A stretch of DNA of 62,879 nucleotides from Deltaproteobacteria bacterium (lineage in GTDB: Bacteria; Desulfobacterota; Syntrophobacteria; BM002): assembly GCA_022340515.1 (NCBI GenBank), contig JAJDNT010000261.1, positions 1 to 62,879 of the forward strand, read 5' to 3'. Positions within the stretch are counted from its first letter, which is position 1. The number at the start of each line of letters is the position of its first letter. Under the pieces are notes generated by a model. The model ran no database searches. It saw only the letters and a list, made by a program, of their open reading frames with translations, and was not told where the DNA came from. The position numbers and the translations under genes were made by a program. Below are positions 1-62,879 of the stretch, one piece after another.

Positions 1-777
1 CTGAGCCTGACCTCCGCTGCCTCAGTAACCCTGTGGCTCAATTTGGAACTCATAGCCACTATCATTCTTGGATTTTTCATTTTTCGCGATAAATTACCTC
101 TTGCCAGTTTAGGTGCTAGCATAGGAATTCTGGCAGCAGCAACTCTGCTTTCCTTCTCTGAGGGTCAGGCAGGGGTCAAAGCTGGCTTGCTGGTGGGTGC
201 AGCTTGTTTTTGTTGGGGTTTTGACAACCACCTCACCGCCCTAATCACCTCCATCACCCCAGCCCAGATCACCTTTTGGAAAGGGTTGGTGGCGGGGGTC
301 GTAAACCTTAGTATTGGAATACAATTGGATCCATACCTTGCCACATTTTATCTCACTGCAGCGGCCATTCTGGTTGGTGTTTTCTCTTACGGTTTAAGCT
401 TAGTGCTATATATAATTTCGGCCCAAAAACTTGGCGCCGCCCGTAGTCAAATCATTTTCTCGAGCTCCCCCTTTTTTGGAGTAATCCTTGCTGTAGTATT
501 TCTGGGAGAATCCATTTATGCCGCTCAGGTAATTGCAACGTTAATTATAGTTGTCTCTTTGGCGATGTTGTTTGCCGAGAAGCACTACCACCTGCACCAT
601 CACTCAGCGACTGCCCATGAACACTGGCATCGTCACGACGATGGACATCACGATCACCATTTTCCCGGCAAGCCGCAGCCCCCCTACCACAGTCACTGGC
701 ACGAACATAAGGCGGCAATCCATTCACACACACACTGGCCCGATCCCCAGCACAGACATGAACACGAAGAAGATTGA
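1..777 (+). CDS. DMT/EamA-family permease, 5' end cut by the window edge, with a His-rich C-terminal tail
   Basis: The frame is open from nt 1, with no stop before the listed ORF at 43. It is a multi-TM hydrophobic protein with typical EamA repeat character. The last 64 aa (nt 583-774) contain 23 His. Confidence 0.8.
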   Translation: MSLTSAASVTLWLNLELIATIILGFFIFRDKLPLASLGASIGILAAATLLSFSEGQAGVKAGLLVGAACFCWGFDNHLTALITSITPAQITFWKGLVAGVVNLSIGIQLDPYLATFYLTAAAILVGVFSYGLSLVLYIISAQKLGAARSQIIFSSSPFFGVILAVVFLGESIYAAQVIATLIIVVSLAMLFAEKHYHLHHHSATAHEHWHRHDDGHHDHHFPGKPQPPYHSHWHEHKAAIHSHTHWPDPQHRHEHEED

Positions 778-873
778 CGATTGCGGCTTTCACCTAGGGG
801 ATTTGATATTGCCAGAGGTTGAAATCACGAAATTTCCCAATCCGCAATCCGCAAGCCAAAATCAGAAATCTCC

Positions 874-902
874 TTGACTCCGGCAGGGAAGATGGTAATA
901 AT
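874..902 (+). promoter_or_regulatory. Candidate sigma70 promoter of the nikM1 operon
   Basis: TTGACT (874-879), a 17-nt spacer, then AATAAT (897-902), about 150 nt upstream of the nikM1 ATG. Confidence 0.4.
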
Positions 903-962
903 CTCAACTGAAGGTGGGTCGAAGCCCACAGACTAAAATAAGAATTTATTGCTGATAATAAT

Positions 963-1026
963 AGGTCACGAAGGCTTATCAAGGCACCGAAGTGCATTGT
1001 GAAGATAAGTTTCTGTGACCTTTTTT
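963..1026 (+). terminator. Leader stem-loop plus T-run (attenuator-like) just upstream of nikM1
   Basis: AGGTCAC (963-969) pairs with GTGACCT (1015-1021). Inner stem is GGCTTATC/GATAAG, followed by TTTTTT (1021-1026). It ends 28 nt before the ATG at 1054. A paralogous hairpin lies at 5561-5615. Confidence 0.5.
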
Positions 1027-1053
1027 GTTAGTTTCGAAATAGAAAGGTTAGCT

Positions 1054-1668
1054 ATGCATATATCTGAAGGAGTACTTTCTCCACCCGTTCTTGTAGCAGG
1101 GGCAGCCCTCACTGCGGTTGGAGTCGCCATGGGGTTGAAGAAGATGGACAACGAAAAAATCCCCCAGGTGGCGGTATTGACTGCAGCTTTTTTTGTGGCC
1201 TCCCTTATCCGGGTCCCTGTCGGCCCCTCTGCTGTGCATCTGGTTCTGAATGGTCTACTGGGACTTGTACTCGGCTGGGCAGCCTTTCCTGCCATTCTAG
1301 TGGGACTGGCTCTGCAAGCTCTTCTCTTCCAATTTGGAGGTCTCACTACCTTGGGAGTCAACACCTTTATCATGGCCATGCCAGCCATCCTCTGCTATTA
1401 CCTTTTCGGTCGATCCATAACCTCGAAAAACACAGGGATGGCCACAGCTATGGCTTTTAGCTGCGGTTTTTTAGCCATTTTGCTCAGCTCTCTATTACTG
1501 GCCATCTCTCTTATATTCACCGGCGAGTCCTTTGTACAAGCAGCAAAAGTTCTAGTACTGGCCCATCTTCCCGTGATGTTGCTCGAAGGACTAATAGTAG
1601 CTTTATGTCTGGCTTTCCTCACAAAAGTCAAACCCGAGCTCTTGGGAGTTACCCATGCTGCGGGATAG
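1054..1668 (+). CDS. nikM: ECF transporter metal-capture component CbiM/NikM, copy 1
   Basis: The N-terminus MHISEGVLS is the hallmark Met-His N-terminus of CbiM/NikM. The start was moved from the ORF-track 1015 to the in-frame ATG at 1054. Multi-TM protein, followed by the L, Q and O components. Confidence 0.9.
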   Translation: MHISEGVLSPPVLVAGAALTAVGVAMGLKKMDNEKIPQVAVLTAAFFVASLIRVPVGPSAVHLVLNGLLGLVLGWAAFPAILVGLALQALLFQFGGLTTLGVNTFIMAMPAILCYYLFGRSITSKNTGMATAMAFSCGFLAILLSSLLLAISLIFTGESFVQAAKVLVLAHLPVMLLEGLIVALCLAFLTKVKPELLGVTHAAG

Positions 1669-2266
1669 TTACCTCCGCCTCACCCGAGTTGCTGTTTTGC
1701 TATTGGCTCTGGTAATAACTACTTTTTTGACTCTCCCCTCTCGGGTCTGGGCCCATAAGGTCAACGTTTTCGCCTGGGTTGAGGGGGATATGATTTTCGT
1801 TGAAGGTTATTTTCCCGGAGGGAAAAAGGCGCAAAACTCCCTAGTGGAAGTATACAATGGTGCTGGAGCCAAGCTCTTGGAAGGCAGAACAAACCAAAAA
1901 GGTGAATTTTCCTTCGAAATACCTGCCAGGGAAGATCTGAGGATTGTCCTAACTGCCGGCATGGGCCATAAAAACGATTTCACCATACCAGCCGCAGACC
2001 TTGGAGGATCGAAGACATCTGCCCAAGCACCGGTTGTTGAAACAAGTGAGACAGTTGCACCTCTTCCCTCGACAACTGTGGACATGAGCAAGTTGGAGGT
2101 AATGATCGATGAGGCTCTGGACCGAAAGCTCCAGCCGGTGATCAAGCTTATCCGCAGTACCCGAAAAGAGGGACCTGGCCTTACAGAGATAATCGGCGGC
2201 ATAGGATATATTTTTGGCCTTTTTGGCTTGCTCATGTATTTCAAAAGTAGAAACAGAAACAGATAG
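1655..2266 (+). CDS. nikL: NikL-like accessory component (N- and C-terminal TM helices flanking a beta-rich periplasmic domain)
   Basis: Overlaps the nikM1 end by 14 nt. N-terminal TM/signal, a prealbumin-like segment (VNVFAWVEGDMIFVEGYF...) and a C-terminal TM (IIGGIGYIFGLFGLLMYF). The topology matches the NikL partners described for NikM. Confidence 0.6.
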   Translation: MLRDSYLRLTRVAVLLLALVITTFLTLPSRVWAHKVNVFAWVEGDMIFVEGYFPGGKKAQNSLVEVYNGAGAKLLEGRTNQKGEFSFEIPAREDLRIVLTAGMGHKNDFTIPAADLGGSKTSAQAPVVETSETVAPLPSTTVDMSKLEVMIDEALDRKLQPVIKLIRSTRKEGPGLTEIIGGIGYIFGLFGLLMYFKSRNRNR

Positions 2267-2280
2267 TCAGTAAATAGTTG

Positions 2281-2342
2281 GCATAGGGCATAGGGAAAAA
2301 GATTTTACATATACCCTATGCTCCATGCCCCATGCTCCATGC
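2281..2342. repeat. Word-stutter inverted repeat (GCATAGGGCATAGGG ... CCCTATGCTCCATGCCCCATGC) between nikL and nikQ
   Basis: The arms are built from CATAGGG/CATGGAG-type 7-mers and can form a hairpin. Related copies lie at 13951, 18208, 38427 and 62441. Confidence 0.7.
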
Positions 2343-2375
2343 TAACTGAAAGCTGACCGCTGACAGCTAAGAAAG

Positions 2376-3134
2376 ATGCACATCGACAACTTCGCCAGCG
2401 GAGATTCCCTTCTCCACCGTCTTGACCCCCGAGTCAAAATAGTCATAGCCCTGCTTTTTTCCGTAATTGTCGCAGTAGCTGACAGACCCCTCTGTTTAGC
2501 AACGGCTGTTTGTTTTTCCCTCGCTTTACTCCTTCTCTCCAGCCTGTCTTTGAGAGAGGTTTTCTTACGACTTTTGGCGGTGAACGCTTTTATTTTCTTC
2601 CTCTGGCTTTTTTTGCCCTTTACCTATGGTGGGGAAAAACTTTTCAGTATCGGCCCCTTAACTGCCACCCGGGAAGGAATCATCTACGCCCTCCTTATCA
2701 CGGTAAAATCCAACACCATCGTTGTCGCCCTGATCGCGCTCCTTGCCACTACCCCGATTATCACCTTGGGGCATGCCTTGGGCCACCTCTATGTCCCTAG
2801 CAAGCTGATCCATCTCCTATTCTTCACCGTTCGCTACCTGCAAGTCCTTCATTTGGAATATGACCGGCTGCGCGCTGCCATGCGGATTAGAGCTTTCAAA
2901 CCCGGCACCAATTTGCACACCTATAGAAGTTTGGCATACCTCATCGGCATGCTGTTAATTAAGAGTTTTGATCGAGCTGACCGCATCCGCAAGGCCATGC
3001 TCTGTCGAGGATTTCATGGAGAATTTTATCTCCTCAGCCATTTCGAACTGCAAAGAATCGACGTTATCATGCTCTTGATCATGATGCTCGTCGTAGGTGG
3101 TCTGGCATCATTACAATGGATAATTCTGAAATAA
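2376..3134 (+). CDS. nikQ: ECF transporter transmembrane (T) component CbiQ/NikQ
   Basis: 252-aa polytopic protein between the M/L and ATPase genes. The C-terminal region (RAAMRIRAF ... FDRADRIRKAM) is typical of CbiQ. Confidence 0.85.
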   Translation: MHIDNFASGDSLLHRLDPRVKIVIALLFSVIVAVADRPLCLATAVCFSLALLLLSSLSLREVFLRLLAVNAFIFFLWLFLPFTYGGEKLFSIGPLTATREGIIYALLITVKSNTIVVALIALLATTPIITLGHALGHLYVPSKLIHLLFFTVRYLQVLHLEYDRLRAAMRIRAFKPGTNLHTYRSLAYLIGMLLIKSFDRADRIRKAMLCRGFHGEFYLLSHFELQRIDVIMLLIMMLVVGGLASLQWIILK

Positions 3135-3799
3135 TCATAGATCTAAAGGGAGTCTCTTTCGGCTACCACGGCAACCAGTCCCAGCGGCCGGTACTCCATG
3201 AGCTTAATTTGCAAATTAACCGTGGTGAGCGGGTGGGATTGATTGGGCCCAATGGCAGCGGCAAGACCACTCTCTTTCACCTGCTTATGGGTCTGCTAAA
3301 ACCCTCTCAGGGTGAAATAGTAGTCTTCGGCAAGAAGCGCCAACAGGAGAAAGATTTTAGAGAGGTGAGGGAAAAAATAGGCTTGCTTTTTCAGGATGCT
3401 GACGATCAGCTCTTCTGTCCAACAGTAGCGGAGGACGTGGCTTTTGGTCCACTCAATCTCGGCAAGAGCCAGGAGGAGGCCCTGGAAGTCACTCGCCAGG
3501 TGCTCAAGCGTTTGGGCCTCGAGGAATTCAAGGATCGTTTGACTTATAAATTGTCCGGAGGAGAAAAAAGGTTAATCTCACTGGCAACAGTCCTGGCCAT
3601 GCAACCGGAGGTTCTAGTTCTGGACGAACCCACTACAGGGCTGGACGAAGACACGGTGGAACGGCTCATACAAATATTAACAAGTTCGGACTTAACCTAC
3701 CTTATTGCCTCCCACAATAGAGACTTCCTCTCCCGGACCATCGACATTGTCTACCACCTCGGAGGTGGTAAGCTGGAACGCAGCCCCGATATTTCATGA
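3116..3799 (+). CDS. nikO: ECF transporter ATPase CbiO/NikO
   Basis: Walker A GPNGSGKTT, signature LSGGEKRL, Walker B LVLDEPT. Overlaps nikQ by 19 nt. Confidence 0.9.
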   Translation: MDNSEIIIDLKGVSFGYHGNQSQRPVLHELNLQINRGERVGLIGPNGSGKTTLFHLLMGLLKPSQGEIVVFGKKRQQEKDFREVREKIGLLFQDADDQLFCPTVAEDVAFGPLNLGKSQEEALEVTRQVLKRLGLEEFKDRLTYKLSGGEKRLISLATVLAMQPEVLVLDEPTTGLDEDTVERLIQILTSSDLTYLIASHNRDFLSRTIDIVYHLGGGKLERSPDIS

Positions 3800-3820
3800 A
3801 TCCCAAGGGGTCTGTCGGCT

Positions 3821-4912
3821 TTAGGCTAATTCTTCTACGGGGGCGGCCTTCTGATGCAGCCAGGCCAAGAATAATTGATAGCCCACCACAAAAACAATGG
3901 CGCCGATAAAGAGGCCAATTATCCCCGAGTTTATGAATCCACCTATTGCTCCGATGAAGACAATGACCATGGGCACCTTGACACCACGGCCCAATAAGAT
4001 AGGCTTCAAGAAGTTGTCGCATAGACCGACAAAGAGACTCCAAATGGTGAACAACACTGCGGTAGCCATACTCGCACTGGAGAATACATAAACAATAAGC
4101 GGTCCCAGGACCAAGAGAGTGGGAAGCTGGGCCACGGCAAGAATCAGCACCAGCAAGGCCCAAAGCCCCGCCCCCGGCACGCCTGCCGCAAGACAACCGA
4201 TTCCCGTAAGCAGCGACTGGATTACGGCGACTCCTATAATACCTTTGACAACGCTACGCAGCGTTGATCCCGCAAGATTGACGAGTTCTACTCCCTGCTC
4301 ACCCGCAAGTCGCGTGCCTATGGATTTTGCCGCCTTATAACCGGCGTCGGCTTTTGTCAGAAAAATGCCAGCAATGAAGATGGAAACGATAAATTTCAGG
4401 ATTCCCACCCCGGTGTACGCAGCATTCGTTAGGAGCCATTGGCTGAATGCTGTTAGCTGAGGGGTGAACTTGCTCAAGGCGGCGGCGAGGTTGACCGAGG
4501 CGAGCCTCCAGACCTGATACAGCGGTTTACCGATAATTGGCCAGTTCTTGACGCCTTGAGGGGCTGGCGGAACCGCCAATGTTCCTTCTTTGATTTTAAA
4601 CGACAAGGTTTTGGCCCCGTCAATCAGGGTTCCAGAAAGCATAACACCTACGGTGACGACGATGACCAGGGCAAAGAGTGTGATTAATACTGCCGCCAGC
4701 TTGCCGCGGCCGCCGATGATAGACTTTATCTTGTAGTGGATTGGGTGGAGAGCCACAGCAATAATGACGCCCCAGAGGATAATCTGGATAAAGGGACGGC
4801 CGATCCTGAAACACCACAGGATCAGCAGGGCGACGACGCCGATGCGAATGAAGGCCTCGAGTGCATTGGCAACAAAGGTCACTTGGTTGGATGTTTCATT
4901 GGAATTTGTCAT
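3821..4912 (-). CDS. AI-2E (PerM/UPF0118) family transporter
   Basis: 363-aa protein with about 8 TM helices and the AI-2E layout, including the C-terminal GxxG-rich helices (FIGAIGGFINSGIIGLFIGAIV). Confidence 0.8.
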   Translation of the reverse strand: MTNSNETSNQVTFVANALEAFIRIGVVALLILWCFRIGRPFIQIILWGVIIAVALHPIHYKIKSIIGGRGKLAAVLITLFALVIVVTVGVMLSGTLIDGAKTLSFKIKEGTLAVPPAPQGVKNWPIIGKPLYQVWRLASVNLAAALSKFTPQLTAFSQWLLTNAAYTGVGILKFIVSIFIAGIFLTKADAGYKAAKSIGTRLAGEQGVELVNLAGSTLRSVVKGIIGVAVIQSLLTGIGCLAAGVPGAGLWALLVLILAVAQLPTLLVLGPLIVYVFSSASMATAVLFTIWSLFVGLCDNFLKPILLGRGVKVPMVIVFIGAIGGFINSGIIGLFIGAIVFVVGYQLFLAWLHQKAAPVEELA

Positions 4913-5273
4913 GATGCCGTTCTCCCGTCTTCACTTGGAATCATTACGATTCTTACCAGGAAGGGAAAGCCACCTCAACACAATAATACCTCCATCGCTC
5001 AAAAGCCACTGTAGTTTTCTCAGCTACCAATAATGGTGAAATATACCAGCTTCTTGATCCCAGGTTTCCGCTAACTCGGCGTCCTCGCCCTGGAGGACGG
5101 TCTAAATTGGTGAGTTGGCAGATTTGTGCCATTCGGAATAGTATACTGGATTTGTCAGGAGATTCCCCAAAAATAAGTGGACCATTCTTGTAACCTCTGT
5201 TCATTAGCCAGTTTGCCTGGGTTCGTAAGGGCAGATCACTTAGAAGAATCATCAGCAAAGGCCAAAAGGGGAA

Positions 5274-5345
5274 GCTGCGAAACAACGAACATCTGAGCAA
5301 CCGATCTTCACTCCCTCAGCCTCGAGAGGGCCTGCATGAAGATAT
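5274..5345. repeat. Copy of the conserved intergenic motif (GCTGCGA ... CATCTGAGCAACCG ... CCTCAGC)
   Basis: The 14-mer CATCTGAGCAACCG at 5290-5303 is identical to 30083-30096 and differs by 1 nt from 31146-31159. The flanking blocks GCTGCGA (5274-5280) and CCTCAGC (5314-5320) are shared with the copy at 31130. Confidence 0.6.
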
Positions 5346-5464
5346 GGTGCATACTAAACAGCAATCCTGCCAATGGATGGTGCGAATCATGTGCTTTGTG
5401 GAGTAGCTTCCCCGTGGCCTAGGTCTCTAAAATATTTTTGGGGAAACTCCTGTGGATTTGTCCG

Positions 5465-5494
5465 TTGACAATGAGGTAAAAAATTTAGTATAAG
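5465..5494 (+). promoter_or_regulatory. Candidate sigma70 promoter of the nikK-nikM2 operon
   Basis: TTGACA (5465-5470), an 18-nt spacer, then TATAAG (5489-5494). Confidence 0.45.
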
Positions 5495-5560
5495 AACGCT
5501 AGTTCGAGGACAGCACCTCGATAATATTTCCTCAAGCAGACATATATAATACAGAAGAAT

Positions 5561-5615
5561 AGGCCACGAAGGTCTACCTTTAACCAGTAGGGGATAGACC
5601 AAGTGGCCTTTTTTT
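5561..5615 (+). terminator. Leader stem-loop plus T-run (attenuator-like) just upstream of nikK
   Basis: AGGCCAC (5561-5567) pairs with GTGGCCT (5603-5609). Inner stem is GGTCTA/TAGACC, followed by a T7 run. It ends 22 nt before the ATG at 5638 and has the same architecture and 5' flank (AATAGGYCACGAAGG) as 963-1026. Confidence 0.5.
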
Positions 5616-5637
5616 GTGGCCAAATCAGGAGGTTGTC

Positions 5638-6399
5638 ATGAAAAGATCTGTAGGAACCGTTTTGCTGGCTCTGGGTTTGCTCTTTTTGGCAGTTCCAACT
5701 GCAAGGGCTCATTTCGGCATGATTATTCCTTCGGACGAGATGGTCATGAAAGGTGAAAGCAGTGATGTGGCCTTACAAATCATGTTCTGGCATCCCTTTG
5801 AGGGCACGGGGATGGATTTGGTTAAACCGGCAGAGTTCGGGGTTGTTGCTGAAGGGCAGAAAGAAGACTTGCTTGCAACTCTCACCCCTCAGAAGCTCAA
5901 GGGGCGCGATACCTGGAAGACCAATTACAAAATTAAACGTCCTGGCATCTATGTTTTTTACCTGGTACCCCAGCCATATTGGGAACCTGCGGAAGACTGC
6001 TACATTGTGCACTACACCAAGACAGTGGTAGCCGCTTACGGCGACGACGAGGGTTGGGATGAACCCATTGGCCTGAAGACCGAGATTGTCCCTCTGAGCA
6101 AACCCTTCGGACTGTATGCAGGCAATGTCTTTCAAGGTGTAGTTTTGCTCAATGGCAAGCCGGTGCCCGGAGCTGAAGTGGAAGTGGAGTATTTCAATGT
6201 TGGAGGTAAGTATTCTGCTCCCTCGGACTACATGGTAACCCAGACCATCAAAGCCGATCCAAATGGCGTCTTTACATACGGTGTTCCCACAGCCGGTTGG
6301 TGGGGTTTTGCCGCCCTGAGCACTGATGATCAGCAGCTCAAGGGAAAGGCTGTGGAAATCGGCGCAGTGTTATGGGTGAATTTCCACGAGATGAAGTAG
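5638..6399 (+). CDS. nikK: Periplasmic NikK/CbiK-like (DUF4198) metal-binding component
   Basis: AGGAGG lies 6 nt before the ATG at 5638. The signal peptide ends ARA-HFGMIIP, and the secreted beta-rich domain is typical of the DUF4198 partners of NikM. Confidence 0.75.
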   Translation: MKRSVGTVLLALGLLFLAVPTARAHFGMIIPSDEMVMKGESSDVALQIMFWHPFEGTGMDLVKPAEFGVVAEGQKEDLLATLTPQKLKGRDTWKTNYKIKRPGIYVFYLVPQPYWEPAEDCYIVHYTKTVVAAYGDDEGWDEPIGLKTEIVPLSKPFGLYAGNVFQGVVLLNGKPVPGAEVEVEYFNVGGKYSAPSDYMVTQTIKADPNGVFTYGVPTAGWWGFAALSTDDQQLKGKAVEIGAVLWVNFHEMK

Positions 6400-6408
6400 G
6401 ATAGGGCT

Positions 6409-7023
6409 ATGCATATTTCTGAGGGAGTACTCTCCGCCCCCGTTTTGGTCACGGGTGCAGCTCTCACAGCAGTCGGTGTTGCGGTGGGGTTGAGGAAAAT
6501 GGACTCCGAGAAGGTGCCACTGGTGGGGGTACTCTCTTCGGCATTTTTTGTTGCCTCACTCATCCATGTGCCGGTGGGTCCGTCTGCTGTGCATCTGGTT
6601 CTGAATGGTCTTTTGGGCTTGCTCCTCGGCTGGACTGCATTTCCGGCAATTCTTGTAGGCCTCGCCTTACAGGGGGTGCTCTTTCAGTTTGGCGGCCTGA
6701 CCACTCTGGGTATCAACACCTTCAACATGGCCATGCCCGCCGTTTGTTGTTATTACCTATTCGCAAGAACTATCGCTCACAAGCCCAGCGGTTTGGCTGT
6801 TGGACTCGCCTTCGCTTGCGGCTTTCTGGCGATTTTCTTGAGTGCTATCCTGGTTGCCCTCTCTTTGCTCTTTACCGGCGAATCATTTCTGGCGGCAGCC
6901 CAGGTTCTGGTAGTAGCGCACTTGCCGGTCATGTTCATAGAGGGCGTTGTCTCCGCCTTCTGCCTGGGGTTTCTCAAGAAGGTCAAGCCAGAGATCTTGC
7001 AGGTAACCCATGCGAGTGGATAG
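6409..7023 (+). CDS. nikM: ECF transporter metal-capture component CbiM/NikM, copy 2
   Basis: Starts MHISEGVLSAPVLVTGAALTAVGV and is collinear and highly similar to copy 1 over its whole length. It begins 9 nt after nikK. Confidence 0.9.
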   Translation: MHISEGVLSAPVLVTGAALTAVGVAVGLRKMDSEKVPLVGVLSSAFFVASLIHVPVGPSAVHLVLNGLLGLLLGWTAFPAILVGLALQGVLFQFGGLTTLGINTFNMAMPAVCCYYLFARTIAHKPSGLAVGLAFACGFLAIFLSAILVALSLLFTGESFLAAAQVLVVAHLPVMFIEGVVSAFCLGFLKKVKPEILQVTHASG

Positions 7024-7035
7024 TATGGGAAGACA

Positions 7036-7371
7036 ATGACAAAACTTGCTTCTTCTTCAACTAGAATTCAGCTGGCTGGAAAATGGTCTCCTGAAGACGA
7101 AGGGCGACTCCTGCAGGTTATACAAAAACTTGCCGATGACTTGACTGAAAAGGCCCAGCTACTCAGAAGCCTTTGCAGCGAAACTGGCGCTAAAGGTGGT
7201 TTTAATAACCCTGTCTTTTTTTGTGACGAGAATAATTGTCCTTACCGGAAGCAGTTCAAAAAGATTATTTCAGACACCATAGAACAATTAGAGAAAAGCA
7301 GAAAATCGTTTAAGTCCAAGCAATTGGAGGCGCTGAGGAAGAGACTTTGCCAGGAACTTGTTCGGATGTGA
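7036..7371 (+). CDS. Hypothetical 111-aa soluble, helix-rich protein co-oriented with nikK-nikM2
   Basis: Starts 12 nt after the nikM2 stop. Lys/Glu-rich and probably coiled-coil. No recognisable family. Confidence 0.5.
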   Translation: MTKLASSSTRIQLAGKWSPEDEGRLLQVIQKLADDLTEKAQLLRSLCSETGAKGGFNNPVFFCDENNCPYRKQFKKIISDTIEQLEKSRKSFKSKQLEALRKRLCQELVRM

Positions 7372-7506
7372 ACTGCGAGTGCTTACCGGTTTCTGCTTAC
7401 GAGGGGGTAATAGAGATGACCTGATTTGAACCGCATAACTGCATGGAACGGCTTACGGTCATCGCTGGACTGACTCCCAGAGAGTAGCCCAGGCGGTGGA
7501 AGTGAA

Positions 7507-7570
7507 GGCGTGACTCTATGGGGATGGCGAATTTAGCACCTCCATCCTCAATGCGTTACGCCTTTTTTTT
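7507..7570 (+). terminator. Intrinsic terminator after the nikK-nikM2-orf unit
   Basis: GGCGTGAC (7507-7514) pairs with GTTACGCC (7555-7562). Inner stem is GGATGG/CCATCC, followed by a T8 run (7563-7570). Confidence 0.6.
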
Positions 7571-7641
7571 AAAAGCAAAAGTAATGAAGCTTGGAAAATT
7601 AAAATGTGAAATATCGCATCAACACAAGGAGAATTAAACTC

Positions 7642-8742
7642 ATGAAACACCTAGCGATGAAAGTATTGCTTGCCACCCTGGTCGTATTTTTACCGCTGTC
7701 TTCATGGGCCTACGAGATAAACGACAAACTATCCATTGGGGGAATTCTTGCCGGTGCCTACCAATATCAGGCCGTGGACGATGACGAAGATAAAGGTCGC
7801 GGAGCTGTTCCCTTCCAGGCAGAGATCAGCTTTACTCCAGACGAAAACAATGAATTTTTTGCAAAATTCGGCTTTGCAGCAGGTAACGGCTTGAATGATC
7901 AAACGGGTTTCAACCTGGCACCTTGGGCAGCCGACCAAGAAGATGATCTCAAGGACATAAACGGCAGGAACAGGGATTACCTGCTTACGGCTTGGTACAA
8001 GTACACCTTTCACTTTAGTGAAGAACACACATTGGACTTCACTGGTGGAATCATAGACGCAACCGATTATTTGGACGAGAATGCTTACGCCAATGATGAA
8101 TTCACCCAGTTTATGAACGAGGCACTGGTAAATGGTCCCCACGTGTTTCTTCCCTCCTACGATATTGGTGGCGCCTTCGAGTGGAAGATCAGCAACTTCA
8201 ATGTCAGGGGAGTCATTATGAATGTGGGCGAGAATGACGAAGGCAGTAGCTATCACTTTTACGGCGTCCAAGTTGGCTACACTTTGAGCACCTCCCTGGG
8301 AGAAGGTACCTACCGGGTGATTGTTGACCGCACCAGCAAACAATTCCTAGACAGGGAGGGAGAAGATAAAAAAAATCTGATGGCAGTGGTGCTGTCATTT
8401 GATCAACAGTTGGGCGATACTATTGGTGTTTGGCTTCGCTTTGGCTGGCAGGATGACAAGGCAGCGGTGGACTATGACGCAATTTACTCAGGAGGTATTA
8501 ACATTAGCGGCAACCTGTGGAAGCGGGAAAATGATAATATCGGTCTCGGTTACGCTTACCTGAACGGAGGGAATCTGGATATAGATCAGACCCAGGTTTT
8601 TGAAGGCTACTATCGTCTCGTGCTAAACGATTATTTGGCTGTTACGGCGGACGTACAGTACATGAAAGATGACTATAAAGACAGCGCTGATTCTGAACCC
8701 AAAGGGGTTATCCTAGGTTTACGAGCCACAGCGGAATTTTAA
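7642..8742 (+). CDS. OprB-like (carbohydrate-selective family) outer-membrane porin
   Basis: AAGGAG lies 9 nt before the ATG at 7642. Signal peptide ...SSWA-YE, alternating beta-strand pattern, the FEGYYRL motif and a C-terminal aromatic residue (AEF). Confidence 0.7.
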   Translation: MKHLAMKVLLATLVVFLPLSSWAYEINDKLSIGGILAGAYQYQAVDDDEDKGRGAVPFQAEISFTPDENNEFFAKFGFAAGNGLNDQTGFNLAPWAADQEDDLKDINGRNRDYLLTAWYKYTFHFSEEHTLDFTGGIIDATDYLDENAYANDEFTQFMNEALVNGPHVFLPSYDIGGAFEWKISNFNVRGVIMNVGENDEGSSYHFYGVQVGYTLSTSLGEGTYRVIVDRTSKQFLDREGEDKKNLMAVVLSFDQQLGDTIGVWLRFGWQDDKAAVDYDAIYSGGINISGNLWKRENDNIGLGYAYLNGGNLDIDQTQVFEGYYRLVLNDYLAVTADVQYMKDDYKDSADSEPKGVILGLRATAEF

Positions 8743-9185
8743 AAATTATAAAGCCTGGCACCGTTGTTATGCCTGTCTAAACTGCAAGGATCCCACCCTT
8801 GAAGGACCGCTACCCTGAGAGTTGGTCTTTCCTTAATGGGTGAGTCTGCTGGAGAGTGGACACCTTCCGGGCTGTAAGCCTTGGCCCATGGTCCTAAACT
8901 TAAAGGTGATGGCGGAGTCAGGCTTTTTCCTCCTTGACATTCTCAGGGTGCCTTGGTTATCCTAACTAAATCAAAAATCTTCAAATTATTTTAAGCCCTT
9001 ACGGCATATCACTGGCTACTATTTGGGCAGCCGTTGTCAATTATTCTCACTTAGTATGCCCCATTCTTTGTCTTTTTAGGGCCCCATATGTTGCTTTTAA
9101 AGGCAACATGGGATATCGTTTAGAACCTCACATTTTATGCCAACCATCCCTAAGCAACTAGTCAGTTCAAGGAGCCAATTTTAGG

Positions 9186-12128
9186 GTGGACCGCAGAACC
9201 TTCCTAAAAATTGCCGGTGTGGGTGGTCTATCGTTTGCCGCCAGCTGCACTTCCCAACCAGCCAAGACTTTATATACACTCGTTCAGGCGCCGGACGACA
9301 TGGTAACCGGCAAGGCTACCTGGTATGCTTCAACTTGCCGTGAGTGCCCGGCTGGCTGCGGCATTCTTGCCAAGAACAGAGAGGCAAGGATAGTCAAGGT
9401 CGAGGGTAATCCCCTGCATCCCATCAACCAGGGCAGGCTCTGCATGCGGGGCCAGGCCGCCCTCCAGGGTGTCTACAATCCCGATAGAATCAAGACTCCC
9501 CTCCTAAAAGAAGCTGGCAAGTACCGCTCGATCACTTATGCTGAAGCTGAGGCCCTGCTGTATGCCAGGATTAAAGCAGCGGCTAAAAAAGGAAAGGGCA
9601 GGGTCCGCATTGTCACTGAGACTGTGGGAGAAAGTCTTCTTAATCTAATGGGCGAGTCTCTTGATAATTGGGGCTCCGGCGAACCGCTAGTTTTTGAGCC
9701 TTACGCTTATGAAGCGCTAAAGGAAGCCAATTCTCAGGTCTTCGGGTTTGAAGGTCTCCCCTCCTACCAACTGGACAAGGCAGATTTCCTCTTATCCTTC
9801 GGTGCGGATTTTGTCGAAACATGGCTCTCTCCAGTCGAATATGCTCGAAAATTCAAAGAGATGCATGGGCTGAAAGGGAGCGACAAGGCCCTCTTCTTCC
9901 ACGTAAGCCCCTATCAGTCCATAACCGGCGCCAATGCAGATTTATGGTTCTCCTGTGTACCAGACAGCGAATATGCTATAGCCCTAGGACTCTTGCGGGA
10001 AAGTGTGCGCCACGGCAAAAACAGGTCATTGCCCGAGAATATTCAAGCTGCCATCGAAGAAATATCAGCACCTTACACCAGTGAAAAGGTCTCGGCTCTT
10101 TCTGGTCTATCTCCTGAACTTTTCCATAAGCTCTACGTTCATCTCCATACAGCGCAGAGACCTCTCATTCTCGGTACCCCCACAGGAGCATCTGGAGCTT
10201 TCAGTCTGCAGACCAACATGGCCGCTAATCTCCTCAATTTGGTTTTCGATCCTACTCTCAGCCTTATAGATTTCAACAATCGGCACAGAGTCGAGCTGGC
10301 GGCCAGGAGGTCAGAAGTACTGAGATTTTTCAAAGAGGTAAGCAATGGTGCCATTGATCTTCTTTTATTAAACAACGTCAACCCGGCTTATGCTTTACCT
10401 CGGGGGAGCGGTGCCAGGACAGCTATTATCAGGGACGATTTATTTGTTGTTAGTTTTAGCAATTTCATGGATGAAACCTCCGAGTTGGCTGACCTCATTC
10501 TGCCAGTACGCCTTCCTTTGGAGACCTGGGACGAGTACGGCGGCAAGGTGGGAATGGTTTCAACCATGCAGCCAACCATGGGCAGTCTGTCCGGAGCGCC
10601 AAACCTAGGTGACCTATTGCTTCGTACTGGCTTGGGCCCCCAACGGCCTTATAAAAACTTTCAAGCTTATCTCTTCACCCAGCTCAGCCTAAACGGTACT
10701 ATCAAGGATAAGAAAGATTGGCTTCAGCTTTTACAAACCGGCGGGTTATTCGACCTGGAGAGCCGAAAGAGGACGCCGGAGCTGACTCTTTCAAGCAAAT
10801 TCAAGTCAATTTTTACTAATCCTCCTGTGCCCAAAAAAGCCGAATTAGTTCTCCTTACAGTTCCATCTATCCGTTTCTTTGATGGCAGGGGTGCCAACAA
10901 GCCTTGGCTTTGTGAGGTGCCGGACACCTTAACTCAGGTTGCCTGGCAGACTCCAATTCTATTGCACCCCGAAACTTTAGCCAAAAGAGGGCTGAAACAG
11001 GGCGACATTGTCCAAGTAGAATCGCGCTGGGGCCGGCTAGAGGCGCCTGCCTATGAATCCCCTAGCGTACATTCTACTGTTGCTGTCATGGCCATCGGGC
11101 AGGGTCATACCGCTTATGGGCGTTATGCAGAAGGTCAAGGATTGAATCCAGTGGCCCTCCTACCTCCCGAATTGGAACCCAGTTCCGGGGCTCCCTTTTT
11201 CACCGCCGGGCCTATTGCTCTCAAAAACACCGGCCGCTCCATAAAGTTGGCCCACACCGATGGCAGTCGAGTGCAACATGAAAGAAAAATTGCCCTCTCC
11301 GTTAGCTTAAAAAACCTGCCATACACTGAACCACATGAGAAGCACAGGCTGGGCATGTGGGAATATCCCCTGGTGCTCCCCTTGCCCGAGGCCTATGACC
11401 GAGAAACCAGGGATATCTATCCTCCTCACGACCACCAGGATTATCGATGGGCCATGGTGGTGGATCTGGATAAATGTATCGGCTGTTCCGCCTGCGCTGC
11501 TGCCTGCTATGCCGAAAACAATCTGGGCGTGGTAGGCGAGCAAAGAGTCGTTGAAGGGAGGGAAATGGCCTGGCTTCAGATCCAGCGTTATGAGGATCCT
11601 GAGCGCAGAGAAAGACTCACCTTTCTTCCCATGCTCTGCCAGCACTGCGACAATGCTCCCTGCGAGTCGGTTTGCCCTGTCTTCGCCCCGCACCACTCCA
11701 AGGAAGGAATAAACAACCAGATCTACAACCGCTGTATAGGCACCCGTTTTTGCTCCCAGGATTGTCCTTATAAGGTAAGGCGCTTCAACTGGTACGTCTG
11801 GCAGTGGCCGGAGCCGTTGAACTTGCAGCTGAACCCCGAAGTGACTGTTCGCACCAAAGGCGTCATGGAAAAATGTTCATTTTGTATCCAACGAATTAAA
11901 GACGCTCACAATAGGGCCAAGAACGAGGGCAGGAAGATACTGGACGGTGAGATTCAACCCGCCTGTGTGCAGACCTGCCCTACCGGAGTCTTCACCTTTG
12001 GCAACCTCATGGATGAACAAAGTGAAGTAAGGAAAAAAGTCGCAGACAATAGAGCATACCAGGTCATGGGATATCTCAACACCAAACCGGCGGTGATCTA
12101 TTTAAAGAAGGTGGTGCAGGAAATATGA
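9186..12128 (+). CDS. actB: Alternative Complex III subunit ActB (molybdopterin-oxidoreductase-like domain fused to a 4Fe-4S domain)
   Basis: Tat signal MDRRTFLKIAG. N-terminal CxxCxxxC..C cluster (CRECPAGC...C). The C-terminal third carries several ferredoxin Cys motifs (CIGCSACAAAC, CQHCDNAPC, CPYKVR, CVQTCP). It is followed by NrfD-like, DUF3341, NrfD-like and multiheme genes. Confidence 0.85.
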   Translation: MDRRTFLKIAGVGGLSFAASCTSQPAKTLYTLVQAPDDMVTGKATWYASTCRECPAGCGILAKNREARIVKVEGNPLHPINQGRLCMRGQAALQGVYNPDRIKTPLLKEAGKYRSITYAEAEALLYARIKAAAKKGKGRVRIVTETVGESLLNLMGESLDNWGSGEPLVFEPYAYEALKEANSQVFGFEGLPSYQLDKADFLLSFGADFVETWLSPVEYARKFKEMHGLKGSDKALFFHVSPYQSITGANADLWFSCVPDSEYAIALGLLRESVRHGKNRSLPENIQAAIEEISAPYTSEKVSALSGLSPELFHKLYVHLHTAQRPLILGTPTGASGAFSLQTNMAANLLNLVFDPTLSLIDFNNRHRVELAARRSEVLRFFKEVSNGAIDLLLLNNVNPAYALPRGSGARTAIIRDDLFVVSFSNFMDETSELADLILPVRLPLETWDEYGGKVGMVSTMQPTMGSLSGAPNLGDLLLRTGLGPQRPYKNFQAYLFTQLSLNGTIKDKKDWLQLLQTGGLFDLESRKRTPELTLSSKFKSIFTNPPVPKKAELVLLTVPSIRFFDGRGANKPWLCEVPDTLTQVAWQTPILLHPETLAKRGLKQGDIVQVESRWGRLEAPAYESPSVHSTVAVMAIGQGHTAYGRYAEGQGLNPVALLPPELEPSSGAPFFTAGPIALKNTGRSIKLAHTDGSRVQHERKIALSVSLKNLPYTEPHEKHRLGMWEYPLVLPLPEAYDRETRDIYPPHDHQDYRWAMVVDLDKCIGCSACAAACYAENNLGVVGEQRVVEGREMAWLQIQRYEDPERRERLTFLPMLCQHCDNAPCESVCPVFAPHHSKEGINNQIYNRCIGTRFCSQDCPYKVRRFNWYVWQWPEPLNLQLNPEVTVRTKGVMEKCSFCIQRIKDAHNRAKNEGRKILDGEIQPACVQTCPTGVFTFGNLMDEQSEVRKKVADNRAYQVMGYLNTKPAVIYLKKVVQEI

Positions 12129-13450
12129 GCGAGTCGCCTCAACTCACATATGCACAGATCGACCGAACCGTTCTGGACACCCTACGTCCCCCCATAGGCG
12201 CCTATTGGCTGGTCATCATGGTGCTCATCCTGGGGGTGCTCTTAGGAGTTGCTTGCTGGGCCTATCAGATTTTTATCGGTATTGGCGCAGGGGGGCAGAA
12301 TATTCCCGTTGCCTGGGGCACCTACCTAATCAATTTCGTCTTCTGGGTAGGTATCGCCCATTCGGGGACGCTCATCTCTGCCATTCTCTACCTGTTTAGA
12401 GCCGGCTGGCGCAACCCCATTGCCAGGGCGGCGGAAACTATGACCGTCTTTGCCGTCTCCATAGCAGGGCTCTTTCCCTTCATTCATCTGGGGCGGGTCT
12501 GGGTTGTCTATTACATGCTTCCCTACCCCAATCAGCGTTACCTCTGGCCCAATTTTCAGTCTCCCTTGGTCTTCGATATGGTGGCCATCAGCACCTACCT
12601 TACCGTGTCAACCCTGTTCTGGTACACCGGAATGCTCCCCGACCTAGCTCTGGTGCGAGACCGAGCCACAGGATTTCGCCAGAAAGTCTTTACCGTGATT
12701 TCCCTCGGCTGGACCGGCAAGCACGAACAGTGGCGGCACTACACCCGGGGGTATCTGTTTTTTGCCGCCCTGGCCACCCCACTGGTGGTCTCGGTGCACA
12801 GCGTGGTCTCCTGGGATTTTGCCCTGGGCATTGTCCCAGGCTGGCATAGTACCATCTTTGCTCCCTACTTCGTGGCCGGAGCCATCCATTCCGGACTTGC
12901 CATGGTGTTGACCCTGATGATCCCGCTGAGGAAACTCTTCCACTACGAGAGAATCGTCACCATGAGGATTCTGGAAGCCGTGGCCAAGACCATCATCTTT
13001 ACCGGTCTCATTGTAGGCTATGCCTATGCAGTCGAGTACTTTTTGGCCTGGTACAGCCATAACCCTGTCGAACTGGAGGCCTTCCGCTGGCGAGCCCTTG
13101 GAGACTACAGTATCGAATTCTGGATCATGGTGGTGTGCAACAGCATTATTCCTTTGCTGTTTTTCTTCAAGAGAATTCGTACCAGCATTGCCTGGCTTTT
13201 CACCATCTCTATCCTGATTAACATCGGCATGTGGTACGAGCGTTTCGTAATCATCATTGGCGGTGTGGCCCATGACTTCATCCCCCATGCCTGGGGGCTG
13301 TACTGGCCGTCTGGGATTGAATGGGGAATAATGATCGGCAGTTTCTCGTTGTTTTTTCTTTTCTTTGTGCTCTTTGTCAAACACCTGCCCTCCATCTCTA
13401 TGACGGAAATGAAGGAAACCCTTGGTGAAGGAGGAGGCCATGCCCACTGA
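12125..13450 (+). CDS. actC: ACIII subunit ActC (NrfD/PsrC-like quinol-interacting membrane subunit)
   Basis: ATGA overlap with actB. 441-aa polytopic NrfD-family protein. Confidence 0.8.
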   Translation: MSESPQLTYAQIDRTVLDTLRPPIGAYWLVIMVLILGVLLGVACWAYQIFIGIGAGGQNIPVAWGTYLINFVFWVGIAHSGTLISAILYLFRAGWRNPIARAAETMTVFAVSIAGLFPFIHLGRVWVVYYMLPYPNQRYLWPNFQSPLVFDMVAISTYLTVSTLFWYTGMLPDLALVRDRATGFRQKVFTVISLGWTGKHEQWRHYTRGYLFFAALATPLVVSVHSVVSWDFALGIVPGWHSTIFAPYFVAGAIHSGLAMVLTLMIPLRKLFHYERIVTMRILEAVAKTIIFTGLIVGYAYAVEYFLAWYSHNPVELEAFRWRALGDYSIEFWIMVVCNSIIPLLFFFKRIRTSIAWLFTISILINIGMWYERFVIIIGGVAHDFIPHAWGLYWPSGIEWGIMIGSFSLFFLFFVLFVKHLPSISMTEMKETLGEGGGHAH

Positions 13451-13946
13451 CCGGCAGGTGCTTGCCGTCTTTGCCGATGAAAATCAGACTGTCGCGGCTA
13501 TTGAGGCTCTCAAACGGTCGCCGTGGAAGCTCGACCGGGTTCACAGCCCCTTGCCCAGCCACAGGATCTTTGCCGCCCTGAAGCTAAAGAAAAGCCCTGT
13601 GGGGTGGTTTACCCTTGTAGGCGGCATATTAGGATTTTTTACCGGCTTCGGCCTAGCAATCTACACCGCCAGCGTGTGGAAACTCATTGTTTGGGGCAAA
13701 CCCGTAATTGCCTGGATTCCTTTTGTCATCGTTGGCTTCGAATTTACCATCTTATTTTCTGTCTTTGGCAATGTCTTGGGTCTTCTTATCTTTGGCGGCC
13801 TGCCCGATTACAAAGGTCTCAGGCAATACGATCGCCGCTGCTCCGGTGAACATTTTGGCATTGTTGCCTCCTGCACTGAGGAAGAGCAAGGCAAAGTTAT
13901 TGAGTTTTTCCAGAAACAGGGAGGAGAAGCCAGGGTCTTCGAGTGA
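13440..13946 (+). CDS. actD: ACIII subunit ActD (DUF3341-like)
   Basis: Small protein with a central two-TM hairpin after a soluble N-domain. Its position after actC fits. The start could be 13422 or 13440. Confidence 0.7.
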   Translation: MPTDRQVLAVFADENQTVAAIEALKRSPWKLDRVHSPLPSHRIFAALKLKKSPVGWFTLVGGILGFFTGFGLAIYTASVWKLIVWGKPVIAWIPFVIVGFEFTILFSVFGNVLGLLIFGGLPDYKGLRQYDRRCSGEHFGIVASCTEEEQGKVIEFFQKQGGEARVFE

Positions 13947-13950
13947 AAAG

Positions 13951-14010
13951 GCATAGGGCATAGGGAAATACAGCTGCCAGCTTGCAACTGGCAGCGGGCA
14001 GCAAGCAGCG
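13951..14010. repeat. Word-stutter element (GCATAGGGCATAGGG) plus the GCTGCCAG/CTGGCAGC hairpin between actD and actF
   Basis: Same 5' words as 2281 and 18208. Lies in a 158-nt spacer inside an otherwise tightly packed operon. Confidence 0.65.
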
Positions 14011-14104
14011 TCGTTATTTGTTATACGGATGATCTGTCCTTATGAGCTGGCGTGAAGGTTGCTGCGATTTTTACGATTTCTAAACACTTTAGGCATTTAC
14101 CAAT

Positions 14105-15304
14105 ATGACCAAAGCAAACCCAGCGAGAAAGATCTCAAAACCAGTTTTAGGATTTTTCGTGCTTCTGGTGCTTGTGGGAGTAGTCACCTTTTTTGTTCAG
14201 CTCGCCGGCAAACATCCAGAGAAAGCCTGGCAGGCCTACCACATCAACTTCCTCCTCTGGTCCGCTGTTGCCCAGGGAGGACTGTTGTTTTCCATTGTCA
14301 TGCATCTCGTCGGAGCCAGCTGGAGTCAGCCTATGCAGAGACTGGCTGAATCCTTTGCCGCTTTTTTCCCTTTTTCATTTGTCCTCTTCATCTTGTTGTT
14401 CCTGGGCAGGGAGTATCTTTTCCCATGGCTGCATCTGGAACACGGCAAGGATTTCTGGCTCAGCCTACCTTTCCTCTTTTCCAGGGACCTTGTAGGTCTT
14501 TTGCTCCTTTATGGACTGGGGTTGGCCTATCTTTACTACGTCCTGCGGATCGAGCTAGAGCCGGGGGAAACTCAAGGAAAACTCAGGGATTTTCTCCTAC
14601 GAGGCAAGACAGGAAGCGAGGAGGAAGCTCTCGGCTACAAGAAAAAGATAACAGTGTTGAGCGTGCTCTATATTCTGGCTTACGCTCTCGTCCTCACCCT
14701 CATCAGTTTTGATCTGGTTATGAGCATGGAGCCCCACTGGTTTTCAACTTTATTTGGGGCTTATGCCTTTGCCAAGGCCTTTTATCTGGGGCTGGCCGCC
14801 CTGATGATTCTCTCCGCTCTCTTTTACCTCGGCAGGAGTGGAGAGTTGAGCCTGAGCTCTTCCCATTTTCACGATCTCGGCAAGCTCCTTTTCGCCTTCT
14901 GTTTGGTTTGGGCAGATTTTTTCTACGTGCAATTAGTGGTGATCTGGTACGGCAATATTTCAGAGGAGACAACTTACGTTATCCAGCGGGTTATGCTCCT
15001 CCCCTGGAGACAGCTGGCATGGACAGTAATGATTGTTGGTTTCGTGATCCCTTTTTTTATCTTGTTAAACCGCAAAGTCAAATCTAAACCAGTTCCAATG
15101 ATCATTCTTTGCACCGCGGTTATTTCTGTTCTGTGGCTCGAGCATCTACTCCTTCTCGGCCCTGCTTGGAATCATAATGTTGCCACCCTGCCTTTGGGCC
15201 CCACAGATTTTTTGATAACCTTGGGCTTTCTGGGCCTCATGGCGTTTTCAGTGGCTTCTTTCTTGCGATTGTTCCCCGAGTTTACCCCAAAGCGGATGAG
15301 TTAA
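14105..15304 (+). CDS. actF: ACIII subunit ActF (second NrfD-like membrane subunit)
   Basis: 399-aa polytopic protein in the canonical ActF position after ActD. Confidence 0.7.
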   Translation: MTKANPARKISKPVLGFFVLLVLVGVVTFFVQLAGKHPEKAWQAYHINFLLWSAVAQGGLLFSIVMHLVGASWSQPMQRLAESFAAFFPFSFVLFILLFLGREYLFPWLHLEHGKDFWLSLPFLFSRDLVGLLLLYGLGLAYLYYVLRIELEPGETQGKLRDFLLRGKTGSEEEALGYKKKITVLSVLYILAYALVLTLISFDLVMSMEPHWFSTLFGAYAFAKAFYLGLAALMILSALFYLGRSGELSLSSSHFHDLGKLLFAFCLVWADFFYVQLVVIWYGNISEETTYVIQRVMLLPWRQLAWTVMIVGFVIPFFILLNRKVKSKPVPMIILCTAVISVLWLEHLLLLGPAWNHNVATLPLGPTDFLITLGFLGLMAFSVASFLRLFPEFTPKRMS

Positions 15305-15855
15305 TGCAAGATCGGTTTAATTCAGAGAACGGTTTCTTAACCACATTAAAACGGAACAGGTGGCCCTTGATCCTGACCTTCCTGTCTACGCTTGGAATAA
15401 TTCTCTTTCTCTACTTTTTCTATGGTTATGCGACGGATATTGGCCCGGAACAGCCCATACCTTTCAGCCACCGGGTCCACGCCGGGGTGAAGAATATCCA
15501 GTGCCAATTCTGTCATCCCTATGTGGGTCGCTCCAAATTTCCCGGAATTCCGCCAGTAGAGAAATGCCTATACTGCCACAACTACATCATAAAAAAATTT
15601 CCTTGGATACAGAAGGAGCACGAGTATTACAACACCAAGACTCCAACGCCTTGGGTAAAGGTAAACTATATTCCAGAGTTTGTCTTCTTCAACCATCAAC
15701 GACACATTAAGAAGAAGCTGGCCTGCGAGGAGTGCCACGGGCAGGTGAAGACCATGGACAGACTCAAGGAAAACCGCTTCTTGATGGGATTTTGTGTCGA
15801 CTGCCACAGGCAGAAGAAGGCCAACCTCGGCTGCTGGCTGGCCTGTCACAACTAA
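15304..15855 (+). CDS. actA: Membrane-anchored multiheme cytochrome c (ActA-like)
   Basis: N-terminal TM helix. Four CxxCH motifs (CQFCH, CLYCH, CEECH, CVDCH) plus a C-terminal CWLACH (CxxxCH). TAATG junction with actF. Confidence 0.75.
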   Translation: MQDRFNSENGFLTTLKRNRWPLILTFLSTLGIILFLYFFYGYATDIGPEQPIPFSHRVHAGVKNIQCQFCHPYVGRSKFPGIPPVEKCLYCHNYIIKKFPWIQKEHEYYNTKTPTPWVKVNYIPEFVFFNHQRHIKKKLACEECHGQVKTMDRLKENRFLMGFCVDCHRQKKANLGCWLACHN

Positions 15856-15888
15856 TCGACCAGGGCGATACAAAAAAGAGTTATCCTA

Positions 15889-17259
15889 ATGGACTCATCA
15901 GCTACAAGTGCTACGCTTACCAACAGGACCGCCAGGGCTTTCTGCCTTACTTCGGCGGGCTGGATGGTAATGGCCACCCTCATGGGACTCGCCGGTGCCA
16001 CAGAGCTGATTGCCCCCGATCTGTCCCACAACATCGGCTGGCTGGTTTTCGGCAGGGTGCGGCCGATCCACGTTAATCTGGTGCTCTTTGGCTTTGTGAC
16101 CCCGGGGCTCCTGGCCTCAGCATTCTACTTTCTCCCTCGCCTCCTGCAGACTGAAATCTACAGCGAACGACTGGGGCTAATAACTGTATGGCTTTGGAAT
16201 ATCACCCTGTTAGCTGCCGTCATCAGCTTGGCCTCCGGTTTCTCTCAGGGCAGAGAGTATGCCGAGTTGATTTGGCCAGTAGATCTCTTGGTAGTCGCCT
16301 GCTTCGGCCTCGTTTGCTACAATCTGTTTATGACTGTCAAACGACGCCGGGAACCGCTTCTCTACGTCTCCGTCTGGTACGTCTGTGCTGCAGTCATCCT
16401 GACCTCTGTCACCTACTGCATCGGTAATGTCATCTGGCAACCAAACAGCGGCGCTTTAGTTGGCATTCCGGACGCCATCATCCTCTGGTTTTATGGCCAC
16501 AACATCTTCGGACTCCTCCTGACCCCCCTTGCCATTGCGGTAGCTTACTATGTCATTCCCACTGCCATCCGCAGTCCCCTCTACAGTCACACCCTGTCAC
16601 TCATTGGGTTTTGGTCTCTTCTCGTAGTATATACCCACATCGGCACCCACCACCTATTGCAGGTGCCGGTTCCTACTTGGCTAAAGGTGATTGCCATTGT
16701 GGACAGCATCGCCATGGTTATTCCCGTAATGGTTTTTCTCATCAACATTTGGTACACGGCCAAAGGCAAGCTTGGGGAAATCCATGCCGACATCGGGGCC
16801 AAATTTGTCTTCACCGGCACCATCATGTACTTCTTTGTCAGCATTCAGGGCTCAATTATGGCTTTGCCCCAGGTCCAACGGGTGACCCACTTCAACAACT
16901 GGGTGGTGGGACACGCCCATATCGGTGTCCTGGGATTCGCTGCCATGATTGCCTTGGGAGGACTCTACTTCATCATACCCAGGATCACTGGCAGGCCTCT
17001 CTATAGCAGGTTTCTTGCTGATCTTCAGTACTGGCTTGTCCTCATCGGCGTTGTTGGCTTTACTGTGGTTCTCACCACCGTGGGCTTGATTCAGGGCAAT
17101 GCCTGGCTCAACGGTGAGACTGTTTACCGGGTCTTGCCGGAAATTCATCTATACTATGTACTCAGGGCCTCCCTCGGCTTTTTGATCTTTAGTAGCGCCA
17201 TCATAGGCTTCTACAATATCATCAGAAGCTTACTCTCCCAATCCGGAGCGAAAGCATGA
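15889..17259 (+). CDS. ccoN: cbb3-type (C-family) heme-copper oxidase subunit I
   Basis: 12-TM protein with conserved His ligands (YGHNIFG, THHLL, VVGHAHIGVLGF). Followed by a CcoO-type gene with a 4-nt overlap. Confidence 0.85.
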   Translation: MDSSATSATLTNRTARAFCLTSAGWMVMATLMGLAGATELIAPDLSHNIGWLVFGRVRPIHVNLVLFGFVTPGLLASAFYFLPRLLQTEIYSERLGLITVWLWNITLLAAVISLASGFSQGREYAELIWPVDLLVVACFGLVCYNLFMTVKRRREPLLYVSVWYVCAAVILTSVTYCIGNVIWQPNSGALVGIPDAIILWFYGHNIFGLLLTPLAIAVAYYVIPTAIRSPLYSHTLSLIGFWSLLVVYTHIGTHHLLQVPVPTWLKVIAIVDSIAMVIPVMVFLINIWYTAKGKLGEIHADIGAKFVFTGTIMYFFVSIQGSIMALPQVQRVTHFNNWVVGHAHIGVLGFAAMIALGGLYFIIPRITGRPLYSRFLADLQYWLVLIGVVGFTVVLTTVGLIQGNAWLNGETVYRVLPEIHLYYVLRASLGFLIFSSAIIGFYNIIRSLLSQSGAKA

Positions 17260-18194
17260 CCTTAAAAATGACACCAAAGGCCGTAATAATCGGCTCACTT
17301 GCTATCTTAGCCACAATTACCTTTCTTATGGTCTACTGGCCTTATGCTACCAGAGATGAGACTCCATCCAACATTTTTCGTTTCAGGTCGCCGGAAGAGG
17401 CGGCGGGCAGAGATATCTACATTGCCAATGGTTGCGTTTATTGCCATAGTCAGTCCATTCGCACCATTGATTGGGGCCACGGAGCAGAACGCATCGCCCA
17501 GGCAGGGGACTATGTTGGAGACAGGCCGATCCTTTTAGGATCAGAGAGAACCGGAGTTGACCTCTCCCAAGAGGGGGGAGAGCACCCGGATGACTGGCAC
17601 ATTGCCCATTTCGTCAACCCGCGCTATACGAGGCCTAACTCCATCATGCCGCTTTTTGCCTTTCTAGGAGAAAAAAACCTTCATACCCTCACCCGATATG
17701 TCCAGGGATTGGGTTTCAAAGAGGCGGATCACCGTATGCAGCGGCAGCTCTACTGGAAGCAAGAAGCCATCAAGGCCTACGAGTCTGGTCCGGTGGCCAA
17801 CGTCAAGTGGCTTGCAGACCACGTGCCCGCGGGCTGGCGCCAGGTCCCCAACCCTTATCCAACCACAGAAGCGGGACTGGCCAGAGGGCACATGATTTAC
17901 CAACAGTTCTGCCTCGGCTGCCATGGACCCATCGGAGATGGCATGGGCCCTGCTCAGCCTTATCTCTATCCTCCACCGCTCAACTTTACTATTTTGCACG
18001 GGAGGGAAATTTCAGGCGGCATTCTTTACTACCAGATCATGAACGGCATTACCGGCACTGCCATGCCTTACTTCAAGCGGGAGTTGGAATCTCAGAAGAT
18101 TTGGGAAGTGGGGAACTACGTGGCCGTATACTTCATAAACCAGAGTGATGCCAACCAGGAACCCCGGGGCATTGATTCCTCTTGGGAACCGTAA
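17256..18194 (+). CDS. ccoO: CcoO-like monoheme subunit fused to a second c-type cytochrome domain
   Basis: N-terminal TM helix. The CcoO signature NGCVYCHSQSIR plus a second CLGCHG heme motif in the C-terminal half. Confidence 0.8.
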   Translation: MTLKMTPKAVIIGSLAILATITFLMVYWPYATRDETPSNIFRFRSPEEAAGRDIYIANGCVYCHSQSIRTIDWGHGAERIAQAGDYVGDRPILLGSERTGVDLSQEGGEHPDDWHIAHFVNPRYTRPNSIMPLFAFLGEKNLHTLTRYVQGLGFKEADHRMQRQLYWKQEAIKAYESGPVANVKWLADHVPAGWRQVPNPYPTTEAGLARGHMIYQQFCLGCHGPIGDGMGPAQPYLYPPPLNFTILHGREISGGILYYQIMNGITGTAMPYFKRELESQKIWEVGNYVAVYFINQSDANQEPRGIDSSWEP

Positions 18195-18207
18195 GCAGCT
18201 GGCACAA

Positions 18208-18262
18208 GGCATAGGGCATGGAGCATAGAGTAAGGAGCTAGAAGTCAGAATCCAGGATTAAG
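18208..18262 (+). repeat. Word-stutter dispersed repeat (GGCATAGGGCATGGAGCATAGAGTAAGGAG..AGTCAGAATCCAGG)
   Basis: A near-identical string occurs in reverse complement at 38427-38483, with a related one at 62441-62510. Confidence 0.75.
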
Positions 18263-18348
18263 GAAAAAAGCAGTTAAAATTAGGTTATTCACAACTTCTG
18301 GCTACTGAATTCTTTGATTAGGCATTTTAGACACTTTAGGCATTTCTT

Positions 18349-18609
18349 ATGTATTACCCATACTTTTTGACCTACATGCTAGCGGGTTTTATAATCAGCA
18401 TACTGGTCTTTTTCTGGGCCCTCTACAACCGCCAGTTCAAGGACCAACAAAGGGCCCGCTTTCTCCCCTTGCAGGGAGGGGATCAGGCAGAGCCGGTGAG
18501 AGTTTCCAAGATGAACCGGATTGAGGGCTATGCCCTCCTGGGGCTGGCCTGTCTTGGTTTGCTGACCACTGCTGCGGTCTTGATCTTCGCTCTGGTTAGA
18601 GGCGGCTAG
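18349..18609 (+). CDS. ccoS: CcoS/FixS-like cbb3 oxidase maturation protein (extended)
   Basis: N-terminal TM helix followed by FFWALYNRQFKDQ, matching the CcoS WA..sGQ(F/Y)dD motif. It carries an extra C-terminal TM helix. Confidence 0.65.
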   Translation: MYYPYFLTYMLAGFIISILVFFWALYNRQFKDQQRARFLPLQGGDQAEPVRVSKMNRIEGYALLGLACLGLLTTAAVLIFALVRGG

Positions 18610-18671
18610 TTTAGAGCCTAGGATCGAAGGCAGTGAATCCGTCACCGGCACGGCAATAAAGGAAAATAGGC

Positions 18672-18947
18672 ATGAGATTCTTTGAACTCCTTAGCTTCCA
18701 ACATGTGGTTCTCTACTTGCTCCCGGCTTTCGTCTTTCTGTTCATCTTTGGCACGGCCCTGGCGTACTCTCACTTCAACACCAGGGATTCTGAGGCGAGA
18801 CAAAAGAAAATCTACGGTCAGTACGTGGAGGGCTTCGAAACCAGAAACGGTCCCTTTCCCTTGAATCTTGTCCTTATTATCATTGGAACCATTGTTTGGG
18901 CTTTTCTCTACATTCTCATAATCGGCTTACTGGGAGTGAAAATATAA
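18672..18947 (+). CDS. Hypothetical two-TM membrane protein in the oxidase operon
   Basis: 91 aa with hydrophobic helices at both ends. Tightly spaced with its neighbours. Confidence 0.5.
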   Translation: MRFFELLSFQHVVLYLLPAFVFLFIFGTALAYSHFNTRDSEARQKKIYGQYVEGFETRNGPFPLNLVLIIIGTIVWAFLYILIIGLLGVKI

Positions 18948-18948
18948 A

Positions 18949-19176
18949 ATGGAGCGAATATCCTATAAATCTTCAGCACTTTTCACCTGGATGGTCATTA
19001 TTGGTCTGCTAGTTTTCGTCCTGATAAAGGGGACTTTTTCATTCTTGCTTATCGGTGATCAAGGTCAGCCAACCTGGGATTATCGCCCCGTTAAGGACGT
19101 GCCGGGGGAATCACCTTACGCCATCTATCAGCTAGTTCCCCACACACAACACATTAGAGGGCAAAAAGGGGAATAG
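18949..19176 (+). CDS. Hypothetical single-TM membrane protein in the oxidase operon
   Basis: 75 aa. Starts 1 nt after the previous stop and ends where the next ORF begins. Confidence 0.5.
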   Translation: MERISYKSSALFTWMVIIGLLVFVLIKGTFSFLLIGDQGQPTWDYRPVKDVPGESPYAIYQLVPHTQHIRGQKGE

Positions 19177-19695
19177 GTGAAGAAAGTTCTGGTAATAGTA
19201 GCCGTCTTGTCCGTCGTGCTGGTCGTGGCTCTTCTGGTTTTACAGCACATAGACACTTACGCAGAGTTTTGGCGGATGCGAGAGACTCCCGCGGTCAGAC
19301 CCCATGAGGAGCCACTTCTGCTTATGGAAGATGGAGTGGTACCTGTCTCTGATGGCGAGGCGCTTTTGAGGTTGACCGAGGCAAAGGATCTAAAACCTCC
19401 GTTCAATCTCTACGACTCTAGTGCGATTCAGTCAGGGAAAGAGCTCTACTTTACCTTCTGCGCCCAGTGTCACGGCCAGAAATATGACGGCAATGGCACG
19501 GTAGGTCAGAGTTTTGCCCCCCTTCCCACTGATTTGAGATCTGAAAAGGTCCAGTCAATGTCGGCGGGAAATCTTTTCAAAGACATTAGTTTCGGCCTCC
19601 CAAAGGGCAGACAGCCGCCTCTGGCCACCACCATCAATATTACAGACCGGTGGCGAATCATCGCCTTTGTAAAGTCTCTCGGTCTGCGCGAGTGA
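19177..19695 (+). CDS. Membrane-anchored monoheme class I cytochrome c (possible ActE-like electron carrier)
   Basis: GTG start. N-terminal TM helix and a single CAQCHG heme motif. Confidence 0.7.
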   Translation: MKKVLVIVAVLSVVLVVALLVLQHIDTYAEFWRMRETPAVRPHEEPLLLMEDGVVPVSDGEALLRLTEAKDLKPPFNLYDSSAIQSGKELYFTFCAQCHGQKYDGNGTVGQSFAPLPTDLRSEKVQSMSAGNLFKDISFGLPKGRQPPLATTINITDRWRIIAFVKSLGLRE

Positions 19696-19696
19696 T

Positions 19697-22180
19697 ATGA
19701 ACAAGCCCGCCGAATCCTGCGATCTCTGCGGCCTTCCTCTCCGTTACCAGAAAGTTACCGCGCATATCTCAGGCAAAACCTTCTGCTTCTGTTGCATGGG
19801 ATGTAAACAGGTGTTCTATATGCTCATGGAATCATCCCATACAGCTGACCCAGACTCATTCCGAGAGACAGAGTTATTCAAAAAATGCCAAGAGATTGGC
19901 ATTATTCCCAAGTCAGAAACTGAGTTGGCAGAGAGGACCGGAACCCCAGAGGCGGTGACTACCGCCCCTTCCGCTACTAGTCCGGCCCAGGAGCTACCGA
20001 AGCAAAAAGACCCTTACAACGAGACCTATCTTAGTTTAAACCTTCATGTCCATCAAATGTGGTGCCCCGCCTGCGCCTGGGTTATTGAAGAGACCCTTAA
20101 AAAAAGTCCTGGAATTGGTTCAGCATCATGTAATTTCGCCACTGACAGAGTGAGGTGTGATTACAGTCCGGTTATCACTTCGCCACAGGAAATCATTGCT
20201 TCCATAAATGACCTTGGCTATGAGGCCTCCTTGCCAAGCGAAGGCAGGGAAGATAAGGATCGAAAAGCAGAGCTTATCCGGTTTGTCGTCTCAGCATTCC
20301 TCACCATGAATGTAATGATGTTGTCATTTGCCTTGTATTCGGGGTTTTTCACTGAACTCAGCAGGGACAATGTTTACAAGCTTTCCTGGCCTATCTTTGT
20401 CATGGCCAGCGTCGTTATCTTTTACGGTGGTAGCAACATTTATCGCCGGGCCTTGGCCGGAATATCCGCCGCCGGTTTCAGCATGGAAACGCTTATAACA
20501 GCGGGTGCCTTCAGTGCTTATTTCTACAGCATCTACGGACTGTTGAGTGCAAGTATTCACCTTTATTTTGACACCTCTTCAATGCTTATCACCCTGGTCC
20601 TTCTGGGAAAACTCCTCGAGAGAAGGGCCAAGGATGAGGTCCAAGAGGACCTGGCGAATTTCTTTGCCCTCCGCCCCACCAAAGTAAGAATCTGCTCTGA
20701 GATCTACCCGGAGGGTCGCTACGTGGACTATCAGCACCTGAGAAAAGGAGACACCTTTAGGGTGGAAGAAAACGAGATCCTCCCTGCCGACGGCCTCATA
20801 TTGGGCGGAGAAGGTAGCGTGGATGAGTCGTCCCTCACAGGTGAACCACTGCCTGTGGTTAAAAAAGCTGGAGACAGAATAAAAAGCGGCAGCAGAGTCA
20901 TTCAGGGGATTTTCACCATCAAGGCTGAAGGGGTAGGAGCGGACTCGGTGGTGGGGCAGATGATTACCATTATGGAGCAGGCCTTGGGGAAAAAGACACC
21001 CTTCGAGGGTAAGGCTGAGCGTGCTTTGCAGTGGTTTGTACCCATCGTCCTAGCCTTAGCTGGCGGAACCGGTTTGGTCTGCCTGTTTTTTGGTCATACT
21101 CTCGAGGAAGCCCTGATCCGGGCGGTGACGGTCACGGTTATTTCCTGCCCTTGCACCCTGGGTATTGCTATTCCCATGGCCCGGGTGGCGGGCATCTCTC
21201 TGGCAGGCAGGAAGGGAATTCTAGTCAGAGACTTCACCTCCTTCGAACAGGCAGGAAGGTTGGACGTTTTCGTCCTGGATAAAACCGGAACAGTTACCAT
21301 GGGTCAATGGTCACTCCTGAAAATTCTTCCAGTTGGATCTCTTTCTGAGAAAGAATTATTGGGATTGGCTGCATCCCTGGAAAAGGAGTCTGATCATCTG
21401 ATCGCAGCAGAGATCATCAGGGAAGCAGCAAAACATCGAGCCGAACTGGTGACCCTGCAAGGAGTGGAAGTATGTGAAAATGGAATTTCAGCGGTCTTGG
21501 AAGGAAAGAAGATCAGAATAGGTTCCCGAGGATTTCTCGCTGACGAAATTGGCAGAAGCTCCGCACTCTCCTTACTGGAGAACCAACCTGAACACTCCCT
21601 GGTTTTCATGAGTCTGGCCGGTGAGGTCTGTGGTGTTTTTATCTTTGGTGATGAGATAAAGCCTACCACCACCCAGACAGTTAAGACTTTACAGGAAGCC
21701 GGATATCAGGTTGCCCTGATTTCCGGCGATGACAACCTGACCACCAAAACAATTGCTGCTGAGATGGGAATAGACGAGGCCCTAGGAGGGAGACTTCCCC
21801 AAGAGAAGGCAAACTATATTGCTGCCCTGCAGGCACGAGGTTGCCAGGTTGCCATGGTTGGAGACGGCATAAATGATGCCCCTGCCATGGTACAGGCTGA
21901 TTTGGCCATAGCGGTTCATTCGGGCAGCCATTTGGGCAAAGAGGCGGCAGATCTCACTTTGATGCGGGGGGATCCCTTGCAGATATGCGACTTTATCTAC
22001 TTGGCCAAAAGGGTTAAAAATAAGGTCAATCAAAACCTTGGTTGCTCTTTCCTCTACAATCTGGTTAGCATCCCCATTGCCATGAGCGGATTGCTCACTC
22101 CTCTGATAGCAGTCTCTGCCATGCTATTGAGCAGTTTGAGCGTTATCGGCAATACCCTCTTGCTTCTCAGAAAGGACTAA
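19697..22180 (+). CDS. ccoI: Copper-translocating P1B-type ATPase (CcoI/FixI-like)
   Basis: N-terminal Cys-rich domain (CDLCGLP...CCMGCKQ), HMA motif CPACAW, transmembrane CPC (SCPCTLG), DKTGT phosphorylation site and GDGINDAP. Confidence 0.85.
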   Translation: MNKPAESCDLCGLPLRYQKVTAHISGKTFCFCCMGCKQVFYMLMESSHTADPDSFRETELFKKCQEIGIIPKSETELAERTGTPEAVTTAPSATSPAQELPKQKDPYNETYLSLNLHVHQMWCPACAWVIEETLKKSPGIGSASCNFATDRVRCDYSPVITSPQEIIASINDLGYEASLPSEGREDKDRKAELIRFVVSAFLTMNVMMLSFALYSGFFTELSRDNVYKLSWPIFVMASVVIFYGGSNIYRRALAGISAAGFSMETLITAGAFSAYFYSIYGLLSASIHLYFDTSSMLITLVLLGKLLERRAKDEVQEDLANFFALRPTKVRICSEIYPEGRYVDYQHLRKGDTFRVEENEILPADGLILGGEGSVDESSLTGEPLPVVKKAGDRIKSGSRVIQGIFTIKAEGVGADSVVGQMITIMEQALGKKTPFEGKAERALQWFVPIVLALAGGTGLVCLFFGHTLEEALIRAVTVTVISCPCTLGIAIPMARVAGISLAGRKGILVRDFTSFEQAGRLDVFVLDKTGTVTMGQWSLLKILPVGSLSEKELLGLAASLEKESDHLIAAEIIREAAKHRAELVTLQGVEVCENGISAVLEGKKIRIGSRGFLADEIGRSSALSLLENQPEHSLVFMSLAGEVCGVFIFGDEIKPTTTQTVKTLQEAGYQVALISGDDNLTTKTIAAEMGIDEALGGRLPQEKANYIAALQARGCQVAMVGDGINDAPAMVQADLAIAVHSGSHLGKEAADLTLMRGDPLQICDFIYLAKRVKNKVNQNLGCSFLYNLVSIPIAMSGLLTPLIAVSAMLLSSLSVIGNTLLLLRKD

Positions 22181-22392
22181 CCCTTCTTGGCAGTTGTCCG
22201 TTGCCCATGGGGCCCGAAGCCCCTTGTCCAAGGGAATATTAGCCATTACACTATATAGAATTAGGTTGCTGCCCCTTCTATTTTGACAATTTTGATCTTG
22301 ATGTTTAATTTTTTTTAATTTTCGACTTAGTTAATAAGATTATTTTTAAAGAGGGGTTCAGGAAAATCATTTGGAGTGAAAAGGAGAGACCT

Positions 22393-23571
22393 ATGGAGAC
22401 AGGTATGGACATCAGGAATATCGGGCTTCGGGGCGTCGTTGTGGCCAGCACTAATATTGGTGATGTAGATGGCTCTGTTGGACGATTGATTTATAGAGGT
22501 TATTTGATTAAGGACTTGGCTGCCAAAGCCTCCTTCGAAGAGGTTGTTCACCTCCTCTTAAATGAGATTCTACCTGATCGAGATCAACTCCGAGTTTTCT
22601 CGGCCCAGCTCGCAGCGGAGCGAGCAGTGCCCGCCGAACTGATTGCTGCACTCAAAACAAGGCCTAAAAACGCTCTGCCCATGGATGTTCTGCAAGCCTG
22701 TGTCTCCATGCTTGCCCATCATGATCCTGAGGTTGATAGTCCTTCCAGAGAAGCAGCTCATCGCAAAGCCATCCGATTGGTTGCCAAACTGGCCACCGTT
22801 GTCGCCGCCTGGGAACGCATCCGTAATGGCCAGGAACCCATAGATCCTGATCCCAATCTAAGCCATGCCGCAAACTTTCTTTACATGATGAAAGGTGAAG
22901 TGCCTGACGAGGATATAGCCGGTTTTTTTGACGCTGCCTTGGTGATGCACGCGGAGCATGGTTTCAATGCCTCCACCTTTGCTGCTCGAGAAATTGCCTC
23001 TACCCGGGCCCACATCTACGCTGCTGTAGCCGGAGCTGTTGGTTCCCTGTCAGGTGAATTGCACGGTGGTGCCAACACCCGGGTGATGGAAATGCTACTG
23101 GAGATCGGCTCACCTGACCGGGTAGAAAGCTACGTCAAAGAAAAGTTTGACCAGGGCCAGAGAATCATGGGCTTGGGACATGCCGTCTACAAGGTGGATG
23201 ATCCCCGGGCCTTGATTCTGGCTCCAATGTCTAAGGTAGTGGGAGAACGCTTTGGCGATACCAAATGGTATGAGATGTCAGCTCTCTTGGAAAAAGTCGC
23301 CAAAGAAGAATTCAAGAAACGCAAGGGTAGGGACATATTCACCAATGTGGATTTTTATAGTGCTTCACTTTATTACATGATGGGCATTCCCATGGATCAA
23401 TTTACTCCCATTTTTGCCATCGCCAGGGTCGCCGGCTGGACTGCCCATATAATTGAAGAGCAGTTTGCTGAAGCGTCGCCAAAGCCGATGCTCTATCGCC
23501 CAGAATCCGACTATGTGGGAGAATATTGCGGTCCCGAGGTCTGCGAGTTTGTCCCCCTCGACAGTCGCTAA
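22393..23571 (+). CDS. gltA: Citrate synthase
   Basis: GLRGVVV, HAEHGFNASTF, GELHGGAN and GHAVYK motifs. Confidence 0.85.
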   Translation: METGMDIRNIGLRGVVVASTNIGDVDGSVGRLIYRGYLIKDLAAKASFEEVVHLLLNEILPDRDQLRVFSAQLAAERAVPAELIAALKTRPKNALPMDVLQACVSMLAHHDPEVDSPSREAAHRKAIRLVAKLATVVAAWERIRNGQEPIDPDPNLSHAANFLYMMKGEVPDEDIAGFFDAALVMHAEHGFNASTFAAREIASTRAHIYAAVAGAVGSLSGELHGGANTRVMEMLLEIGSPDRVESYVKEKFDQGQRIMGLGHAVYKVDDPRALILAPMSKVVGERFGDTKWYEMSALLEKVAKEEFKKRKGRDIFTNVDFYSASLYYMMGIPMDQFTPIFAIARVAGWTAHIIEEQFAEASPKPMLYRPESDYVGEYCGPEVCEFVPLDSR

Positions 23572-23595
23572 GGGTGGCAGATCTCTGTAAACTTT

Positions 23596-24546
23596 GTGAG
23601 AAATAAAGTCGAACATGCCGGTGAAACACGAGGAATAGTGGTGCGAGATAAAGCTGAAGCAATGGTCTTAGCCTCTTTTGCTGCTGACTCCCTGGCCTTG
23701 GGCGTGCACTGGATTTATCACGCCCAGCAAATTTCCAACCAGCATGGCCGGGTAGAGAAGTTTATCAAACCTAGAGAAGGTTCTTACCATCCCACCAAAG
23801 AAAAGGGAGAATTCACCCACTACGGCGATCAGCAATTGGTCTTGCTGGAATCCGTCGCCGCCAAAGGAGGTTTTGATCTCAACGATTTCTCCGAGCGCTG
23901 GCAAAGATTTTTTCGAGACTACGATGGTTATTTTGATGGGGCTACCAAGAAAACCCTGGCCAACTTTTCACAAGGTAAGGGTCCCCAGGATTCCGGCTCC
24001 CCCTCCAACGATTTGGCCGGTGCTGCCAGGATCGCACCCCTGGCTTTCTGTTATAGGGACAACCTGGATGAACTGGTCAGGGCTGCACGAGCACAGACCA
24101 GGATGACCCATGCTGACCCTCTCAGTGTCCACTCTGCCGAGTTCTTAGCTAGGGTTACCTGGAAGACTCTAAATGGCGCTTCTCCTTCAGAGGCAATTAC
24201 TGAGGTGGCTGAGAAGAATTACTCTGACACTGTTTTTACTGAGTGGATCCAACAGGGCTTCCAGTCAAAGGACATGGAAACAGTATCTGCCATAAGTAGG
24301 TTCGGGCTGACCTGTCACACCCCGGATGCCTTCCCTGGTGTCATCCACCTTGTTGCCAAGTATGAAAAAGATCTGAAAGAGGCTTTGGTCCAGGCCGTCA
24401 TGGCCGGCGGTGACAACGCCGCCAGGGGGATGGCGGTTGGCATGATTGTCGGGGCCCATTTGGGTAAAGAACACTTTCCTGAACAATGGCTAACGGAGCT
24501 GAGGAAAGGTGGGGAGATTAGGAACCTTCTCATCCAAATCGGCTAA
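23596..24546 (+). CDS. ADP-ribosylglycohydrolase-family protein
   Basis: N-terminal helix (LASFAADSLALGVHW) and a C-terminal GGDNAARG motif typical of ARH/DraG-like enzymes. The start (GTG 23596 or ATG 23662) is uncertain. Confidence 0.6.
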   Translation: MRNKVEHAGETRGIVVRDKAEAMVLASFAADSLALGVHWIYHAQQISNQHGRVEKFIKPREGSYHPTKEKGEFTHYGDQQLVLLESVAAKGGFDLNDFSERWQRFFRDYDGYFDGATKKTLANFSQGKGPQDSGSPSNDLAGAARIAPLAFCYRDNLDELVRAARAQTRMTHADPLSVHSAEFLARVTWKTLNGASPSEAITEVAEKNYSDTVFTEWIQQGFQSKDMETVSAISRFGLTCHTPDAFPGVIHLVAKYEKDLKEALVQAVMAGGDNAARGMAVGMIVGAHLGKEHFPEQWLTELRKGGEIRNLLIQIG

Positions 24547-24558
24547 TTGAGGTCTCCT

Positions 24559-25416
24559 ATGAAGCTCTTCCGGCTCCCGGTCATCTTCTCTTTTCTCATC
24601 CTGTTCTCTCTACTATTGGTTTTTTGCAGCCATGCTCCCCTTTCCCATCGAATCCTTAGGGTAGCAGACGGCCAGATAGTATCCCTTACGGATATAGTCA
24701 AAGATCTCGCCCAATCCCGACTGGTTTTCGTCGGCGAGTTGCACACCTCTCAAAGCCACCATCAAGCACAACTGGAGACAATTCGCGCTCTCAAAAAAGC
24801 AGGGGCTCCCGTAGCCATCGGCTTTGAGATGTTCAGGCGCGACAGCCAACCGGATCTTGACCGCTGGGTCAAGGGGGAGTTGCGGCAAAAAGAATTTGAG
24901 CAGATCTATTACGAGAACTGGAATTATTCCTACTCCTTGTACAAAGACATATTTCTCTATGCCAGAGATCACAAGATCCCCTTGCTTGGGCTCAACGTTG
25001 CGCCCGAGGTAACCAAACAGGTTGCCCGTGAGGGCTTCGATTCCCTCACCCCGGAACAACGTGGCGACCTGCCCATGGTGACCTGCCGGGTGGACCGCGA
25101 ATATTTAGCCTTCATCCGACGGTCCCTTGCCATGCATGGCCACGGTGGTTTGGATTTCACTAGGTTTTGTGAAGCTCAGTTGGTCTGGGATACGGCCATG
25201 GCCTGGACTCTGCTTCGCTATTTGGAAAAGAATCCGGAATCCACCGTGGTGGTGATAGCCGGCAGTGGCCATTCCTGGAAAAAAGGGATTCCCGCACAAA
25301 TTCGCAGCAGAGCTGAACTGCCATTTCGAGTAATTCTTCCTGAGGTTCCAGGCAGAGTAGAGCAAAACAATGTCGCTCTAAGCGAAGCAGACTATTTGTG
25401 GTTGGGGCTTGAATAA
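24559..25416 (+). CDS. ChaN-like (TIKI/erythromycin-esterase superfamily) lipoprotein
   Basis: Signal/lipobox (LLLVFC) and the LVFVGELHTSQSHH motif characteristic of ChaN heme-binding lipoproteins. Confidence 0.6.
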   Translation: MKLFRLPVIFSFLILFSLLLVFCSHAPLSHRILRVADGQIVSLTDIVKDLAQSRLVFVGELHTSQSHHQAQLETIRALKKAGAPVAIGFEMFRRDSQPDLDRWVKGELRQKEFEQIYYENWNYSYSLYKDIFLYARDHKIPLLGLNVAPEVTKQVAREGFDSLTPEQRGDLPMVTCRVDREYLAFIRRSLAMHGHGGLDFTRFCEAQLVWDTAMAWTLLRYLEKNPESTVVVIAGSGHSWKKGIPAQIRSRAELPFRVILPEVPGRVEQNNVALSEADYLWLGLE

Positions 25417-25420
25417 AAGA

Positions 25421-25456
25421 CTGGAGTGTTGGAGTATTGGAGTGCTGGAGTACTGG
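25421..25456. repeat. Tandem 8-mer repeat (YTGGAGTR, 4 units)
   Basis: CTGGAGTG TTGGAGTA TTGGAGTG CTGGAGTA CTGG, in the spacer between the ChaN-like and HAD genes. Confidence 0.8.
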
Positions 25457-25489
25457 CCTAGAGAGCCATATAGCAAAAGGTTCGCTGAG

Positions 25490-26182
25490 ATGGAACATGT
25501 TTTTGTTCTCTTCGATATCGATGGTACCCTCATTAGTCTGGACGGTGCTGGAAGTCGATCTTTGAACCGGGCCATGGAAGATTTGCTGGGTATCCCAAAC
25601 GGATTCCGCCACATTGACTTTGCCGGAAAGACCGATTTCCAAATTATCCGCGAGGGGTTGCAAAAGTTCGATCTTCTGGATCGGGATGACTTACCTGATT
25701 CTCTCCTGGCCCGCTATTTAGATCATCTCCGTAATGAGGTGACTATGGGCAGGGGACATGTAAAAGAGGGGGTAAATGAACTTCTCCACACTGTCAGGGG
25801 ATTAAAGGGTTTTTACCTCGGGCTACTAACGGGAAACGTTGAGGCTGGGGCAAGGCTAAAGTTGGATACCTTCGATCTTAATCACTTCTTCCCTGTGGGA
25901 GGTTTTGGAGACGACAGTGAAGACAGGAATCTTCTTTTGCCCTTTGCAGTTAAAAGGCTTCTGGACTCAGAATCCATCGCTTTGGAATATGAGCAGTGTG
26001 TGGTCATCGGCGATACCCCGAAGGATGTTGAGTGCGCCCAGGTCCACGGAGCCTGTTCTATTGCAGTGGCCACCGGCACTCATTCTCTGGAGCAGCTCAA
26101 GAATACCACCGCTGACCTGGTGCTTTCCGACCTTTCTAACACAGAGCATATTGTAGAATGGCTTTGCCGCAGAGCAGGCTAA
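25490..26182 (+). CDS. HAD-superfamily hydrolase (phosphoglycolate-phosphatase-like)
   Basis: Motif I FDIDGTL directly after the Met at 25490, and motif IV GDTPKD. The upstream part of the listed ORF is repeat DNA. Confidence 0.75.
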   Translation: MEHVFVLFDIDGTLISLDGAGSRSLNRAMEDLLGIPNGFRHIDFAGKTDFQIIREGLQKFDLLDRDDLPDSLLARYLDHLRNEVTMGRGHVKEGVNELLHTVRGLKGFYLGLLTGNVEAGARLKLDTFDLNHFFPVGGFGDDSEDRNLLLPFAVKRLLDSESIALEYEQCVVIGDTPKDVECAQVHGACSIAVATGTHSLEQLKNTTADLVLSDLSNTEHIVEWLCRRAG

Positions 26183-26254
26183 GAGACGAATAGGAGAGGG
26201 GCTGCCTCCCAAGCCGACTTGCCTTTTGCTGCCCCCGTGCTTATCAAATTGGAG

Positions 26255-26327
26255 ATTGCAGATTGAAGATTTTGGATTTCTGAACCCTGTTTTTCGCATG
26301 TGCCTTGATCAATCTGCAATCTTCAAT
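26255..26327. repeat. Heptamer-built inverted repeat (ATTGCAG ATTGAAG ATT ... AATCTGC AATCTTC AAT)
   Basis: 17-nt arms at 26255-26271 and 26311-26327, complementary at 15 of 17 positions. Confidence 0.65.
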
Positions 26328-26381
26328 TTAAAATTATAAATAGAGGCTGGGTAATGCCCACAGTTCGTGAGAATTGGTCAA

Positions 26382-27473
26382 ATGGATCGACGTATGTTTT
26401 TGAGAAAATTTTTAGATCTAGGTAAGAAGGCAGCCTTTCTTCACCTCCTCGCTGGTTGCACTAAGATCACGACTGGCGCTTCCCAGAGTGCAGAGAAACT
26501 CTCACCCTTCAACGATTACGGTCTGCGGGAACTGGCCCAAAAGAAACTTCATCATGGCAAGGAAAGATTCATCAACCCTTTTAGCACCAAAGAACACGGG
26601 AACATGTTGCGCGTTCTCCATTGGAAATTGTTCAGTGAGAATAAGTTCAAGTCATACTATGATGATGAAAGAGTAATTCCGGTTTCCATCCAGTGGGAGC
26701 CCATAAGAGATCACCGTAGTTTATCTGTCACCTTTGTCAAACATGCCAGCGTCATGATTAAGGATGAGGACCAGTACATCCTGGTAGATCCGATCTTCTC
26801 GGAAATCTTCCGCTTCATAAAAGATTTTACCCCCCTGGACTTTGATGGGGAGGAAATACCAAGGCCTGATCACGTCTTGATAAGTCATGGCCACTATGAT
26901 CATTTGGACACCAGTTCACTTGCTTCCCTGAGAGGGGATACCCATGTTGTCAGTCCCCTTGGCTACAATGACGTTTTTGCTGATATCAAAATGAGCAATC
27001 GCACCCAGCTTGACTGGTTTTCAACTTTTGAGGACGGTAGAAGGGAAATTACCCTACTTCCTTGCGACCACTGGACCATGCGCAACCCCATCGAGGGACC
27101 AAACACCTCCCTATGGGGTTCCTATCTATTGAAGACCGCCTCGGGGCCTACCATCTATATTTCAGCAGATACAGCCTACTTTGATCGCTTCCGAGAAATC
27201 GGTGAGGAGTACTCCATCGACCTGGCGATAATTAATCTCGGTGCCTACGAGCCCCGCTGGTTCATGGCAGGCAGTCACATAAACCCCAGGGAGACAGTTC
27301 AGGCTTTCAAAGAACTCGGAGCCGCCAGGTTGATGATCGTACATTGGGGCACTTTCCGCTTGGGTGACGAACCGGTTCACTTCCCACCGCTCGATATCAA
27401 GAGGGAGATGGAAAAGGAAGGCCTCTTGGATCGGTTGGTCTATTTAGAACACGGTGAGACCCTTTTTCTCTAG
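26382..27473 (+). CDS. Exported MBL-fold metallohydrolase
   Basis: Tat-like MDRRMFLRKF plus lipobox LLAGC. The HGHYDHLD metal motif is present. Confidence 0.75.
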   Translation: MDRRMFLRKFLDLGKKAAFLHLLAGCTKITTGASQSAEKLSPFNDYGLRELAQKKLHHGKERFINPFSTKEHGNMLRVLHWKLFSENKFKSYYDDERVIPVSIQWEPIRDHRSLSVTFVKHASVMIKDEDQYILVDPIFSEIFRFIKDFTPLDFDGEEIPRPDHVLISHGHYDHLDTSSLASLRGDTHVVSPLGYNDVFADIKMSNRTQLDWFSTFEDGRREITLLPCDHWTMRNPIEGPNTSLWGSYLLKTASGPTIYISADTAYFDRFREIGEEYSIDLAIINLGAYEPRWFMAGSHINPRETVQAFKELGAARLMIVHWGTFRLGDEPVHFPPLDIKREMEKEGLLDRLVYLEHGETLFL

Positions 27474-27636
27474 CCCGGATATTTCATCAATCCGCCCCCG
27501 GCGTACTCAGGGGCTTGCTCCCAAACCATTCCAGATCAGCATGTGGCAGGAGCCCACACCCGAGGATGGCAGAAAGAACGGTCAGATCAGTGGTCGCAGT
27601 CGCGCCAGGGCCTGAATTTTTGCAACATCCGGGCTA
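27471..27636. mobile_element. Degenerate copy (166 bp) of the foldback element family
   Basis: Shares TAGCCCGGATATTTCAT..., CACACCCGAGGA, GGTCGCAGT and ...ATCCGGGCTA with the 184-bp copies at 47778 and 59433. Confidence 0.6.
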
Positions 27637-27807
27637 GGAAGACCTCGTGAGCTTGTAAAGAGCGATGATGAAAAGTACGGCTGAAACGACAATTAAAATA
27701 TTCTGCAGTTGTGCTGTTTTAACCAGGGTCGAAAGGCCGTAACTGATCCCGGAAGCAGCCATTAAGCCCCAGAATTCCTTTGATTTTTTGCTCTCAAATA
27801 GCGCCAT
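27634..27807 (-). CDS. Possible 57-aa small membrane protein (below the ORF-track cutoff)
   Basis: ATG at 27807 (minus strand) and TAG at 27636-27634. MALFESKKSKEFWGL... with one C-terminal hydrophobic helix. There is no clear RBS. Confidence 0.25.
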   Translation of the reverse strand: MALFESKKSKEFWGLMAASGISYGLSTLVKTAQLQNILIVVSAVLFIIALYKLTRSS

Positions 27808-27908
27808 GGTGGGGTTGCATCTCCTTCTCGATGGTCTTGTTTTGTAAATGGAGGAGAATCACCATCCATTCCAGCAGGACAACAAAACTCCTCCCTGGCT
27901 GTATGGTT

Positions 27909-28529
27909 TTAAGGAAGCAGTTTGTTTTTCTTGAGGTCTTTTACCAGGGCGTCGATCACCGAGTCCATTAGGGCGGTGTCCGACTTGGGGTTTAGCGTTC
28001 TAGATCGGGCAGACCAAACCTTTTGTTCCGTCTTGGCGTCGTACAGATTTGTTTCCAAGCGAACCTTTACCTGGGTGGTGTAGAGTTTAGGTTCCGACCT
28101 GTATTCGTAGGCGGAGAACATATCTTGTGTGGATCCGCCGTGGTAGTCGTCCACGGGCTCGTAAGTTGCTGATGGGCTGGCCACCTCTTTTTCCTTGACT
28201 GCCACCAGGTAGGTTAAGAGGACACCATCGACTCCCGTTTTTTCAACTACAGCCAAGATGGTTTCTTTATCTATCTTCTCATCTGGTGCCATCACAGCGT
28301 AACTTTCCACCCCTTTCACTCCATTGGCCTCCAGCTTTGCCACGAACTTTTCCTCAAAAGAACGTCTAACCTCATTTTTGTCTGCAACTCCGATGACCAA
28401 AATATGGGAAAAGGGCCAACCACGATAGTATTTGTCTGCCCATGTATGGGTAATCTTGGTCGTTGTGCAGGAGATTAGCAATGGACTGGTTAACAGGGCA
28501 AGGGCAATACCTCGCAGAAAGAGCTTCAT
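27909..28529 (-). CDS. Lipoprotein (DUF4136-like)
   Basis: Start moved to MKLFLRG (28529), with GGAGG upstream. Lipobox LLISC. ATGA overlap with the upstream YkgJ-like gene. Confidence 0.65.
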   Translation of the reverse strand: MKLFLRGIALALLTSPLLISCTTTKITHTWADKYYRGWPFSHILVIGVADKNEVRRSFEEKFVAKLEANGVKGVESYAVMAPDEKIDKETILAVVEKTGVDGVLLTYLVAVKEKEVASPSATYEPVDDYHGGSTQDMFSAYEYRSEPKLYTTQVKVRLETNLYDAKTEQKVWSARSRTLNPKSDTALMDSVIDALVKDLKKNKLLP

Positions 28530-28867
28530 GAATAAACCTCCTCCCTTTGTTCTCCGGCCTCGATCTTTTTCTGTCCTCCTCGGCAAACCATACCCGGACC
28601 AGGGTATCCCCGGCAAACCCAGGGTCGAACAGGATAAATTTTACAAACAGCTTTCTCCCTGTCATATTTTAGGAAGGGACAGGGTGTTACGCCAGGGTCC
28701 ATATGTTCGATTTCGCCAGAATATACGTTGTCCTGGAAACCGTACAACTTAAGGAAGTCATCTAAGTGCATATTCAAGTGAGCCGCAACAAGATGAACAT
28801 CCAATTCCGACCACGGAATCCCTATCTCCCTGCAGCACTTACCACATCTCTGACAGCTGAAATCCAT
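28526..28867 (-). CDS. YkgJ-family (UPF0153) Cys-cluster protein
   Basis: N-terminal CQRCGKCC motif plus downstream Cys residues. Confidence 0.65.
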   Translation of the reverse strand: MDFSCQRCGKCCREIGIPWSELDVHLVAAHLNMHLDDFLKLYGFQDNVYSGEIEHMDPGVTPCPFLKYDREKAVCKIYPVRPWVCRGYPGPGMVCRGGQKKIEAGEQREEVYS

Positions 28868-28876
28868 TGAGCACCA

Positions 28877-29914
28877 TCACATCACCAGCGAAGCACGCAG
28901 TGCTTCCAACTCGGCTCTTTTCCACTTTTGCTGACGCAGGTAGTTGGGGTGCGGCTCGAAGGGGCGAATGCAATCTTCTAGTTGTTCCCCTAGAATCCTT
29001 ATTCGATCCAACGAACCCTGACCCAAGCCGCCTGCAATGGCGTGGTAGAGGTAGCCTACTTCCATGGGATCGAAACCCATAATTCGCGCCCCAATGCTAT
29101 CAGCAGCAATGAAATCAGTGGAAGCCACGGCAAGACGAAGGTCCACTGGCTTTCCCTGAGTGGGCCCCGGCCCTTCCATGGCGGTAAAACCGTCCAGAAT
29201 TGCCAGGTGAACGGGGTAAGCTTTGGCGATGAGAAAGAGATTGTAATTCAAGGTGGGGTAGGTCTGATGCATGGTCACCTTATCGCTTCGGAGGACATGT
29301 TTTACTACCCAATTCATGCCCCGGGGATAAAGGGCATCCTTCGGCCGGATCCAGTGGCTCAATCTGTGCGACAGCTTATCCAGGCTCGCTACACCCTGAG
29401 TAATCAAACTACCCATTACCAAGTTTTTTAACGACAAGGTTATGATGACCGCATCGTGGGTTTTCATCGGCGTTAGGGAGATGCGAAAATCACTTTCCGC
29501 CACGGTTTTGGCAAAGCGCAAAGTTATAGGCTGCAAGTCTCTATCTACGACCTTTGTCTCCACCCACTGGTCGCGGTTGAGGTCCACCAACCGCGCTCCG
29601 TAACGTTTGGCCACCTCGGCCAGTCCATATATCTGGAATCCTTTCATTGAATCGGCGTGGGCAGAGCCTTCAGCCACCACAATCTCTCCATCCGTGCGCT
29701 GGCGGATAAATTGCAACACCCCATCGAGGGCTTCGGCATGGGTCCCAGAGAGAGTCTTAGTTACAGATACCATATTGGGCTTCACTACAATGCGCTCTCC
29801 CAAACTGATCTGATCTTCTATGAGCTCGAGAGCTCTTAGGATATTCTGCCCACGCTCATCACCTTTCACTAAGGCAACATCCGACACTGTGTTAGCTCCT
29901 TCTGGATAAAGCAT
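28877..29914 (-). CDS. DUF362-domain protein
   Basis: VALVKGDE...IVVKPNMV N-terminal signature. The listed 30025 start is a TTG, so the ATG at 29914 is preferred. The start remains uncertain. Confidence 0.6.
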   Translation of the reverse strand: MLYPEGANTVSDVALVKGDERGQNILRALELIEDQISLGERIVVKPNMVSVTKTLSGTHAEALDGVLQFIRQRTDGEIVVAEGSAHADSMKGFQIYGLAEVAKRYGARLVDLNRDQWVETKVVDRDLQPITLRFAKTVAESDFRISLTPMKTHDAVIITLSLKNLVMGSLITQGVASLDKLSHRLSHWIRPKDALYPRGMNWVVKHVLRSDKVTMHQTYPTLNYNLFLIAKAYPVHLAILDGFTAMEGPGPTQGKPVDLRLAVASTDFIAADSIGARIMGFDPMEVGYLYHAIAGGLGQGSLDRIRILGEQLEDCIRPFEPHPNYLRQQKWKRAELEALRASLVM

Positions 29915-30066
29915 CCCATGGAAATACACTCTTATTCTATCCCTTCCTATCCTCCTTGGCCAGGCATTTAAAGGCCAGCAGGCAGCTTGCAGCAGACACC
30001 GGGCAGCAGTTGCAGAGATGATCAACTATTAGCCGTTCACCCCGTGGGCGGTCTAGGACAGGAGGT

Positions 30067-30145
30067 GCTCTGAGACAAATTGCATCTGAGCAACCGGTGT
30101 TTTGCTTTGGCAGACAGGAATGACTTTCATCTGCATCGGCGGCAG
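30067..30145. repeat. Copy of the conserved intergenic motif (GCTCTGAG ... CATCTGAGCAACCGGTG ... TCATCTGCATCGGCG)
   Basis: Aligns block for block, with the same 27-nt internal spacing, to 31130-31205. Confidence 0.65.
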
Positions 30146-30339
30146 CCTTGTTCCAGACCCATAAGCGGCATTCCAACTGATGCGAATATGCAGCTTTGTC
30201 GATGAGCACTTCCTGTCCATCTCAATTCTTTTAATACGGTATTCAAGCAAATTTCCGCAGCACCAAAATCTTAAACTTATTGACTAATTCGCAGCAAAAA
30301 ATACTAGTAACGACTTCTGCAGGTGCATGAACTGAGAGT

Positions 30340-30993
30340 TCATTTTGCCTTGGTTTTTTCTTCCTCGGCGATTACCATCTCACGCAGCTTGCTGTAGAGC
30401 TCATAAGCCGCCATCCCCCGAGGATGTCCCCGCGAGGCGAGAGAGTCCACCCTGAGAAGCTCCAAGAGGAAGGGAAACCGGGGGTCGGCAACAAACCGTT
30501 TGTGCCGTCGAGATGCCTGCTCTGGAGCTGTCAGGTTCCAAGATAGATGGAAGGTGTGGTGACGGATAGCCCAGACAATCAGCTCTCTCCGTTCTTGTTT
30601 CATTTGCACTCTTTTTAATATCCTCTCCCCTATGTCGGCACCCACGGTATGGTGGCCGTGAGCCGTAACTCTCTCACCTTCGTCTTTTGTGGTCAAAGGT
30701 TTGCCCACATCATGAAGTAGGGAGGCCCAGAGGAGATCGGAATCACAGTCAGGGGGACAGGCTTCCACGGCCAGCCTGGTGTGATTGGCCACATTGCCCT
30801 CGGCGTGGTACTTTACCGGCTGGGGAGTAGAGGCGAGATCGGCAAGTTCAGGGATTGCCTGAACCACCCTGTCCCACCAGCCAGCCTTGCGTTCCCGCAA
30901 ATCTGCCTCGATAGATTCAAATGATTTCATTGGGGCAAAGAAGAGACCTTGGCGGTTTTTTTTTACCAATTCATCATGAGACTCGTATAGCAT
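30340..30993 (-). CDS. HD-domain phosphohydrolase
   Basis: LLHDVGKP and HGHH motifs. There is no GYP motif. Confidence 0.7.
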   Translation of the reverse strand: MLYESHDELVKKNRQGLFFAPMKSFESIEADLRERKAGWWDRVVQAIPELADLASTPQPVKYHAEGNVANHTRLAVEACPPDCDSDLLWASLLHDVGKPLTTKDEGERVTAHGHHTVGADIGERILKRVQMKQERRELIVWAIRHHTFHLSWNLTAPEQASRRHKRFVADPRFPFLLELLRVDSLASRGHPRGMAAYELYSKLREMVIAEEEKTKAK

Positions 30994-31129
30994 CGCAGTT
31001 TACTTATGTGGATACCGGGAGTCAATTGAGTTAAGGAACAGGAGTTTCCCCAAGAATGTTTCCCACCTGACTGTGGATTCAGCCCATTATGACGCTATGG
31101 AAGATTTTGAAATGAAAAAGGCAAGGTAA

Positions 31130-31205
31130 GCTGCGAGGTAAACAGCATCGGAGCAACCGGTGCGAAGCCTCAGCTGCTTGGAAGGACCGTCATCTGCATC
31201 GGCGT
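31130..31205. repeat. Copy of the conserved intergenic motif (GCTGCGAG ... CATCGGAGCAACCGGTG ... TCATCTGCATCGGCG)
   Basis: See 30067-30145 and 5274-5345. Confidence 0.65.
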
Positions 31206-31370
31206 TAAGACAAACCAGTCGGGTCAAAACTAGATTATGAATGGCTGCGATCATGCCGGTTTACCGAGTAGCTCACCCTGGCTTAACCAGACATTCTCCA
31301 CAGCAGATGGCAAATCCAGAAGGACAAGATGCAGAAACTCGTGAGTTAAAGAAGTGTTACATCTCAGCAT

Positions 31371-32807
31371 CTAGTGGCTGGATCGTTTAAGGGAGAGGAC
31401 AAAATCATAGAACGTCCCAGTGGTAAGATAGATGACTTTTGTCTTTGGGCCAAAGGATATTTCGTCACCATCTGATAAGTTGTAGGTCACGTATGGGGTT
31501 ATGTTTGTGTCGTTGAGGAAGGTGCAGTTGGTGGATTTCAAATCCACCACATAGGCGCTGGTTTCAGAAAGAGGGAAATAAAGAAAGGCGTGTGATTTAG
31601 ATATCGTCTTGTTATACAGGACAATGTCGTTATGAGCCGCCCTACCGATGGTTACTACTCCTTCATCCACGTCAATTTTTTTCTTATTGATCTCGATAAC
31701 TCTAGCTTCGAGAAAATCTTTTATCATAGGGGCAGGCGGAAGCTGATTACGTGCCTCCGGAACATCTATTTCACTTGTACTGAATTGAAAAATTACATCG
31801 TGGTCGAAATCCAGCGGCAATCTCTCCACAAAGAAACCTCTTGGATAAGCCTCCGAAAACTCAGCAAATGACATCTTGTCCAAAAAGGCCAGGTAATGGG
31901 CTAGTTTCTTGTATCTAATTTTGCCGGCAACCTCTGTCTCTCCAACCCTTCGGAACTGCTTGAAACTTTTAATGAACTGTATGCCAACACCTTCATTTTC
32001 CTCATCCACCCTGGTTATTATCCCCGGTCCCACCATTTCCACGGTGGCATATTGCTCAGAGAAGACTGAGGGGAGAGATATTGCCACAGATACCTGGTCG
32101 TCTGGTTTGAAGGTTCTCCACTCTTTAGTCTTTATGAAGGTTCCCACCTGGCTGATATTTTCCGTGACCCCTTCTGTGAAAGAACCTCTTTGTCCTTTGG
32201 ACAGTTTAGCGGGAAAGGTGCCTGTACACCTCATGTACTCTCTGTTGTGTTTTATTTCCTTGATTTCTCTAGTGTGGGGGTCCTCAACAGCAAGATTTTC
32301 TTCATGTAATCCAGGATTACCTTTGATCCTTAATGACTTAATAAAGAATTCTGCCTCGTCATAGTTGCCTTGAGATTTGTGTAGGTCTGCCAAATTGCCC
32401 AAGATTTGAGATAGTTGGCCAGGCTCCTGCCCAAGGCCATATTTTTTGATAGCCAAGGCCCGTTCAAAAAACGATTCTGCCTGAGAGTACTTACGCTTCG
32501 AGAGATTGAGTAGCACCAGCTTGTTCAAATATTCAGCCGCGGCAGGAGATTCTGGCCAAAGCACATCGCCCTGGCGCTGAGACAAAGTGTGCTCGAAAAT
32601 GGCAGCTTCAGCCTCTTTGGCCTGGGAATAGCAAATTAAAGCCAAATTATTGAGAGATTCTGCTACATTAGGATGATCAGGACCAAATGCTTTCTCGGCG
32701 AACTCCAGAGTTTCATTGGCCTGTTTTTCCGCTATGGCGTACCAGCCTTGTTGATAGAATGCCACCACCCTTGCAGTTAGGGTATTCCATTTTTTGAGTA
32801 GTCTCAT
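31371..32807 (-). CDS. TPR - PilZ - FHA three-domain protein
   Basis: N-terminal TPR repeats. Central PilZ motifs REYMR (RxxxR) and ENISQVG (D/NxSxxG). C-terminal FHA (TIGRAAHNDIVL...SKSHA...DLKSTNCTFLN). Confidence 0.75.
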   Translation of the reverse strand: MRLLKKWNTLTARVVAFYQQGWYAIAEKQANETLEFAEKAFGPDHPNVAESLNNLALICYSQAKEAEAAIFEHTLSQRQGDVLWPESPAAAEYLNKLVLLNLSKRKYSQAESFFERALAIKKYGLGQEPGQLSQILGNLADLHKSQGNYDEAEFFIKSLRIKGNPGLHEENLAVEDPHTREIKEIKHNREYMRCTGTFPAKLSKGQRGSFTEGVTENISQVGTFIKTKEWRTFKPDDQVSVAISLPSVFSEQYATVEMVGPGIITRVDEENEGVGIQFIKSFKQFRRVGETEVAGKIRYKKLAHYLAFLDKMSFAEFSEAYPRGFFVERLPLDFDHDVIFQFSTSEIDVPEARNQLPPAPMIKDFLEARVIEINKKKIDVDEGVVTIGRAAHNDIVLYNKTISKSHAFLYFPLSETSAYVVDLKSTNCTFLNDTNITPYVTYNLSDGDEISFGPKTKVIYLTTGTFYDFVLSLKRSSH

Positions 32808-33091
32808 CTAACCAACCTGTCGCCTTTGTTGTTCCTCTATTGTTTCTCGCTACTCAACAGCAAGAAGAGTGCCAATACACCAAGTCGGTTCACAAATAGA
32901 AATAGCCACCTTTTTCCATATATAACTGCTAATTTTATGCCTCCTAAAACCCAATTTCGTATAATGAAAAACACTCAATAGGTATACAAAGAAGCACGCT
33001 AAAATTTAGATAATAGAAGGGTGTGCATTAAAGTTTACAGTTATTTGAGATCGAAAATAAGGGTGGTTGGGCAAGACAGGATTCTATTGGT

Positions 33092-33556
33092 TTATTGATT
33101 TGAAGAAAATAGGGTTTTGAAGAAAGGATGGCTGGAGCCTTGCTGAAACGTTTTGTGACTTAGTATTCCTTCAGAGTTAAAAAAAAGTGCGAGAGAATCA
33201 TAGCGCACCAAGGTGCCGTAGGCAGAAGCGTCGAAACTTGTTCTTATAAAACTACTCATAGGAATTGGAATTCCCACCTTGATGCGGTTTCTGTAAAGCA
33301 AGGCCCGCTCATAAACTAGCAGGTCCTCCAGTCCCACTTTGGCCACATTGTCTGGAGCCCCAAGTAAAGCCAGGACCTCGCTCAAGGTCGTTTCGCCAAC
33401 CTGCAACCGCCCATCATCGGGAAGGACTACTTCATCTCCTTCAACGTACCGAGCAATCTGATAGGTTATACAGCCGTTCAGGAAAAAGCCTGCACAGAGC
33501 AGGAAAAGTACAACAAAAATTTTAACGCGGCAGTCCATACTTTGCCTTCTCAGCAT
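33092..33556 (-). CDS. Lipoprotein with a BamE/SmpA-OmlA-like segment
   Basis: Lipobox FLNGC and LQVGETTLSEVLALLGAPDNV. Overlaps the upstream paralog. The start could be 33556 or 33538. Confidence 0.6.
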   Translation of the reverse strand: MLRRQSMDCRVKIFVVLFLLCAGFFLNGCITYQIARYVEGDEVVLPDDGRLQVGETTLSEVLALLGAPDNVAKVGLEDLLVYERALLYRNRIKVGIPIPMSSFIRTSFDASAYGTLVRYDSLALFFNSEGILSHKTFQQGSSHPFFKTLFSSNQ

Positions 33557-33902
33557 CTAGGCTCAGGCCATAGTGAGTCAAAGTGTCACTGAGATCAAAG
33601 AAAAAAACCAGTTGGTCGTGCTGCTTTTCAACATTTCCCAAGGTGACTAGAAGCAGCCAGCACACAGTGCCCTTGGTTACCGTTCGTTTGTAAACGTAAG
33701 CATTCCCGTTAGCTAGCTCTACCACCTCACTTGGGGCGCCAAATATCTCGGTTACTTCTGTCGCTTTTGTCTGCCCCGGAACAAGCTTGTCAAGCTCGGT
33801 GGAGTCGAAGGGCTGGAATTGCTTATTCTTTCCTAGAACGATACAGCCCGAGAGTAAGCTGGCAACTAGCAGAACAATCAAAATGTTAAGGGTTGGCCTC
33901 AT
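33522..33902 (-). CDS. Lipoprotein with a BamE/SmpA-OmlA-like segment
   Basis: Lipobox LLSGC and LVPGQTKATEVTEIFGAPSEV. ATGA overlap with the upstream PilZ gene. Confidence 0.65.
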   Translation of the reverse strand: MRPTLNILIVLLVASLLSGCIVLGKNKQFQPFDSTELDKLVPGQTKATEVTEIFGAPSEVVELANGNAYVYKRTVTKGTVCWLLLVTLGNVEKQHDQLVFFFDLSDTLTHYGLSLDAEKAKYGLPR

Positions 33903-34273
33903 AGGATCTTCTCCCGCAACGATTTACTGGCCTGATTTTCTTTCTTTTGCTCCGCAACAAAACCGCGGATGTATTGGCGAACAGCGCTTGATACTCGGGT
34001 GAAGCGAATACCCATGCCACATGGAGGCACATCTTTTTCTGCGCACAGCACCTGTAGCCAGGCCACTTCGGCACTGGCCCTCAATGGGCTGTGGTTGGGG
34101 GCTACAATATGAAGCTTGAACTTTTCCTTTGGCCTAAGGGGCTTGTCGCAGCGGATGAAGGCTCCATTGGTGCCGATATTTTCCATTTCTGCCACCATGC
34201 CGCCGGATGTATGCTGCACCACAGCGGGCCAATCAACCTCCACTCTGGCATAGCGTCTTCTTTCTCTTGCCAT
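33899..34273 (-). CDS. Stand-alone PilZ-domain protein
   Basis: RRRYAR (RxxxR) and ENIGTNG (a variant of D/NxSxxG), 124 aa. Confidence 0.7.
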   Translation of the reverse strand: MARERRRYARVEVDWPAVVQHTSGGMVAEMENIGTNGAFIRCDKPLRPKEKFKLHIVAPNHSPLRASAEVAWLQVLCAEKDVPPCGMGIRFTRVSSAVRQYIRGFVAEQKKENQASKSLREKIL

Positions 34274-34518
34274 AAGCCACCTCCTTCAGTTATGGAGGGT
34301 TTTTTTGCCCCAGTTTTTCCTAAAGGGCAATGGGATTGCCTTCTACCAGAGTAGGTGATGCTTGTCAAGCAAGCCCCAAATTTATGGTCGCCCACATCAT
34401 TTAAGAGGCTGTCCTAAAACCTTGTAATTCCTTTCCCTTTGACGCAGATTCCGAGCGACTCGACCTAACGGCTTCGAGTGACCAGACCTTCGGCCCGAGC
34501 CTTTCGACAGTGAGACCT

Positions 34519-34576
34519 GTCGACGAGCTCAAGTCGTGTCGCTCAGGTCGAATCGCTCAAGGCCGAACTGCTCACG
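34519..34576. repeat. Degenerate tandem repeat, period 14-15 bp (GTCGNNNNGCTCARG, 4 units)
   Basis: GTCGACGAGCTCAA / GTCGTGTCGCTCAG / GTCGAATCGCTCAAG / GCCGAACTGCTCACG, set within a longer TCGA/GCTC-rich tract (about 34440-34620). Confidence 0.6.
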
Positions 34577-34763
34577 CCCGAGGGCAGTCGAACTCCTCGC
34601 CGACAGCTCTTGTTGCAGGGATTAGGGAGAAGAACATAATCCTTAGATTAGACTCAGTCATAGGAACTGTTCCCTGTCATTTCTATGGTTGAGAAATAGT
34701 CCTAATTTTACTATATTCTCCTCTTGGTTTTAGCCGGCTCGCGATTTACCTAGGAACTGAAGA

Positions 34764-35243
34764 GTGACGCGTACTATTTGCAATAACTTACTATCACTGG
34801 CAGCAGTATGGCTGGTCTTGGCCACGGGCTGGGGGTGTGCCGCCTGCTTAAGCCCCGTTTGCCTTGGCCCGTCCGCTACTGTTGGCTCGAGTGCAGGCGA
34901 GGCTGGAATCTCACGCTACGATAACGGCAAGGTAAAAAGCTATGAGCTTGCTCACTACCAGGACGTGGTGGAGGCAACTCGCCGCGCCGGAGAAGCACTT
35001 TCACTTAAGCTTCAGAAAGAAACCTCAAATGCAGAGCAATCCACATTCTATTACATTGATGATAAAAACGAGAAAGTCAAGGTGACCATAGAACCTCTAA
35101 CGGATACTCTCACCCATATTGAGATTGACGTGGGGTTCTTTGGCTCCAAGGGCTTGGCTCTTGTGGTGATCAACCAGATCACTCACGAAATAGCTAGTGC
35201 AGGCAAGTACTTACAGGAATGGAAACACCTAAGACTTAGGTAA
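34764..35243 (+). CDS. Small lipoprotein (DUF3568-like)
   Basis: GTG start. Signal with Cys (GWGCAAC), and the C-terminal IEIDVGFFGSKG pattern. Confidence 0.55.
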   Translation: MTRTICNNLLSLAAVWLVLATGWGCAACLSPVCLGPSATVGSSAGEAGISRYDNGKVKSYELAHYQDVVEATRRAGEALSLKLQKETSNAEQSTFYYIDDKNEKVKVTIEPLTDTLTHIEIDVGFFGSKGLALVVINQITHEIASAGKYLQEWKHLRLR

Positions 35244-35309
35244 TCTAGAGGTTTATCCGGCTATGGTTTGCCTGCTCAGCCGGCCATAATTCTTCTTTTT
35301 CCACGCAAA

Positions 35310-35627
35310 TCACTGGCATCGAGGGGGACCGGTTCCATAGTCGGCTACTTCAATTTTCCGTATTACACCTCCCCTGAGGGTAATAATCCGCATAAACCTC
35401 AGGGAGCCGCAATTGTAAGTCCACCTTTGCACAATCGGTCCATCAGTGTTTAGTAGTTCTTTGAGATCCGGTTCTCCGCACCTCTGGAGCAATTTTATGG
35501 TTGGGTCCCCCACCCGTACCAATTCGTTTCCGCATCGAATCGATCGAGCCCAGCTGGGGGCGGCCACAAGCAAGACAATGCTTGTCAGGGCAGCCAGACT
35601 TAGCAACCGTGGTATTTTTACTTTCAT
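35310..35627 (-). CDS. Secreted DUF2845-like small protein
   Basis: Start moved to MKVKIPRLL (35627). Signal peptide, then CGNELVRVGD...CGEP. Confidence 0.55.
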   Translation of the reverse strand: MKVKIPRLLSLAALTSIVLLVAAPSWARSIRCGNELVRVGDPTIKLLQRCGEPDLKELLNTDGPIVQRWTYNCGSLRFMRIITLRGGVIRKIEVADYGTGPPRCQ

Positions 35628-35798
35628 AGCTTTTACTTTCTCTAACTGGGTGTTATGTTTCCAATAGGGATAAGTTCTAAGGCTTGAGATGTCAACAATT
35701 GGCAAGACATTGGCTAGCGTAGCAGGGACAGTTAGATTGTCTCGGCTTCGACTTTGCATCATAAAAAAAACTGGGATCCCTGAAAGGAAGGATTATAA

Positions 35799-37031
35799 GT
35801 GTTTAGAGAAAGATTTGTCAGAAAAAGGCCATTTCTCTCGGCCTTGCTTTTTTTAGGTGTTTTCTTAGTCCTCGCCAATTTTTCTGCTAAAAAAGAATAC
35901 CAAAGCAAAAGTGGGTCCCGCCCAGGAGCTACAAACATTATCTTCATGGTTCCCGATGGCATGGGCCTGACCGATGTCACTGCAGCTCGCATCTTTAAAA
36001 ACGGTTCGGAGGGAGAAATCCTTCATCTAGAGACGCTCTCAACCATTGGCTACCAGAGAACCCATGCTGCCGATTCCTTAGTTACCGATTCGGCTGCTGC
36101 CGCCTCCGCCTGGGCCAATGGCGAAAAGTTCCGCAGGGGAGAAATATCCTGTCATGACGATGATCAAGATGGCAAATGCCAGCCCACACCTGGACCTACT
36201 ATTTTGGAAACTGCCAAAGCGAAGGGTAAGTCAACAGCTTTGGTGGTCACCTCCACTGTCACCGATGCCACTCCCGCTGCCTTTGGCGCCCACGTTTCAT
36301 CGAGGTATTGCGAGAACGAAATCGCCCGGCAATACATTCAGCTCACAAAAGTGGATGTCATCCTGGGGGGTGGTCTGAATCATTTCAATTCCACTGGCGA
36401 ACAGGCCGACAAGTGTGGCACTTTCGGCAACTTCATTGCGGAGGCTGAGAATAATGGGTATGACGTCGTTTGCACTGGGCAAGAACTAAATAGTGCAGTT
36501 GCAAAAGGCTCACAAAAAATCCTTGGCCTTTTCAGCCCAAAAGGAAAAACTCCTGAAATGTTCCGGGTGAATCCGGCAGAACATTACAGGAAAGAGGAAC
36601 CAACCTTGCCGCAGATGACAGCAGCAGCGCTCGAGGTCTTGGAAAAAGATAAAGATGGTTTCTTTCTCCTTGTGGAGGGCTCTCAGATTGATTGGGCTAA
36701 CCACCGAAATGATGTTGCTTATCAGGTGGCTGAAACCCTTGCCTTTGACCATTCTGTCCAGGTAGTACTACATTGGATCAATGAGAAGCCAAACCGGGTG
36801 CAGCACACCTTGGTAATTATTGCACCCGATCACGAGACTGGTGGCTTTGCCATTAATGCTAATGGTGTGGGAACCTACGAACCCGGCTATTTGGTACATG
36901 GTGGCTGGACCACAACAGGACATACGGCTGGAGACGTCTTGGTTTGGAGCCAGGGTCCGGGAAGTGAATATTTAGGGAGGGCTGTGGACAACACCGAAAT
37001 CTACAAAGTAATGCGGGAGGTTCTAAAATAA
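35799..37031 (+). CDS. Alkaline phosphatase (PhoA family)
   Basis: NIIFMVPDGMG and DSAAAASAW (active-site Ser region), plus the HETGG metal ligands. Confidence 0.8.
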   Translation: MFRERFVRKRPFLSALLFLGVFLVLANFSAKKEYQSKSGSRPGATNIIFMVPDGMGLTDVTAARIFKNGSEGEILHLETLSTIGYQRTHAADSLVTDSAAAASAWANGEKFRRGEISCHDDDQDGKCQPTPGPTILETAKAKGKSTALVVTSTVTDATPAAFGAHVSSRYCENEIARQYIQLTKVDVILGGGLNHFNSTGEQADKCGTFGNFIAEAENNGYDVVCTGQELNSAVAKGSQKILGLFSPKGKTPEMFRVNPAEHYRKEEPTLPQMTAAALEVLEKDKDGFFLLVEGSQIDWANHRNDVAYQVAETLAFDHSVQVVLHWINEKPNRVQHTLVIIAPDHETGGFAINANGVGTYEPGYLVHGGWTTTGHTAGDVLVWSQGPGSEYLGRAVDNTEIYKVMREVLK

Positions 37032-37055
37032 AATCCACACCCCCAAATCCACAAT

Positions 37056-37718
37056 CTAAAGATGTCCATACTTATCTAAAGCCTCGAGCAGAGGTGTACC
37101 TAAGCGAATATCTTTTCTTGCCCTGGAATCTTTTTCCGCCCACTCCAAGACTTTAGCTTCGATCTCATTGACCAGTCGGGCGGGAAGAATGATCACTCCG
37201 TCGTCATCGGCAACAACTGTATCACCCGGCCTTACCTCCACCCAATCTTCCAAAGCTCCGCGGACACGAATCACCACCTGACTGTCTGTGACACGCCAGC
37301 GCCCGATTGCCTGGGCAGGCGTGCGGTAGCGCACCATCATAGGCAACTCTAAGGTCTTAAGGTAGGCCAGATCTCTTACCCCACCGTCTACTACCACTCC
37401 GGCGCAGCCTCTTGCTTTCATAGCCTCGGAGAGCAAATCGCCAAAACAGCAGACGCCCCGAATATCATTACCTGCCCATACCGGGACAACCCCTGGAACC
37501 ATTGCATCAATGGCAGCCAGCTTTGCTCTGTCCCCCTTTCCCGACCACCGATGTGACTCTCCAGTAATGGTGTAGGCAGGACCGGCGAAGCTTATTCCCG
37601 GAGCCGGTATGGCCACTAGGGAGTTGTCTAAAACAGGGGGCAAATATCCCATCTTATCGAAGACATCAGAGATAACTGCTGTTCCTGCCTCTATGAGAGA
37701 TTGAATCGTGCTTGTCAT
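37056..37718 (-). CDS. RraA-family protein (RraA / 4-hydroxy-4-methyl-2-oxoglutarate aldolase-like)
   Basis: 220 aa with a GDLL...GVVVDGGVRD core. Confidence 0.7.
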   Translation of the reverse strand: MTSTIQSLIEAGTAVISDVFDKMGYLPPVLDNSLVAIPAPGISFAGPAYTITGESHRWSGKGDRAKLAAIDAMVPGVVPVWAGNDIRGVCCFGDLLSEAMKARGCAGVVVDGGVRDLAYLKTLELPMMVRYRTPAQAIGRWRVTDSQVVIRVRGALEDWVEVRPGDTVVADDDGVIILPARLVNEIEAKVLEWAEKDSRARKDIRLGTPLLEALDKYGHL

Positions 37719-37777
37719 TTGCTGACCTCCCCAGTCTTAATGATGTCCCTATGCCCCTGATAAAATCCCCCCTCTCG

Positions 37778-37869
37778 CTCCCCCCTTTAACAAAGGGGGG
37801 AGTTCATAATTAGGATTTAGGAAAAAGGTAAAGAAAGTAATCAGCAAGTCCCCCTTTTCTAAAGGGGGA
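37778..37869 (-). terminator. Two G/C-run hairpins between the TerB-like and RraA-like genes
   Basis: CTCCCCCC-TTTAACAAA-GGGGGGAG (37778-37802) and TCCCCC-TTTTCTAAA-GGGGGA (37849-37869). Confidence 0.4.
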
Positions 37870-37886
37870 TTTAGGGGGATTTCCAA

Positions 37887-38345
37887 TTATACCGAATGAA
37901 GCACCTTGAGTTTTGCATCAATTAGTTGTTTGTGGCTGAGACGTAATAATTTGGCTAACTTATGAACCAGATAATCTTCATGTTTATCTAGTCTTCCATC
38001 CGTGTATATAACCTGCCAGACTGTCTCAATAACTTTAATTTTCTCTTCAGTTGAATAGTTCTCATTTATCAGTTTTGCGAATTGCCACAAGTCTATACTT
38101 CTTTCCAGTTCATCTTCGGCAGCCTTCATTAAAGCAGAGGCATGCTCAGCTGATAATTGATAATTATTTTTTAATACTTCAACGATATTATCTTTTTCTG
38201 ATTCGCTGAACTTACCATCTATATTTGCCATCTCGAGTAGTAGAGCGCAGGTTGCTATTCTAACATCATGAGAAGTTTCTATTTTGCTGTCAGCAGAATA
38301 CTCCTTGCTGGTTTTTGCGAAAAACTTTTTCAGTAAATTTTTCAT
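37887..38345 (-). CDS. TerB-family protein
   Basis: Two-lobed helical TerB pattern (LLLEMANIDGKFSESE ... VIYTDGRLDKHEDYL). Confidence 0.7.
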   Translation of the reverse strand: MKNLLKKFFAKTSKEYSADSKIETSHDVRIATCALLLEMANIDGKFSESEKDNIVEVLKNNYQLSAEHASALMKAAEDELERSIDLWQFAKLINENYSTEEKIKVIETVWQVIYTDGRLDKHEDYLVHKLAKLLRLSHKQLIDAKLKVLHSV

Positions 38346-38426
38346 TTTAAGTCCTTGAAACCAGTAGTCATTAGGCAGTAGCCAGTAGCTAGTAGTAAAG
38401 ACGAACTCAATTTTGATTGTTTCTCT

Positions 38427-38526
38427 CCTGGATTCTGGATTCTGACTCCTGTCTCCTTACTCTATGCTCCATGCTCTATGCCCTTTTAAATCCCCAATCC
38501 GAAATCCTCAATCCGCAATCCCTCAA
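38427..38526 (-). repeat. Word-stutter dispersed repeat (reverse complement of the 18208 type) plus an AATCCSN heptamer run
   Basis: The reverse complement of 38427-38483 reads GGGCATAGAGCATGGAGCATAGAGTAAGGAGACAGGAGTCAGAATCCAGAATCCAGG. It is followed by CCCCAATCCGAAATCCTCAATCCGCAATCCC. Confidence 0.75.
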
Positions 38527-39215
38527 TACCTTATCCCCTTCACCATAAAATATACCCCCAAGATGACCATAATAACCGAAGATACCTTATAAATTATATC
38601 TCTTCTCTTCAGCCAGCCGAGGTCGGCAAGTTTCGCTACGAGCAACAGTGAAGGAACAGTCCCCAGCCCAAATGACAGCATAAGTCCTGAGCCGATCAAT
38701 GAGCCCCTCAATGAAGACGGGGCTTCCATTCCAGCCCGGGCTGCTGCTATCAGGGCTGTATAAACCGGCCCGCATGGCAGCAAACCTAAAAGCATTCCCA
38801 GGGGATAGTAGGTAGCCGTTGATCTTGTCTTAGAGAGTTTGCCAAAGGTTCGAGATAGCAGACCTCCGGGATTGTAATAGTCCCCGAAGATTGAACCCAA
38901 AGGTATCCATCCAGCCATGGCCAGCCCCATTATAATAATTAAAATGCCGGTGAAGACCATCACACCTTTCTGCAAGCTGGCAATACCGGCGGTAACCGAG
39001 GTAAAGGAGCCTGTCGCCCCCATAATGCCACCTAGTAAACCGTAGGTGGTAATCCGTCCAACATTGTAGAGCAAGTGAGGGGCAAGTACCGACCGTCCCT
39101 TCAAATTGAGTGAAAGAGAAGCGACGATGGGCCCGCACATGCCGATACAATGACCAAACCCAACAGCAAGGCCTGAGGAAAAAATGACGAAATATATGGT
39201 TTCAGTAGACAACAT
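38523..39215 (-). CDS. DsbD_2 / TauE-like membrane protein with an HCxxMCGP motif
   Basis: GFGHCIGMCGPIV in TM1, about 6 TM helices. The start is 39215 (MLSTETIY) or 39236. Confidence 0.65.
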   Translation of the reverse strand: MLSTETIYFVIFSSGLAVGFGHCIGMCGPIVASLSLNLKGRSVLAPHLLYNVGRITTYGLLGGIMGATGSFTSVTAGIASLQKGVMVFTGILIIIMGLAMAGWIPLGSIFGDYYNPGGLLSRTFGKLSKTRSTATYYPLGMLLGLLPCGPVYTALIAAARAGMEAPSSLRGSLIGSGLMLSFGLGTVPSLLLVAKLADLGWLKRRDIIYKVSSVIMVILGVYFMVKGIRY

Positions 39216-39639
39216 CAAAGACGAACTCCGCCACACCCATCTCTGGAACCGTTAATGTGGCCTTCCAGGTCCGGCGGCCGCTGGGGCAGCGGACTATGAC
39301 TCCTTCACCCCGATAAAGCGACTCTCCGGCTGGCTTAAGGATAACCCGGTTCCTGCCCATGTTCATTCCTGGCATACCTAAATCAATGTAGGGATTGGTC
39401 ACCGGCTTCTCACCCACAAAAGTGACAGTAAAAATGAGGTCTTTCATTGCCTCGACCGGCTTCGGCTCAATCTCCAGGCTCACCTTGGCTCCAGATATGT
39501 TTGCGCTGCACGGCCCTGCATGGACATCGCAGTCGATCCGGACTGGCTTGCTCTCAGTGCTAGAGGCCGTGGTGCAAATGGCAAATGTAATAAGGCAAAG
39601 GATCGCCACAAAAAGCTTAACTTTTAGATTTAATTTCAT
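39202..39639 (-). CDS. FixH/YtkA-like exported protein
   Basis: Signal peptide followed by an Ig-like domain. Overlaps the downstream DsbD_2-type gene. Confidence 0.55.
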   Translation of the reverse strand: MKLNLKVKLFVAILCLITFAICTTASSTESKPVRIDCDVHAGPCSANISGAKVSLEIEPKPVEAMKDLIFTVTFVGEKPVTNPYIDLGMPGMNMGRNRVILKPAGESLYRGEGVIVRCPSGRRTWKATLTVPEMGVAEFVFDVVY

Positions 39640-39946
39640 CGGGGACTCCCAATTTCTAAATGCCTAAAATGAACTAACATGCGCTAAAATACCTAAATTT
39701 TTCTATGAAGAGCTAACTAGGTCAGAAAATATAGTCGAACTGCTTCAACTTCACAATCATTAATCATGGTTGCAGCTCTTTGGCGTCACAACCGGGAGGT
39801 TGCTCCTAGATGACATTAAATTTTAGGCATTTTCTCTACTTGCCTTGCATCGACTGGAATCATGCCTATATTTCTAACAACCCTTTGGAGGGTAAAATTC
39901 TCCGGTAAAAAGATTTAAATTTATACTTCTAACGAGGAGGTCTAAA

Positions 39947-40576
39947 ATGGCTCGCCTATTATATATTGAAGCCTCACCCCGCAAAGAAAGATCTGCTTCA
40001 ATCCAGATTGCCAGAACCTTCATTGCCGAGTATGAACGTAGCCGCCCAAACGATGTGGTTGAAACCCTGGATTTATGGGATACCACTCTGCCAGAGTTCG
40101 ATGGCCCCGTGATCGACTCCAAATACGCCATACTGCATGGTCTGAAGCACACCGAGGAACAGAAAAGTGCCTGGCGTGCTGTGGAGAATGTGATCTCCCA
40201 ATTTACCCGGGCAGACAAGTATCTCTTCTCCTTGCCTATGTGGAACTTTGGCATACCTTACAAATTGAAGCATTACATCGATGTGATAGTGCAACCGGGA
40301 TACACTTTTAGTTTTTCTCCTGAAGAAGGTTATAAAGGGCTGATGACCGGTAAAGCCGTTGCGGCAATCTACGCTAGGGGCGGTGCTTATGGCTCCGGCA
40401 CTGGTGCAGAGAGCTACGATTTGCAGAAAGCTTACTTGGAGCATATTTTGGGTTTTATTGGCTTCAGTGACTTTCAAACCATACTTGTAGAGCCAACTCT
40501 CTCTTCGCCCGAACAAAAAGACAAAGCCATAAAAGCAGCCACGGAACTGGCCAAGAACATCGCAGCAACCTTCTAG
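39947..40576 (+). CDS. azoR: FMN-dependent NADH-azoreductase / flavodoxin-like quinone reductase
   Basis: N-terminal LLYIEASPR...S motif, 209 aa, flavodoxin-like fold pattern. Confidence 0.7.
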   Translation: MARLLYIEASPRKERSASIQIARTFIAEYERSRPNDVVETLDLWDTTLPEFDGPVIDSKYAILHGLKHTEEQKSAWRAVENVISQFTRADKYLFSLPMWNFGIPYKLKHYIDVIVQPGYTFSFSPEEGYKGLMTGKAVAAIYARGGAYGSGTGAESYDLQKAYLEHILGFIGFSDFQTILVEPTLSSPEQKDKAIKAATELAKNIAATF

Positions 40577-40866
40577 GCCCGCAGTATGGGTCACAGGGGC
40601 GCAGTCCTTGGACTACTACAAGAATCAGCATGCAGCTCGAAGCTAGCAGCAGATAGGAAAAACCTAGAGAATCAAGCACTTATATAATACACCAACTATC
40701 GGGAAATTATGGTTTACTCAAGCCTTGAGACTTTTGCTTTGCGCCTTCCGTAATTATCGCCATGCGTATCTGGACAATCGCGGTGGACTGGAGTATTATG
40801 CCGGGGTTGCGAACCTGAAACCCTTTGAAATAATCACACACGAGGAGTAACAAAAAGGAGGGTTTG

Positions 40867-41484
40867 ATGGCAGTTATTACTATCAGCAGGGAATGTGGGG
40901 TAGAAAGTGAAAAGGTGGCATCCCTCTTGGCGGAAAAACTGGGTTGGGAATATATTGGCAAGAAGCTGGTGGCTCGAATTGCTCGGGAACTCCGCATTAG
41001 CGAAAGTGAAGTTGAGACCTTTCGCAAGGATGCTCAATCGCGCCTTCTACGCTTCCTTGATAAATACACCTGTAGTCTCGTACAAAAGGTGGTTGATCGC
41101 GAGCGTGGTTGTTTGGACGACAATGCCTATTTTGAGACCACTAAGAAGCTGGTGGAGAACATTTATGAAGAGGGCAATGCCATCATTCTCGGTTGGGCCG
41201 GACAGTGTATTTTAGGAAGGAAGCCCGATACCCTCCATGTGAGATTGATCAAAGATGAAGAGGGTAAAATCAAAACCATCATGAAGCGTTTCAAAATAGC
41301 TCGCGATGCAGCCAGAGACCATATCCGCCGGGAGGAAAAGGATTCAAAAAGTTTAATCAAACACTACTTTAACGTGGACTGGAATGATGTCAAACTTTAC
41401 GACCTGATCATAGATATGGGTAAAACTTCTGTTGAGGAGGCTGTGGACACTATCATCGATAATCTGAAACGCAAGACCAGGTGA
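40867..41484 (+). CDS. Cytidylate-kinase-like family protein
   Basis: AAGGAGG lies 5 nt before the ATG at 40867. MAVITISRECG P-loop-like N-terminus. Confidence 0.6.
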   Translation: MAVITISRECGVESEKVASLLAEKLGWEYIGKKLVARIARELRISESEVETFRKDAQSRLLRFLDKYTCSLVQKVVDRERGCLDDNAYFETTKKLVENIYEEGNAIILGWAGQCILGRKPDTLHVRLIKDEEGKIKTIMKRFKIARDAARDHIRREEKDSKSLIKHYFNVDWNDVKLYDLIIDMGKTSVEEAVDTIIDNLKRKTR

Positions 41485-41604
41485 CAAATAGAGAGAGCTG
41501 AGCCATTTAGCAGGCGGATAAGTTAAAGCTCAAACCCCCTGCTCATCTGATTTTACCAAAAAGTCTTCCAAAGGCTCTAGAAATCATCGACTCATTTATT
41601 TGAA

Positions 41605-42984
41605 ATGCCAAAGAGTTACAAGTCATTAACCTCCGCACTCGTGGCCGACTATATTGTTCGACCGGCAGAGTCTTTCTTCAAAAAAGAGGCTTCAAGCAGC
41701 GTCCTGCTCCTACTTGCCAGCTTTATGGCCGTTGCTTGGGCCAATTCCGCTCTCGCTCCCTTTTATCATGATCTTTTGCACACCCATTTCACCCTCGAGT
41801 TAGGCGAATATCAGATAAGCAAATCCTTGGTTCACTGGATTAACGATGGCCTAATGACCTATTTTATCTTTATTGTAGGCTTGGAGATAAAACGCGAAAT
41901 CCTGGTCGGCGAGCTTTCAACCCCCAGGAGTGCCCTCCTCCCCGTTGTCGCTGCCCTGGGAGGAATGCTTGTTCCTGGAGCCATTTATTTTGCCCTAAAC
42001 CGCGGCACCCCATACGCTGGTGGCTGGGGCATACCCATGGCTACAGATATCGCCTTTGCCCTTGGGGCCATCGCTGTATTCGGCCGAAAACTGCCTTTGG
42101 GCCTCAGGGTCTTCCTCTCTGCCTTTGCCATTGCCGATGACCTGGGTGCCGTGGTCATTATCGCGGTCTTTTACACCAAGGGAATCGTCTGGAGTTATCT
42201 GATTATCTGCCTATTCTTCGTTGCTGGACTCGCCCTTGCCAATCTCCTGTGGATCAGGTGGACCCTGCTCTACGCCTTGCTCGGTCTTGGCATCTGGGTT
42301 GCTGTTTTGGGTTCAGGGGTTCATCCAACGGTGGCAGGATTCGTGGTTGCCATGTTCATTCCGGCTCGGGGCAAGTATGACACCGATAGATTCGTCAACA
42401 AAGTGAAAGAAATCATGGATGAGTTTCAGTGTGAGGAACAGAGTTGCGGCTACTCTATACTACTTGACCGTGGTCATCTCAACGCCGTACATGCCCTGGA
42501 AGTGGCCTGCCATGAAGTAGAGACACCCTTGCAACGGCTTGAGCATTCTTTACATCCATGGGTCGCCTTCGTCCTGCTCCCCCTCTTTGCTTTTGCTAAC
42601 GCTGGACTTTCCCTCGAGGGAATGAGCCTCACAAGCATCGTGCATCAACCTCTTACCTTGGGTGTAACATTGGGTCTATTCCTCGGAAAACCCATAGGCA
42701 TCGCCCTTTTCTCCTTTCTGGCCGTCAAGACGGGTATAGCGATGCTCCCCGCTGAGGTTAGGTGGTCACACATCATCGGTGCCGGCATGTTAGGCGGGAT
42801 AGGCTTTACCATGTCCTTATTCGTCTCCGGACTCTCCTTTGTCTCACCTGAACTGCTCAATTACGCCAAGTTGGGGATATTGTTGGGATCGATCCTTTCA
42901 GCAATAGCGGGAATTGCTTTTCTGGCTTGGTATTGCGCTCGCCTGGGCAAAAGGAAAGAAAAAGCCTCCGTTCAAGCTCACTAA
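41605..42984 (+). CDS. nhaA: Na+/H+ antiporter NhaA
   Basis: WINDGLM, the ATDIAFALG assembly motif and FAIADDLGAV (DD pair). Confidence 0.85.
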   Translation: MPKSYKSLTSALVADYIVRPAESFFKKEASSSVLLLLASFMAVAWANSALAPFYHDLLHTHFTLELGEYQISKSLVHWINDGLMTYFIFIVGLEIKREILVGELSTPRSALLPVVAALGGMLVPGAIYFALNRGTPYAGGWGIPMATDIAFALGAIAVFGRKLPLGLRVFLSAFAIADDLGAVVIIAVFYTKGIVWSYLIICLFFVAGLALANLLWIRWTLLYALLGLGIWVAVLGSGVHPTVAGFVVAMFIPARGKYDTDRFVNKVKEIMDEFQCEEQSCGYSILLDRGHLNAVHALEVACHEVETPLQRLEHSLHPWVAFVLLPLFAFANAGLSLEGMSLTSIVHQPLTLGVTLGLFLGKPIGIALFSFLAVKTGIAMLPAEVRWSHIIGAGMLGGIGFTMSLFVSGLSFVSPELLNYAKLGILLGSILSAIAGIAFLAWYCARLGKRKEKASVQAH

Positions 42985-43097
42985 GACTGATGGTTGAGTC
43001 TATCGCCCCCCCGATTTCCTCAGAGTGTATTTATTGAACTAATAACCCTCAGCAAGAACAAACTGCCCCAATATTCTGTTCTAGGCTTTCGGGGGTT

Positions 43098-43170
43098 AAG
43101 TGTGCATTAAGGGATGTTATATTAAGCCGTGGTAAGCCGTTACCTAGCCTCATATACATCGATCTTCTTG
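43098..43170 (+). repeat. Direct repeat, copy 1 (core GGATGTTATATTAAG)
   Basis: About 75% identical by eye to 47639-47714. The 15-nt core is identical (43112-43126 and 47654-47668). Confidence 0.65.
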
Positions 43171-43239
43171 TCAAAATATCTCCTCTTTCCAACAATTAAA
43201 ATTCTGGTATGATCACCTCATATACCCCACGGTTACTCC

Positions 43240-43269
43240 TTGACACCCAAGGGCCAGCTTACCTATACT
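43240..43269 (+). promoter_or_regulatory. Candidate sigma70 promoter for the CoA-transferase gene
   Basis: TTGACA (43240-43245), an 18-nt spacer, then TATACT (43264-43269). Confidence 0.45.
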
Positions 43270-43355
43270 CCGGCCGATTGGAAGCTTGGTCCCATCACAC
43301 TTCACCGATAAATTGGTGTTCCCTGCGTTCTTGCTGACAAGGAGGAGGTTCAACA

Positions 43356-44657
43356 ATGAGAGCAGACCCTAACTGGAAAGCCAAGGCCGTAAGCCCTGAG
43401 GACGCTGTGGCGCATATCAAATCCGGTATGAAGGTCTTCGTTCACGGTGCAGCAGCCACTCCTACTTCCTTGCTTACTGCGCTTTGCAAACGGCGAGATT
43501 TGGCGGATGTCAGCCTCTATCACCTTCACCTCTCGGGTGACATCCCTTTTGTGGATCCCGCTCAAAGGGGGAGATTCTTTTCCACTTCTCTCTTCGTGGG
43601 GTTGGAGTTGCGGAAGCCTATTGAAGAAGGACGCGCTGATTTTATGCCAATCTTTCTTGCAGACATCCCCAGATTATTTGCCTCCGGGGTCATTCGCTTG
43701 GACGCAGCGATCATCCAACTATCTCCTCCGGATCGGCACGGCATATGTACTTTGGGCACCTCGGTTGACGCTGCCAAAGCAGCGGCGGACTCTGCCCCTG
43801 TTCTTATTGCCGAGATTAATGAGCAAATGCCCCGCACTCACGGCAACACCTTTGTTCGGTTCGACAGGGTCACCACCTTCATACATACCGATCGCTCACT
43901 GATTGAGCATCACGGATATCCTGAAACCGAGGTGGAAGCCCGCATTGGAGAAATCATTGCCGGCCTTGTGGAGGATGGCTCCACCTTGCAGACAGGAATT
44001 GGGGCCATTCCAGACGCCGTACTGAGTCGCCTATTCGACAAGCACGAACTCGGAGTTCACACGGAAATGTTCTCCGACCATGTGGTTGATCTAGTCGAGA
44101 GGGGCGTCATCACCAATCGCCTCAAAAAGATCCATCCCAATAGAATAACTACCAGTTTTGTCAGCGGTTCCAAGAAGTTATTTGATTTTGTTCATGACAA
44201 CCCTACTGTGGAATTTCACCCTTCTGACCGCACGAATGATACTGCTCTTATCCGCCAGAATGACAAGGTAGTCGCAATCAATTCAGCCTTGGAAATCGAT
44301 CTTACCGGACAGGTCTGCGCTGATTCCCTCGGGCATCGGATCTACTCTGGCATTGGCGGTCAGATGGACTTCATCCACGGCGCCTCGCATTCTACGGGTG
44401 GGAAACCGGTTATTGCTCTTCCGGCTACAGCCGCCAAAGGGACGGTGTCGAGGATCGTGCCCGAACTCAAACCTGGTGCTGGCGTGGTAACGACAAGAGG
44501 TCATGTGCACTGGGTGGTAACCGAATTCGGCGCGGTGAACTTGCATGGAAAGACATTGCGGGAGCGAGGAGAAGCTCTCATCTCTATTGCTCACCCCGAC
44601 TTCCGCATGGAGCTAAGAAAGGCTTTTGCGAATATCAGGCACTTCGTAATGAACTGA
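43356..44657 (+). CDS. Acetyl-CoA hydrolase/transferase family (4-hydroxybutyrate CoA-transferase-like)
   Basis: 433 aa. AAGGAGGAGG RBS. The N-terminal SGMKVFVHGAAATP and C-terminal GGQMDF motifs are present. Confidence 0.75.
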   Translation: MRADPNWKAKAVSPEDAVAHIKSGMKVFVHGAAATPTSLLTALCKRRDLADVSLYHLHLSGDIPFVDPAQRGRFFSTSLFVGLELRKPIEEGRADFMPIFLADIPRLFASGVIRLDAAIIQLSPPDRHGICTLGTSVDAAKAAADSAPVLIAEINEQMPRTHGNTFVRFDRVTTFIHTDRSLIEHHGYPETEVEARIGEIIAGLVEDGSTLQTGIGAIPDAVLSRLFDKHELGVHTEMFSDHVVDLVERGVITNRLKKIHPNRITTSFVSGSKKLFDFVHDNPTVEFHPSDRTNDTALIRQNDKVVAINSALEIDLTGQVCADSLGHRIYSGIGGQMDFIHGASHSTGGKPVIALPATAAKGTVSRIVPELKPGAGVVTTRGHVHWVVTEFGAVNLHGKTLRERGEALISIAHPDFRMELRKAFANIRHFVMN

Positions 44658-44823
44658 AAGGTTCCTCTCCTACTTCAAACCTCTTCTGGATCTGTCGAAG
44701 GATGTAAGGAGAGGATGCACAGGAAAAAAACTTTTGACCCTTAACAACGTCGGACCCCCAAAATCTAAGGACGAACTCACCGAAAAGGTCTGCAGAGCAA
44801 TCCTGATTTAGGGAGGATTCAGT

Positions 44824-45603
44824 ATGCCTTTTATAGATGTTGAAGTCGCAGATAATATCGGGTTTATCTCTCTCAACAACCCCGGCAAGAGAAACGCCCT
44901 GAGCCGTGAACTGGTGGACGAAATCCTTCAAACTTTTAAAGACTTTAAACAGCGCAAAATCGCGGCCGTAATCTTGCGAGCCCCTGACGGATGCTCCGTC
45001 TGGTCCGCGGGACACGATATCAAGGAGTTGCCCGAGGGTCGCCGGGATCCTCTCGGCTACGGCGACTCAGTGGAAAAGCTGCTCCGCGCGGTTCAGAGAT
45101 ATCCCGGGCCGGTTATTGCCATGGTTCACGGAAGCGTTTGGGGAGGCGCCTGCGATCTCGTCATGACGTGCGATATTGTCATAGGGGATGAAACCTCATC
45201 TTTTGCGATTACCCCGGCGAAGATTGCGCTACCATACAATGTTACGGGTATTCTGCATTTCATCAGCAGGCTGGGTTTGAATATTGCCAAGGAGATGTTC
45301 TTTTCGGCAGACCCAATCACCGCTGAGAGGGCCGAGCGCGTCGGCATACTGAATCATTTGGTGCCGTCAGATAAGCTCCTAGAGTTCACGACAGATCTGG
45401 CAAAAATGATGGCGACCCGCTCTGCGCTTGCCATTTCCGTTATCAAGGAGCAGTTTAATCTTCTTGCCGGTGCCCACCCCATAGCCCCCGATGTTTTCGA
45501 ACGCATCCAGGGGTTGAGAAGAAAGGTATACGACAGCCACGACTATGGAGAAGGCATTCGCTCCTTCCTGGAAAAGCGGGAACCGGTGTTCAAAGGCGAA
45601 TAG
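44824..45603 (+). CDS. Crotonase-fold enzyme closely resembling methylmalonyl-CoA decarboxylase (ScpB/YgfG-like)
   Basis: Collinear with the E. coli YgfG sequence as I recall it (ILRAP...SAGHDI.ELP.G.RDPL.Y, GSVWGGA, ERIQG.RR.VYDS.DY.EG..AFLEKR.P.F). Confidence 0.7.
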   Translation: MPFIDVEVADNIGFISLNNPGKRNALSRELVDEILQTFKDFKQRKIAAVILRAPDGCSVWSAGHDIKELPEGRRDPLGYGDSVEKLLRAVQRYPGPVIAMVHGSVWGGACDLVMTCDIVIGDETSSFAITPAKIALPYNVTGILHFISRLGLNIAKEMFFSADPITAERAERVGILNHLVPSDKLLEFTTDLAKMMATRSALAISVIKEQFNLLAGAHPIAPDVFERIQGLRRKVYDSHDYGEGIRSFLEKREPVFKGE

Positions 45604-45715
45604 GTATCAGGCAAACTTGCACGCTTTTTCAGAAACAGAGCTGGCTGCAGGCTGAATGAGTAATTTGGGGGTTCCCCGGCGGACCTAACCACAACAAACC
45701 AGAAAGGATAATTGG

Positions 45716-47269
45716 ATGAACACGGGTGCACTTAGCCTTATAGACACCGCCCTGCGCGCAGGTGTTGAGGTGTGCTTCGCAAATCCCGGTACCACTGAGA
45801 TGCCAATCGTCGCGGAGCTTGACCGCTTGCCTGGCATGCGTGTCGTTCTTGGACTATTTGAAGGCGTTTGTACCGGTGCTGCGGACGGCTGGGCACGCAT
45901 GACTAGACATCCCGCCGCGACGCTGCTGCATCTCGGGCCTGGCTTTGCCAACGGTATCGCGAACCTGCACAATGCGCGGCGTGCACGCAGCCCCGTCGTC
46001 AACTGGATCGGCGATCACCCTAGCCGGCATCTGCCGTTCGACGCGCCGCTTACCTCGGACATCGCGGCCCTCACCGGCAGCGTAGGCTGGACTCGCACCG
46101 TCAAGTCCGCCAAGGAAATGGCCGAGGCAAGCCTCGCCTCTGTCGAGGCGGCACTCGGGCCGCCGGGGCGCGTGGCGTCGCTGATCATTCCTGCTGACTG
46201 CCAGTGGGAACCGGGGCCTGAACCACTTTCCGAGAAAACGTCGCCGGCATTGCGCGAAACTCCGACGGGGGCGACCCGAGAGGCAGCACGCCTGCTACGG
46301 AAGGGTCGCGCTGGAATCTTGCTCGGCGGAAATGCACTTACCTCGCGTGGCCTGCGCGCCGCCGCGCGGGTGGCGGTCGCCACCGGTTGCGGGGTCTGGG
46401 TCGAGACCTTCCCATCGCGCCAAGAGTGCGGCCGCCACCTGCCCCGTTTTCCCGCACTGCCCTATTTTCCGGAGCAGGCCCGCGAAACGCTGGCAAAGGT
46501 CACGAGTCTGGTGCTCGCGGGCGCCCGCGAGCCGGTGGCCTTTTTTGCTTATCCGGATCAACCTTCGCAGCTCGCACCAGATGGCGCAACGCTTTACTCG
46601 CTGGCGGACCCGGACAAGGGTGTCGATGCAGAAGTCGCGCTCGAGGCGCTCGCCGAGGAGTTGGACGCGCCGGCAGCCGCCACACCGCCGCGGAACATGC
46701 CAGCCTTTGTGCCAAGCGGCCAGCCGCTCGACCCTGATAACTTGGGTCGCGCCCTAGCAGCAGTTACGCCTGAGAATGCGATTGTCGTGAATGAAGCGAC
46801 CACTACTGGGTTTATGTGGAACGCGGTGCACGCTTCCAATGCAGCACCACACACCATGTTCTTCTCTACGGGCGGCGCAATCGGCCAGGGTCTGCCCAAT
46901 GCGCTCGGTGCCGCGCTCGCATGCCCGGACCGGCGTGTAATCGCATTCCAGGCTGACGGAAGCGGTCTGTACACGGTACAGGCGCTCTGGTCGATGGCGC
47001 GCGAGAACGCAGATGTGACCGTGGTGGTGTGCGCGAATCGCCGCTACCGCATCTTGCAGGTCGAACTTGCGCGCGCCGGTATCGCACACCCTGGACCAAA
47101 GGCGCAGGCGCTCACCGATCTGACAAGACCGGTGATCGATTGGGCTGCGCTGGCGAAGGGTTTCGGTGTGCCGGCTTGTAGCGTGCGCACCGACGGCGAA
47201 TTGGCCGATGCGCTCATACGCGCTTTTGCTGAGCGCGGTCCCAGTCTCATAGAGGCATTGCTTGACTAA
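45716..47269 (+). CDS. Thiamine-diphosphate enzyme (acetolactate synthase / benzoylformate decarboxylase family)
   Basis: N-terminal PYR domain (CFANPGTTEMP...AADGWAR) and a C-terminal GDGS...N ThDP motif (FQADGSGLY...CANRRY). GC content is clearly higher than in the neighbours. Confidence 0.8.
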   Translation: MNTGALSLIDTALRAGVEVCFANPGTTEMPIVAELDRLPGMRVVLGLFEGVCTGAADGWARMTRHPAATLLHLGPGFANGIANLHNARRARSPVVNWIGDHPSRHLPFDAPLTSDIAALTGSVGWTRTVKSAKEMAEASLASVEAALGPPGRVASLIIPADCQWEPGPEPLSEKTSPALRETPTGATREAARLLRKGRAGILLGGNALTSRGLRAAARVAVATGCGVWVETFPSRQECGRHLPRFPALPYFPEQARETLAKVTSLVLAGAREPVAFFAYPDQPSQLAPDGATLYSLADPDKGVDAEVALEALAEELDAPAAATPPRNMPAFVPSGQPLDPDNLGRALAAVTPENAIVVNEATTTGFMWNAVHASNAAPHTMFFSTGGAIGQGLPNALGAALACPDRRVIAFQADGSGLYTVQALWSMARENADVTVVVCANRRYRILQVELARAGIAHPGPKAQALTDLTRPVIDWAALAKGFGVPACSVRTDGELADALIRAFAERGPSLIEALLD

Positions 47270-47521
47270 TGCCCACCAAGGTAACGCCAAACACGCTGCA
47301 TAAGCACGGCGCGAATAGATCTGTTTTTTCTACCCTTACTGAAAATTACATGCTTTAATCCACACTCCAAGCCTCGAGAGCTCGCTACCAAATATGGTGG
47401 TTGTTTCGCGAATGTCACATATAAAAGTAGCTGCTATTTATCTAGAGTCCAAAGCATCCGTGAAAAGCTAGGATCTTCTCATCATATCTGCACTCGTTAG
47501 CCTAACATAATTTCAAGCTTG

Positions 47522-47590
47522 AGCGTTATAATGTAAACTCTCCCACCATTTCAGTGGGACTTCATATATCATACTTTAATCCACACTTAC
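47522..47590 (+). repeat. Dispersed repeat B, copy 1 (AGCGTTATAATGTAAACTCTCCCACCATTTC...CTTTAATCCACACTT)
   Basis: Same length as 56446-56513 and about 70% identical by eye. Partial echoes at about 47350-47375 and 48025-48060. Confidence 0.55.
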
Positions 47591-47638
47591 GCTCCTTTTG
47601 CCTTGTGCCAAGATGTAGTATCCTGCCCGTCAGAGTCA

Positions 47639-47714
47639 AAAATGTGAGCTAAAGGATGTTATATTAAGTCCTAGCAAGCCAAGAGGAAACTTCATATAAC
47701 TCGATCATATCTTG
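47639..47714 (+). repeat. Direct repeat, copy 2 (core GGATGTTATATTAAG)
   Basis: See 43098-43170. Confidence 0.65.
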
Positions 47715-47777
47715 AATTTGCCTGATGTTCATATACTGGCAAAAAATCTAAAGTATTAACTTTCACAGAAATACCCC

Positions 47778-47961
47778 TAGCCCAGATATTTCATGAATTC
47801 CTGTCGCGAGACCGTGAAGTTGGGCGGGCCACCGGGCAACCGCAGGGTGTTGAACCCGAGGCGTACCTATACGGTACGTCGCAGGGTACGACACCCGAGG
47901 ACGCCCGGAAGGACGACCATATCCGCGGTCGGAGTAAGTAATTCATGAAATATCCGGGCTA
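47778..47961. mobile_element. 184-bp foldback (MITE-like) element, copy 1
   Basis: Terminal inverted repeats TAGCCCAGATATTTCATGAATT / AATTCATGAAATATCCGGGCTA. The element centre coincides with the loop of the GGCGTACC-TATAC-GGTACGTC hairpin. It is about 85% identical by eye to 59433-59616. Confidence 0.75.
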
Positions 47962-48406
47962 AATCCTCTCATAGATGGTTTAACTATCCTCGCATCCGAC
48001 AGACACTAGATTGAACTTGATAGGATAATCTGCTAAACTCCCACCACTTTATTCGCTTCTCTCTTCTCGCGATCACATGGAAACCAATGCCACTAGATTA
48101 GACCTAAGCTCATATTAGGCAACTTTTGGCCACCTTTTTGATTCGTCTATTGAGGATCGGCTGATCGAATCTGGGAACTCACAATCATTGCGCCATGAAA
48201 TACCATACTCTGAGCATAGACAGCATCGCCAAAGATGGTATTCTGTTTTTCGAACATTACGCCAAGCCATCCTGGCCGCAGGGCGGTTAGCCTACATCAT
48301 CGGCTAGCATCTAATTCGCCAAATCAAACCTCTTGGGCTAGGTGTTGCTCTTTATTCATGAAAAAATCTTCGAATCACTCACCCAAGTAAAAATAAGGAG
48401 AGACGA

Positions 48407-49717
48407 ATGAGCAGAGCTACCAACAGTAAATATCTCCGCGAACTGCGCGCCAAAGTCATTCCTCAGGGACAAGGCAGTGTGACTCCTTATTATGTTGACA
48501 CAGCCAAAGGGTCCTTGATCTACGACGTGGAAGGTCATGAGTTCATTGATTTTTCCGGGGGAATCGGGGTGATGAATGTGGGACATTCTCACCCTAAAGT
48601 GGTAGAGGCCATCAAAGATCAGGCAGAGAAATTCACCCACACCTGCTTTATGGTCGTCCCCTATCCACAAGTCGTTGAGCTGGCTGAAAAGTTGTGTAAC
48701 CTTACACCAGGGACCTTCCCCAAAAAGGCGCTATTCATAAACAGCGGGGCTGAAGCGGTCGAGAATGCCATTAAAATCGCCCGCTATTACACCAAGAGGA
48801 CTGCTGTGATTGCCTTTGAGAACGGTTTTCATGGTCGCACCTTCTTAACCATGAGCCTTACCAGCAAGGTCAAGCCATACAAGCTTGGCTTTGGTCCTTT
48901 TGCGCCGGAAGTGTATCGCATGCCTTATGCCTACTGCTATCGCTGTCCCCTAGGTCTCAGCTATCCGAGCTGTGATGTGGCTTGTGCTGACTACCTACAG
49001 GAGTTTTTCATCACCCACGTGGCTGCGGAATCCACCGCCGCCCTCATTGTGGAGCCCATCACCGGCGAGGGAGGCTTCATAACGCCACCACCGGAGTACT
49101 TCCCCAAGCTCTCTAAAATATGCCAAGAGAAAGGTATTGTTTTCATTGGTGACGAGATCCAGAGCGGCATGGGCCGTACAGGCAAAATGTTCGCCCTAGA
49201 GCACTGGAACGTGGAGGCGGACCTGACAATCGTTGCCAAAAGCCTTGCTGCCGGCATGCCTCTCAGTGCAGTGGTAGGGAAGATGGAGATGATGGATTCT
49301 CCGCATGTTGGAGGGTTGGGAGGAACTTACGGCGGCAATCCCGTGTGTTGTCGAGCTGCGCTTGCAGTGTTGGACATCTTCGAAGAGGAAGACCTATTGA
49401 AAAAGGCACAGCTTCTGGGTGAAAAGGTCAGAAAAAGATTCGATACTTGGCAACAGCAATTTGAGCTGATAGGTGAAGTTCGCGGACTGGGTCCCATGTT
49501 GGCGCTAGAATTGGTCAAGGACCGCGAGACCAAGGAACCTGCTACTGATGAAGCCAAAGAACTGGTGGAATTCAGCCACAAAAGAGGATTGATTCTCCTG
49601 GCCTGCGGCAATTTTGGAAACGTTATCCGGACCCTGATGCCTCTGGTTATAGAAGATGAGCAGTTGGAGCGGGGCCTTGCCATCATGGAGGAAGGACTCA
49701 CCGCCCTCTCGAAGTGA
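48407..49717 (+). CDS. gabT: Class III aminotransferase (4-aminobutyrate aminotransferase-like)
   Basis: DFSGGIGVMNVGHSHP, DEIQSGMGRTG and the PLP Lys in VAKSLAAGMPLSAV. Confidence 0.8.
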   Translation: MSRATNSKYLRELRAKVIPQGQGSVTPYYVDTAKGSLIYDVEGHEFIDFSGGIGVMNVGHSHPKVVEAIKDQAEKFTHTCFMVVPYPQVVELAEKLCNLTPGTFPKKALFINSGAEAVENAIKIARYYTKRTAVIAFENGFHGRTFLTMSLTSKVKPYKLGFGPFAPEVYRMPYAYCYRCPLGLSYPSCDVACADYLQEFFITHVAAESTAALIVEPITGEGGFITPPPEYFPKLSKICQEKGIVFIGDEIQSGMGRTGKMFALEHWNVEADLTIVAKSLAAGMPLSAVVGKMEMMDSPHVGGLGGTYGGNPVCCRAALAVLDIFEEEDLLKKAQLLGEKVRKRFDTWQQQFELIGEVRGLGPMLALELVKDRETKEPATDEAKELVEFSHKRGLILLACGNFGNVIRTLMPLVIEDEQLERGLAIMEEGLTALSK

Positions 49718-49850
49718 TATGAATCTAAACATCAACTCAAGTCAACAGAGTCTCTTAAAAGCGCCGACGGCAGTTTTGCACTAAACAAGGAAATGAGGAA
49801 TGAACGATTTGTGAGAGGTAGACATTATGAAAACGAAAAAGGAGGACAAC

Positions 49851-51107
49851 ATGAAGGGAACAAAAATCAGTCAGCATGTCTTTCGAGGAATTTTGGCAAC
49901 CATTTGCGTATGCTCGTTGATATTCTTTACGGGCACCCCATCCTTGGCGGGCCCAGAGGTGGTCAAAATCGGTAACATCATACCGCTGTCAGGACCTTCG
50001 GCGTCGGTTGGGCAGCAAGGAAAACAAGCACGCGAGATGGCGGTCGAGGAGATTAATGCTGCCGGAGGCATCAAGTCATTGGGTGGAGCCAAGCTGGAAA
50101 TGCTGTATGCCGATTCCGAATCTAAACCAGAAAAAGGTGTTGCGGAGGCCGAACGTTTTATAAACACTGAAGGAGTGCATGTCCTGACGGGCTGTTGGAA
50201 TTCAGCGGTAACTTATCCCACCACTGCGGTAGCCGAACGTTACGGCATTCCCTTTGTGGTTCCCGTGTCTGTGGCCGACAAGATTACTGAGCAAGGCTTC
50301 AAGACCGTTTTCCGCATTGCGGCCAAGGACAGTTGGTGGACCCGTGACCAGTTCGCTTTTTTAGCGGACATGGAAAAAGAGTTTAACACCAAGGTGAAAA
50401 AACTGGCCTTTGTCTATGAAAATGGAGATTGGGGAAAGGGATTTGCCGGGCAGTGGAAAGAGCTAGCTAAGAAAGGTGGCTACGAGGTCGTCCTGGATGA
50501 GCCATATCCCTCTACAGCTACAGATCTCAGCCCGGTGGTACAGAAGATCAGACGCGCCAAACCTGATGTCTTGATGCTCGTCTCCAATGCTGCGGACGCC
50601 ATTCTCCTGACCAATACCCTGGCGGAATACAAGGTTAAATTAAAGGCCATCATCGCTAGTGGCGGTGGGCACGCTGACCCGTCCTTCCTAAAGGCGGCCG
50701 GCAAAAACGCCCGCTACATATTCGACATCGTCGAGTGGGAGACCGATGTCAACAAGCCGGGAGCCAAGGAGGCCAACGCCAAGTATAAGGCCAAATATGG
50801 AGAGAACCTTACCGGCGAAGCCGTGGACGCCTATCTGGCCACGTATGTGCTCAAAGACGCCCTAGAGCGAGCTGGATCTTTGGATCCGGCCAAGATCCGC
50901 GAAGCACTGGCGACCACCAATCTTAGGAGCGGACCGGGCATGATCGTCGGTTACTCAGCGGTTGAATTCGATAAGACCGGCCAGAACGAGCATGCCGCTC
51001 TGGTCATCGTACAGATCAATGATATAGGCAGTGGCATGGAGCGTATCACCGTGTGGCCGAAAGAAGCTCGTCGCGCCGGGTACACTCCGGTATTTCCCAT
51101 GCCATAA
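49851..51107 (+). CDS. Branched-chain/aliphatic amino-acid ABC transporter substrate-binding protein
   Basis: GGAGG lies 5 nt before the ATG at 49851. Signal peptide and Leu/Ile/Val-binding-protein-like fold motifs. Confidence 0.8.
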   Translation: MKGTKISQHVFRGILATICVCSLIFFTGTPSLAGPEVVKIGNIIPLSGPSASVGQQGKQAREMAVEEINAAGGIKSLGGAKLEMLYADSESKPEKGVAEAERFINTEGVHVLTGCWNSAVTYPTTAVAERYGIPFVVPVSVADKITEQGFKTVFRIAAKDSWWTRDQFAFLADMEKEFNTKVKKLAFVYENGDWGKGFAGQWKELAKKGGYEVVLDEPYPSTATDLSPVVQKIRRAKPDVLMLVSNAADAILLTNTLAEYKVKLKAIIASGGGHADPSFLKAAGKNARYIFDIVEWETDVNKPGAKEANAKYKAKYGENLTGEAVDAYLATYVLKDALERAGSLDPAKIREALATTNLRSGPGMIVGYSAVEFDKTGQNEHAALVIVQINDIGSGMERITVWPKEARRAGYTPVFPMP

Positions 51108-51131
51108 CACTAACCAAATTATGCCCTGTTA

Positions 51132-51163
51132 GGGGGAGCCGGCCCACAGGGCATGGCTCCCCC
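51132..51163 (+). other. Intercistronic hairpin between the SBP and permease genes
   Basis: GGGGGAGCC (51132-51140) pairs with GGCTCCCCC (51155-51163), with a 14-nt loop. Confidence 0.5.
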
Positions 51164-51203
51164 CACAACGGGCCATTCAGCCTGTATCTCTCCGGAGGCC
51201 GTC

Positions 51204-52091
51204 GTGAATTATATTATTGAAGGTTTAATCAACGGTATCCTCATGGGGTCAATTTACGGTCTCACCGCCCTGGGCCTGACGATTATCTTCGGCGTACTCA
51301 AAGTCATTAACTTCGCCCACGGCTCCCTGCTTATGGTCGGCATGTACGTGGCCTATTGGGCTGTCTCACTGTCAGGCCTTCATCCATATCTCACCCTGGT
51401 AGTGGTGGTGCCGGTTATGTATCTGTTCGGCTATTACCTCCAAGATATCGTCATCAAACCTATTTTCAAGGCCGAAAGAGAAGTTCGCGAGCCCATCACC
51501 GTGATTATCGTTACCACAGGCGTCTGGTATATCCTGGACAACCTTACCTTGCTTGTTTTCGGCCCGCAGTACCGCAGCATTCAGGACAACCCCTTGCGGG
51601 GAAAGATGCTGGAATTCGGGGAAATGCTAATATCCGTTCCCAAACTTTGGGGGTTCTTTGCAGCTATTATCACCGCCGGCTCAGTCTATTGGTTCCTGCA
51701 GAAAACACGCACGGGAAGAGCCATTCGCGCCACAAGCCTCGACCGGGATGCAGCCAGTCTCATGGGCATCAAGCAATATAGAGTTTACAACATCGCTTTC
51801 GGCATCGGCACGGCTACGGCCGGTATTGCTGGGGTCACCCTCGTGCCCTTTTACAACGTCTTCCCCACCGTCGGGGTATTGTTCGACATCAAAGGCTTCA
51901 TTATCGTGGTGCTGGGAGGGCTCGGCAGCATCGGAGGCGCAATCTTGGGAGGAATCATTATCGGCTTGATCGAGTCGGTGGGTCCGCAATTCATGGCGGC
52001 TACTTGGACCGAGGCTATCGTTTACGGACTTTTTCTGCTGGTCCTGTTTGTCAAGCCTTCGGGCTTATTCGGCGTGAGATACGACTGGTAG
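51204..52091 (+). CDS. livH: LivH-type ABC permease
   Basis: GTG at 51204, 5 nt after GGAGG. The N-terminus VNYIIEGLINGILMGSIYGL is typical of LivH. Confidence 0.8.
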   Translation: MNYIIEGLINGILMGSIYGLTALGLTIIFGVLKVINFAHGSLLMVGMYVAYWAVSLSGLHPYLTLVVVVPVMYLFGYYLQDIVIKPIFKAEREVREPITVIIVTTGVWYILDNLTLLVFGPQYRSIQDNPLRGKMLEFGEMLISVPKLWGFFAAIITAGSVYWFLQKTRTGRAIRATSLDRDAASLMGIKQYRVYNIAFGIGTATAGIAGVTLVPFYNVFPTVGVLFDIKGFIIVVLGGLGSIGGAILGGIIIGLIESVGPQFMAATWTEAIVYGLFLLVLFVKPSGLFGVRYDW

Positions 52092-52103
52092 CCTAAGCCT
52101 CTC

Positions 52104-53123
52104 ATGGGTGAACAGATGACAAGACAAAATCTTCAAATATCTTCCTTGCTTTTAGTTGGAATCATTACCTTCGGACTGCCGCTGGTACTGCGCAGCCCCA
52201 CCTATCTCCACATTCTTATTTTACTATATCTTTACGCCTATCTCACCTCGAGCTGGAATTTGGTCGGGGGTTTCGCCGGGGTACTTCCTCTGGGGCACGC
52301 CGCCTTTGTCGGAATTGGGGCATACTCCTCGACCATTTTGTACCTGCAGTACGGCATCAGCCCATGGCTCGGAATGATCGTAGGTGGTATTCTCGCAGCT
52401 ATCGTAGGAATAATTATCGGGTTGCCAACCTTTAAAATGCGTGGTGCTTATTTTGCCCTGGCCACCATCGCCTTTGGCGAGGGCATAAGGGTTATGGTCG
52501 AAAACATCGACTACCTGGGCCCTTTCAATCTCAACGGGCCGCGGGGCTTGCAAATACCTCCACGAAATGTGGGGCTGACCAATCTTATGTTCACCACTAA
52601 GGAGCCTTATTACTATATTATCTTGATAATGCTTGTGGCCGTCCTGGCATTGACCTATTTTATCTCCCGCTCCAAACTGGGCTATTACTTGAATGCAGGT
52701 GGCGAGGAACCCGAGGCAGCCATGAGCTTGGGCGTCAATGTGGCAAGATGTAAGCTTATCGCCATGGCCATGAGTTCTTTTCTTACCGCCCTGGCCGGAA
52801 CTTTTTACGCCCAGTTCACCTTGTTCATCCATCCCAAAAGCATCATCTCCCTGGACCTCTCTTTTGAGATTGCCTTCATTGCCTTGATCGGCGGTCGTGG
52901 ATCCATTGCCGGTCCGGTCCTTGGAGCTCTTTTACTCAGGCCGGTCAGCGACTTTTCCCGTATCTACTTCGGGGCTACTTTGCCGGGACTGCATCTCATC
53001 ATTTTCGGAACCGTCCTTGTGTTGGTCATGATCTACCAACCACGGGGCCTGCAAGAACCGCTGACCAGAGTTTACCATAAACTGCTCTACCGGCTGATCC
53101 CTGAGCCAGCCGGCACGGAGTAA
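52104..53123 (+). CDS. livM: LivM-type ABC permease
   Basis: 339-aa polytopic protein with the G(H)AAF.G(I)GAY motif. Confidence 0.8.
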   Translation: MGEQMTRQNLQISSLLLVGIITFGLPLVLRSPTYLHILILLYLYAYLTSSWNLVGGFAGVLPLGHAAFVGIGAYSSTILYLQYGISPWLGMIVGGILAAIVGIIIGLPTFKMRGAYFALATIAFGEGIRVMVENIDYLGPFNLNGPRGLQIPPRNVGLTNLMFTTKEPYYYIILIMLVAVLALTYFISRSKLGYYLNAGGEEPEAAMSLGVNVARCKLIAMAMSSFLTALAGTFYAQFTLFIHPKSIISLDLSFEIAFIALIGGRGSIAGPVLGALLLRPVSDFSRIYFGATLPGLHLIIFGTVLVLVMIYQPRGLQEPLTRVYHKLLYRLIPEPAGTE

Positions 53124-53126
53124 GGT

Positions 53127-53852
53127 ATGAAGATTCTCGAGCTAAAAAATCTCACAAAGGACTTCGGTGGACTGAGGGCGGTGGACAACTTAAACCTCAG
53201 CATTGATGACGGCCAGATCCTGGGCCTAATCGGCCCCAACGGTGCAGGCAAGTCCACTGCTTTCAATTGCATCGCTGGGGTATATCCACCCTCTGAGGGA
53301 GATATCTATTTCAATGGTGAAAAGATCAACAATGAGAAGCCATGGAATCTATGCAAGAAGGGTTTGGCACGCACCTTTCAGATCGTCAAGCCCTTTTCCT
53401 CCAAGAGCGTCCTCTACAACGTCATGGTAGGAAGCTTTGCAAACAAGGACAAGAGAGCCGATGCCGAAAAGAAATCCCTCGAAATCCTTAAGTATCTCCA
53501 TCTCGAAGATAAGAAAGACATAAGAGCCGGAAATCTGACCATCGCCGATCGCAAGCGGTTAGAGATAGCCCGAGCTCTGGCTACGGAACCTAGATTATTA
53601 TTGCTCGATGAGGTCATGGCGGGTTTACGGCCCACGGAAGTAGACGAGATGGTCGAGATTATCAAAAATCTTCGTGAGAGCGGTATCACTGTATTTGTCA
53701 TTGAGCATATCATGCGGGCGATCATGGCGCTTTCAGACTGGATCGTGGTCATCCATTTCGGTCAAAAAATTGCCGAAGGTATTCCAGAAACAGTCGCCGC
53801 AGACGAAAATGTGATCAAGGCGTATCTGGGAGAAGAGTATGGCGTTTCTTGA
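53127..53852 (+). CDS. livG: LivG-type ABC ATPase
   Basis: GPNGAGKST, LLLDEVMAGL and the C-terminal VIKAYLG. Confidence 0.85.
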   Translation: MKILELKNLTKDFGGLRAVDNLNLSIDDGQILGLIGPNGAGKSTAFNCIAGVYPPSEGDIYFNGEKINNEKPWNLCKKGLARTFQIVKPFSSKSVLYNVMVGSFANKDKRADAEKKSLEILKYLHLEDKKDIRAGNLTIADRKRLEIARALATEPRLLLLDEVMAGLRPTEVDEMVEIIKNLRESGITVFVIEHIMRAIMALSDWIVVIHFGQKIAEGIPETVAADENVIKAYLGEEYGVS

Positions 53853-54549
53853 GGTAAAAAATATCGATGTCTACTATGGCGACGTCCAGGTCATTTTTGA
53901 CCTTTCCCTACACGTAGAGGAAGGCGAGGTGGTCAGCATCATCGGAGGTAACGGTGCTGGCAAATCTACTCTGTTGAAGACAATTTCCGGTCTGCTTCAT
54001 CCATCTAGGGGAGAAGTTTCCTTTGAGGGTAATGCCATTCAAGCCGCCTCTCCTGATAAAATTGTGGAATATGGGATCGTGCAGGTCCCCGAGGGACGGC
54101 GACTCTTCACACTTATGACCGTGAAAGACAACCTCGTCGTCGGAGGCTACAACAGCCGTGCCAGCCAGCACGTGGACAAGATGATCGATGAGGTATACAC
54201 GCTGTTTCCCCGGCTCAGTGAACGAGAGTCCCAATTGGCCATGACCCTTTCCGGAGGTGAGCAGCAGATGGTGGCCATCGGCCGGGGCATCATGGCCAGG
54301 CCAAAGCTGTTGATGCTTGACGAACCGTCCCTCGGATTGGCGCCTCTCCTGATAAAAAATATCTTTGAAACTGTGCGCAAAATCGCTGACCAGGGCACGA
54401 CCGTCCTTCTTGTTGAACAGGATGTGAAACACTCCTTGAGTTTGAGCGACCGCGGTTACGTTTTGGAGCACGGCCGCGTGGCCATGGAAGGTACGGCCAA
54501 AACACTTCTGGATGATCCGCATATCAAGACGGCCTATCTCGGCTTGTGA
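53839..54549 (+). CDS. livF: LivF-type ABC ATPase
   Basis: GGNGAGKST, LSGGEQQM, LMLDEPS and the C-terminal AYLG. Confidence 0.85.
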   Translation: MAFLEVKNIDVYYGDVQVIFDLSLHVEEGEVVSIIGGNGAGKSTLLKTISGLLHPSRGEVSFEGNAIQAASPDKIVEYGIVQVPEGRRLFTLMTVKDNLVVGGYNSRASQHVDKMIDEVYTLFPRLSERESQLAMTLSGGEQQMVAIGRGIMARPKLLMLDEPSLGLAPLLIKNIFETVRKIADQGTTVLLVEQDVKHSLSLSDRGYVLEHGRVAMEGTAKTLLDDPHIKTAYLGL

Positions 54550-54620
54550 ATTTCCAGAGGGTGTACCCATCTCAGGCGCCTTCGCTTGATCCAAAAACCA
54601 AGCACTCAAAGGAAGAAAGC

Positions 54621-56387
54621 ATGCATGGCTTTTTCGGACGAATCCTGGTGGTTAACCTAAGTGAAGAGACTTTTGACTTCGAAGCAATACCCGATGAGGT
54701 ATTAGGCAGTTACCTTGGCGGAAAGGGCTTGGCCTCTCACCTTCTCTATAAGCTGAATCCCCAGGGTGTTGACCCGCTGAGTCCCGAAAATCATCTCGTT
54801 TTCGCTACGGGACCTGTTACTGGAAGTGCTATCTGGGGCTCCTGCCGTTACGGGGTTTTCACCAAGTCACCTCAGACCGGTTTCTACACTGAATCATACT
54901 CAGGGGGAAAGGTGCCCGAAGCCATTGATTCCACAGGCTTCGACGCTATTGTGATCAAGGGGCAGTGTGCTGAACCAAAAGTTGTGGTTGTTCGCCCGGA
55001 AGGTGTGGAGTTTCATGACGCCGGCGATATCTGGGGAATGGACACTTTTCAAACAGAGGACACGGTGCTCGAACGATTTGCCCGCTCTGACTCAGGCCTC
55101 AAGAGACCAGGCGCCGTGGTTATTGGCCCTGCTGGGGAAAACCTGGTTCGTTTTGCGGTGATCGAAAATGATTACTGGCGCTCTGCCGGCAGGACTGGGG
55201 TGGGCGCGGTCATGGGGGCAAAGCGGCTCAAAGCTGTGCTCTTTCAGGGTGACCGAAAAAGGTCCCTTTATGATCAGAATGCAGTCCGTGAGTTTTGCAA
55301 AAAATTGGCGACGGAAGGGAAGGACGATGCCGGAGTCAAGGCTTATAAAACCATGGGCACACCCATGATGGTTAAAATCGTGAACCAGGCCAGGGCTTTC
55401 CCCACCCGTTACTGGTCTGAGGGGAGTTGTGAGCACTGGGAAAAGATCAGTGCTGATGCCCTACATGAGAGATGTCAGGTAAAGCCACACGCTTGTCTTA
55501 AATGCTTCATGGCCTGTGGCCGGATGACCACGGTCCTGCGCGGGCGCCATGCCGGACTCAAGCTGGAAGGGCCGGAATATGAGACAATCTATGCCTTTGG
55601 CGGTATCTGTCTCATCGACAGCATTGAGGAAATTGCTTATCTGAATGACATTTGCGACCGTCTGGGCATGGACACCATCACGGCTGGGAATCTATGCGGC
55701 CTTACCATCGAGGCGGCTAGGCGAGGAAAGATCGACTACAAGATTGATTATGGTGATGTGGATGCCATAGCTGAGATGCTCAAGAAAATAGCAGGACGAG
55801 AAGACGTCGGTGAGGTACTGGCCCAGGGAATTAGGGTGGCTGCGAAGGAATGGGATCTGGAAGAGATTGCTGTTCACGTAAAGGGCCTGGAACCGGCTGG
55901 TTATGATCCCCGGGTACTCAAGGGAATGGGCCTAGGATACGCTACCTCTGACCGCGGGGCCTGTCATTTGAGATCAACATTTTACAAACCTGAACTGAGT
56001 GGCCTTATCAGCCCCGATGAAATCAAAGGTAAGGCAGAACTATTCGTAGACTTTGAAGATCGCTTGACGATTTTTGACACTCTTATCCTCTGCCGTTTTT
56101 ACCGTGACCTCTATCCCTGGGAGAAGCTGGGGCAAATAATCCATGCCGTAACCGGGATGAACGGGGGAAAAGAAGCACTCAGATCCAGGGCTGCAAGCAT
56201 TAGCACATTGGTTCGCCGATTTAACCTCCGAGAAGGTCTGGAACCTGAAGACGACCGGCTGCCGAAAGGCTTGCACCGGCAACTCTCCAAGACAGGAGAG
56301 GTAATCACAGAAGAAGAACTCCGATTTATGCTCAATGACTATTACCGAATTCGTGGTTGGGATGAGAAGGGAAATCCCTTATCTTGA
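54621..56387 (+). CDS. aor: Aldehyde:ferredoxin oxidoreductase family (tungstopterin enzyme)
   Basis: Start at the ATG at 54621 (MHGFFGRILVVNLS). GGKGL, the EPAGYDPR-type motif and the [4Fe-4S] Cys region (CLKCFMAC) are present. Confidence 0.8.
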   Translation: MHGFFGRILVVNLSEETFDFEAIPDEVLGSYLGGKGLASHLLYKLNPQGVDPLSPENHLVFATGPVTGSAIWGSCRYGVFTKSPQTGFYTESYSGGKVPEAIDSTGFDAIVIKGQCAEPKVVVVRPEGVEFHDAGDIWGMDTFQTEDTVLERFARSDSGLKRPGAVVIGPAGENLVRFAVIENDYWRSAGRTGVGAVMGAKRLKAVLFQGDRKRSLYDQNAVREFCKKLATEGKDDAGVKAYKTMGTPMMVKIVNQARAFPTRYWSEGSCEHWEKISADALHERCQVKPHACLKCFMACGRMTTVLRGRHAGLKLEGPEYETIYAFGGICLIDSIEEIAYLNDICDRLGMDTITAGNLCGLTIEAARRGKIDYKIDYGDVDAIAEMLKKIAGREDVGEVLAQGIRVAAKEWDLEEIAVHVKGLEPAGYDPRVLKGMGLGYATSDRGACHLRSTFYKPELSGLISPDEIKGKAELFVDFEDRLTIFDTLILCRFYRDLYPWEKLGQIIHAVTGMNGGKEALRSRAASISTLVRRFNLREGLEPEDDRLPKGLHRQLSKTGEVITEEELRFMLNDYYRIRGWDEKGNPLS

Positions 56388-56445
56388 CTCTCGCTCACCT
56401 AATACCATAGGGATCTGATATCTTGTTCAGGTCGATTACATTTAA

Positions 56446-56513
56446 AGCGTTATTATATAAACTCTCCTAGCATTTTCCTGCCAACTTGTATCTCATCTTT
56501 TAATCTAAACTTT
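56446..56513 (+). repeat. Dispersed repeat B, copy 2
   Basis: AGCGTTATTATATAAACTCTCCTAGCATTTTCC...CTTTTAATCTAAACTT. See 47522-47590. Confidence 0.55.
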
Positions 56514-56713
56514 GTCGCTCAAGGAACTGCCACCGTATATAGTAGTTAGCTGACCCTGCCATCTCTTTGTCTTCCCTTCTCAGGGAGCAAGGAATATTTT
56601 TCTCCTATGGAAAATGGCCAAACACTACCCGATTCCTCTTTACATCCTGATTCTGTATAATCATCTTCACTTCATCTGATGAAAAATGTGACATGCGTGA
56701 CGAGAAACGCTAG

Positions 56714-59185
56714 ATGGATAAGATAATCGTTCGCGGTGCGCGACAGCACAATCTCAAGAATATTGACGTCCATATACCCCGCAACCGTCTGGTGGTTATC
56801 ACCGGGATTAGCGGCTCCGGTAAGTCATCCCTGGCCTTCGACACCCTGTATGCCGAGGGCCAAAGGCGTTATGTGGAATCACTATCCTCTTATGCTCGGC
56901 AGTTTCTGGAAAAAATGGACCGGCCCGATGTGGACTCAATCGAGGGTCTGAGCCCGGCTATCGCCATTGAACAGAAGACCGCCAGCAAAAACCCCCGCTC
57001 CACCGTCGGAACCATTACGGAAATCTATGACTATTTGAGAGTCCTTTTTGCCAGGGTAGGTCAGGTTCACTGTACCGGCTGCGGCGAGAAGATCCAGGCC
57101 ATGACCATCCAGCAAATGGTTGACCGGATCCTTACCTTGCCAGAAAACACCCGGATTCTCATACTGTCCCCACTAATATGGCGCCGGAAAAGTAAGTTAA
57201 AAAACATCTTCAGCCGGTTGAGGAGGGAAGGATTCGTTCGAGTGCGGGTAAATGGACTTGTCCTTGATCTTGACGAGCCCATTCAACTAGACCCTGATCC
57301 AAATCAGCAAATCGAAGTTGTTGTGGACCGACTAGTGGTGCGGCCTGATGGTATCAGGCGGATAACAGATTCCTTGGAGCTTGCACTCAGGACTGCTGAA
57401 GGTAGAGCCAGAGTGGCCATTCTTGACGGGGACTACTGGGATTTCACTGACCTACCCATTTGCCATGCTTGCAACCTTAAAATGGTGGAGCCTTCTCCAC
57501 AACTATTTAGCTTCAACAGCGGTCTCGGCGCTTGTCCTGATTGTTCAGGCCTGGGAGTAGAAATAGAGAGAGAAGAAGTATGTCCCAGTTGCAAGGGTGC
57601 ACGATTAAGGCCGGAATCCTTAGCAGTAACCATCGAGGATATGAACATTTATCAGGTCAGCAGCCTTGACATTCTTGGCCTGGATGAATGGCTCAGACAA
57701 CTGCGCTTTTCAGCCCAGTTGGCTCCCGTGGCCAACCGCTTGATCAGCCAAGTCCGACAGCGGCTGGAATTTCTCACTCAGGTGGGACTTTCTTATCTAA
57801 CTCTTGATCGCGCTTCCACTACTCTGTCGGGTGGTGAGGCCCAGCGGCTCCGTCTTGCCACCCAGATCGGCTCCCAACTAGTGGGGGTGCTATATATCCT
57901 TGACGAGCCGAGTATTGGCCTGCACCAGCGGGACAACAACCGTCTCCTGGACACCCTCAAAGCTCTTCGGGATCAGGGCAACACGGTTTTGGTTGTGGAA
58001 CACGACACCGAGACCATTATGGCGGCGGATCATGTCATTGACGTGGGTCCTGGTGCCGGTGATCACGGCGGTTATCTGGTTTTTAGTGGCAAGCCGGAAC
58101 TGATTAGTCAACACCCCGAGTCTCTTACAGGACAATACCTCTCCGGCAGGTTGACCATCGCCCTGCCATTTAAGAGGCGCACGCCCCAACGGGGTTTTAT
58201 CACCATCGAAGGGGCCAGGGCCAACAATCTTCAGAACATAACCGCGTCTGTTCCTGTTGGTCTCTTTACCTGTGTTACTGGTGTATCTGGCTCGGGGAAG
58301 AGCAGTTTAATCCTGGACACCCTTTACCTTGCCGCCGCAAAATCTCTTTATCGTGCACGGAAACATCCTGGTGCCCATGCACGAATTCTGGGTCTCGAAA
58401 AAATAGATAAGGTTGTTCACATTGATCAGAGCGCAATCGGTCGTACTCCCAGGTCGAACCCAGCCACCTATACCGGCGTCTTCAACCAGATACGCAGCCT
58501 TTTGGCTCAGGTGCCCGAGGCTCGGGCCCGGGGATACAGAGCCGGTCGTTTCAGTTTCAACGTCAAGGGCGGCCGCTGTGAAGCCTGTAGCGGTCAAGGC
58601 ATCCTCAAAGTGGAAATGCATTTCTTGCCAGATGTGTATGTTACCTGTGATCAGTGCAATGGTCTCCGTTTTAACCGAGTCTCCCTAGAAATCATTTTCA
58701 AGGGGAAAAACATCTGGCAAGTGTTGGAGATGACTATCAACGAGGCCCTCAGGTTTTTTGCCAACATCCCTGCTATCAAAGACAAGCTTTCTACCTTGCA
58801 GGCAGTCGGGCTTGGCTACCTCAAACTCGGCCAAGGAGCCACAACCTTGTCTGGTGGTGAAGCGCAGAGAATAAAGCTGTCCCGCGAACTCAGCAAGCGC
58901 AGTCGCGGCAGAACCCTTTATCTGCTGGACGAACCCACCACGGGTCTGCACTTCGACGACATCAAAAAGCTTCTTTATGTTCTAAATCACCTGGTGGAAG
59001 CGGGCAACACCGTGGTGGTAATAGAGCACCACCTGGATGTTATTAAGACCGCAGATTTTGTCATTGATCTTGGACCTGAAGGAGGGACAGAGGGTGGCAG
59101 GATTGTGGGCACCGGGACGCCGGAGAAGATAGCAGAAATACCCGAATCGCACACAGGAAGGTACTTAAGAGGAGTGCTCGAATAG
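56714..59185 (+). CDS. uvrA: UvrA-family excinuclease ATPase, short form lacking the insertion domain
   Basis: Two Walker A motifs ([18 protein letters not shown]), two LSGGEAQR signatures and Zn modules. It is 823 aa against about 940 for canonical UvrA. The gap maps between GLGV and [10 protein letters not shown]. Confidence 0.85.
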
Positions 59186-59224
59186 AGATCGCTCTTGTAC
59201 AACCAACGCATAAATCACAAATCC

Positions 59225-59355
59225 CAAGTACCAAATCCCAAACAAATTCAAAATCTCAAATTCCAAAGTTCAAAACAGACCCTTGTACCAGTAGTCAATT
59301 CTTGCGTATTGGTAATTGGGATTTTGGTCATTCGGATTTGTTTGGGATTTGGAGC
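59225..59355. repeat. Long imperfect hairpin built from CAAATCC/CAAAATC-type words
   Basis: ACCAAATCCCAAACAAATTC on the left arm is complementary to GGATTTGTTTGGGATTTGGAG on the right arm. Lies downstream of uvrA. Confidence 0.6.
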
Positions 59356-59432
59356 TTGACCGCAGGTGGACAGTCCTCATCCTCTCAAGCCTAATAGCGC
59401 TGTGCTCTTCGGCACACCTCGAGCCTCACTCC

Positions 59433-59616
59433 AAGCCCTGATATTTCATGAATTGCTGTCGCCAGACCGCGAAGATGGGCGGGCCACCTGGCAACCACAG
59501 GGTGTTGGTTCCGAGGCGTACTTGAATAGTACGCTGCAGGGGCCGACACCCGAGGACGCAAGGAAGGCCGGCCGTATCCGCGGTCGCAGCAGGTGATTCA
59601 TGAAATATCAGGGCTA
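59433..59616. mobile_element. 184-bp foldback (MITE-like) element, copy 2
   Basis: AGCCCTGATATTTCATGAAT and ATTCATGAAATATCAGGGCT form perfect 20-bp terminal inverted repeats. Same length as copy 1. The terminal CTA (59614-59616) is the rex stop codon on the minus strand. Confidence 0.75.
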
Positions 59617-60249
59617 AGTGCTGGTCGAAGAAATATGGTAGGCGAGGTTGTCTAGTTTGATTGAGAAATCTACGTTTTCCACTCGACAGCAGTCAGGTAC
59701 CTGAATCTGAACCGGAGAGAAATTCAAAATCCCGTTGATCCCAGCAAGAATGAGCTGGTTTGCCACACTCTGGGCGGACTCCGGCGGCACAGCGATAATG
59801 CCCATCTCAACGTTGCGTTCCTTTACTAATTCCTCGAAGCGGTCAACGTGCTCAATGACAAGGCCATTGGGCAGACTCTTGCCGATTTTTTCAGGATCTG
59901 AATCAAAGGCAGCCACGAATCGATATCCATGCTTGAGAAAGTTGGCATGGCGAATAAGGGCTGAACCTAGATTACCTACTCCGAACAATGCCATGTTCCA
60001 CGGGCGATTGAGACCGAGTATCTCTTTGATTTGAGAGTAGAGGTCTTTGACTCTATAGCCAACACCCCTCACTCCAAATTCACCGAAGTACGCCAGGTCC
60101 TTGCGAATCTGGGCTGGATTCACCCCACACTGCTTGGCCAAGCGCTCTGAAGAGATCACCTCGACATCATTGGCTATCAATTCGTCTAGGTTTCTTAAAT
60201 AGATCGACAGCCGGTTGATCGTGGCCATGGGAATCTTGGCGAACTTCAT
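59614..60249 (-). CDS. rex: Redox-sensing transcriptional repressor Rex
   Basis: Start at MKFAKIP (60249), with GAGG upstream. The winged-helix N-terminus (ATINRLSIYLRNL) and the Rossmann GVGNLG motif are present. Confidence 0.85.
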   Translation of the reverse strand: MKFAKIPMATINRLSIYLRNLDELIANDVEVISSERLAKQCGVNPAQIRKDLAYFGEFGVRGVGYRVKDLYSQIKEILGLNRPWNMALFGVGNLGSALIRHANFLKHGYRFVAAFDSDPEKIGKSLPNGLVIEHVDRFEELVKERNVEMGIIAVPPESAQSVANQLILAGINGILNFSPVQIQVPDCCRVENVDFSIKLDNLAYHISSTST

Positions 60250-60306
60250 AACCTCACAGTCCTGTTTTAATATCGGCGGCTGAGCCGATCTCAATTCAAA
60301 GGGTGA

Positions 60307-60342
60307 CCGGGGGATTGACCCACTTTCTGATCAATCCCCCGG
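60307..60342 (-). other. Perfect 12-bp stem hairpin between atpE and rex
   Basis: CCGGGGGATTGA (60307-60318) and TCAATCCCCCGG (60331-60342), with a 12-nt loop. There is no clear U-tract on the minus strand. Confidence 0.55.
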
Positions 60343-60364
60343 TCGGATATCCGCAGTTAAGCTA

Positions 60365-60739
60365 CTAGTGGGCAACCAGCCCTACAAAACCTTGGATGAG
60401 CTTGGACACCGGGTTTGCATAGATCAGAATCAGGCAGATAACCAAGCAATAAATACAAAGGGACTCAATCATCGCCAGACCGATCATCATGGTCACAGTA
60501 ATTTTACCAGAGGCCTCGGGATTACGGGCAACACCTTCCACCGAGCTCTTAATGGAGATTCCCTGAGCAATACCGCAGCCGATAGAAGAGATGGCAATGG
60601 AGAAACCAGCTGCCACGGCAGAGTAGAGGAAGAACCTGAGACCTACAACCTTTTCAGCTTCCGTCGCCTCTCCTGCAAAAGCCAAGGCGGCGAAACCCAG
60701 AACCAGCACCAGCGTCAGAAACAGAACTTTCCTTTTCAT
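60365..60739 (-). CDS. atpE: F-type ATP synthase c subunit with a signal-peptide-like N-terminal extension
   Basis: C-terminal hairpin GIAQG...ARNPE...LAMIESLCIY. The first 25 aa or so (MKRKVLFLTLVLVLGFAALAFAGEA) resemble a signal peptide. Confidence 0.8.
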   Translation of the reverse strand: MKRKVLFLTLVLVLGFAALAFAGEATEAEKVVGLRFFLYSAVAAGFSIAISSIGCGIAQGISIKSSVEGVARNPEASGKITVTMMIGLAMIESLCIYCLVICLILIYANPVSKLIQGFVGLVAH

Positions 60740-60852
60740 GCAAAAAGCCCTCCTTGTTTGTAATTATTAATATGGCCTTCTTCCAAACTACGACCTTCTT
60801 CCCAACTATTTTGCTGACGCCCCATTCTTGCACCCGACCAAAGGTTAATAGT

Positions 60853-61575
60853 TTAATGGGCATGCTCAATGGCGCCGGCGAAGTACATCATTGAAAGCAG
60901 ACAGAAAATAAAGGCCTGCACGCCGCCGGTAAACAGACCTAAGAACATCACCGGTAAAGGAGCGAGGTAAAGACCCGCCAGAAACATCAGGATAGCGAGC
61001 ACCAGTTCCTCACCGAAGATGTTACCAAAAAGTCGGATGGACAGGCTAAGAATACGGGCAAGGTGCCCAATTACCTCAACCACAAAGATGAGGGGTGAAA
61101 GCCACCAGATCGGCCCCATGAAATGTTTTATGTATGCAGGCCCATGGAACTTGACACCGATTACGTGGGTGTAGAAAACCACTATTATGGCACATGCCAA
61201 GGTGGTGTTGACATTGGCAGTGGGACCGAAGAAGCCCGGGATCATTCCCATGTAGTTACTAATGAGAATAAAAAACGCTAGTGTGCCTATCAATGGAAAC
61301 AGGTAGCGACCATCTTCACCGGTAACGCCAACCATGAACTCCTCGATGCCGTTGATCACAACCTCGAAGACATTCTGGCCACCCTTGGGAACCAGTTCGA
61401 TCTTACGAACCGTTAGTTTGACTAGGATCACTAAAGCGATCATAATCACCCAGGTATAGGTCACATAGGGCAGGAGTATTTTCTGTAGAAAGGTATGCGC
61501 TTCAGTGAAATCGTGAACAATAGGTAGACCAAGTTTGCTAAAAAGGAGATTCAGGAAGATTATTGGATGTTCCAT
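60853..61575 (-). CDS. atpB: F-type ATP synthase a subunit
   Basis: The conserved LSLSIRLFGNI (essential Arg) and the polytopic layout. Confidence 0.85.
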   Translation of the reverse strand: MEHPIIFLNLLFSKLGLPIVHDFTEAHTFLQKILLPYVTYTWVIMIALVILVKLTVRKIELVPKGGQNVFEVVINGIEEFMVGVTGEDGRYLFPLIGTLAFFILISNYMGMIPGFFGPTANVNTTLACAIIVVFYTHVIGVKFHGPAYIKHFMGPIWWLSPLIFVVEVIGHLARILSLSIRLFGNIFGEELVLAILMFLAGLYLAPLPVMFLGLFTGGVQAFIFCLLSMMYFAGAIEHAH

Positions 61576-61578
61576 GGC

Positions 61579-61998
61579 CTAGACTACCCCCTTGAAAAAG
61601 AATTTTCGCGCCTCGTCAATACCTACCAGCGCAATGCCAAGTACGATTATGGACAAACCCAACAACATGCCAAAAGGGCTTACCCACCCCTTGATCAGCA
61701 ACAAGGCGATAATAATTCCCAAGGCTGCAAAGCGCAGGTAATACTTAAGCAAATAGAAAAACCGGGTTTTTCCTTTTCTCTGTGAATCCAGAGCCCTGAA
61801 AAGACTTCGCTTCATCAAATAGAAATTAGCGATGGCCAATATCCCGCCGACCAGGACCCCAAAGCCAAATTCTCGGGAGAAAAAAACGAAACTACTACTT
61901 GTAAGAAGTGCTAATAGGACCCAGTTGAATAATTCGATCTTTTTTAACAGGGCCTCATCTTTTATACGCATAGTGCCTGGGTCAGAGATGACCCTCAC
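61579..61998 (-). CDS. atpI: ATP synthase subunit I-like membrane protein
   Basis: Small 4-TM protein directly upstream of atpB. Confidence 0.6.
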   Translation of the reverse strand: MRVISDPGTMRIKDEALLKKIELFNWVLLALLTSSSFVFFSREFGFGVLVGGILAIANFYLMKRSLFRALDSQRKGKTRFFYLLKYYLRFAALGIIIALLLIKGWVSPFGMLLGLSIIVLGIALVGIDEARKFFFKGVV

Positions 61999-62213
61999 TC
62001 CTTGGCGCGTTTGCTCATAAAACGGTAAAAATTACGAAATCCTGCAATAATACCAACTATGAGAAAGATTACGGTAAGCCACGGGCTGGTATTAAACACT
62101 CTGTCTAACCAGAGTCCCAAAGCCAGCCCGATGAAGGTGGCGATGACAATGGTGAGTCCCAGAGTGCTGGCGAGCCCGACCAGCCTGAGAGCTTTCTTGG
62201 TGTCTTCTTTCAT
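61995..62213 (-). CDS. atpZ: AtpZ/AtpI-family small membrane protein
   Basis: Start placed at MKEDTKKALRL (62213), with GAGGGG upstream. Two TM helices. ATGA-type overlap with atpI. Confidence 0.6.
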   Translation of the reverse strand: MKEDTKKALRLVGLASTLGLTIVIATFIGLALGLWLDRVFNTSPWLTVIFLIVGIIAGFRNFYRFMSKRAKE

Positions 62214-62286
62214 GAAGGCCACCCCTCTCTCTTTCTGGTCTGGCCTCTGCCCACGAATATAGGCTGCCCGAAGGCGGCAACATAGT

Positions 62287-62304
62287 TCGTGTAAAACTTC
62301 ACGT
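62287..62304. promoter_or_regulatory. Weak candidate Rex operator upstream of atpZ
   Basis: TCGTGTAAAACTTCACGT against the Rex consensus TTGTGAAnnnnTTCACAA. It matches 10 of the 14 specified positions and is an imperfect palindrome. Confidence 0.25.
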
Positions 62305-62440
62305 ACTTCCCTACCACAGCACCTTGGGAAAGTCAACGGTTTTTTGTGAAAAGAATTGCGTTCGCGAAAGGGCTTGTTATTAGGTCATTACGCTGAGCTG
62401 TCACAAGGCTGCGCGGTCATTTGGCTAAAGCCGTCACTTG

Positions 62441-62510
62441 GCATGGAGCATAGGGCATAGGGCATAGAGAAAGGAGCCAGGAGGCAGAATTTAGGAGAAA
62501 AACAATCAGG
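62441..62510 (+). repeat. Word-stutter dispersed repeat (GCATGGAGCATAGGGCATAGGGCATAGAGAAAGGAGCCAGGAGGCAGAAT...AAACAATCAGGATTGA)
   Basis: Alignable to the reverse complement of 38400-38483 and to 18208-18262. Confidence 0.7.
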
Positions 62511-62685
62511 ATTGACTTCATCTGGGCTACCGCCTCTTTGAACCGCAGAATCTCGAACAAGGAATTTCTAATATCGAAGTTATCACTTCATCATTCTGCG
62601 GTTCCTTGTTCTGCGGTTCGATATTCCCTGTTTCGAACCAACTGTCCTCTGATCTCTGACTTCTTTCTGTCAGCTAGCTAGTAAA

Positions 62686-62879
62686 CTAAATCTGTTTGAA
62701 TACCTCGTCCGCTGCCGCCAGTGTCCTATCGATGTCTTCCTGTTCGTGGGCCAGACTGACAAAAACCGCCTCGAATTGTGATGGGGCCAGATATACGCCT
62801 CTTTCTAACATAGCGCAAAACATATGGGCAAATTTCTGGGTATCGGCAGTTTGGGCGGAGTCGAAATCAACCACAGTTC
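62686..62879 (-). CDS. hemL: Glutamate-1-semialdehyde 2,1-aminomutase, C-terminal end (the gene continues beyond the window)
   Basis: C-terminal sequence ...MLERGVYLAPSQFEAVFVSLAHEQEDID... is typical of HemL. The frame is open to the window edge. Confidence 0.7.
   Translation of the reverse strand, partial: TVVDFDSAQTADTQKFAHMFCAMLERGVYLAPSQFEAVFVSLAHEQEDIDRTLAAADEVFKQI

What the first reader, a model, noticed from the sequence alone, without database searches (positions are those of the whole stretch)
874..1053. Paralogous terminator-type leader in front of nikM1: candidate metal-responsive attenuator
Seen directly: both nickel/cobalt ECF loci are preceded by a sigma70-like promoter, a short first hairpin (GGTGGG-TCGAAG-CCCAC here; TCGAGG-ACAGCA-CCTCGA at the second locus), an AT-rich linker, and then a long stem-loop ending in a T-run 22-28 nt before the start codon.
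- The two terminator stems share the 5' string AATAGGYCACGAAGG.
- They differ by compensatory changes: AGGTCAC/GTGACCT here against AGGCCAC/GTGGCCT at 5561-5609.

Established: cbiMNQO and nik operons are usually controlled by B12 riboswitches or NikR. I could not find a B12 box in either leader, and no nikR gene is in the window.

Inference: this is a shared cis-acting attenuator (a riboswitch or a protein/sRNA-dependent one), possibly sensing Ni/Co status.

A weaker shared box lies upstream: TTGGGGAAACTCCTGTGGATTTGTCC at 5438-5463, against the reverse complement of 817-841. It may be an operator.
Basis: partly seen in the sequence, partly recalled or inferred. Interest (0 to 1): 0.6.

Follow-up and report, generated by a model that had tools for sequence, protein, structure and literature searches.

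The report
New nickel-uptake leader RNA motif
The two leaders are members of a widespread, so far unannotated RNA element (a small GCC-ACGAA-GGY hairpin built into a transcription terminator) that sits in front of nickel/cobalt and other metal-uptake genes in bacteria that lack the usual nickel repressor NikR, so it is probably a new RNA-level switch for metal uptake.

Summary
Both leaders have a promoter, a 5' hairpin, an A/U-rich linker and a strong terminator sharing AATAGGYCACGAAGG with a compensatory C-G/U-A change. Only the "weaker operator box" is chance-level.

It is not a local paralogy but a family.
- The own genome has four copies. A covariance model finds it in 19 of 22 genomes of the family.
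- The core GCCACGAAGG...GTGGCYTTT occurs in 85 of 401 sampled genomes of the phylum (model R2: 55 of 151), in 22 of 181 of a second phylum and in 2 of 181 of a third.
- No Rfam family matches. I found no paper describing it.

Downstream genes are a metal-uptake regulon: CbiM/NikM, NikK (DUF4198), NikL-like, CbiQ/O, TonB-dependent receptors, TonB/ExbB, FecB-type and NikA-type binding proteins, CobN-like chelatase and His-rich metal-binding proteins.

Presence is strongly anti-correlated with NikR in two phyla (odds ratios 0.08 and 0.04).

The invariant part is GCC-ACGAA-GGY inside the terminator's 5' arm. It can fold into its own small hairpin, which excludes the terminator. A similar GAA-loop hairpin lies about 30 nt upstream.

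Best reading: a new transcription attenuator for nickel/cobalt uptake. The effector (protein, metal or ligand) is unknown. The B12 riboswitch, NiCo riboswitch and ANTAR were tested and rejected.

The parts
874..902 (+). Promoter of leader 1: -35 TTGACT (874-879), 17-nt spacer, -10 AATAAT (897-902)
   Evidence: Consensus scan, 10 of 12 matches. The same -35/-10 is kept in orthologous cbiM leaders L013, L017, L022, L023, L182-L185.
914..930 (+). HP1 of leader 1: 5'-proximal hairpin GGUGGG-UCGAAG-CCCAC (with a U-G closing pair, a CGAA tetraloop)
   Evidence: RNAfold. An upstream hairpin with a GAA-containing loop is found in 47 of 80 instances against 8.7 expected. The linker length clusters at 26-35 nt.
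931..961 (+). A/U-rich single-stranded linker
   Evidence: Unpaired in the centroid fold. Variable in sequence among relatives.
962..978 (+). HP2, the conserved core: UAGGUC-ACGAA-GGCUUA, a local 6-bp hairpin with an ACGAA pentaloop (968-972). It lies wholly inside the 5' arm of the terminator and is the candidate antiterminator or sensor hairpin.
   Evidence: It folds on its own once the 3' arm is left out. GCC/GGY and the GAA of the loop are invariant or nearly so in 111 diverse instances. The fourth pair is kept in 77% (GC 39, AU 22, GU 21). The stem is longer than in flank-swapped controls.
963..1026 (+). Intrinsic terminator of leader 1: hairpin 963-1021 with apical CGAA loop, then U-run 1021-1026
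   Evidence: RNAfold, -43 kcal/mol for the leader, z = -3.2. P1 covaries across the family. Model hits: R1 67.9 bits, R2 42.9 bits.
1054..3799 (+). Controlled operon 1: cbiM/nikM (1054-1668), NikL-like 203-aa protein (1655-2266), cbiQ (2376-3134), cbiO (3116-3799)
   Evidence: Pfam CbiM 1.4e-58, CbiQ 1.4e-37, ABC_tran 3.3e-34.
5465..5494 (+). Promoter of leader 2: -35 TTGACA (5465-5470), 18-nt spacer, -10 TATAAG (5489-5494)
   Evidence: Read from the sequence. CTTGACAWTGAG and TATA-type -10 boxes are conserved in nikK-type leaders.
5504..5521 (+). HP1 of leader 2: UCGAGG-ACAGCA-CCUCGA
   Evidence: Conserved with ACAGYA/AUAGUA loops in L007, L009, L010, L011, L019, L020 and in leader 3 of the own genome.
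5560..5576 (+). HP2 of leader 2: UAGGCC-ACGAA-GGUCUA
   Evidence: Same core as at 962-978.
5561..5615 (+). Intrinsic terminator of leader 2: hairpin 5561-5609, then U-run 5609-5615
   Evidence: RNAfold z = -4.3. R1 92.1 bits.
5638..7371 (+). Controlled operon 2: nikK-like DUF4198 (5638-6399), second cbiM/nikM (6409-7023), 111-aa ORF (7036-7371)
   Evidence: Pfam DUF4198 1.5e-64, CbiM 1.3e-58.

Best explanation
The region is one copy of a conserved cis-acting leader RNA that controls metal uptake genes, chiefly nickel/cobalt, by transcription attenuation.

How it most likely works:
1. Transcription starts at its own sigma-70 type promoter.
2. The RNA first forms a 5' hairpin with a GAA-type loop (HP1).
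3. About 30 nt later it makes the invariant element GCC-ACGAA-GGY. This can fold into a small hairpin (HP2).
4. Both strands of HP2 are also the 5' arm of a long terminator hairpin followed by a U-run.
5. By default the far more stable terminator wins, and transcription stops 20-90 nt before the first gene.
6. Read-through needs HP2, probably together with HP1, to be held by an effector during the short time before the 3' arm emerges.

The element sits before Ni/Co importers and other metal-uptake genes, and it occupies genomes that lack NikR. The signal is therefore most likely nickel (or Ni/Co) status.

Shown here: the family, its anatomy, its gene association, the NikR complementarity and the mutually exclusive folds.

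Inferred: that termination is regulated, that HP2 is the antiterminator or sensor, and that the signal is nickel. The effector is not identified. It could be an apo-form RNA-binding protein, a metal ion bound directly, or another ligand.
For: Family and significance:
- R1 finds 1-4 copies in 19 of 22 genomes of the family and hits in 5 further families of the class.
- The exact core pattern is in 85 of 401 genomes of the phylum, against 3 hits of the backward-read control pattern. R2 hits 55 of 151.
- The same pattern is in 22 of 181 genomes of a second phylum.

Leader position: TTGACA-type promoters lie 40-110 nt upstream, and genes start 0-90 nt after the U-run.

Regulon:
- Of 96 instances, about 70 are followed on the same strand by a protein matching my reference set of uptake genes (blastx, E<=1e-4). 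These are CbiM, DUF4198, NikL-like, CbiQ/O, DUF3842 followed by CbiM, TonB-dependent receptors, TonB, Peripla_BP_2 with FecCD, SBP_bac_5, FmdE, DUF3786 and a flavin reductase.
- Most of the remaining ones encode ExbB, DUF3450, outer-membrane channels, CobN or a MinD/CooC-type ATPase.
- In the second phylum the downstream genes include HMA-His-rich-YHS proteins.

NikR complementarity:
- NikR_C is in 0 of 22 genomes of the family and 2 of 122 of the class, but in 191 of 401 of the phylum.
- Motif against NikR: pattern 8/77/183/133, OR 0.076; R2 10/45/62/34, OR 0.12.
- Second phylum: 1/21/88/71, OR 0.038. The one exception has nikR next to the motif.
- The own genome needs nickel: it has a NiFeSe hydrogenase.

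Structure:
- Terminator P1 covaries.
- GAAGG never varies, although its 3' partner varies or is unpaired in 20-40% of MFE folds.
- HP2 forms when the 3' arm is absent. Pairing is 73% against 70.0+-1.0 in shuffles, and the covariation score exceeds all 500 shuffles.
- In the variants L223:194 and L224:2759 the HP2 sequence is kept, but only its 3' half enters the terminator.
- GAA loops also mark the terminator apex: NGAA in 20 of 40 motif terminators against 6 of 69 other terminator-like hairpins of the same loci.
Against: - Regulated read-through is therefore not shown.
- HP2 has only 3 invariant pairs and is much weaker than the terminator.
- Its covariation support is modest. The instance set was largely collected with a pattern that fixes the core.
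- The col12/col24 association is not significant on its own (p = 0.17).
- HP1 is absent or different in about 40% of instances.
- The NikR anti-correlation is not corrected for phylogeny. 8-10 genomes have both.
- Some downstream genes have no obvious nickel link: thiD in one family, a methyltransferase, DUF3786.
- TonB/FecB-type systems would equally fit another metal or a metallophore.
Confidence: 0.6

Rival explanations
1. Protein-dependent antitermination. An unidentified RNA-binding protein, active when nickel is scarce (for example an apo form), binds the two similar GAA-loop hairpins HP1 and HP2 and so keeps the terminator from forming. This would resemble ANTAR, BglG/LicT or apo-aconitase logic.
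For: - Two similar hairpins at a preferred spacing of 26-35 nt.
- In L329, HP1 is an exact second copy of HP2.
- The default fold is the terminator, so an activator of read-through is needed under shortage.
- The conserved part is a short sequence in a loop, as is typical of protein sites.
Against: - No candidate protein was found.
- ANTAR is absent from many motif-bearing genomes: f15 0/4, f14 0/4, f16 0/2, f6 0/3, and G005 of the same genus.
- No regulator gene is consistently next to the motif.
- Presence in at least two phyla with the same core would need a co-distributed protein.
Confidence: 0.33
2. A true riboswitch with a terminator-embedded aptamer. The HP1/HP2 pair, perhaps with the GAA apex loop, binds Ni2+/Co2+ or a small metabolite directly and shifts the balance between HP2 and the terminator.
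For: - The architecture parallels the HMP-PP (thiS) riboswitch: a strong terminator with unusually conserved nucleotides and a competing small fold (PMC6478431).
- It also parallels guanidine-II: two similar small hairpins with conserved loops.
- The motif spans phyla with an invariant core.
- The terminator apical loop is unusually conserved.
Against: - A metal that stabilises HP2 would switch uptake ON with more metal, which is the wrong logic.
- An OFF switch would need a stable ligand-free antiterminator, and none is seen.
- Very few conserved positions, and no junction or pseudoknot was detected.
- Nothing was tested biochemically.
Confidence: 0.27
3. No conditional switch. The leader would be a constitutive attenuator or a small RNA of about 110-130 nt with leaky read-through. 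The conserved sequence would then serve RNA processing, stability, chaperone binding or trans-acting base pairing.
For: - Promoter, 5' hairpin, A/U-rich linker and a U-tailed terminator make the classic layout of an Hfq/ProQ-type sRNA.
- The terminator is strong in all copies.
Against: - It is always directly in front of genes on the same strand, with too little room (0-90 nt) for a separate promoter.
- The gene association is specific and it is complementary to NikR.
- The 5' arm is conserved independently of its pairing partner.
Confidence: 0.1
4. A DNA operator. The inverted repeat GCCACG...CGTGGC would be bound by a dimeric transcription factor acting as a roadblock.
For: - Near-perfect inverted repeat.
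- The half-site GGTCACG resembles the ModE half-site cgGTCACg listed for Desulfovibrio in PMC545781.
Against: - Half-site spacing varies from 15 to 45+ nt.
- A U-run always follows.
- Inner stems covary as RNA helices.
- GAAGG is conserved on one arm only.
- The site lies 70-110 nt downstream of the promoter.
Confidence: 0.04

Closest known systems
HMP-PP riboswitch (thiS motif), a terminator-embedded aptamer (PMC6478431)
   Same: - A strong intrinsic terminator carries unusually conserved nucleotides.
- A small competing fold shares nucleotides with the terminator stem.
- The default state is termination.
- The loop at the terminator tip is unusually conserved.
- Tandem copies occur.
   Different: - No sequence or model match: Rfam scans gave nothing.
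- Different conserved nucleotides (GCC-ACGAA-GGY).
- An additional upstream hairpin.
- A metal-uptake regulon instead of thiamin genes.
- Ligand unknown and no biochemical test.
Guanidine-II riboswitch (mini-ykkC)
   Same: Two small, similar hairpins with conserved loops that start with ACG, joined by a variable linker. The second hairpin overlaps the expression signal.
   Different: - Loops here are ANGAA pentaloops or NGAA tetraloops, not ACGR.
- The CG dinucleotide needed for loop-loop pairing is not conserved in HP1.
- The second hairpin overlaps a terminator, not a ribosome-binding site.
- Different genes. No Rfam match.
ANTAR-type two-hairpin antiterminator RNAs (EutV, NasR, AmiR targets)
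   Same: - Two tandem small hairpins, with the second overlapping the terminator's 5' arm.
- Read-through by stabilising the hairpins.
- HP1 of the nikK-type leaders has an AxxGxx hexaloop.
   Different: - HP2 is a pentaloop with G at position 3.
- The linker is about 30 nt.
- ANTAR proteins are absent from many genomes that carry the motif.
- The hexaloop A1/G4 rule is recalled from memory, not checked in a paper here.
NikR repressor with its operator (the usual nickel-uptake control)
   Same: It controls the same kinds of genes: nikMNQO/nikKMLQO and TonB-dependent receptors (PMC545781). Its phyletic distribution is complementary to that of the motif.
   Different: NikR is a DNA-binding protein acting at the promoter. 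Here the conserved element is transcribed and ends in a terminator, and no NikR is encoded in the genome.
NiCo (czcD) riboswitch, RF02683
   Same: A metal-related cis-regulatory RNA of anaerobes.
   Different: - NiCo is a four-way junction that turns ON efflux genes.
- It gave no match in the leaders or the genome.
- The motif here precedes uptake genes.

Membership tests
Cobalamin riboswitch (RF00174 and variants) | Match to the covariance model (B12 box and multi-helix aptamer of about 190 nt) | tested here: not met
   No hit in either leader at E<=10. The same model finds 4 matches elsewhere in this genome (3 above the family's cut-off), one before a BtuF-like binding protein with FecCD. 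Only about 60 nt lie between the start of transcription and the terminator.
NiCo riboswitch (RF02683) | Match to the covariance model (four-way junction) | tested here: not met
   All 4227 Rfam models were scanned over both leaders at E<=10 and over 20 diverse loci at E<=0.1. The genome search was negative, but its control rang nowhere.
HMP-PP (thiS) riboswitch | Match to the Rfam model; association with thiS/HET-P genes | tested here: not met
   No Rfam match. The genes are metal-uptake genes. thiD lies downstream only in one family, as a neighbour of nikK.
Guanidine-II (mini-ykkC) | Two hairpins with ACGR tetraloops | tested here: not met
   The HP2 loop is ACGAA (5 nt). HP1 loops are AGAA, CGAA, UGAA, AAGAA and AUGAA. 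No Rfam match.
ANTAR target RNA | Co-occurrence with an ANTAR-domain protein | tested here: not met
   ANTAR is in 61 of 151 genomes. It is absent from motif-rich families (f15 0/4, f14 0/4, f16 0/2, f6 0/3) and from G005 of the same genus.
ANTAR target RNA | Two hexaloops with A at position 1 and G at position 4 (rule recalled from memory) | tested here: not met
   The HP2 loop is ACGAA in 108 of 111 instances. Only HP1 of the nikK-type leaders fits (ACAGCA).
Intrinsic (Rho-independent) terminator | G+C-rich hairpin directly followed by a U-run | tested here: met
   P1 is paired in 96 of 96 instances. There are compensatory changes at 6 of 15 pairs.
Intrinsic (Rho-independent) terminator | Termination actually occurs at the U-run | not testable with these tools
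Riboswitch (in general) | Direct, selective ligand binding by the RNA that changes expression | not testable with these tools
   Needs in-line probing or transcription assays.
NikR-operator control | nikR gene in the genome | tested here: not met
   NikR_C is in 0 of 22 genomes of the family and 2 of 122 of the class.

The most novel reading that the evidence does not exclude
A new class of RNA sensor, built from two minimal GAA-loop hairpins with the second embedded in a terminator, is the nickel-responsive regulator of metal uptake in NikR-less members of at least two bacterial phyla. It would sense nickel status itself: either as the first riboswitch that governs transition-metal import, or through a new family of metal-responsive RNA-binding proteins.
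Probability: 0.45. Interest if true: 0.9.

Novelty: new variant of a known kind. Interest (0 to 1): 0.8.

Why it matters
Nickel import is thought to be controlled by DNA-binding repressors, with NikR the best known. The known transition-metal riboswitches switch on efflux or detoxification.

About half of the sampled genomes in two anaerobe-rich phyla lack NikR yet carry nickel importers and nickel enzymes. How they regulate uptake is open.

A short, easily synthesised RNA element would fill that gap. It marks Ni/Co ECF importers, TonB-dependent receptors and metallophore-type ABC systems, and it excludes NikR phyletically.

It would also:
- annotate a regulon, including several domains of unknown function (DUF3842, DUF3786, DUF4198, FmdE-like);
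- give a compact test case for terminator-embedded sensing.

It is directly testable with in vitro transcription and in-line probing.

Tried and rejected
1. Known RNA families. Rfam was scanned at gathering score on the whole window, at E<=10 on both leaders and at E<=0.1 on 20 diverse loci. Nothing matched.

2. B12 control. Rejected: canonical cobalamin riboswitches sit elsewhere in the same genome, before btuF-like genes.

3. ANTAR. Rejected on loop geometry and phyletic pattern.

4. DUF3842 as a possible cognate factor. In the own genome it sits next to birA, not near the motif. Left open but unlikely.

5. Conserved internal loop, K-turn or loop-E site in the terminator stem. The GAAGG segment is paired in 60-80% of folds and unpaired otherwise, so there is no constant motif.

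6. Loop-loop (kissing) complementarity of HP1 and HP2. The loops are alike, not complementary. The CG dinucleotide is not conserved in HP1.

7. Chance level and not conserved.

Only 3 of the first 120 loci were real.

9. Full-text search for the core sequence found only unrelated primers.

10. Looking up the window's DUF4198 (NikK-like) protein to name the organism found nothing. Titles of three public hits say only 'Deltaproteobacteria bacterium'.

12. The fourth own-genome copy (contig 62) is degenerate (GAAAA for GAAGG). It lies 430 nt before thiD with no nikK remnant.

Full report
**1. Observation**

Leader 1 reads as follows.
- Promoter TTGACT (874-879), 17 nt, AATAAT (897-902); 10 of 12 consensus matches.
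- Hairpin GGUGGG-UCGAAG-CCCAC (914-930).
- An A/U-rich linker.
- A long hairpin 963-1021 followed by U6 (1021-1026), 27 nt before the cbiM ATG at 1054.

Leader 2 has the same plan: TTGACA 5465-5470, TATAAG 5489-5494, hairpin 5504-5521, terminator 5561-5609 with U7, and ATG at 5638.

Both leaders fold much better than dinucleotide shuffles (z = -3.2 and -4.3).

The shared string AATAGGYCACGAAGG is exact at 960 and 5558. The C-G/U-A exchange is a real compensatory change.

- Locus 1: CbiM, a 203-aa NikL-like protein, CbiQ, CbiO.
- Locus 2: DUF4198 (NikK type), a second CbiM and a 111-aa ORF.

No Rfam family reaches its threshold in the window, and nothing sensible appears at E<=10 in either leader.

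The proposed upstream 'operator' box is no better than chance and is not conserved.

**2. It is a family, not two paralogues**

The 15-mer has a third exact copy in the same genome. That copy precedes a Peripla_BP_2 binding protein and a FecCD permease. It shares promoter, first hairpin and core with leader 2 although the genes are unrelated.

A covariance model built from 20 leaders (R1) gives these results.
- It finds the element in 19 of 22 genomes of the window's family, 1-4 copies each.
- It finds a degenerate fourth copy in the own genome.
- Across the class it hits 27 of 122 genomes, including weaker hits in five other families that all keep the core RGCC-RYGAA-GGYY plus a terminator.

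The exact pattern GCCACGAAGG-N15-45-GTGGCYTTT occurs as follows.
- 85 of 401 genomes sampled across the phylum, while the backward-read control pattern hit three times.
- 22 of 181 genomes of a second phylum, that of a genome titled Candidatus Manganitrophus.
- 2 of 181 genomes of a third phylum, that of a genome titled Acidobacteriota.

A second model built from 111 diverse instances (R2) hits 55 of 151 genomes, up to 7 copies each.

Twenty diverse loci gave no Rfam match on the motif. A full-text search for the core sequence and a 2024 review of bacterial metal sensing gave no description of it.

**3. What it precedes**

In the window's family the downstream genes are cbiM/nikM or nikK-cbiM operons. 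One case is the binding-protein/FecCD system.

Ninety-six phylum-level instances were checked by blastx against a reference set whose family labels rest partly on Pfam scans and partly on my reading of the sequences.
- About 70 are followed on the same strand by CbiM, DUF4198, NikL-like, CbiQ/O, DUF3842 then CbiM, TonB-dependent receptors, TonB, FecB-type binding proteins with FecCD, a NikA-type SBP_bac_5 protein, FmdE, DUF3786 or a flavin reductase.
- Most of the rest encode ExbB, DUF3450, outer-membrane channels, a CobN-type chelatase or a MinD/CooC-type ATPase.

In the second phylum the genes include an HMA-domain protein with a His-rich tail and a YHS domain, His-rich membrane proteins and ExbB-ExbD-TonB.

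Genes start 0-90 nt after the U-run, and a TTGACA-type promoter lies 40-110 nt upstream. The element is therefore a leader, not the 3' end of a preceding gene.

**4. Link to nickel**

The own genome has no NikR_C domain. It does encode a NiFeSe hydrogenase.

NikR counts:

| Group | Genomes with NikR_C |
|---|---|
| Window's family | 0 of 22 |
| Class | 2 of 122 |
| Phylum sample | 191 of 401 |
| Second phylum sample | 89 of 181 |

Motif against NikR (motif+NikR+ / motif+NikR- / motif-NikR+ / motif-NikR-):

| Set | Counts | Odds ratio |
|---|---|---|
| Exact pattern, window's phylum | 8 / 77 / 183 / 133 | 0.076 |
| Model R2, window's phylum | 10 / 45 / 62 / 34 | 0.12 |
| Exact pattern, second phylum | 1 / 21 / 88 / 71 | 0.038 (p = 3.5e-6) |

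- Families f15, f17, f6, f4 and f29 have the motif and no NikR.
- Families f7, f18, f22, f25, f27 and f28 have NikR and almost no motif.
- The single genome of the second phylum with both has nikR about 500 nt upstream of the motif.

These tests are not corrected for relatedness. The pattern does recur in many families and in two phyla.

B12 is unlikely as the signal. The same genome has canonical cobalamin riboswitches, one directly before a BtuF-like protein with a FecCD permease.

**5. Anatomy and alternative folds**

The outer terminator helix is paired in all instances and shows compensatory changes. Examples are CAC/GUG to CGC/GCG, CAU/AUG and CAG/CUG. The pair next to the U-run is A-U in 46, G-C in 37 and G-U in 25 instances.

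The segment GAAGG never varies. Yet its 3' partner is UUU, UUC, CC with bulges, or nothing, and it is unpaired in 20-40% of minimum-energy folds. The terminator alone therefore does not explain its conservation.

Without the 3' arm, the conserved string folds on itself: (U)AGGYC-ACGAA-GGCUU(A).

Across 111 instances:
- the pairs C-G, C-G and G-Y are essentially invariant;
- the next pair is kept in 77% (G-C 39, A-U 22, G-U 21);
- the loop is A-C-G-A-A (A 108, C 108, G 110, A 111, A 111);
- the covariation score beats all 500 shuffles.

The stem is longer than in chimeras with swapped flanks: 4.36 against 3.97 +- 0.09.

In two variant copies the hairpin sequence is kept but only its 3' half belongs to the terminator. 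That is the textbook antiterminator/terminator overlap.

An upstream hairpin with a GAA-containing loop (AGAA, CGAA, UGAA, AAGAA, AUGAA, ACGAA) is present in 47 of 80 instances against 8.7 expected, usually 26-35 nt before the core. In one genome it is an exact second copy of the core hairpin.

The nikK-type leaders of the window's family, including leader 2, have an ACAGYA hexaloop there instead.

The terminator tip is also unusual. Among 4-nt tips, NGAA occurs in 20 of 40 motif terminators against 6 of 69 other terminator-like hairpins in the same loci.

**6. Mechanism**

The terminator is far more stable than the core hairpin, so the default outcome should be termination. Uptake genes must be on when the metal is scarce.

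The simplest reading is that something present under shortage holds the core hairpin, probably together with the first hairpin, while the polymerase transcribes the 30-50 nt to the 3' arm.

- That points to a protein active in its metal-free form.
- A ligand-binding RNA of the terminator-embedded type also remains possible. In the HMP-PP riboswitch a strong terminator is overridden in a narrow kinetic window (PMC6478431).
- Direct metal binding that favours the terminator cannot be excluded.

I could not identify the effector.
- ANTAR proteins bind two-hairpin antiterminators, but they do not co-occur with the motif, and the loops do not fit the hexaloop rule as I recall it.
- No regulator gene is a constant neighbour.

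**7. Comparison and novelty**

In design it is closest to terminator-embedded riboswitches, to the two-hairpin guanidine-II riboswitch and to ANTAR targets. In biological role it is closest to NikR. It is a member of none of these; see the membership tests.

I rate it a new variant of a known kind: a new leader RNA class working by termination control. The most novel reading is that it is the nickel sensor of NikR-less lineages.

**8. Limits**

- No transcript or biochemical evidence.
- Organism names are hidden. Three public hits are titled 'Deltaproteobacteria bacterium'.
- Most instances were collected with a pattern that fixes the core. This limits what can be said about variation inside it.
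- The universe of the 151-genome sample used for the R2 table was inferred from the handle numbers. This is consistent.

Noticed in passing
window 838-873, and the same place in L013, L017, L022, L023, L181-L185: Directly upstream of the -35 box of the cbiM-type leaders lies a run of phased A-tract repeats (AATCCGC AATCCGC AAGCCAA AATCAGA AATCTCC). The sequence differs between species, but the 7-8-nt AAATC-type periodicity is kept. It could be an UP-element, bent DNA or a protein-binding array.
   Followed up: partly
own genome, contig 62: 3994-4098 (L180 1495-1599): A fourth, degenerate copy of the leader (core GGCCACGAAAACUUACC). It lies 430 nt before thiD with no nikK remnant in between. 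In relatives the order is leader, nikK, thiD (L161, L165). In another genus the leader lies 62 nt before thiD (L186).
   Followed up: partly
own genome, contig 240: 739-927 (-) and 1107-1357 (+); contig 18: 8033-8152 (-): Canonical cobalamin riboswitches (108.6, 74.3 and 45 bits). The one at 1107-1357 precedes a BtuF-like binding protein and a FecCD permease. Corrinoid uptake therefore has its own, separate RNA switch in this genome.
   Followed up: partly
own genome, contig 188: 17103-17258 (L188 1483-2175, - strand): By my reading, a 230-aa GAF-ANTAR regulator next to a glutamate-synthase-like gene. Only the ANTAR hit was tested. It is probably nitrogen-related and unrelated to the leader.
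   Followed up: no
own genome, contig 299: 4795-6270 (-): NiFeSe hydrogenase large subunit with one in-frame TGA, presumably selenocysteine.
   Followed up: no
L208, L209, L213, L230, L232, L234, L235, L237, L243, L255: DUF3842 (about 140 aa) is the first gene behind the motif in many genomes and is usually followed by a CbiM-type gene. In the own genome DUF3842 sits next to birA instead (L289). This family of unknown function looks linked to ECF-type metal or vitamin uptake.
   Followed up: partly
L211 1489-1612, L214 1489-1610, L223, L232, L235, L236 (genome), L243: Tandem or repeated copies of the motif in one leader or operon. One example is a second unit with core ACC-ACGAA-GGU, 5 nt after the first terminator. 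Up to 7 copies occur per genome.
   Followed up: no
L238, L253, L271, L285: A 520-590-aa secreted protein made of DTNGDGRMD-type repeats follows the motif in four genomes. Only L238 was scanned in Pfam: a faint FG-GAP_3 hit (E = 0.0036, below cut-off).
   Followed up: no
window 5460-5480 and L001, L004, L005, L007, L011, L019, L021: The -35 region of the nikK-type leaders is conserved beyond the hexamer (TCTTGACAWTGAGG). A DNA-level site overlapping the promoter cannot be excluded.
   Followed up: no
L329 (G585 contig 17: 838-1065 and 1574-1627): This is the only genome of the second phylum with both NikR and the motif. There, nikR lies about 500 nt upstream of the motif, which precedes a methyltransferase and an outer-membrane protein.
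   Followed up: no

Follow-up and report, generated by a model that had tools for sequence, protein, structure and literature searches.

A TA-flanked 180-bp repeat family, probably a MITE, of uncultured Desulfobacterota with a covarying, strand-biased hairpin

The window, by which we mean the whole stretch of 62,879 nucleotides that was analysed, carries two full copies of a 180-bp repeat, a third copy that is decayed and one solitary terminus. The features are as follows.

3783-3802, + strand: solitary left terminus (GCCCCGATATTTCATGAATC); the remainder of the element is absent
27471-27472, no strand: left TA of copy 3; with the element's first G it makes up the TAG stop of the ORF at 26367-27473
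27473-27634, + strand: copy 3, decayed (nhmmer, 59 bits); both termini can still be made out, as can the right arm, and the left arm is missing
27635-27636, no strand: right TA of copy 3
47778-47779, no strand: left TA of the target-site duplication of copy 1, from the sequence and the family-wide flank logo
47780-47959, + strand: copy 1, 180-bp core (GCCC...GGGC); + is the better-folding, or forward, strand
47780-47799, + strand: left terminal inverted repeat of copy 1 (GCCCAGATATTTCATGAATT)
47868-47872, + strand: apical loop of the copy 1 hairpin in the predicted fold, equal to the midpoint of the element
47940-47959, - strand: right terminal inverted repeat of copy 1
47960-47961, no strand: right TA of the target-site duplication of copy 1, from the sequence and the family-wide flank logo
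59433-59434, no strand: AA dinucleotide on the left flank of copy 2, read as a decayed TA duplication
59435-59614, + (forward) strand: copy 2, 180-bp core
59615-59616, no strand: right TA of copy 2; with the element's final C it makes up the TAG stop codon of a Rex-like gene

Copies 1 and 2 correspond to two 184-bp segments that a preliminary description of this DNA had judged to be about 85% identical; BLASTN inside the window gives 84.2% identity over 183 nt (E = 8e-54). The 184 bp consist of the 180-bp element and its flanking dinucleotides, TA/TA in copy 1 and AA/TA in copy 2, the latter being the most frequent imperfect flank pair of the family (9 of 144 copies). A 15-mer of the terminus occurs six times in the window, where 0.23 occurrences are expected. 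The segments had each been described as one long imperfect palindrome with a hairpin loop at its midpoint. Both copies are indeed predicted to form a single hairpin spanning their whole length, with RNA minimum free energies of -104.9 (copy 1) and -119.5 kcal/mol (copy 2) against about -61 and -64 kcal/mol for dinucleotide shuffles (z = -9.5 and -13.4; none of 200 shuffles folds as well), and the midpoint of copy 2, at 59523-59527, is an apical loop as in copy 1. The termini quoted in that description are exact. Covariance-model scores distinguish the strands clearly, with 186 bits on the + strand and 88 bits on the - strand for copy 1, and 198 and 83 bits for copy 2. The whole-element hairpin of copy 3 is gone (z = -0.8).

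Several differences between copies 1 and 2 had been listed as preserving the pairing, and these can be located in the predicted structure. In the structural numbering of our gapless alignment (A3, see below), pair 88:94 is C-G in copy 1 and U-A in copy 2, pair 55:127 is G-C and U-A, pair 36:146 is U·G and C-G, and pair 5:176 in the terminal stem is A·C and U-A, while a G·U wobble lies at 82:100 in copy 1 and at 81:101 in copy 2.

The genes next to the window copies encode a TPP enzyme, a class-III aminotransferase, a UvrA-like ATPase and Rex. These are ordinary genes, and the earlier statement that no transposase or reverse transcriptase stands beside the copies holds. Three genes end in stop codons derived from the element. 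The ORF terminated by copy 3 has a metallo-beta-lactamase fold; the Rex-like gene (59614-60294, - strand) has its TAG built from the last C of copy 2 and the right TA; the solitary terminus supplies the end of an ABC ATPase ORF (3116-3799), namely its final five codons (SPDIS) and its TGA stop. These stop codons, the third copy and the solitary terminus, as well as the TA duplication and the Y-TA-R target described below, go beyond the preliminary description. Searches for an intrinsic terminator at the element and for tRNA or tmRNA genes near copy 1 returned none.

A related Rex-like gene is found in a Deltaproteobacteria MAG (L043 440-930, compared with window 59615-60400; about 80% identity). 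It stops with TAA at CTTAGG and is followed by a short GC-rich hairpin in place of the element. This is not a clean empty site, because the upstream neighbour differs.

Further copies, a search for which had been proposed at the outset, are numerous. We scanned genomes, one per species, with the exact 19-mer terminus and metagenomes with a 21-base interior motif, which yielded at least 119 and at least 120 stretches, respectively. Among the matches listed, the hosts of the 19-mer are nearly all Desulfobacterota, Syntrophobacterales or 'Deltaproteobacteria' MAGs, and many terminus pairs are spaced for a 180-bp element. A profile search with nhmmer over the 240 listed loci (1.57 Mb) gives 329 non-overlapping hits, of which 153 are full length, 85 are exactly 180 bp long and 80 occupy independent sites. 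The modal core is 180 bp. Many copies are present on the complete MAG chromosomes CP070843.1, CP070692.1 and CP070689.1. The element is thus non-coding, with no recurrent ORF associated, and at well below 600 bp it is short by the standard of prokaryotic MITEs. Its terminal inverted repeats measure 19-26 bp, and the ends, GCCCGGATATTTCATGAAT(T) and its complement, are nearly invariant over 42-80 copies. The orientation of a copy can be assigned, as one strand scores about 210 bits and the other about 125.

In longer variants one arm bears discrete additional modules, several of which are hairpins by themselves. They are found at L060 6730-6958, L086 2066-2300, L095 1572-1808, L020 3453-3692 and 4559-4787, and L008 1419-1737, and also at L068, L059 and L063. 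The modules include a 49-nt insert after GACCACGAA, a TCCCGCGGTACCGCGGGAT mini-hairpin in place of CAGGGTGT, and inserts in the right arm. At the other extreme are perfect mini-palindromes of 28 bp (L031 5110-5137, L070 7414-7441, L060 5497-5524 and L090 5792-5819). In these relics, TA-GCCCGGATATTTCATGAAATATCCGGGC-TA, two termini are fused at TTCATGAA, and most are still flanked by TA. They probably arose by deletion between the self-complementary TTCATGAA octamers of both termini.

Many hits in loci L001-L239 are truncated where a short MAG or metagenome contig ends, which suggests that the repeat breaks short-read assemblies of the organisms that carry it. Two near-consensus copies lie on long contigs with other taxonomic labels, one of 537 kb labelled Acidimicrobiia (L056 4366-4545) and one of 280 kb labelled Alphaproteobacteria (L018 2728-2907). 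The sample that yielded both contigs also yielded a delta-proteobacterial bin, and the placement of the contigs could reflect horizontal transfer, mis-binning or chimeric assembly.

The element is mobile and duplicates a TA dinucleotide. Empty sites in relatives had been named as something to look for, and one was found: the filled site at L025 reads ..AAATC-TA-[element]-TA-AATAGG.., and the orthologous site at L113, which lacks the element, reads ..AAGAC-TA-AATAGG.., with one TA as opposed to two when filled. L113 and L114 each hold a copy that is absent from the other, with both junctions blurred by divergence. TA is present on both flanks in 87 of 144 copies, and most of the others are one base off. 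Outside the TA, position -3 is C in 70% and T in 22% of flanks, and position +3 is G in 60% and A in 31%. The target consensus is Y-TA-R, and the reconstructed targets are CTAG (40), CTAA (20), TTAG (18) and TTAA (10). We also considered a 4-bp duplication of CTAG in the style of IS5. It was rejected, as the first G and last C of the element are constant while the outer flanks vary; the single TA at the empty site also opposes it. IS630-family elements insert at TA, duplicate it and have a reported preference for CTAG (PMC2170065). We infer a transposase of an IS630-like family from the duplication and the target, the two features that carry this assignment.

The target contains TAG, and therefore termini overlap stop codons. 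Using crude longest-ORF gene calls, we count 28 termini out of 153 that overlap a stop codon belonging to a flanking, converging ORF, in 17 cases as exactly TA+G. The same calls place 62 copies in tandem, 29 in convergent and 15 in divergent contexts, and reveal no preference for the sense strand of co-directional host genes (25 sense, 37 antisense, p = 0.16).

We found no parent insertion sequence with matching termini in the window, the 240 listed loci, viral contigs or plasmids. The ORFs beside orphan termini are not recurrent and share no homology over the 119 genome loci listed. Within the 1.57 Mb of flanks of the 240 listed loci, the recurrent ORF clusters tested are ordinary host families: the ten ORFs tested as partner genes, taken from the largest of these clusters, encode ABC ATPases, histidine kinases, sigma-54 activators and the like. 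Because no partner gene was found in the window, the listed loci, viral contigs or plasmids, we regard the element as non-autonomous. Two candidates for a long element were discarded: a 1233-bp terminus pair at L029 consists of two separate copies around a host gene, and the split halves at L140 enclose host genes.

The proposal that pairing is kept by compensatory change survives in far larger alignments than the two window copies. We used a gapless alignment of 29 sequences (A3) and a model-guided alignment of 48 sequences that is fitted to the structure (A4). In A3, 11 of 71 pairs changed on both sides, compared to 4.3±1.2 after shuffling, and in A4 24 of 71 pairs did so, compared to 9.4±2.0; in neither case did any of 500 shuffles reach the observed value, kinship among the sequences being left in for both comparisons. 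Counted by cells, 68 in A4 changed on both sides against 23.2±4.9 in the shuffles. Pair 39:264 of A4 is A-U in 22 sequences, G·U in 9 and G-C in 13.

The hairpin is also asymmetric between strands. In each of the 80 independent copies the better-folding strand is the one that corresponds to + in the window, with a mean of -109.8 as opposed to -91.4 kcal/mol. The opposed mismatches of the consensus are purine·purine in five cases and pyrimidine·pyrimidine in none. For the strand test, departures from Watson-Crick pairs by one transition were collected from the 80 independent copies. Variants shared by at least two copies comprise 34 G·U and 11 A·C (p = 8e-4), counts that represent at least one event per site and type and are uncorrected for phylogeny and inter-copy conversion. 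Private variants, by comparison, comprise 10 G·U and 24 A·C, and private mutations strike paired columns (0.63 per column) as often as unpaired ones (0.81 per column). A higher conservation of loops than of stems was not significant after removal of selection-biased columns.

One locus pair bears on how variants are distributed. L001 134-313 and L095 1572-1808 are orthologous insertions with the same flanks and with rare or private variants in common. L001 holds a plain 180-mer, and L095 has two extra modules, which are seen elsewhere, as well as a 4-nt deletion. This comparison suggests inter-copy gene conversion at a site that has stayed fixed. If copies are converted in this manner, 'shared' variants would not be solely 'transposed' ones.

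A second family, found in MAGs of Gamma- and Betaproteobacteria, has the same 20-26-bp termini and TA flanks and an unrelated interior of its own. Its elements are 162 bp long.

L021 108-269; L048 8-169 and 4548-4709; L061 6500-6661; L064 4989-5150: copies of the 162-bp family
L085 188-349; L087 2410-2572; L097 6147-6308: further copies of the 162-bp family

These copies are 65-78% identical. All of them are whole hairpins, and all are better folded on one strand. Their consensus pairs include five G·U and no A·C, every one of the seven opposed mismatches is G·A or A·G, and 20 of 61 pairs covary among seven sequences.

Our preferred reading, to which we assign a probability of about 75%, is that the repeats are copies of a TA-duplicating, IS630-like non-autonomous MITE with a transposase supplied elsewhere. 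A transposase encoded elsewhere would mobilise the 180-bp non-coding unit, which inserts at the TA within Y-TA-R, preferably CTAG, and causes duplication of the TA. DDE transposases of the IS630/Tc1-mariner type behave in this way. As CTAG holds an amber codon, copies often hit the stops of genes, and the first G of the element restores TAG. Variants that spread among copies retain the pairing, mainly on one strand, with G·U tolerated and purine-rich mismatches; gene conversion between copies may contribute to this spread. The integrity of the foldback would then matter for the propagation of source copies, with no service to the host implied at each site. A non-autonomous foldback MITE was one of the two identities put forward in the preliminary description, and the terminal inverted repeats, the TA duplication, the hundreds of copies, the empty site and the lack of a linked transposase all agree with it. 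Counted against this reading are the failure to find an autonomous parent in the window, the 240 listed loci, viral contigs or plasmids, and the better folding of one strand, for which double-strand cut-and-paste offers no explanation.

We infer the reason for the retention of the hairpin from the contrast between shared and private variants. The neutral-looking private mutations, the random orientation and the decay of copies place the filter on the propagating lineage and not on each insertion. In our reading, pairing is filtered on one strand, in copies that give rise to new ones, and resident insertions are exempt. The earlier proposal that selection acts on a hairpin may thus hold for the shared variants, which keep the pairing. 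It does not extend to the individual copies, whose private mutations look neutral and one of which, in the window, is unfolded.

It is possible, if rather unlikely, that the hairpin is not selected at all and that the complementarity of the arms is restored by template switching and inter-copy conversion. The element would still be a MITE, and the 'compensatory' changes would be by-products in inert repeat DNA. Such a process would account for a private double transversion in copy 2, where pair 5:176 went from G-C to U-A, a change that is unlikely as two neutral hits. The conversion suggested by L001 and L095 and the neutral look of the private mutations also fit. Correction from arm to arm, however, yields Watson-Crick pairs and is symmetric between strands, so it predicts no excess of shared G·U over A·C. 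Nor does it predict that, in two families whose interiors are unrelated, the mismatches on one strand should be confined to purines, or that stepwise G·U intermediates should occur as at pair 39:264.

A further, unlikely option is that one strand is selected in both families, either as a single-stranded DNA hairpin intermediate of a TA-duplicating transposase or as a structured RNA. The RNA could be made from source copies, and could aid the spread of the element or act on host transcripts.

We consider it quite unlikely that the element is first and foremost a structured non-coding RNA family, acting as a cis element of mRNAs or as a small RNA from some copies, which transposition only spreads. 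Its functional unit would be the forward-strand hairpin with conserved purine-rich internal loops. The excess of compensatory changes over shuffles in both alignments, the preponderance of G·U among shared variants, the purine·purine mismatches and the better folding of one strand in every copy speak for an RNA, as do the variants with extra self-folding hairpin modules on one arm and the 162-bp family, which keeps its hairpin, its covariation and its G·A or A·G mismatches at such low identity. This reading is at odds with the random orientation, with private mutations that spare no paired columns and favour A·C over G·U, and with the tolerance of decayed copies and 28-bp relics; Rfam, too, gave no match for the window or the five related loci, and a tail resembling a terminator was not found. 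The undescribed structured RNA family suggested in the preliminary description is therefore not borne out, given the private mutations, the random orientation and the decay, and it is the strand signal of the shared variants that keeps the option alive.

It is highly improbable that the repeat is a palindrome mobilised as a single strand by an HUH tyrosine transposase (REPIN/RAYT or IS200/IS605-derived), with the TAs as cleavage sites: strand-specific hairpin quality in both families is what it predicts, but the terminal inverted repeats are long and perfect, unlike a pair of differing subterminal hairpins, there is one TA at the empty site against two at the filled one, the target Y-TA-R is palindromic, no recurrent RAYT- or TnpA-like gene is present in the 1.57 Mb of flanks of the listed loci, and copies occur in both orientations.

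Taken as a non-autonomous MITE, the 180-bp element can be compared to known systems. Bacterial MITEs are 100-200 bp long, often have TA at their termini and give transcripts with long stem-loops (PMC2229807; PMC10969869). The searchable literature yielded no description of the terminus sequence, nor any of MITEs from these taxa. The element is a new family within this known class, with an unusually clear strand-biased and covarying foldback that it has in common with the sister family. The Rfam scan proposed earlier returned no match: Rfam 15 was searched with the whole window at gathering thresholds and with five related loci. A permissive scan of the element and the upstream spacer gave sub-threshold noise only; the hit of the element to the plant miRNA hairpin family MIR807 (28 bits, threshold 113), the single weak one, was dismissed as noise due to its long-hairpin shape.

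Nearest in mechanism is RUP of pneumococcus, which is linked to IS630-Spn1. RUP is likewise small and non-coding, is bounded by terminal inverted repeats, uses TA as its insertion site and reaches about a hundred copies per genome; an IS630-family transposase is believed to move it in trans, and its transcript is predicted to form a long stem-loop (PMC2229807). It is 107 bp long, has short inverted repeats, resides in Streptococcus and is connected to its parent IS by similar termini. The 180-bp element, with 19-26-bp repeats and no parent IS found, is set apart from RUP by this description. To IS630 and ISY100 it is similar in the TA target and its duplication, with the reported CTAG preference of IS630 and Y-TA-R here. 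These are autonomous, transposase-encoding elements of about 1 kb or more, whereas the 180-bp element codes for nothing and a matching IS was not found.

Chunjie, a MITE from Geobacter uraniireducens, measures 178-235 bp and has inverted repeats of about 21 bp (PMC3184786; PMC10969869). Its hairpins are predicted at about -98 to -130 kcal/mol, it exists in size variants, and some copies overlap genes (PMC3184786; PMC10969869). It is similar to the 180-bp element in its host, a former deltaproteobacterium, and in size and hairpin stability. We rejected an identity of the two, since Chunjie has 9-bp direct repeats such as ACGACCGGT and the duplication here is the 2-bp TA, a difference that implies another transposase family.

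Correia (NEMIS) and ERIC elements have TA termini and whole-length stem-loops in their transcripts, are frequently located at the ends of genes, and affect host mRNAs through RNase III or RNase E (PMC10969869; PMC2229807). They occupy different hosts, and the effects of ERIC depend on orientation, whereas the 180-bp element shows no orientation bias. In plants, the Stowaway MITEs combine a TA duplication with a long foldback, are mobilised in trans by mariner-like transposases, and have given rise to MITE-derived miRNA hairpins. They are eukaryotic and have no real sequence relationship to the 180-bp element. REP and REPIN sequences have no target duplication, and a RAYT gene is associated with them or flanked by the repeats. 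An assignment to this group by way of RAYT was rejected, as a TA duplication is present and the recurrent flanking ORFs tested are host families. Palindromes derived from IS200/IS605 have distinct subterminal hairpins at their two ends, with neither inverted repeats nor a duplication; the ends of the 180-bp element are long perfect inverted repeats that pair together, next to a TA duplication, and this origin was rejected as well.

The family is abundant in uncultured Desulfobacterota and appears to break many MAG contigs, and about one in five copies overlaps or supplies a stop codon. Naming it should aid annotation and the interpretation of assemblies. It also provides a data set for the question of why bacterial MITEs are so often whole-length hairpins: two families that have their termini but not their interiors in common keep a strand-biased hairpin by compensatory change, while the insertions decay neutrally.

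The AT-rich spacer upstream of copy 1 contains short repeats of its own, at 47338-47366, 47512-47588 and 47650-47706. They include CTTTAATCCACACT, which is present twice, and hairpin-like units containing ACTTCATATA, and have no matches in Rfam or among tRNAs. They match three places in L024 with 74-91% identity, one of which lies about 100 bp from the MITE copy of that locus.
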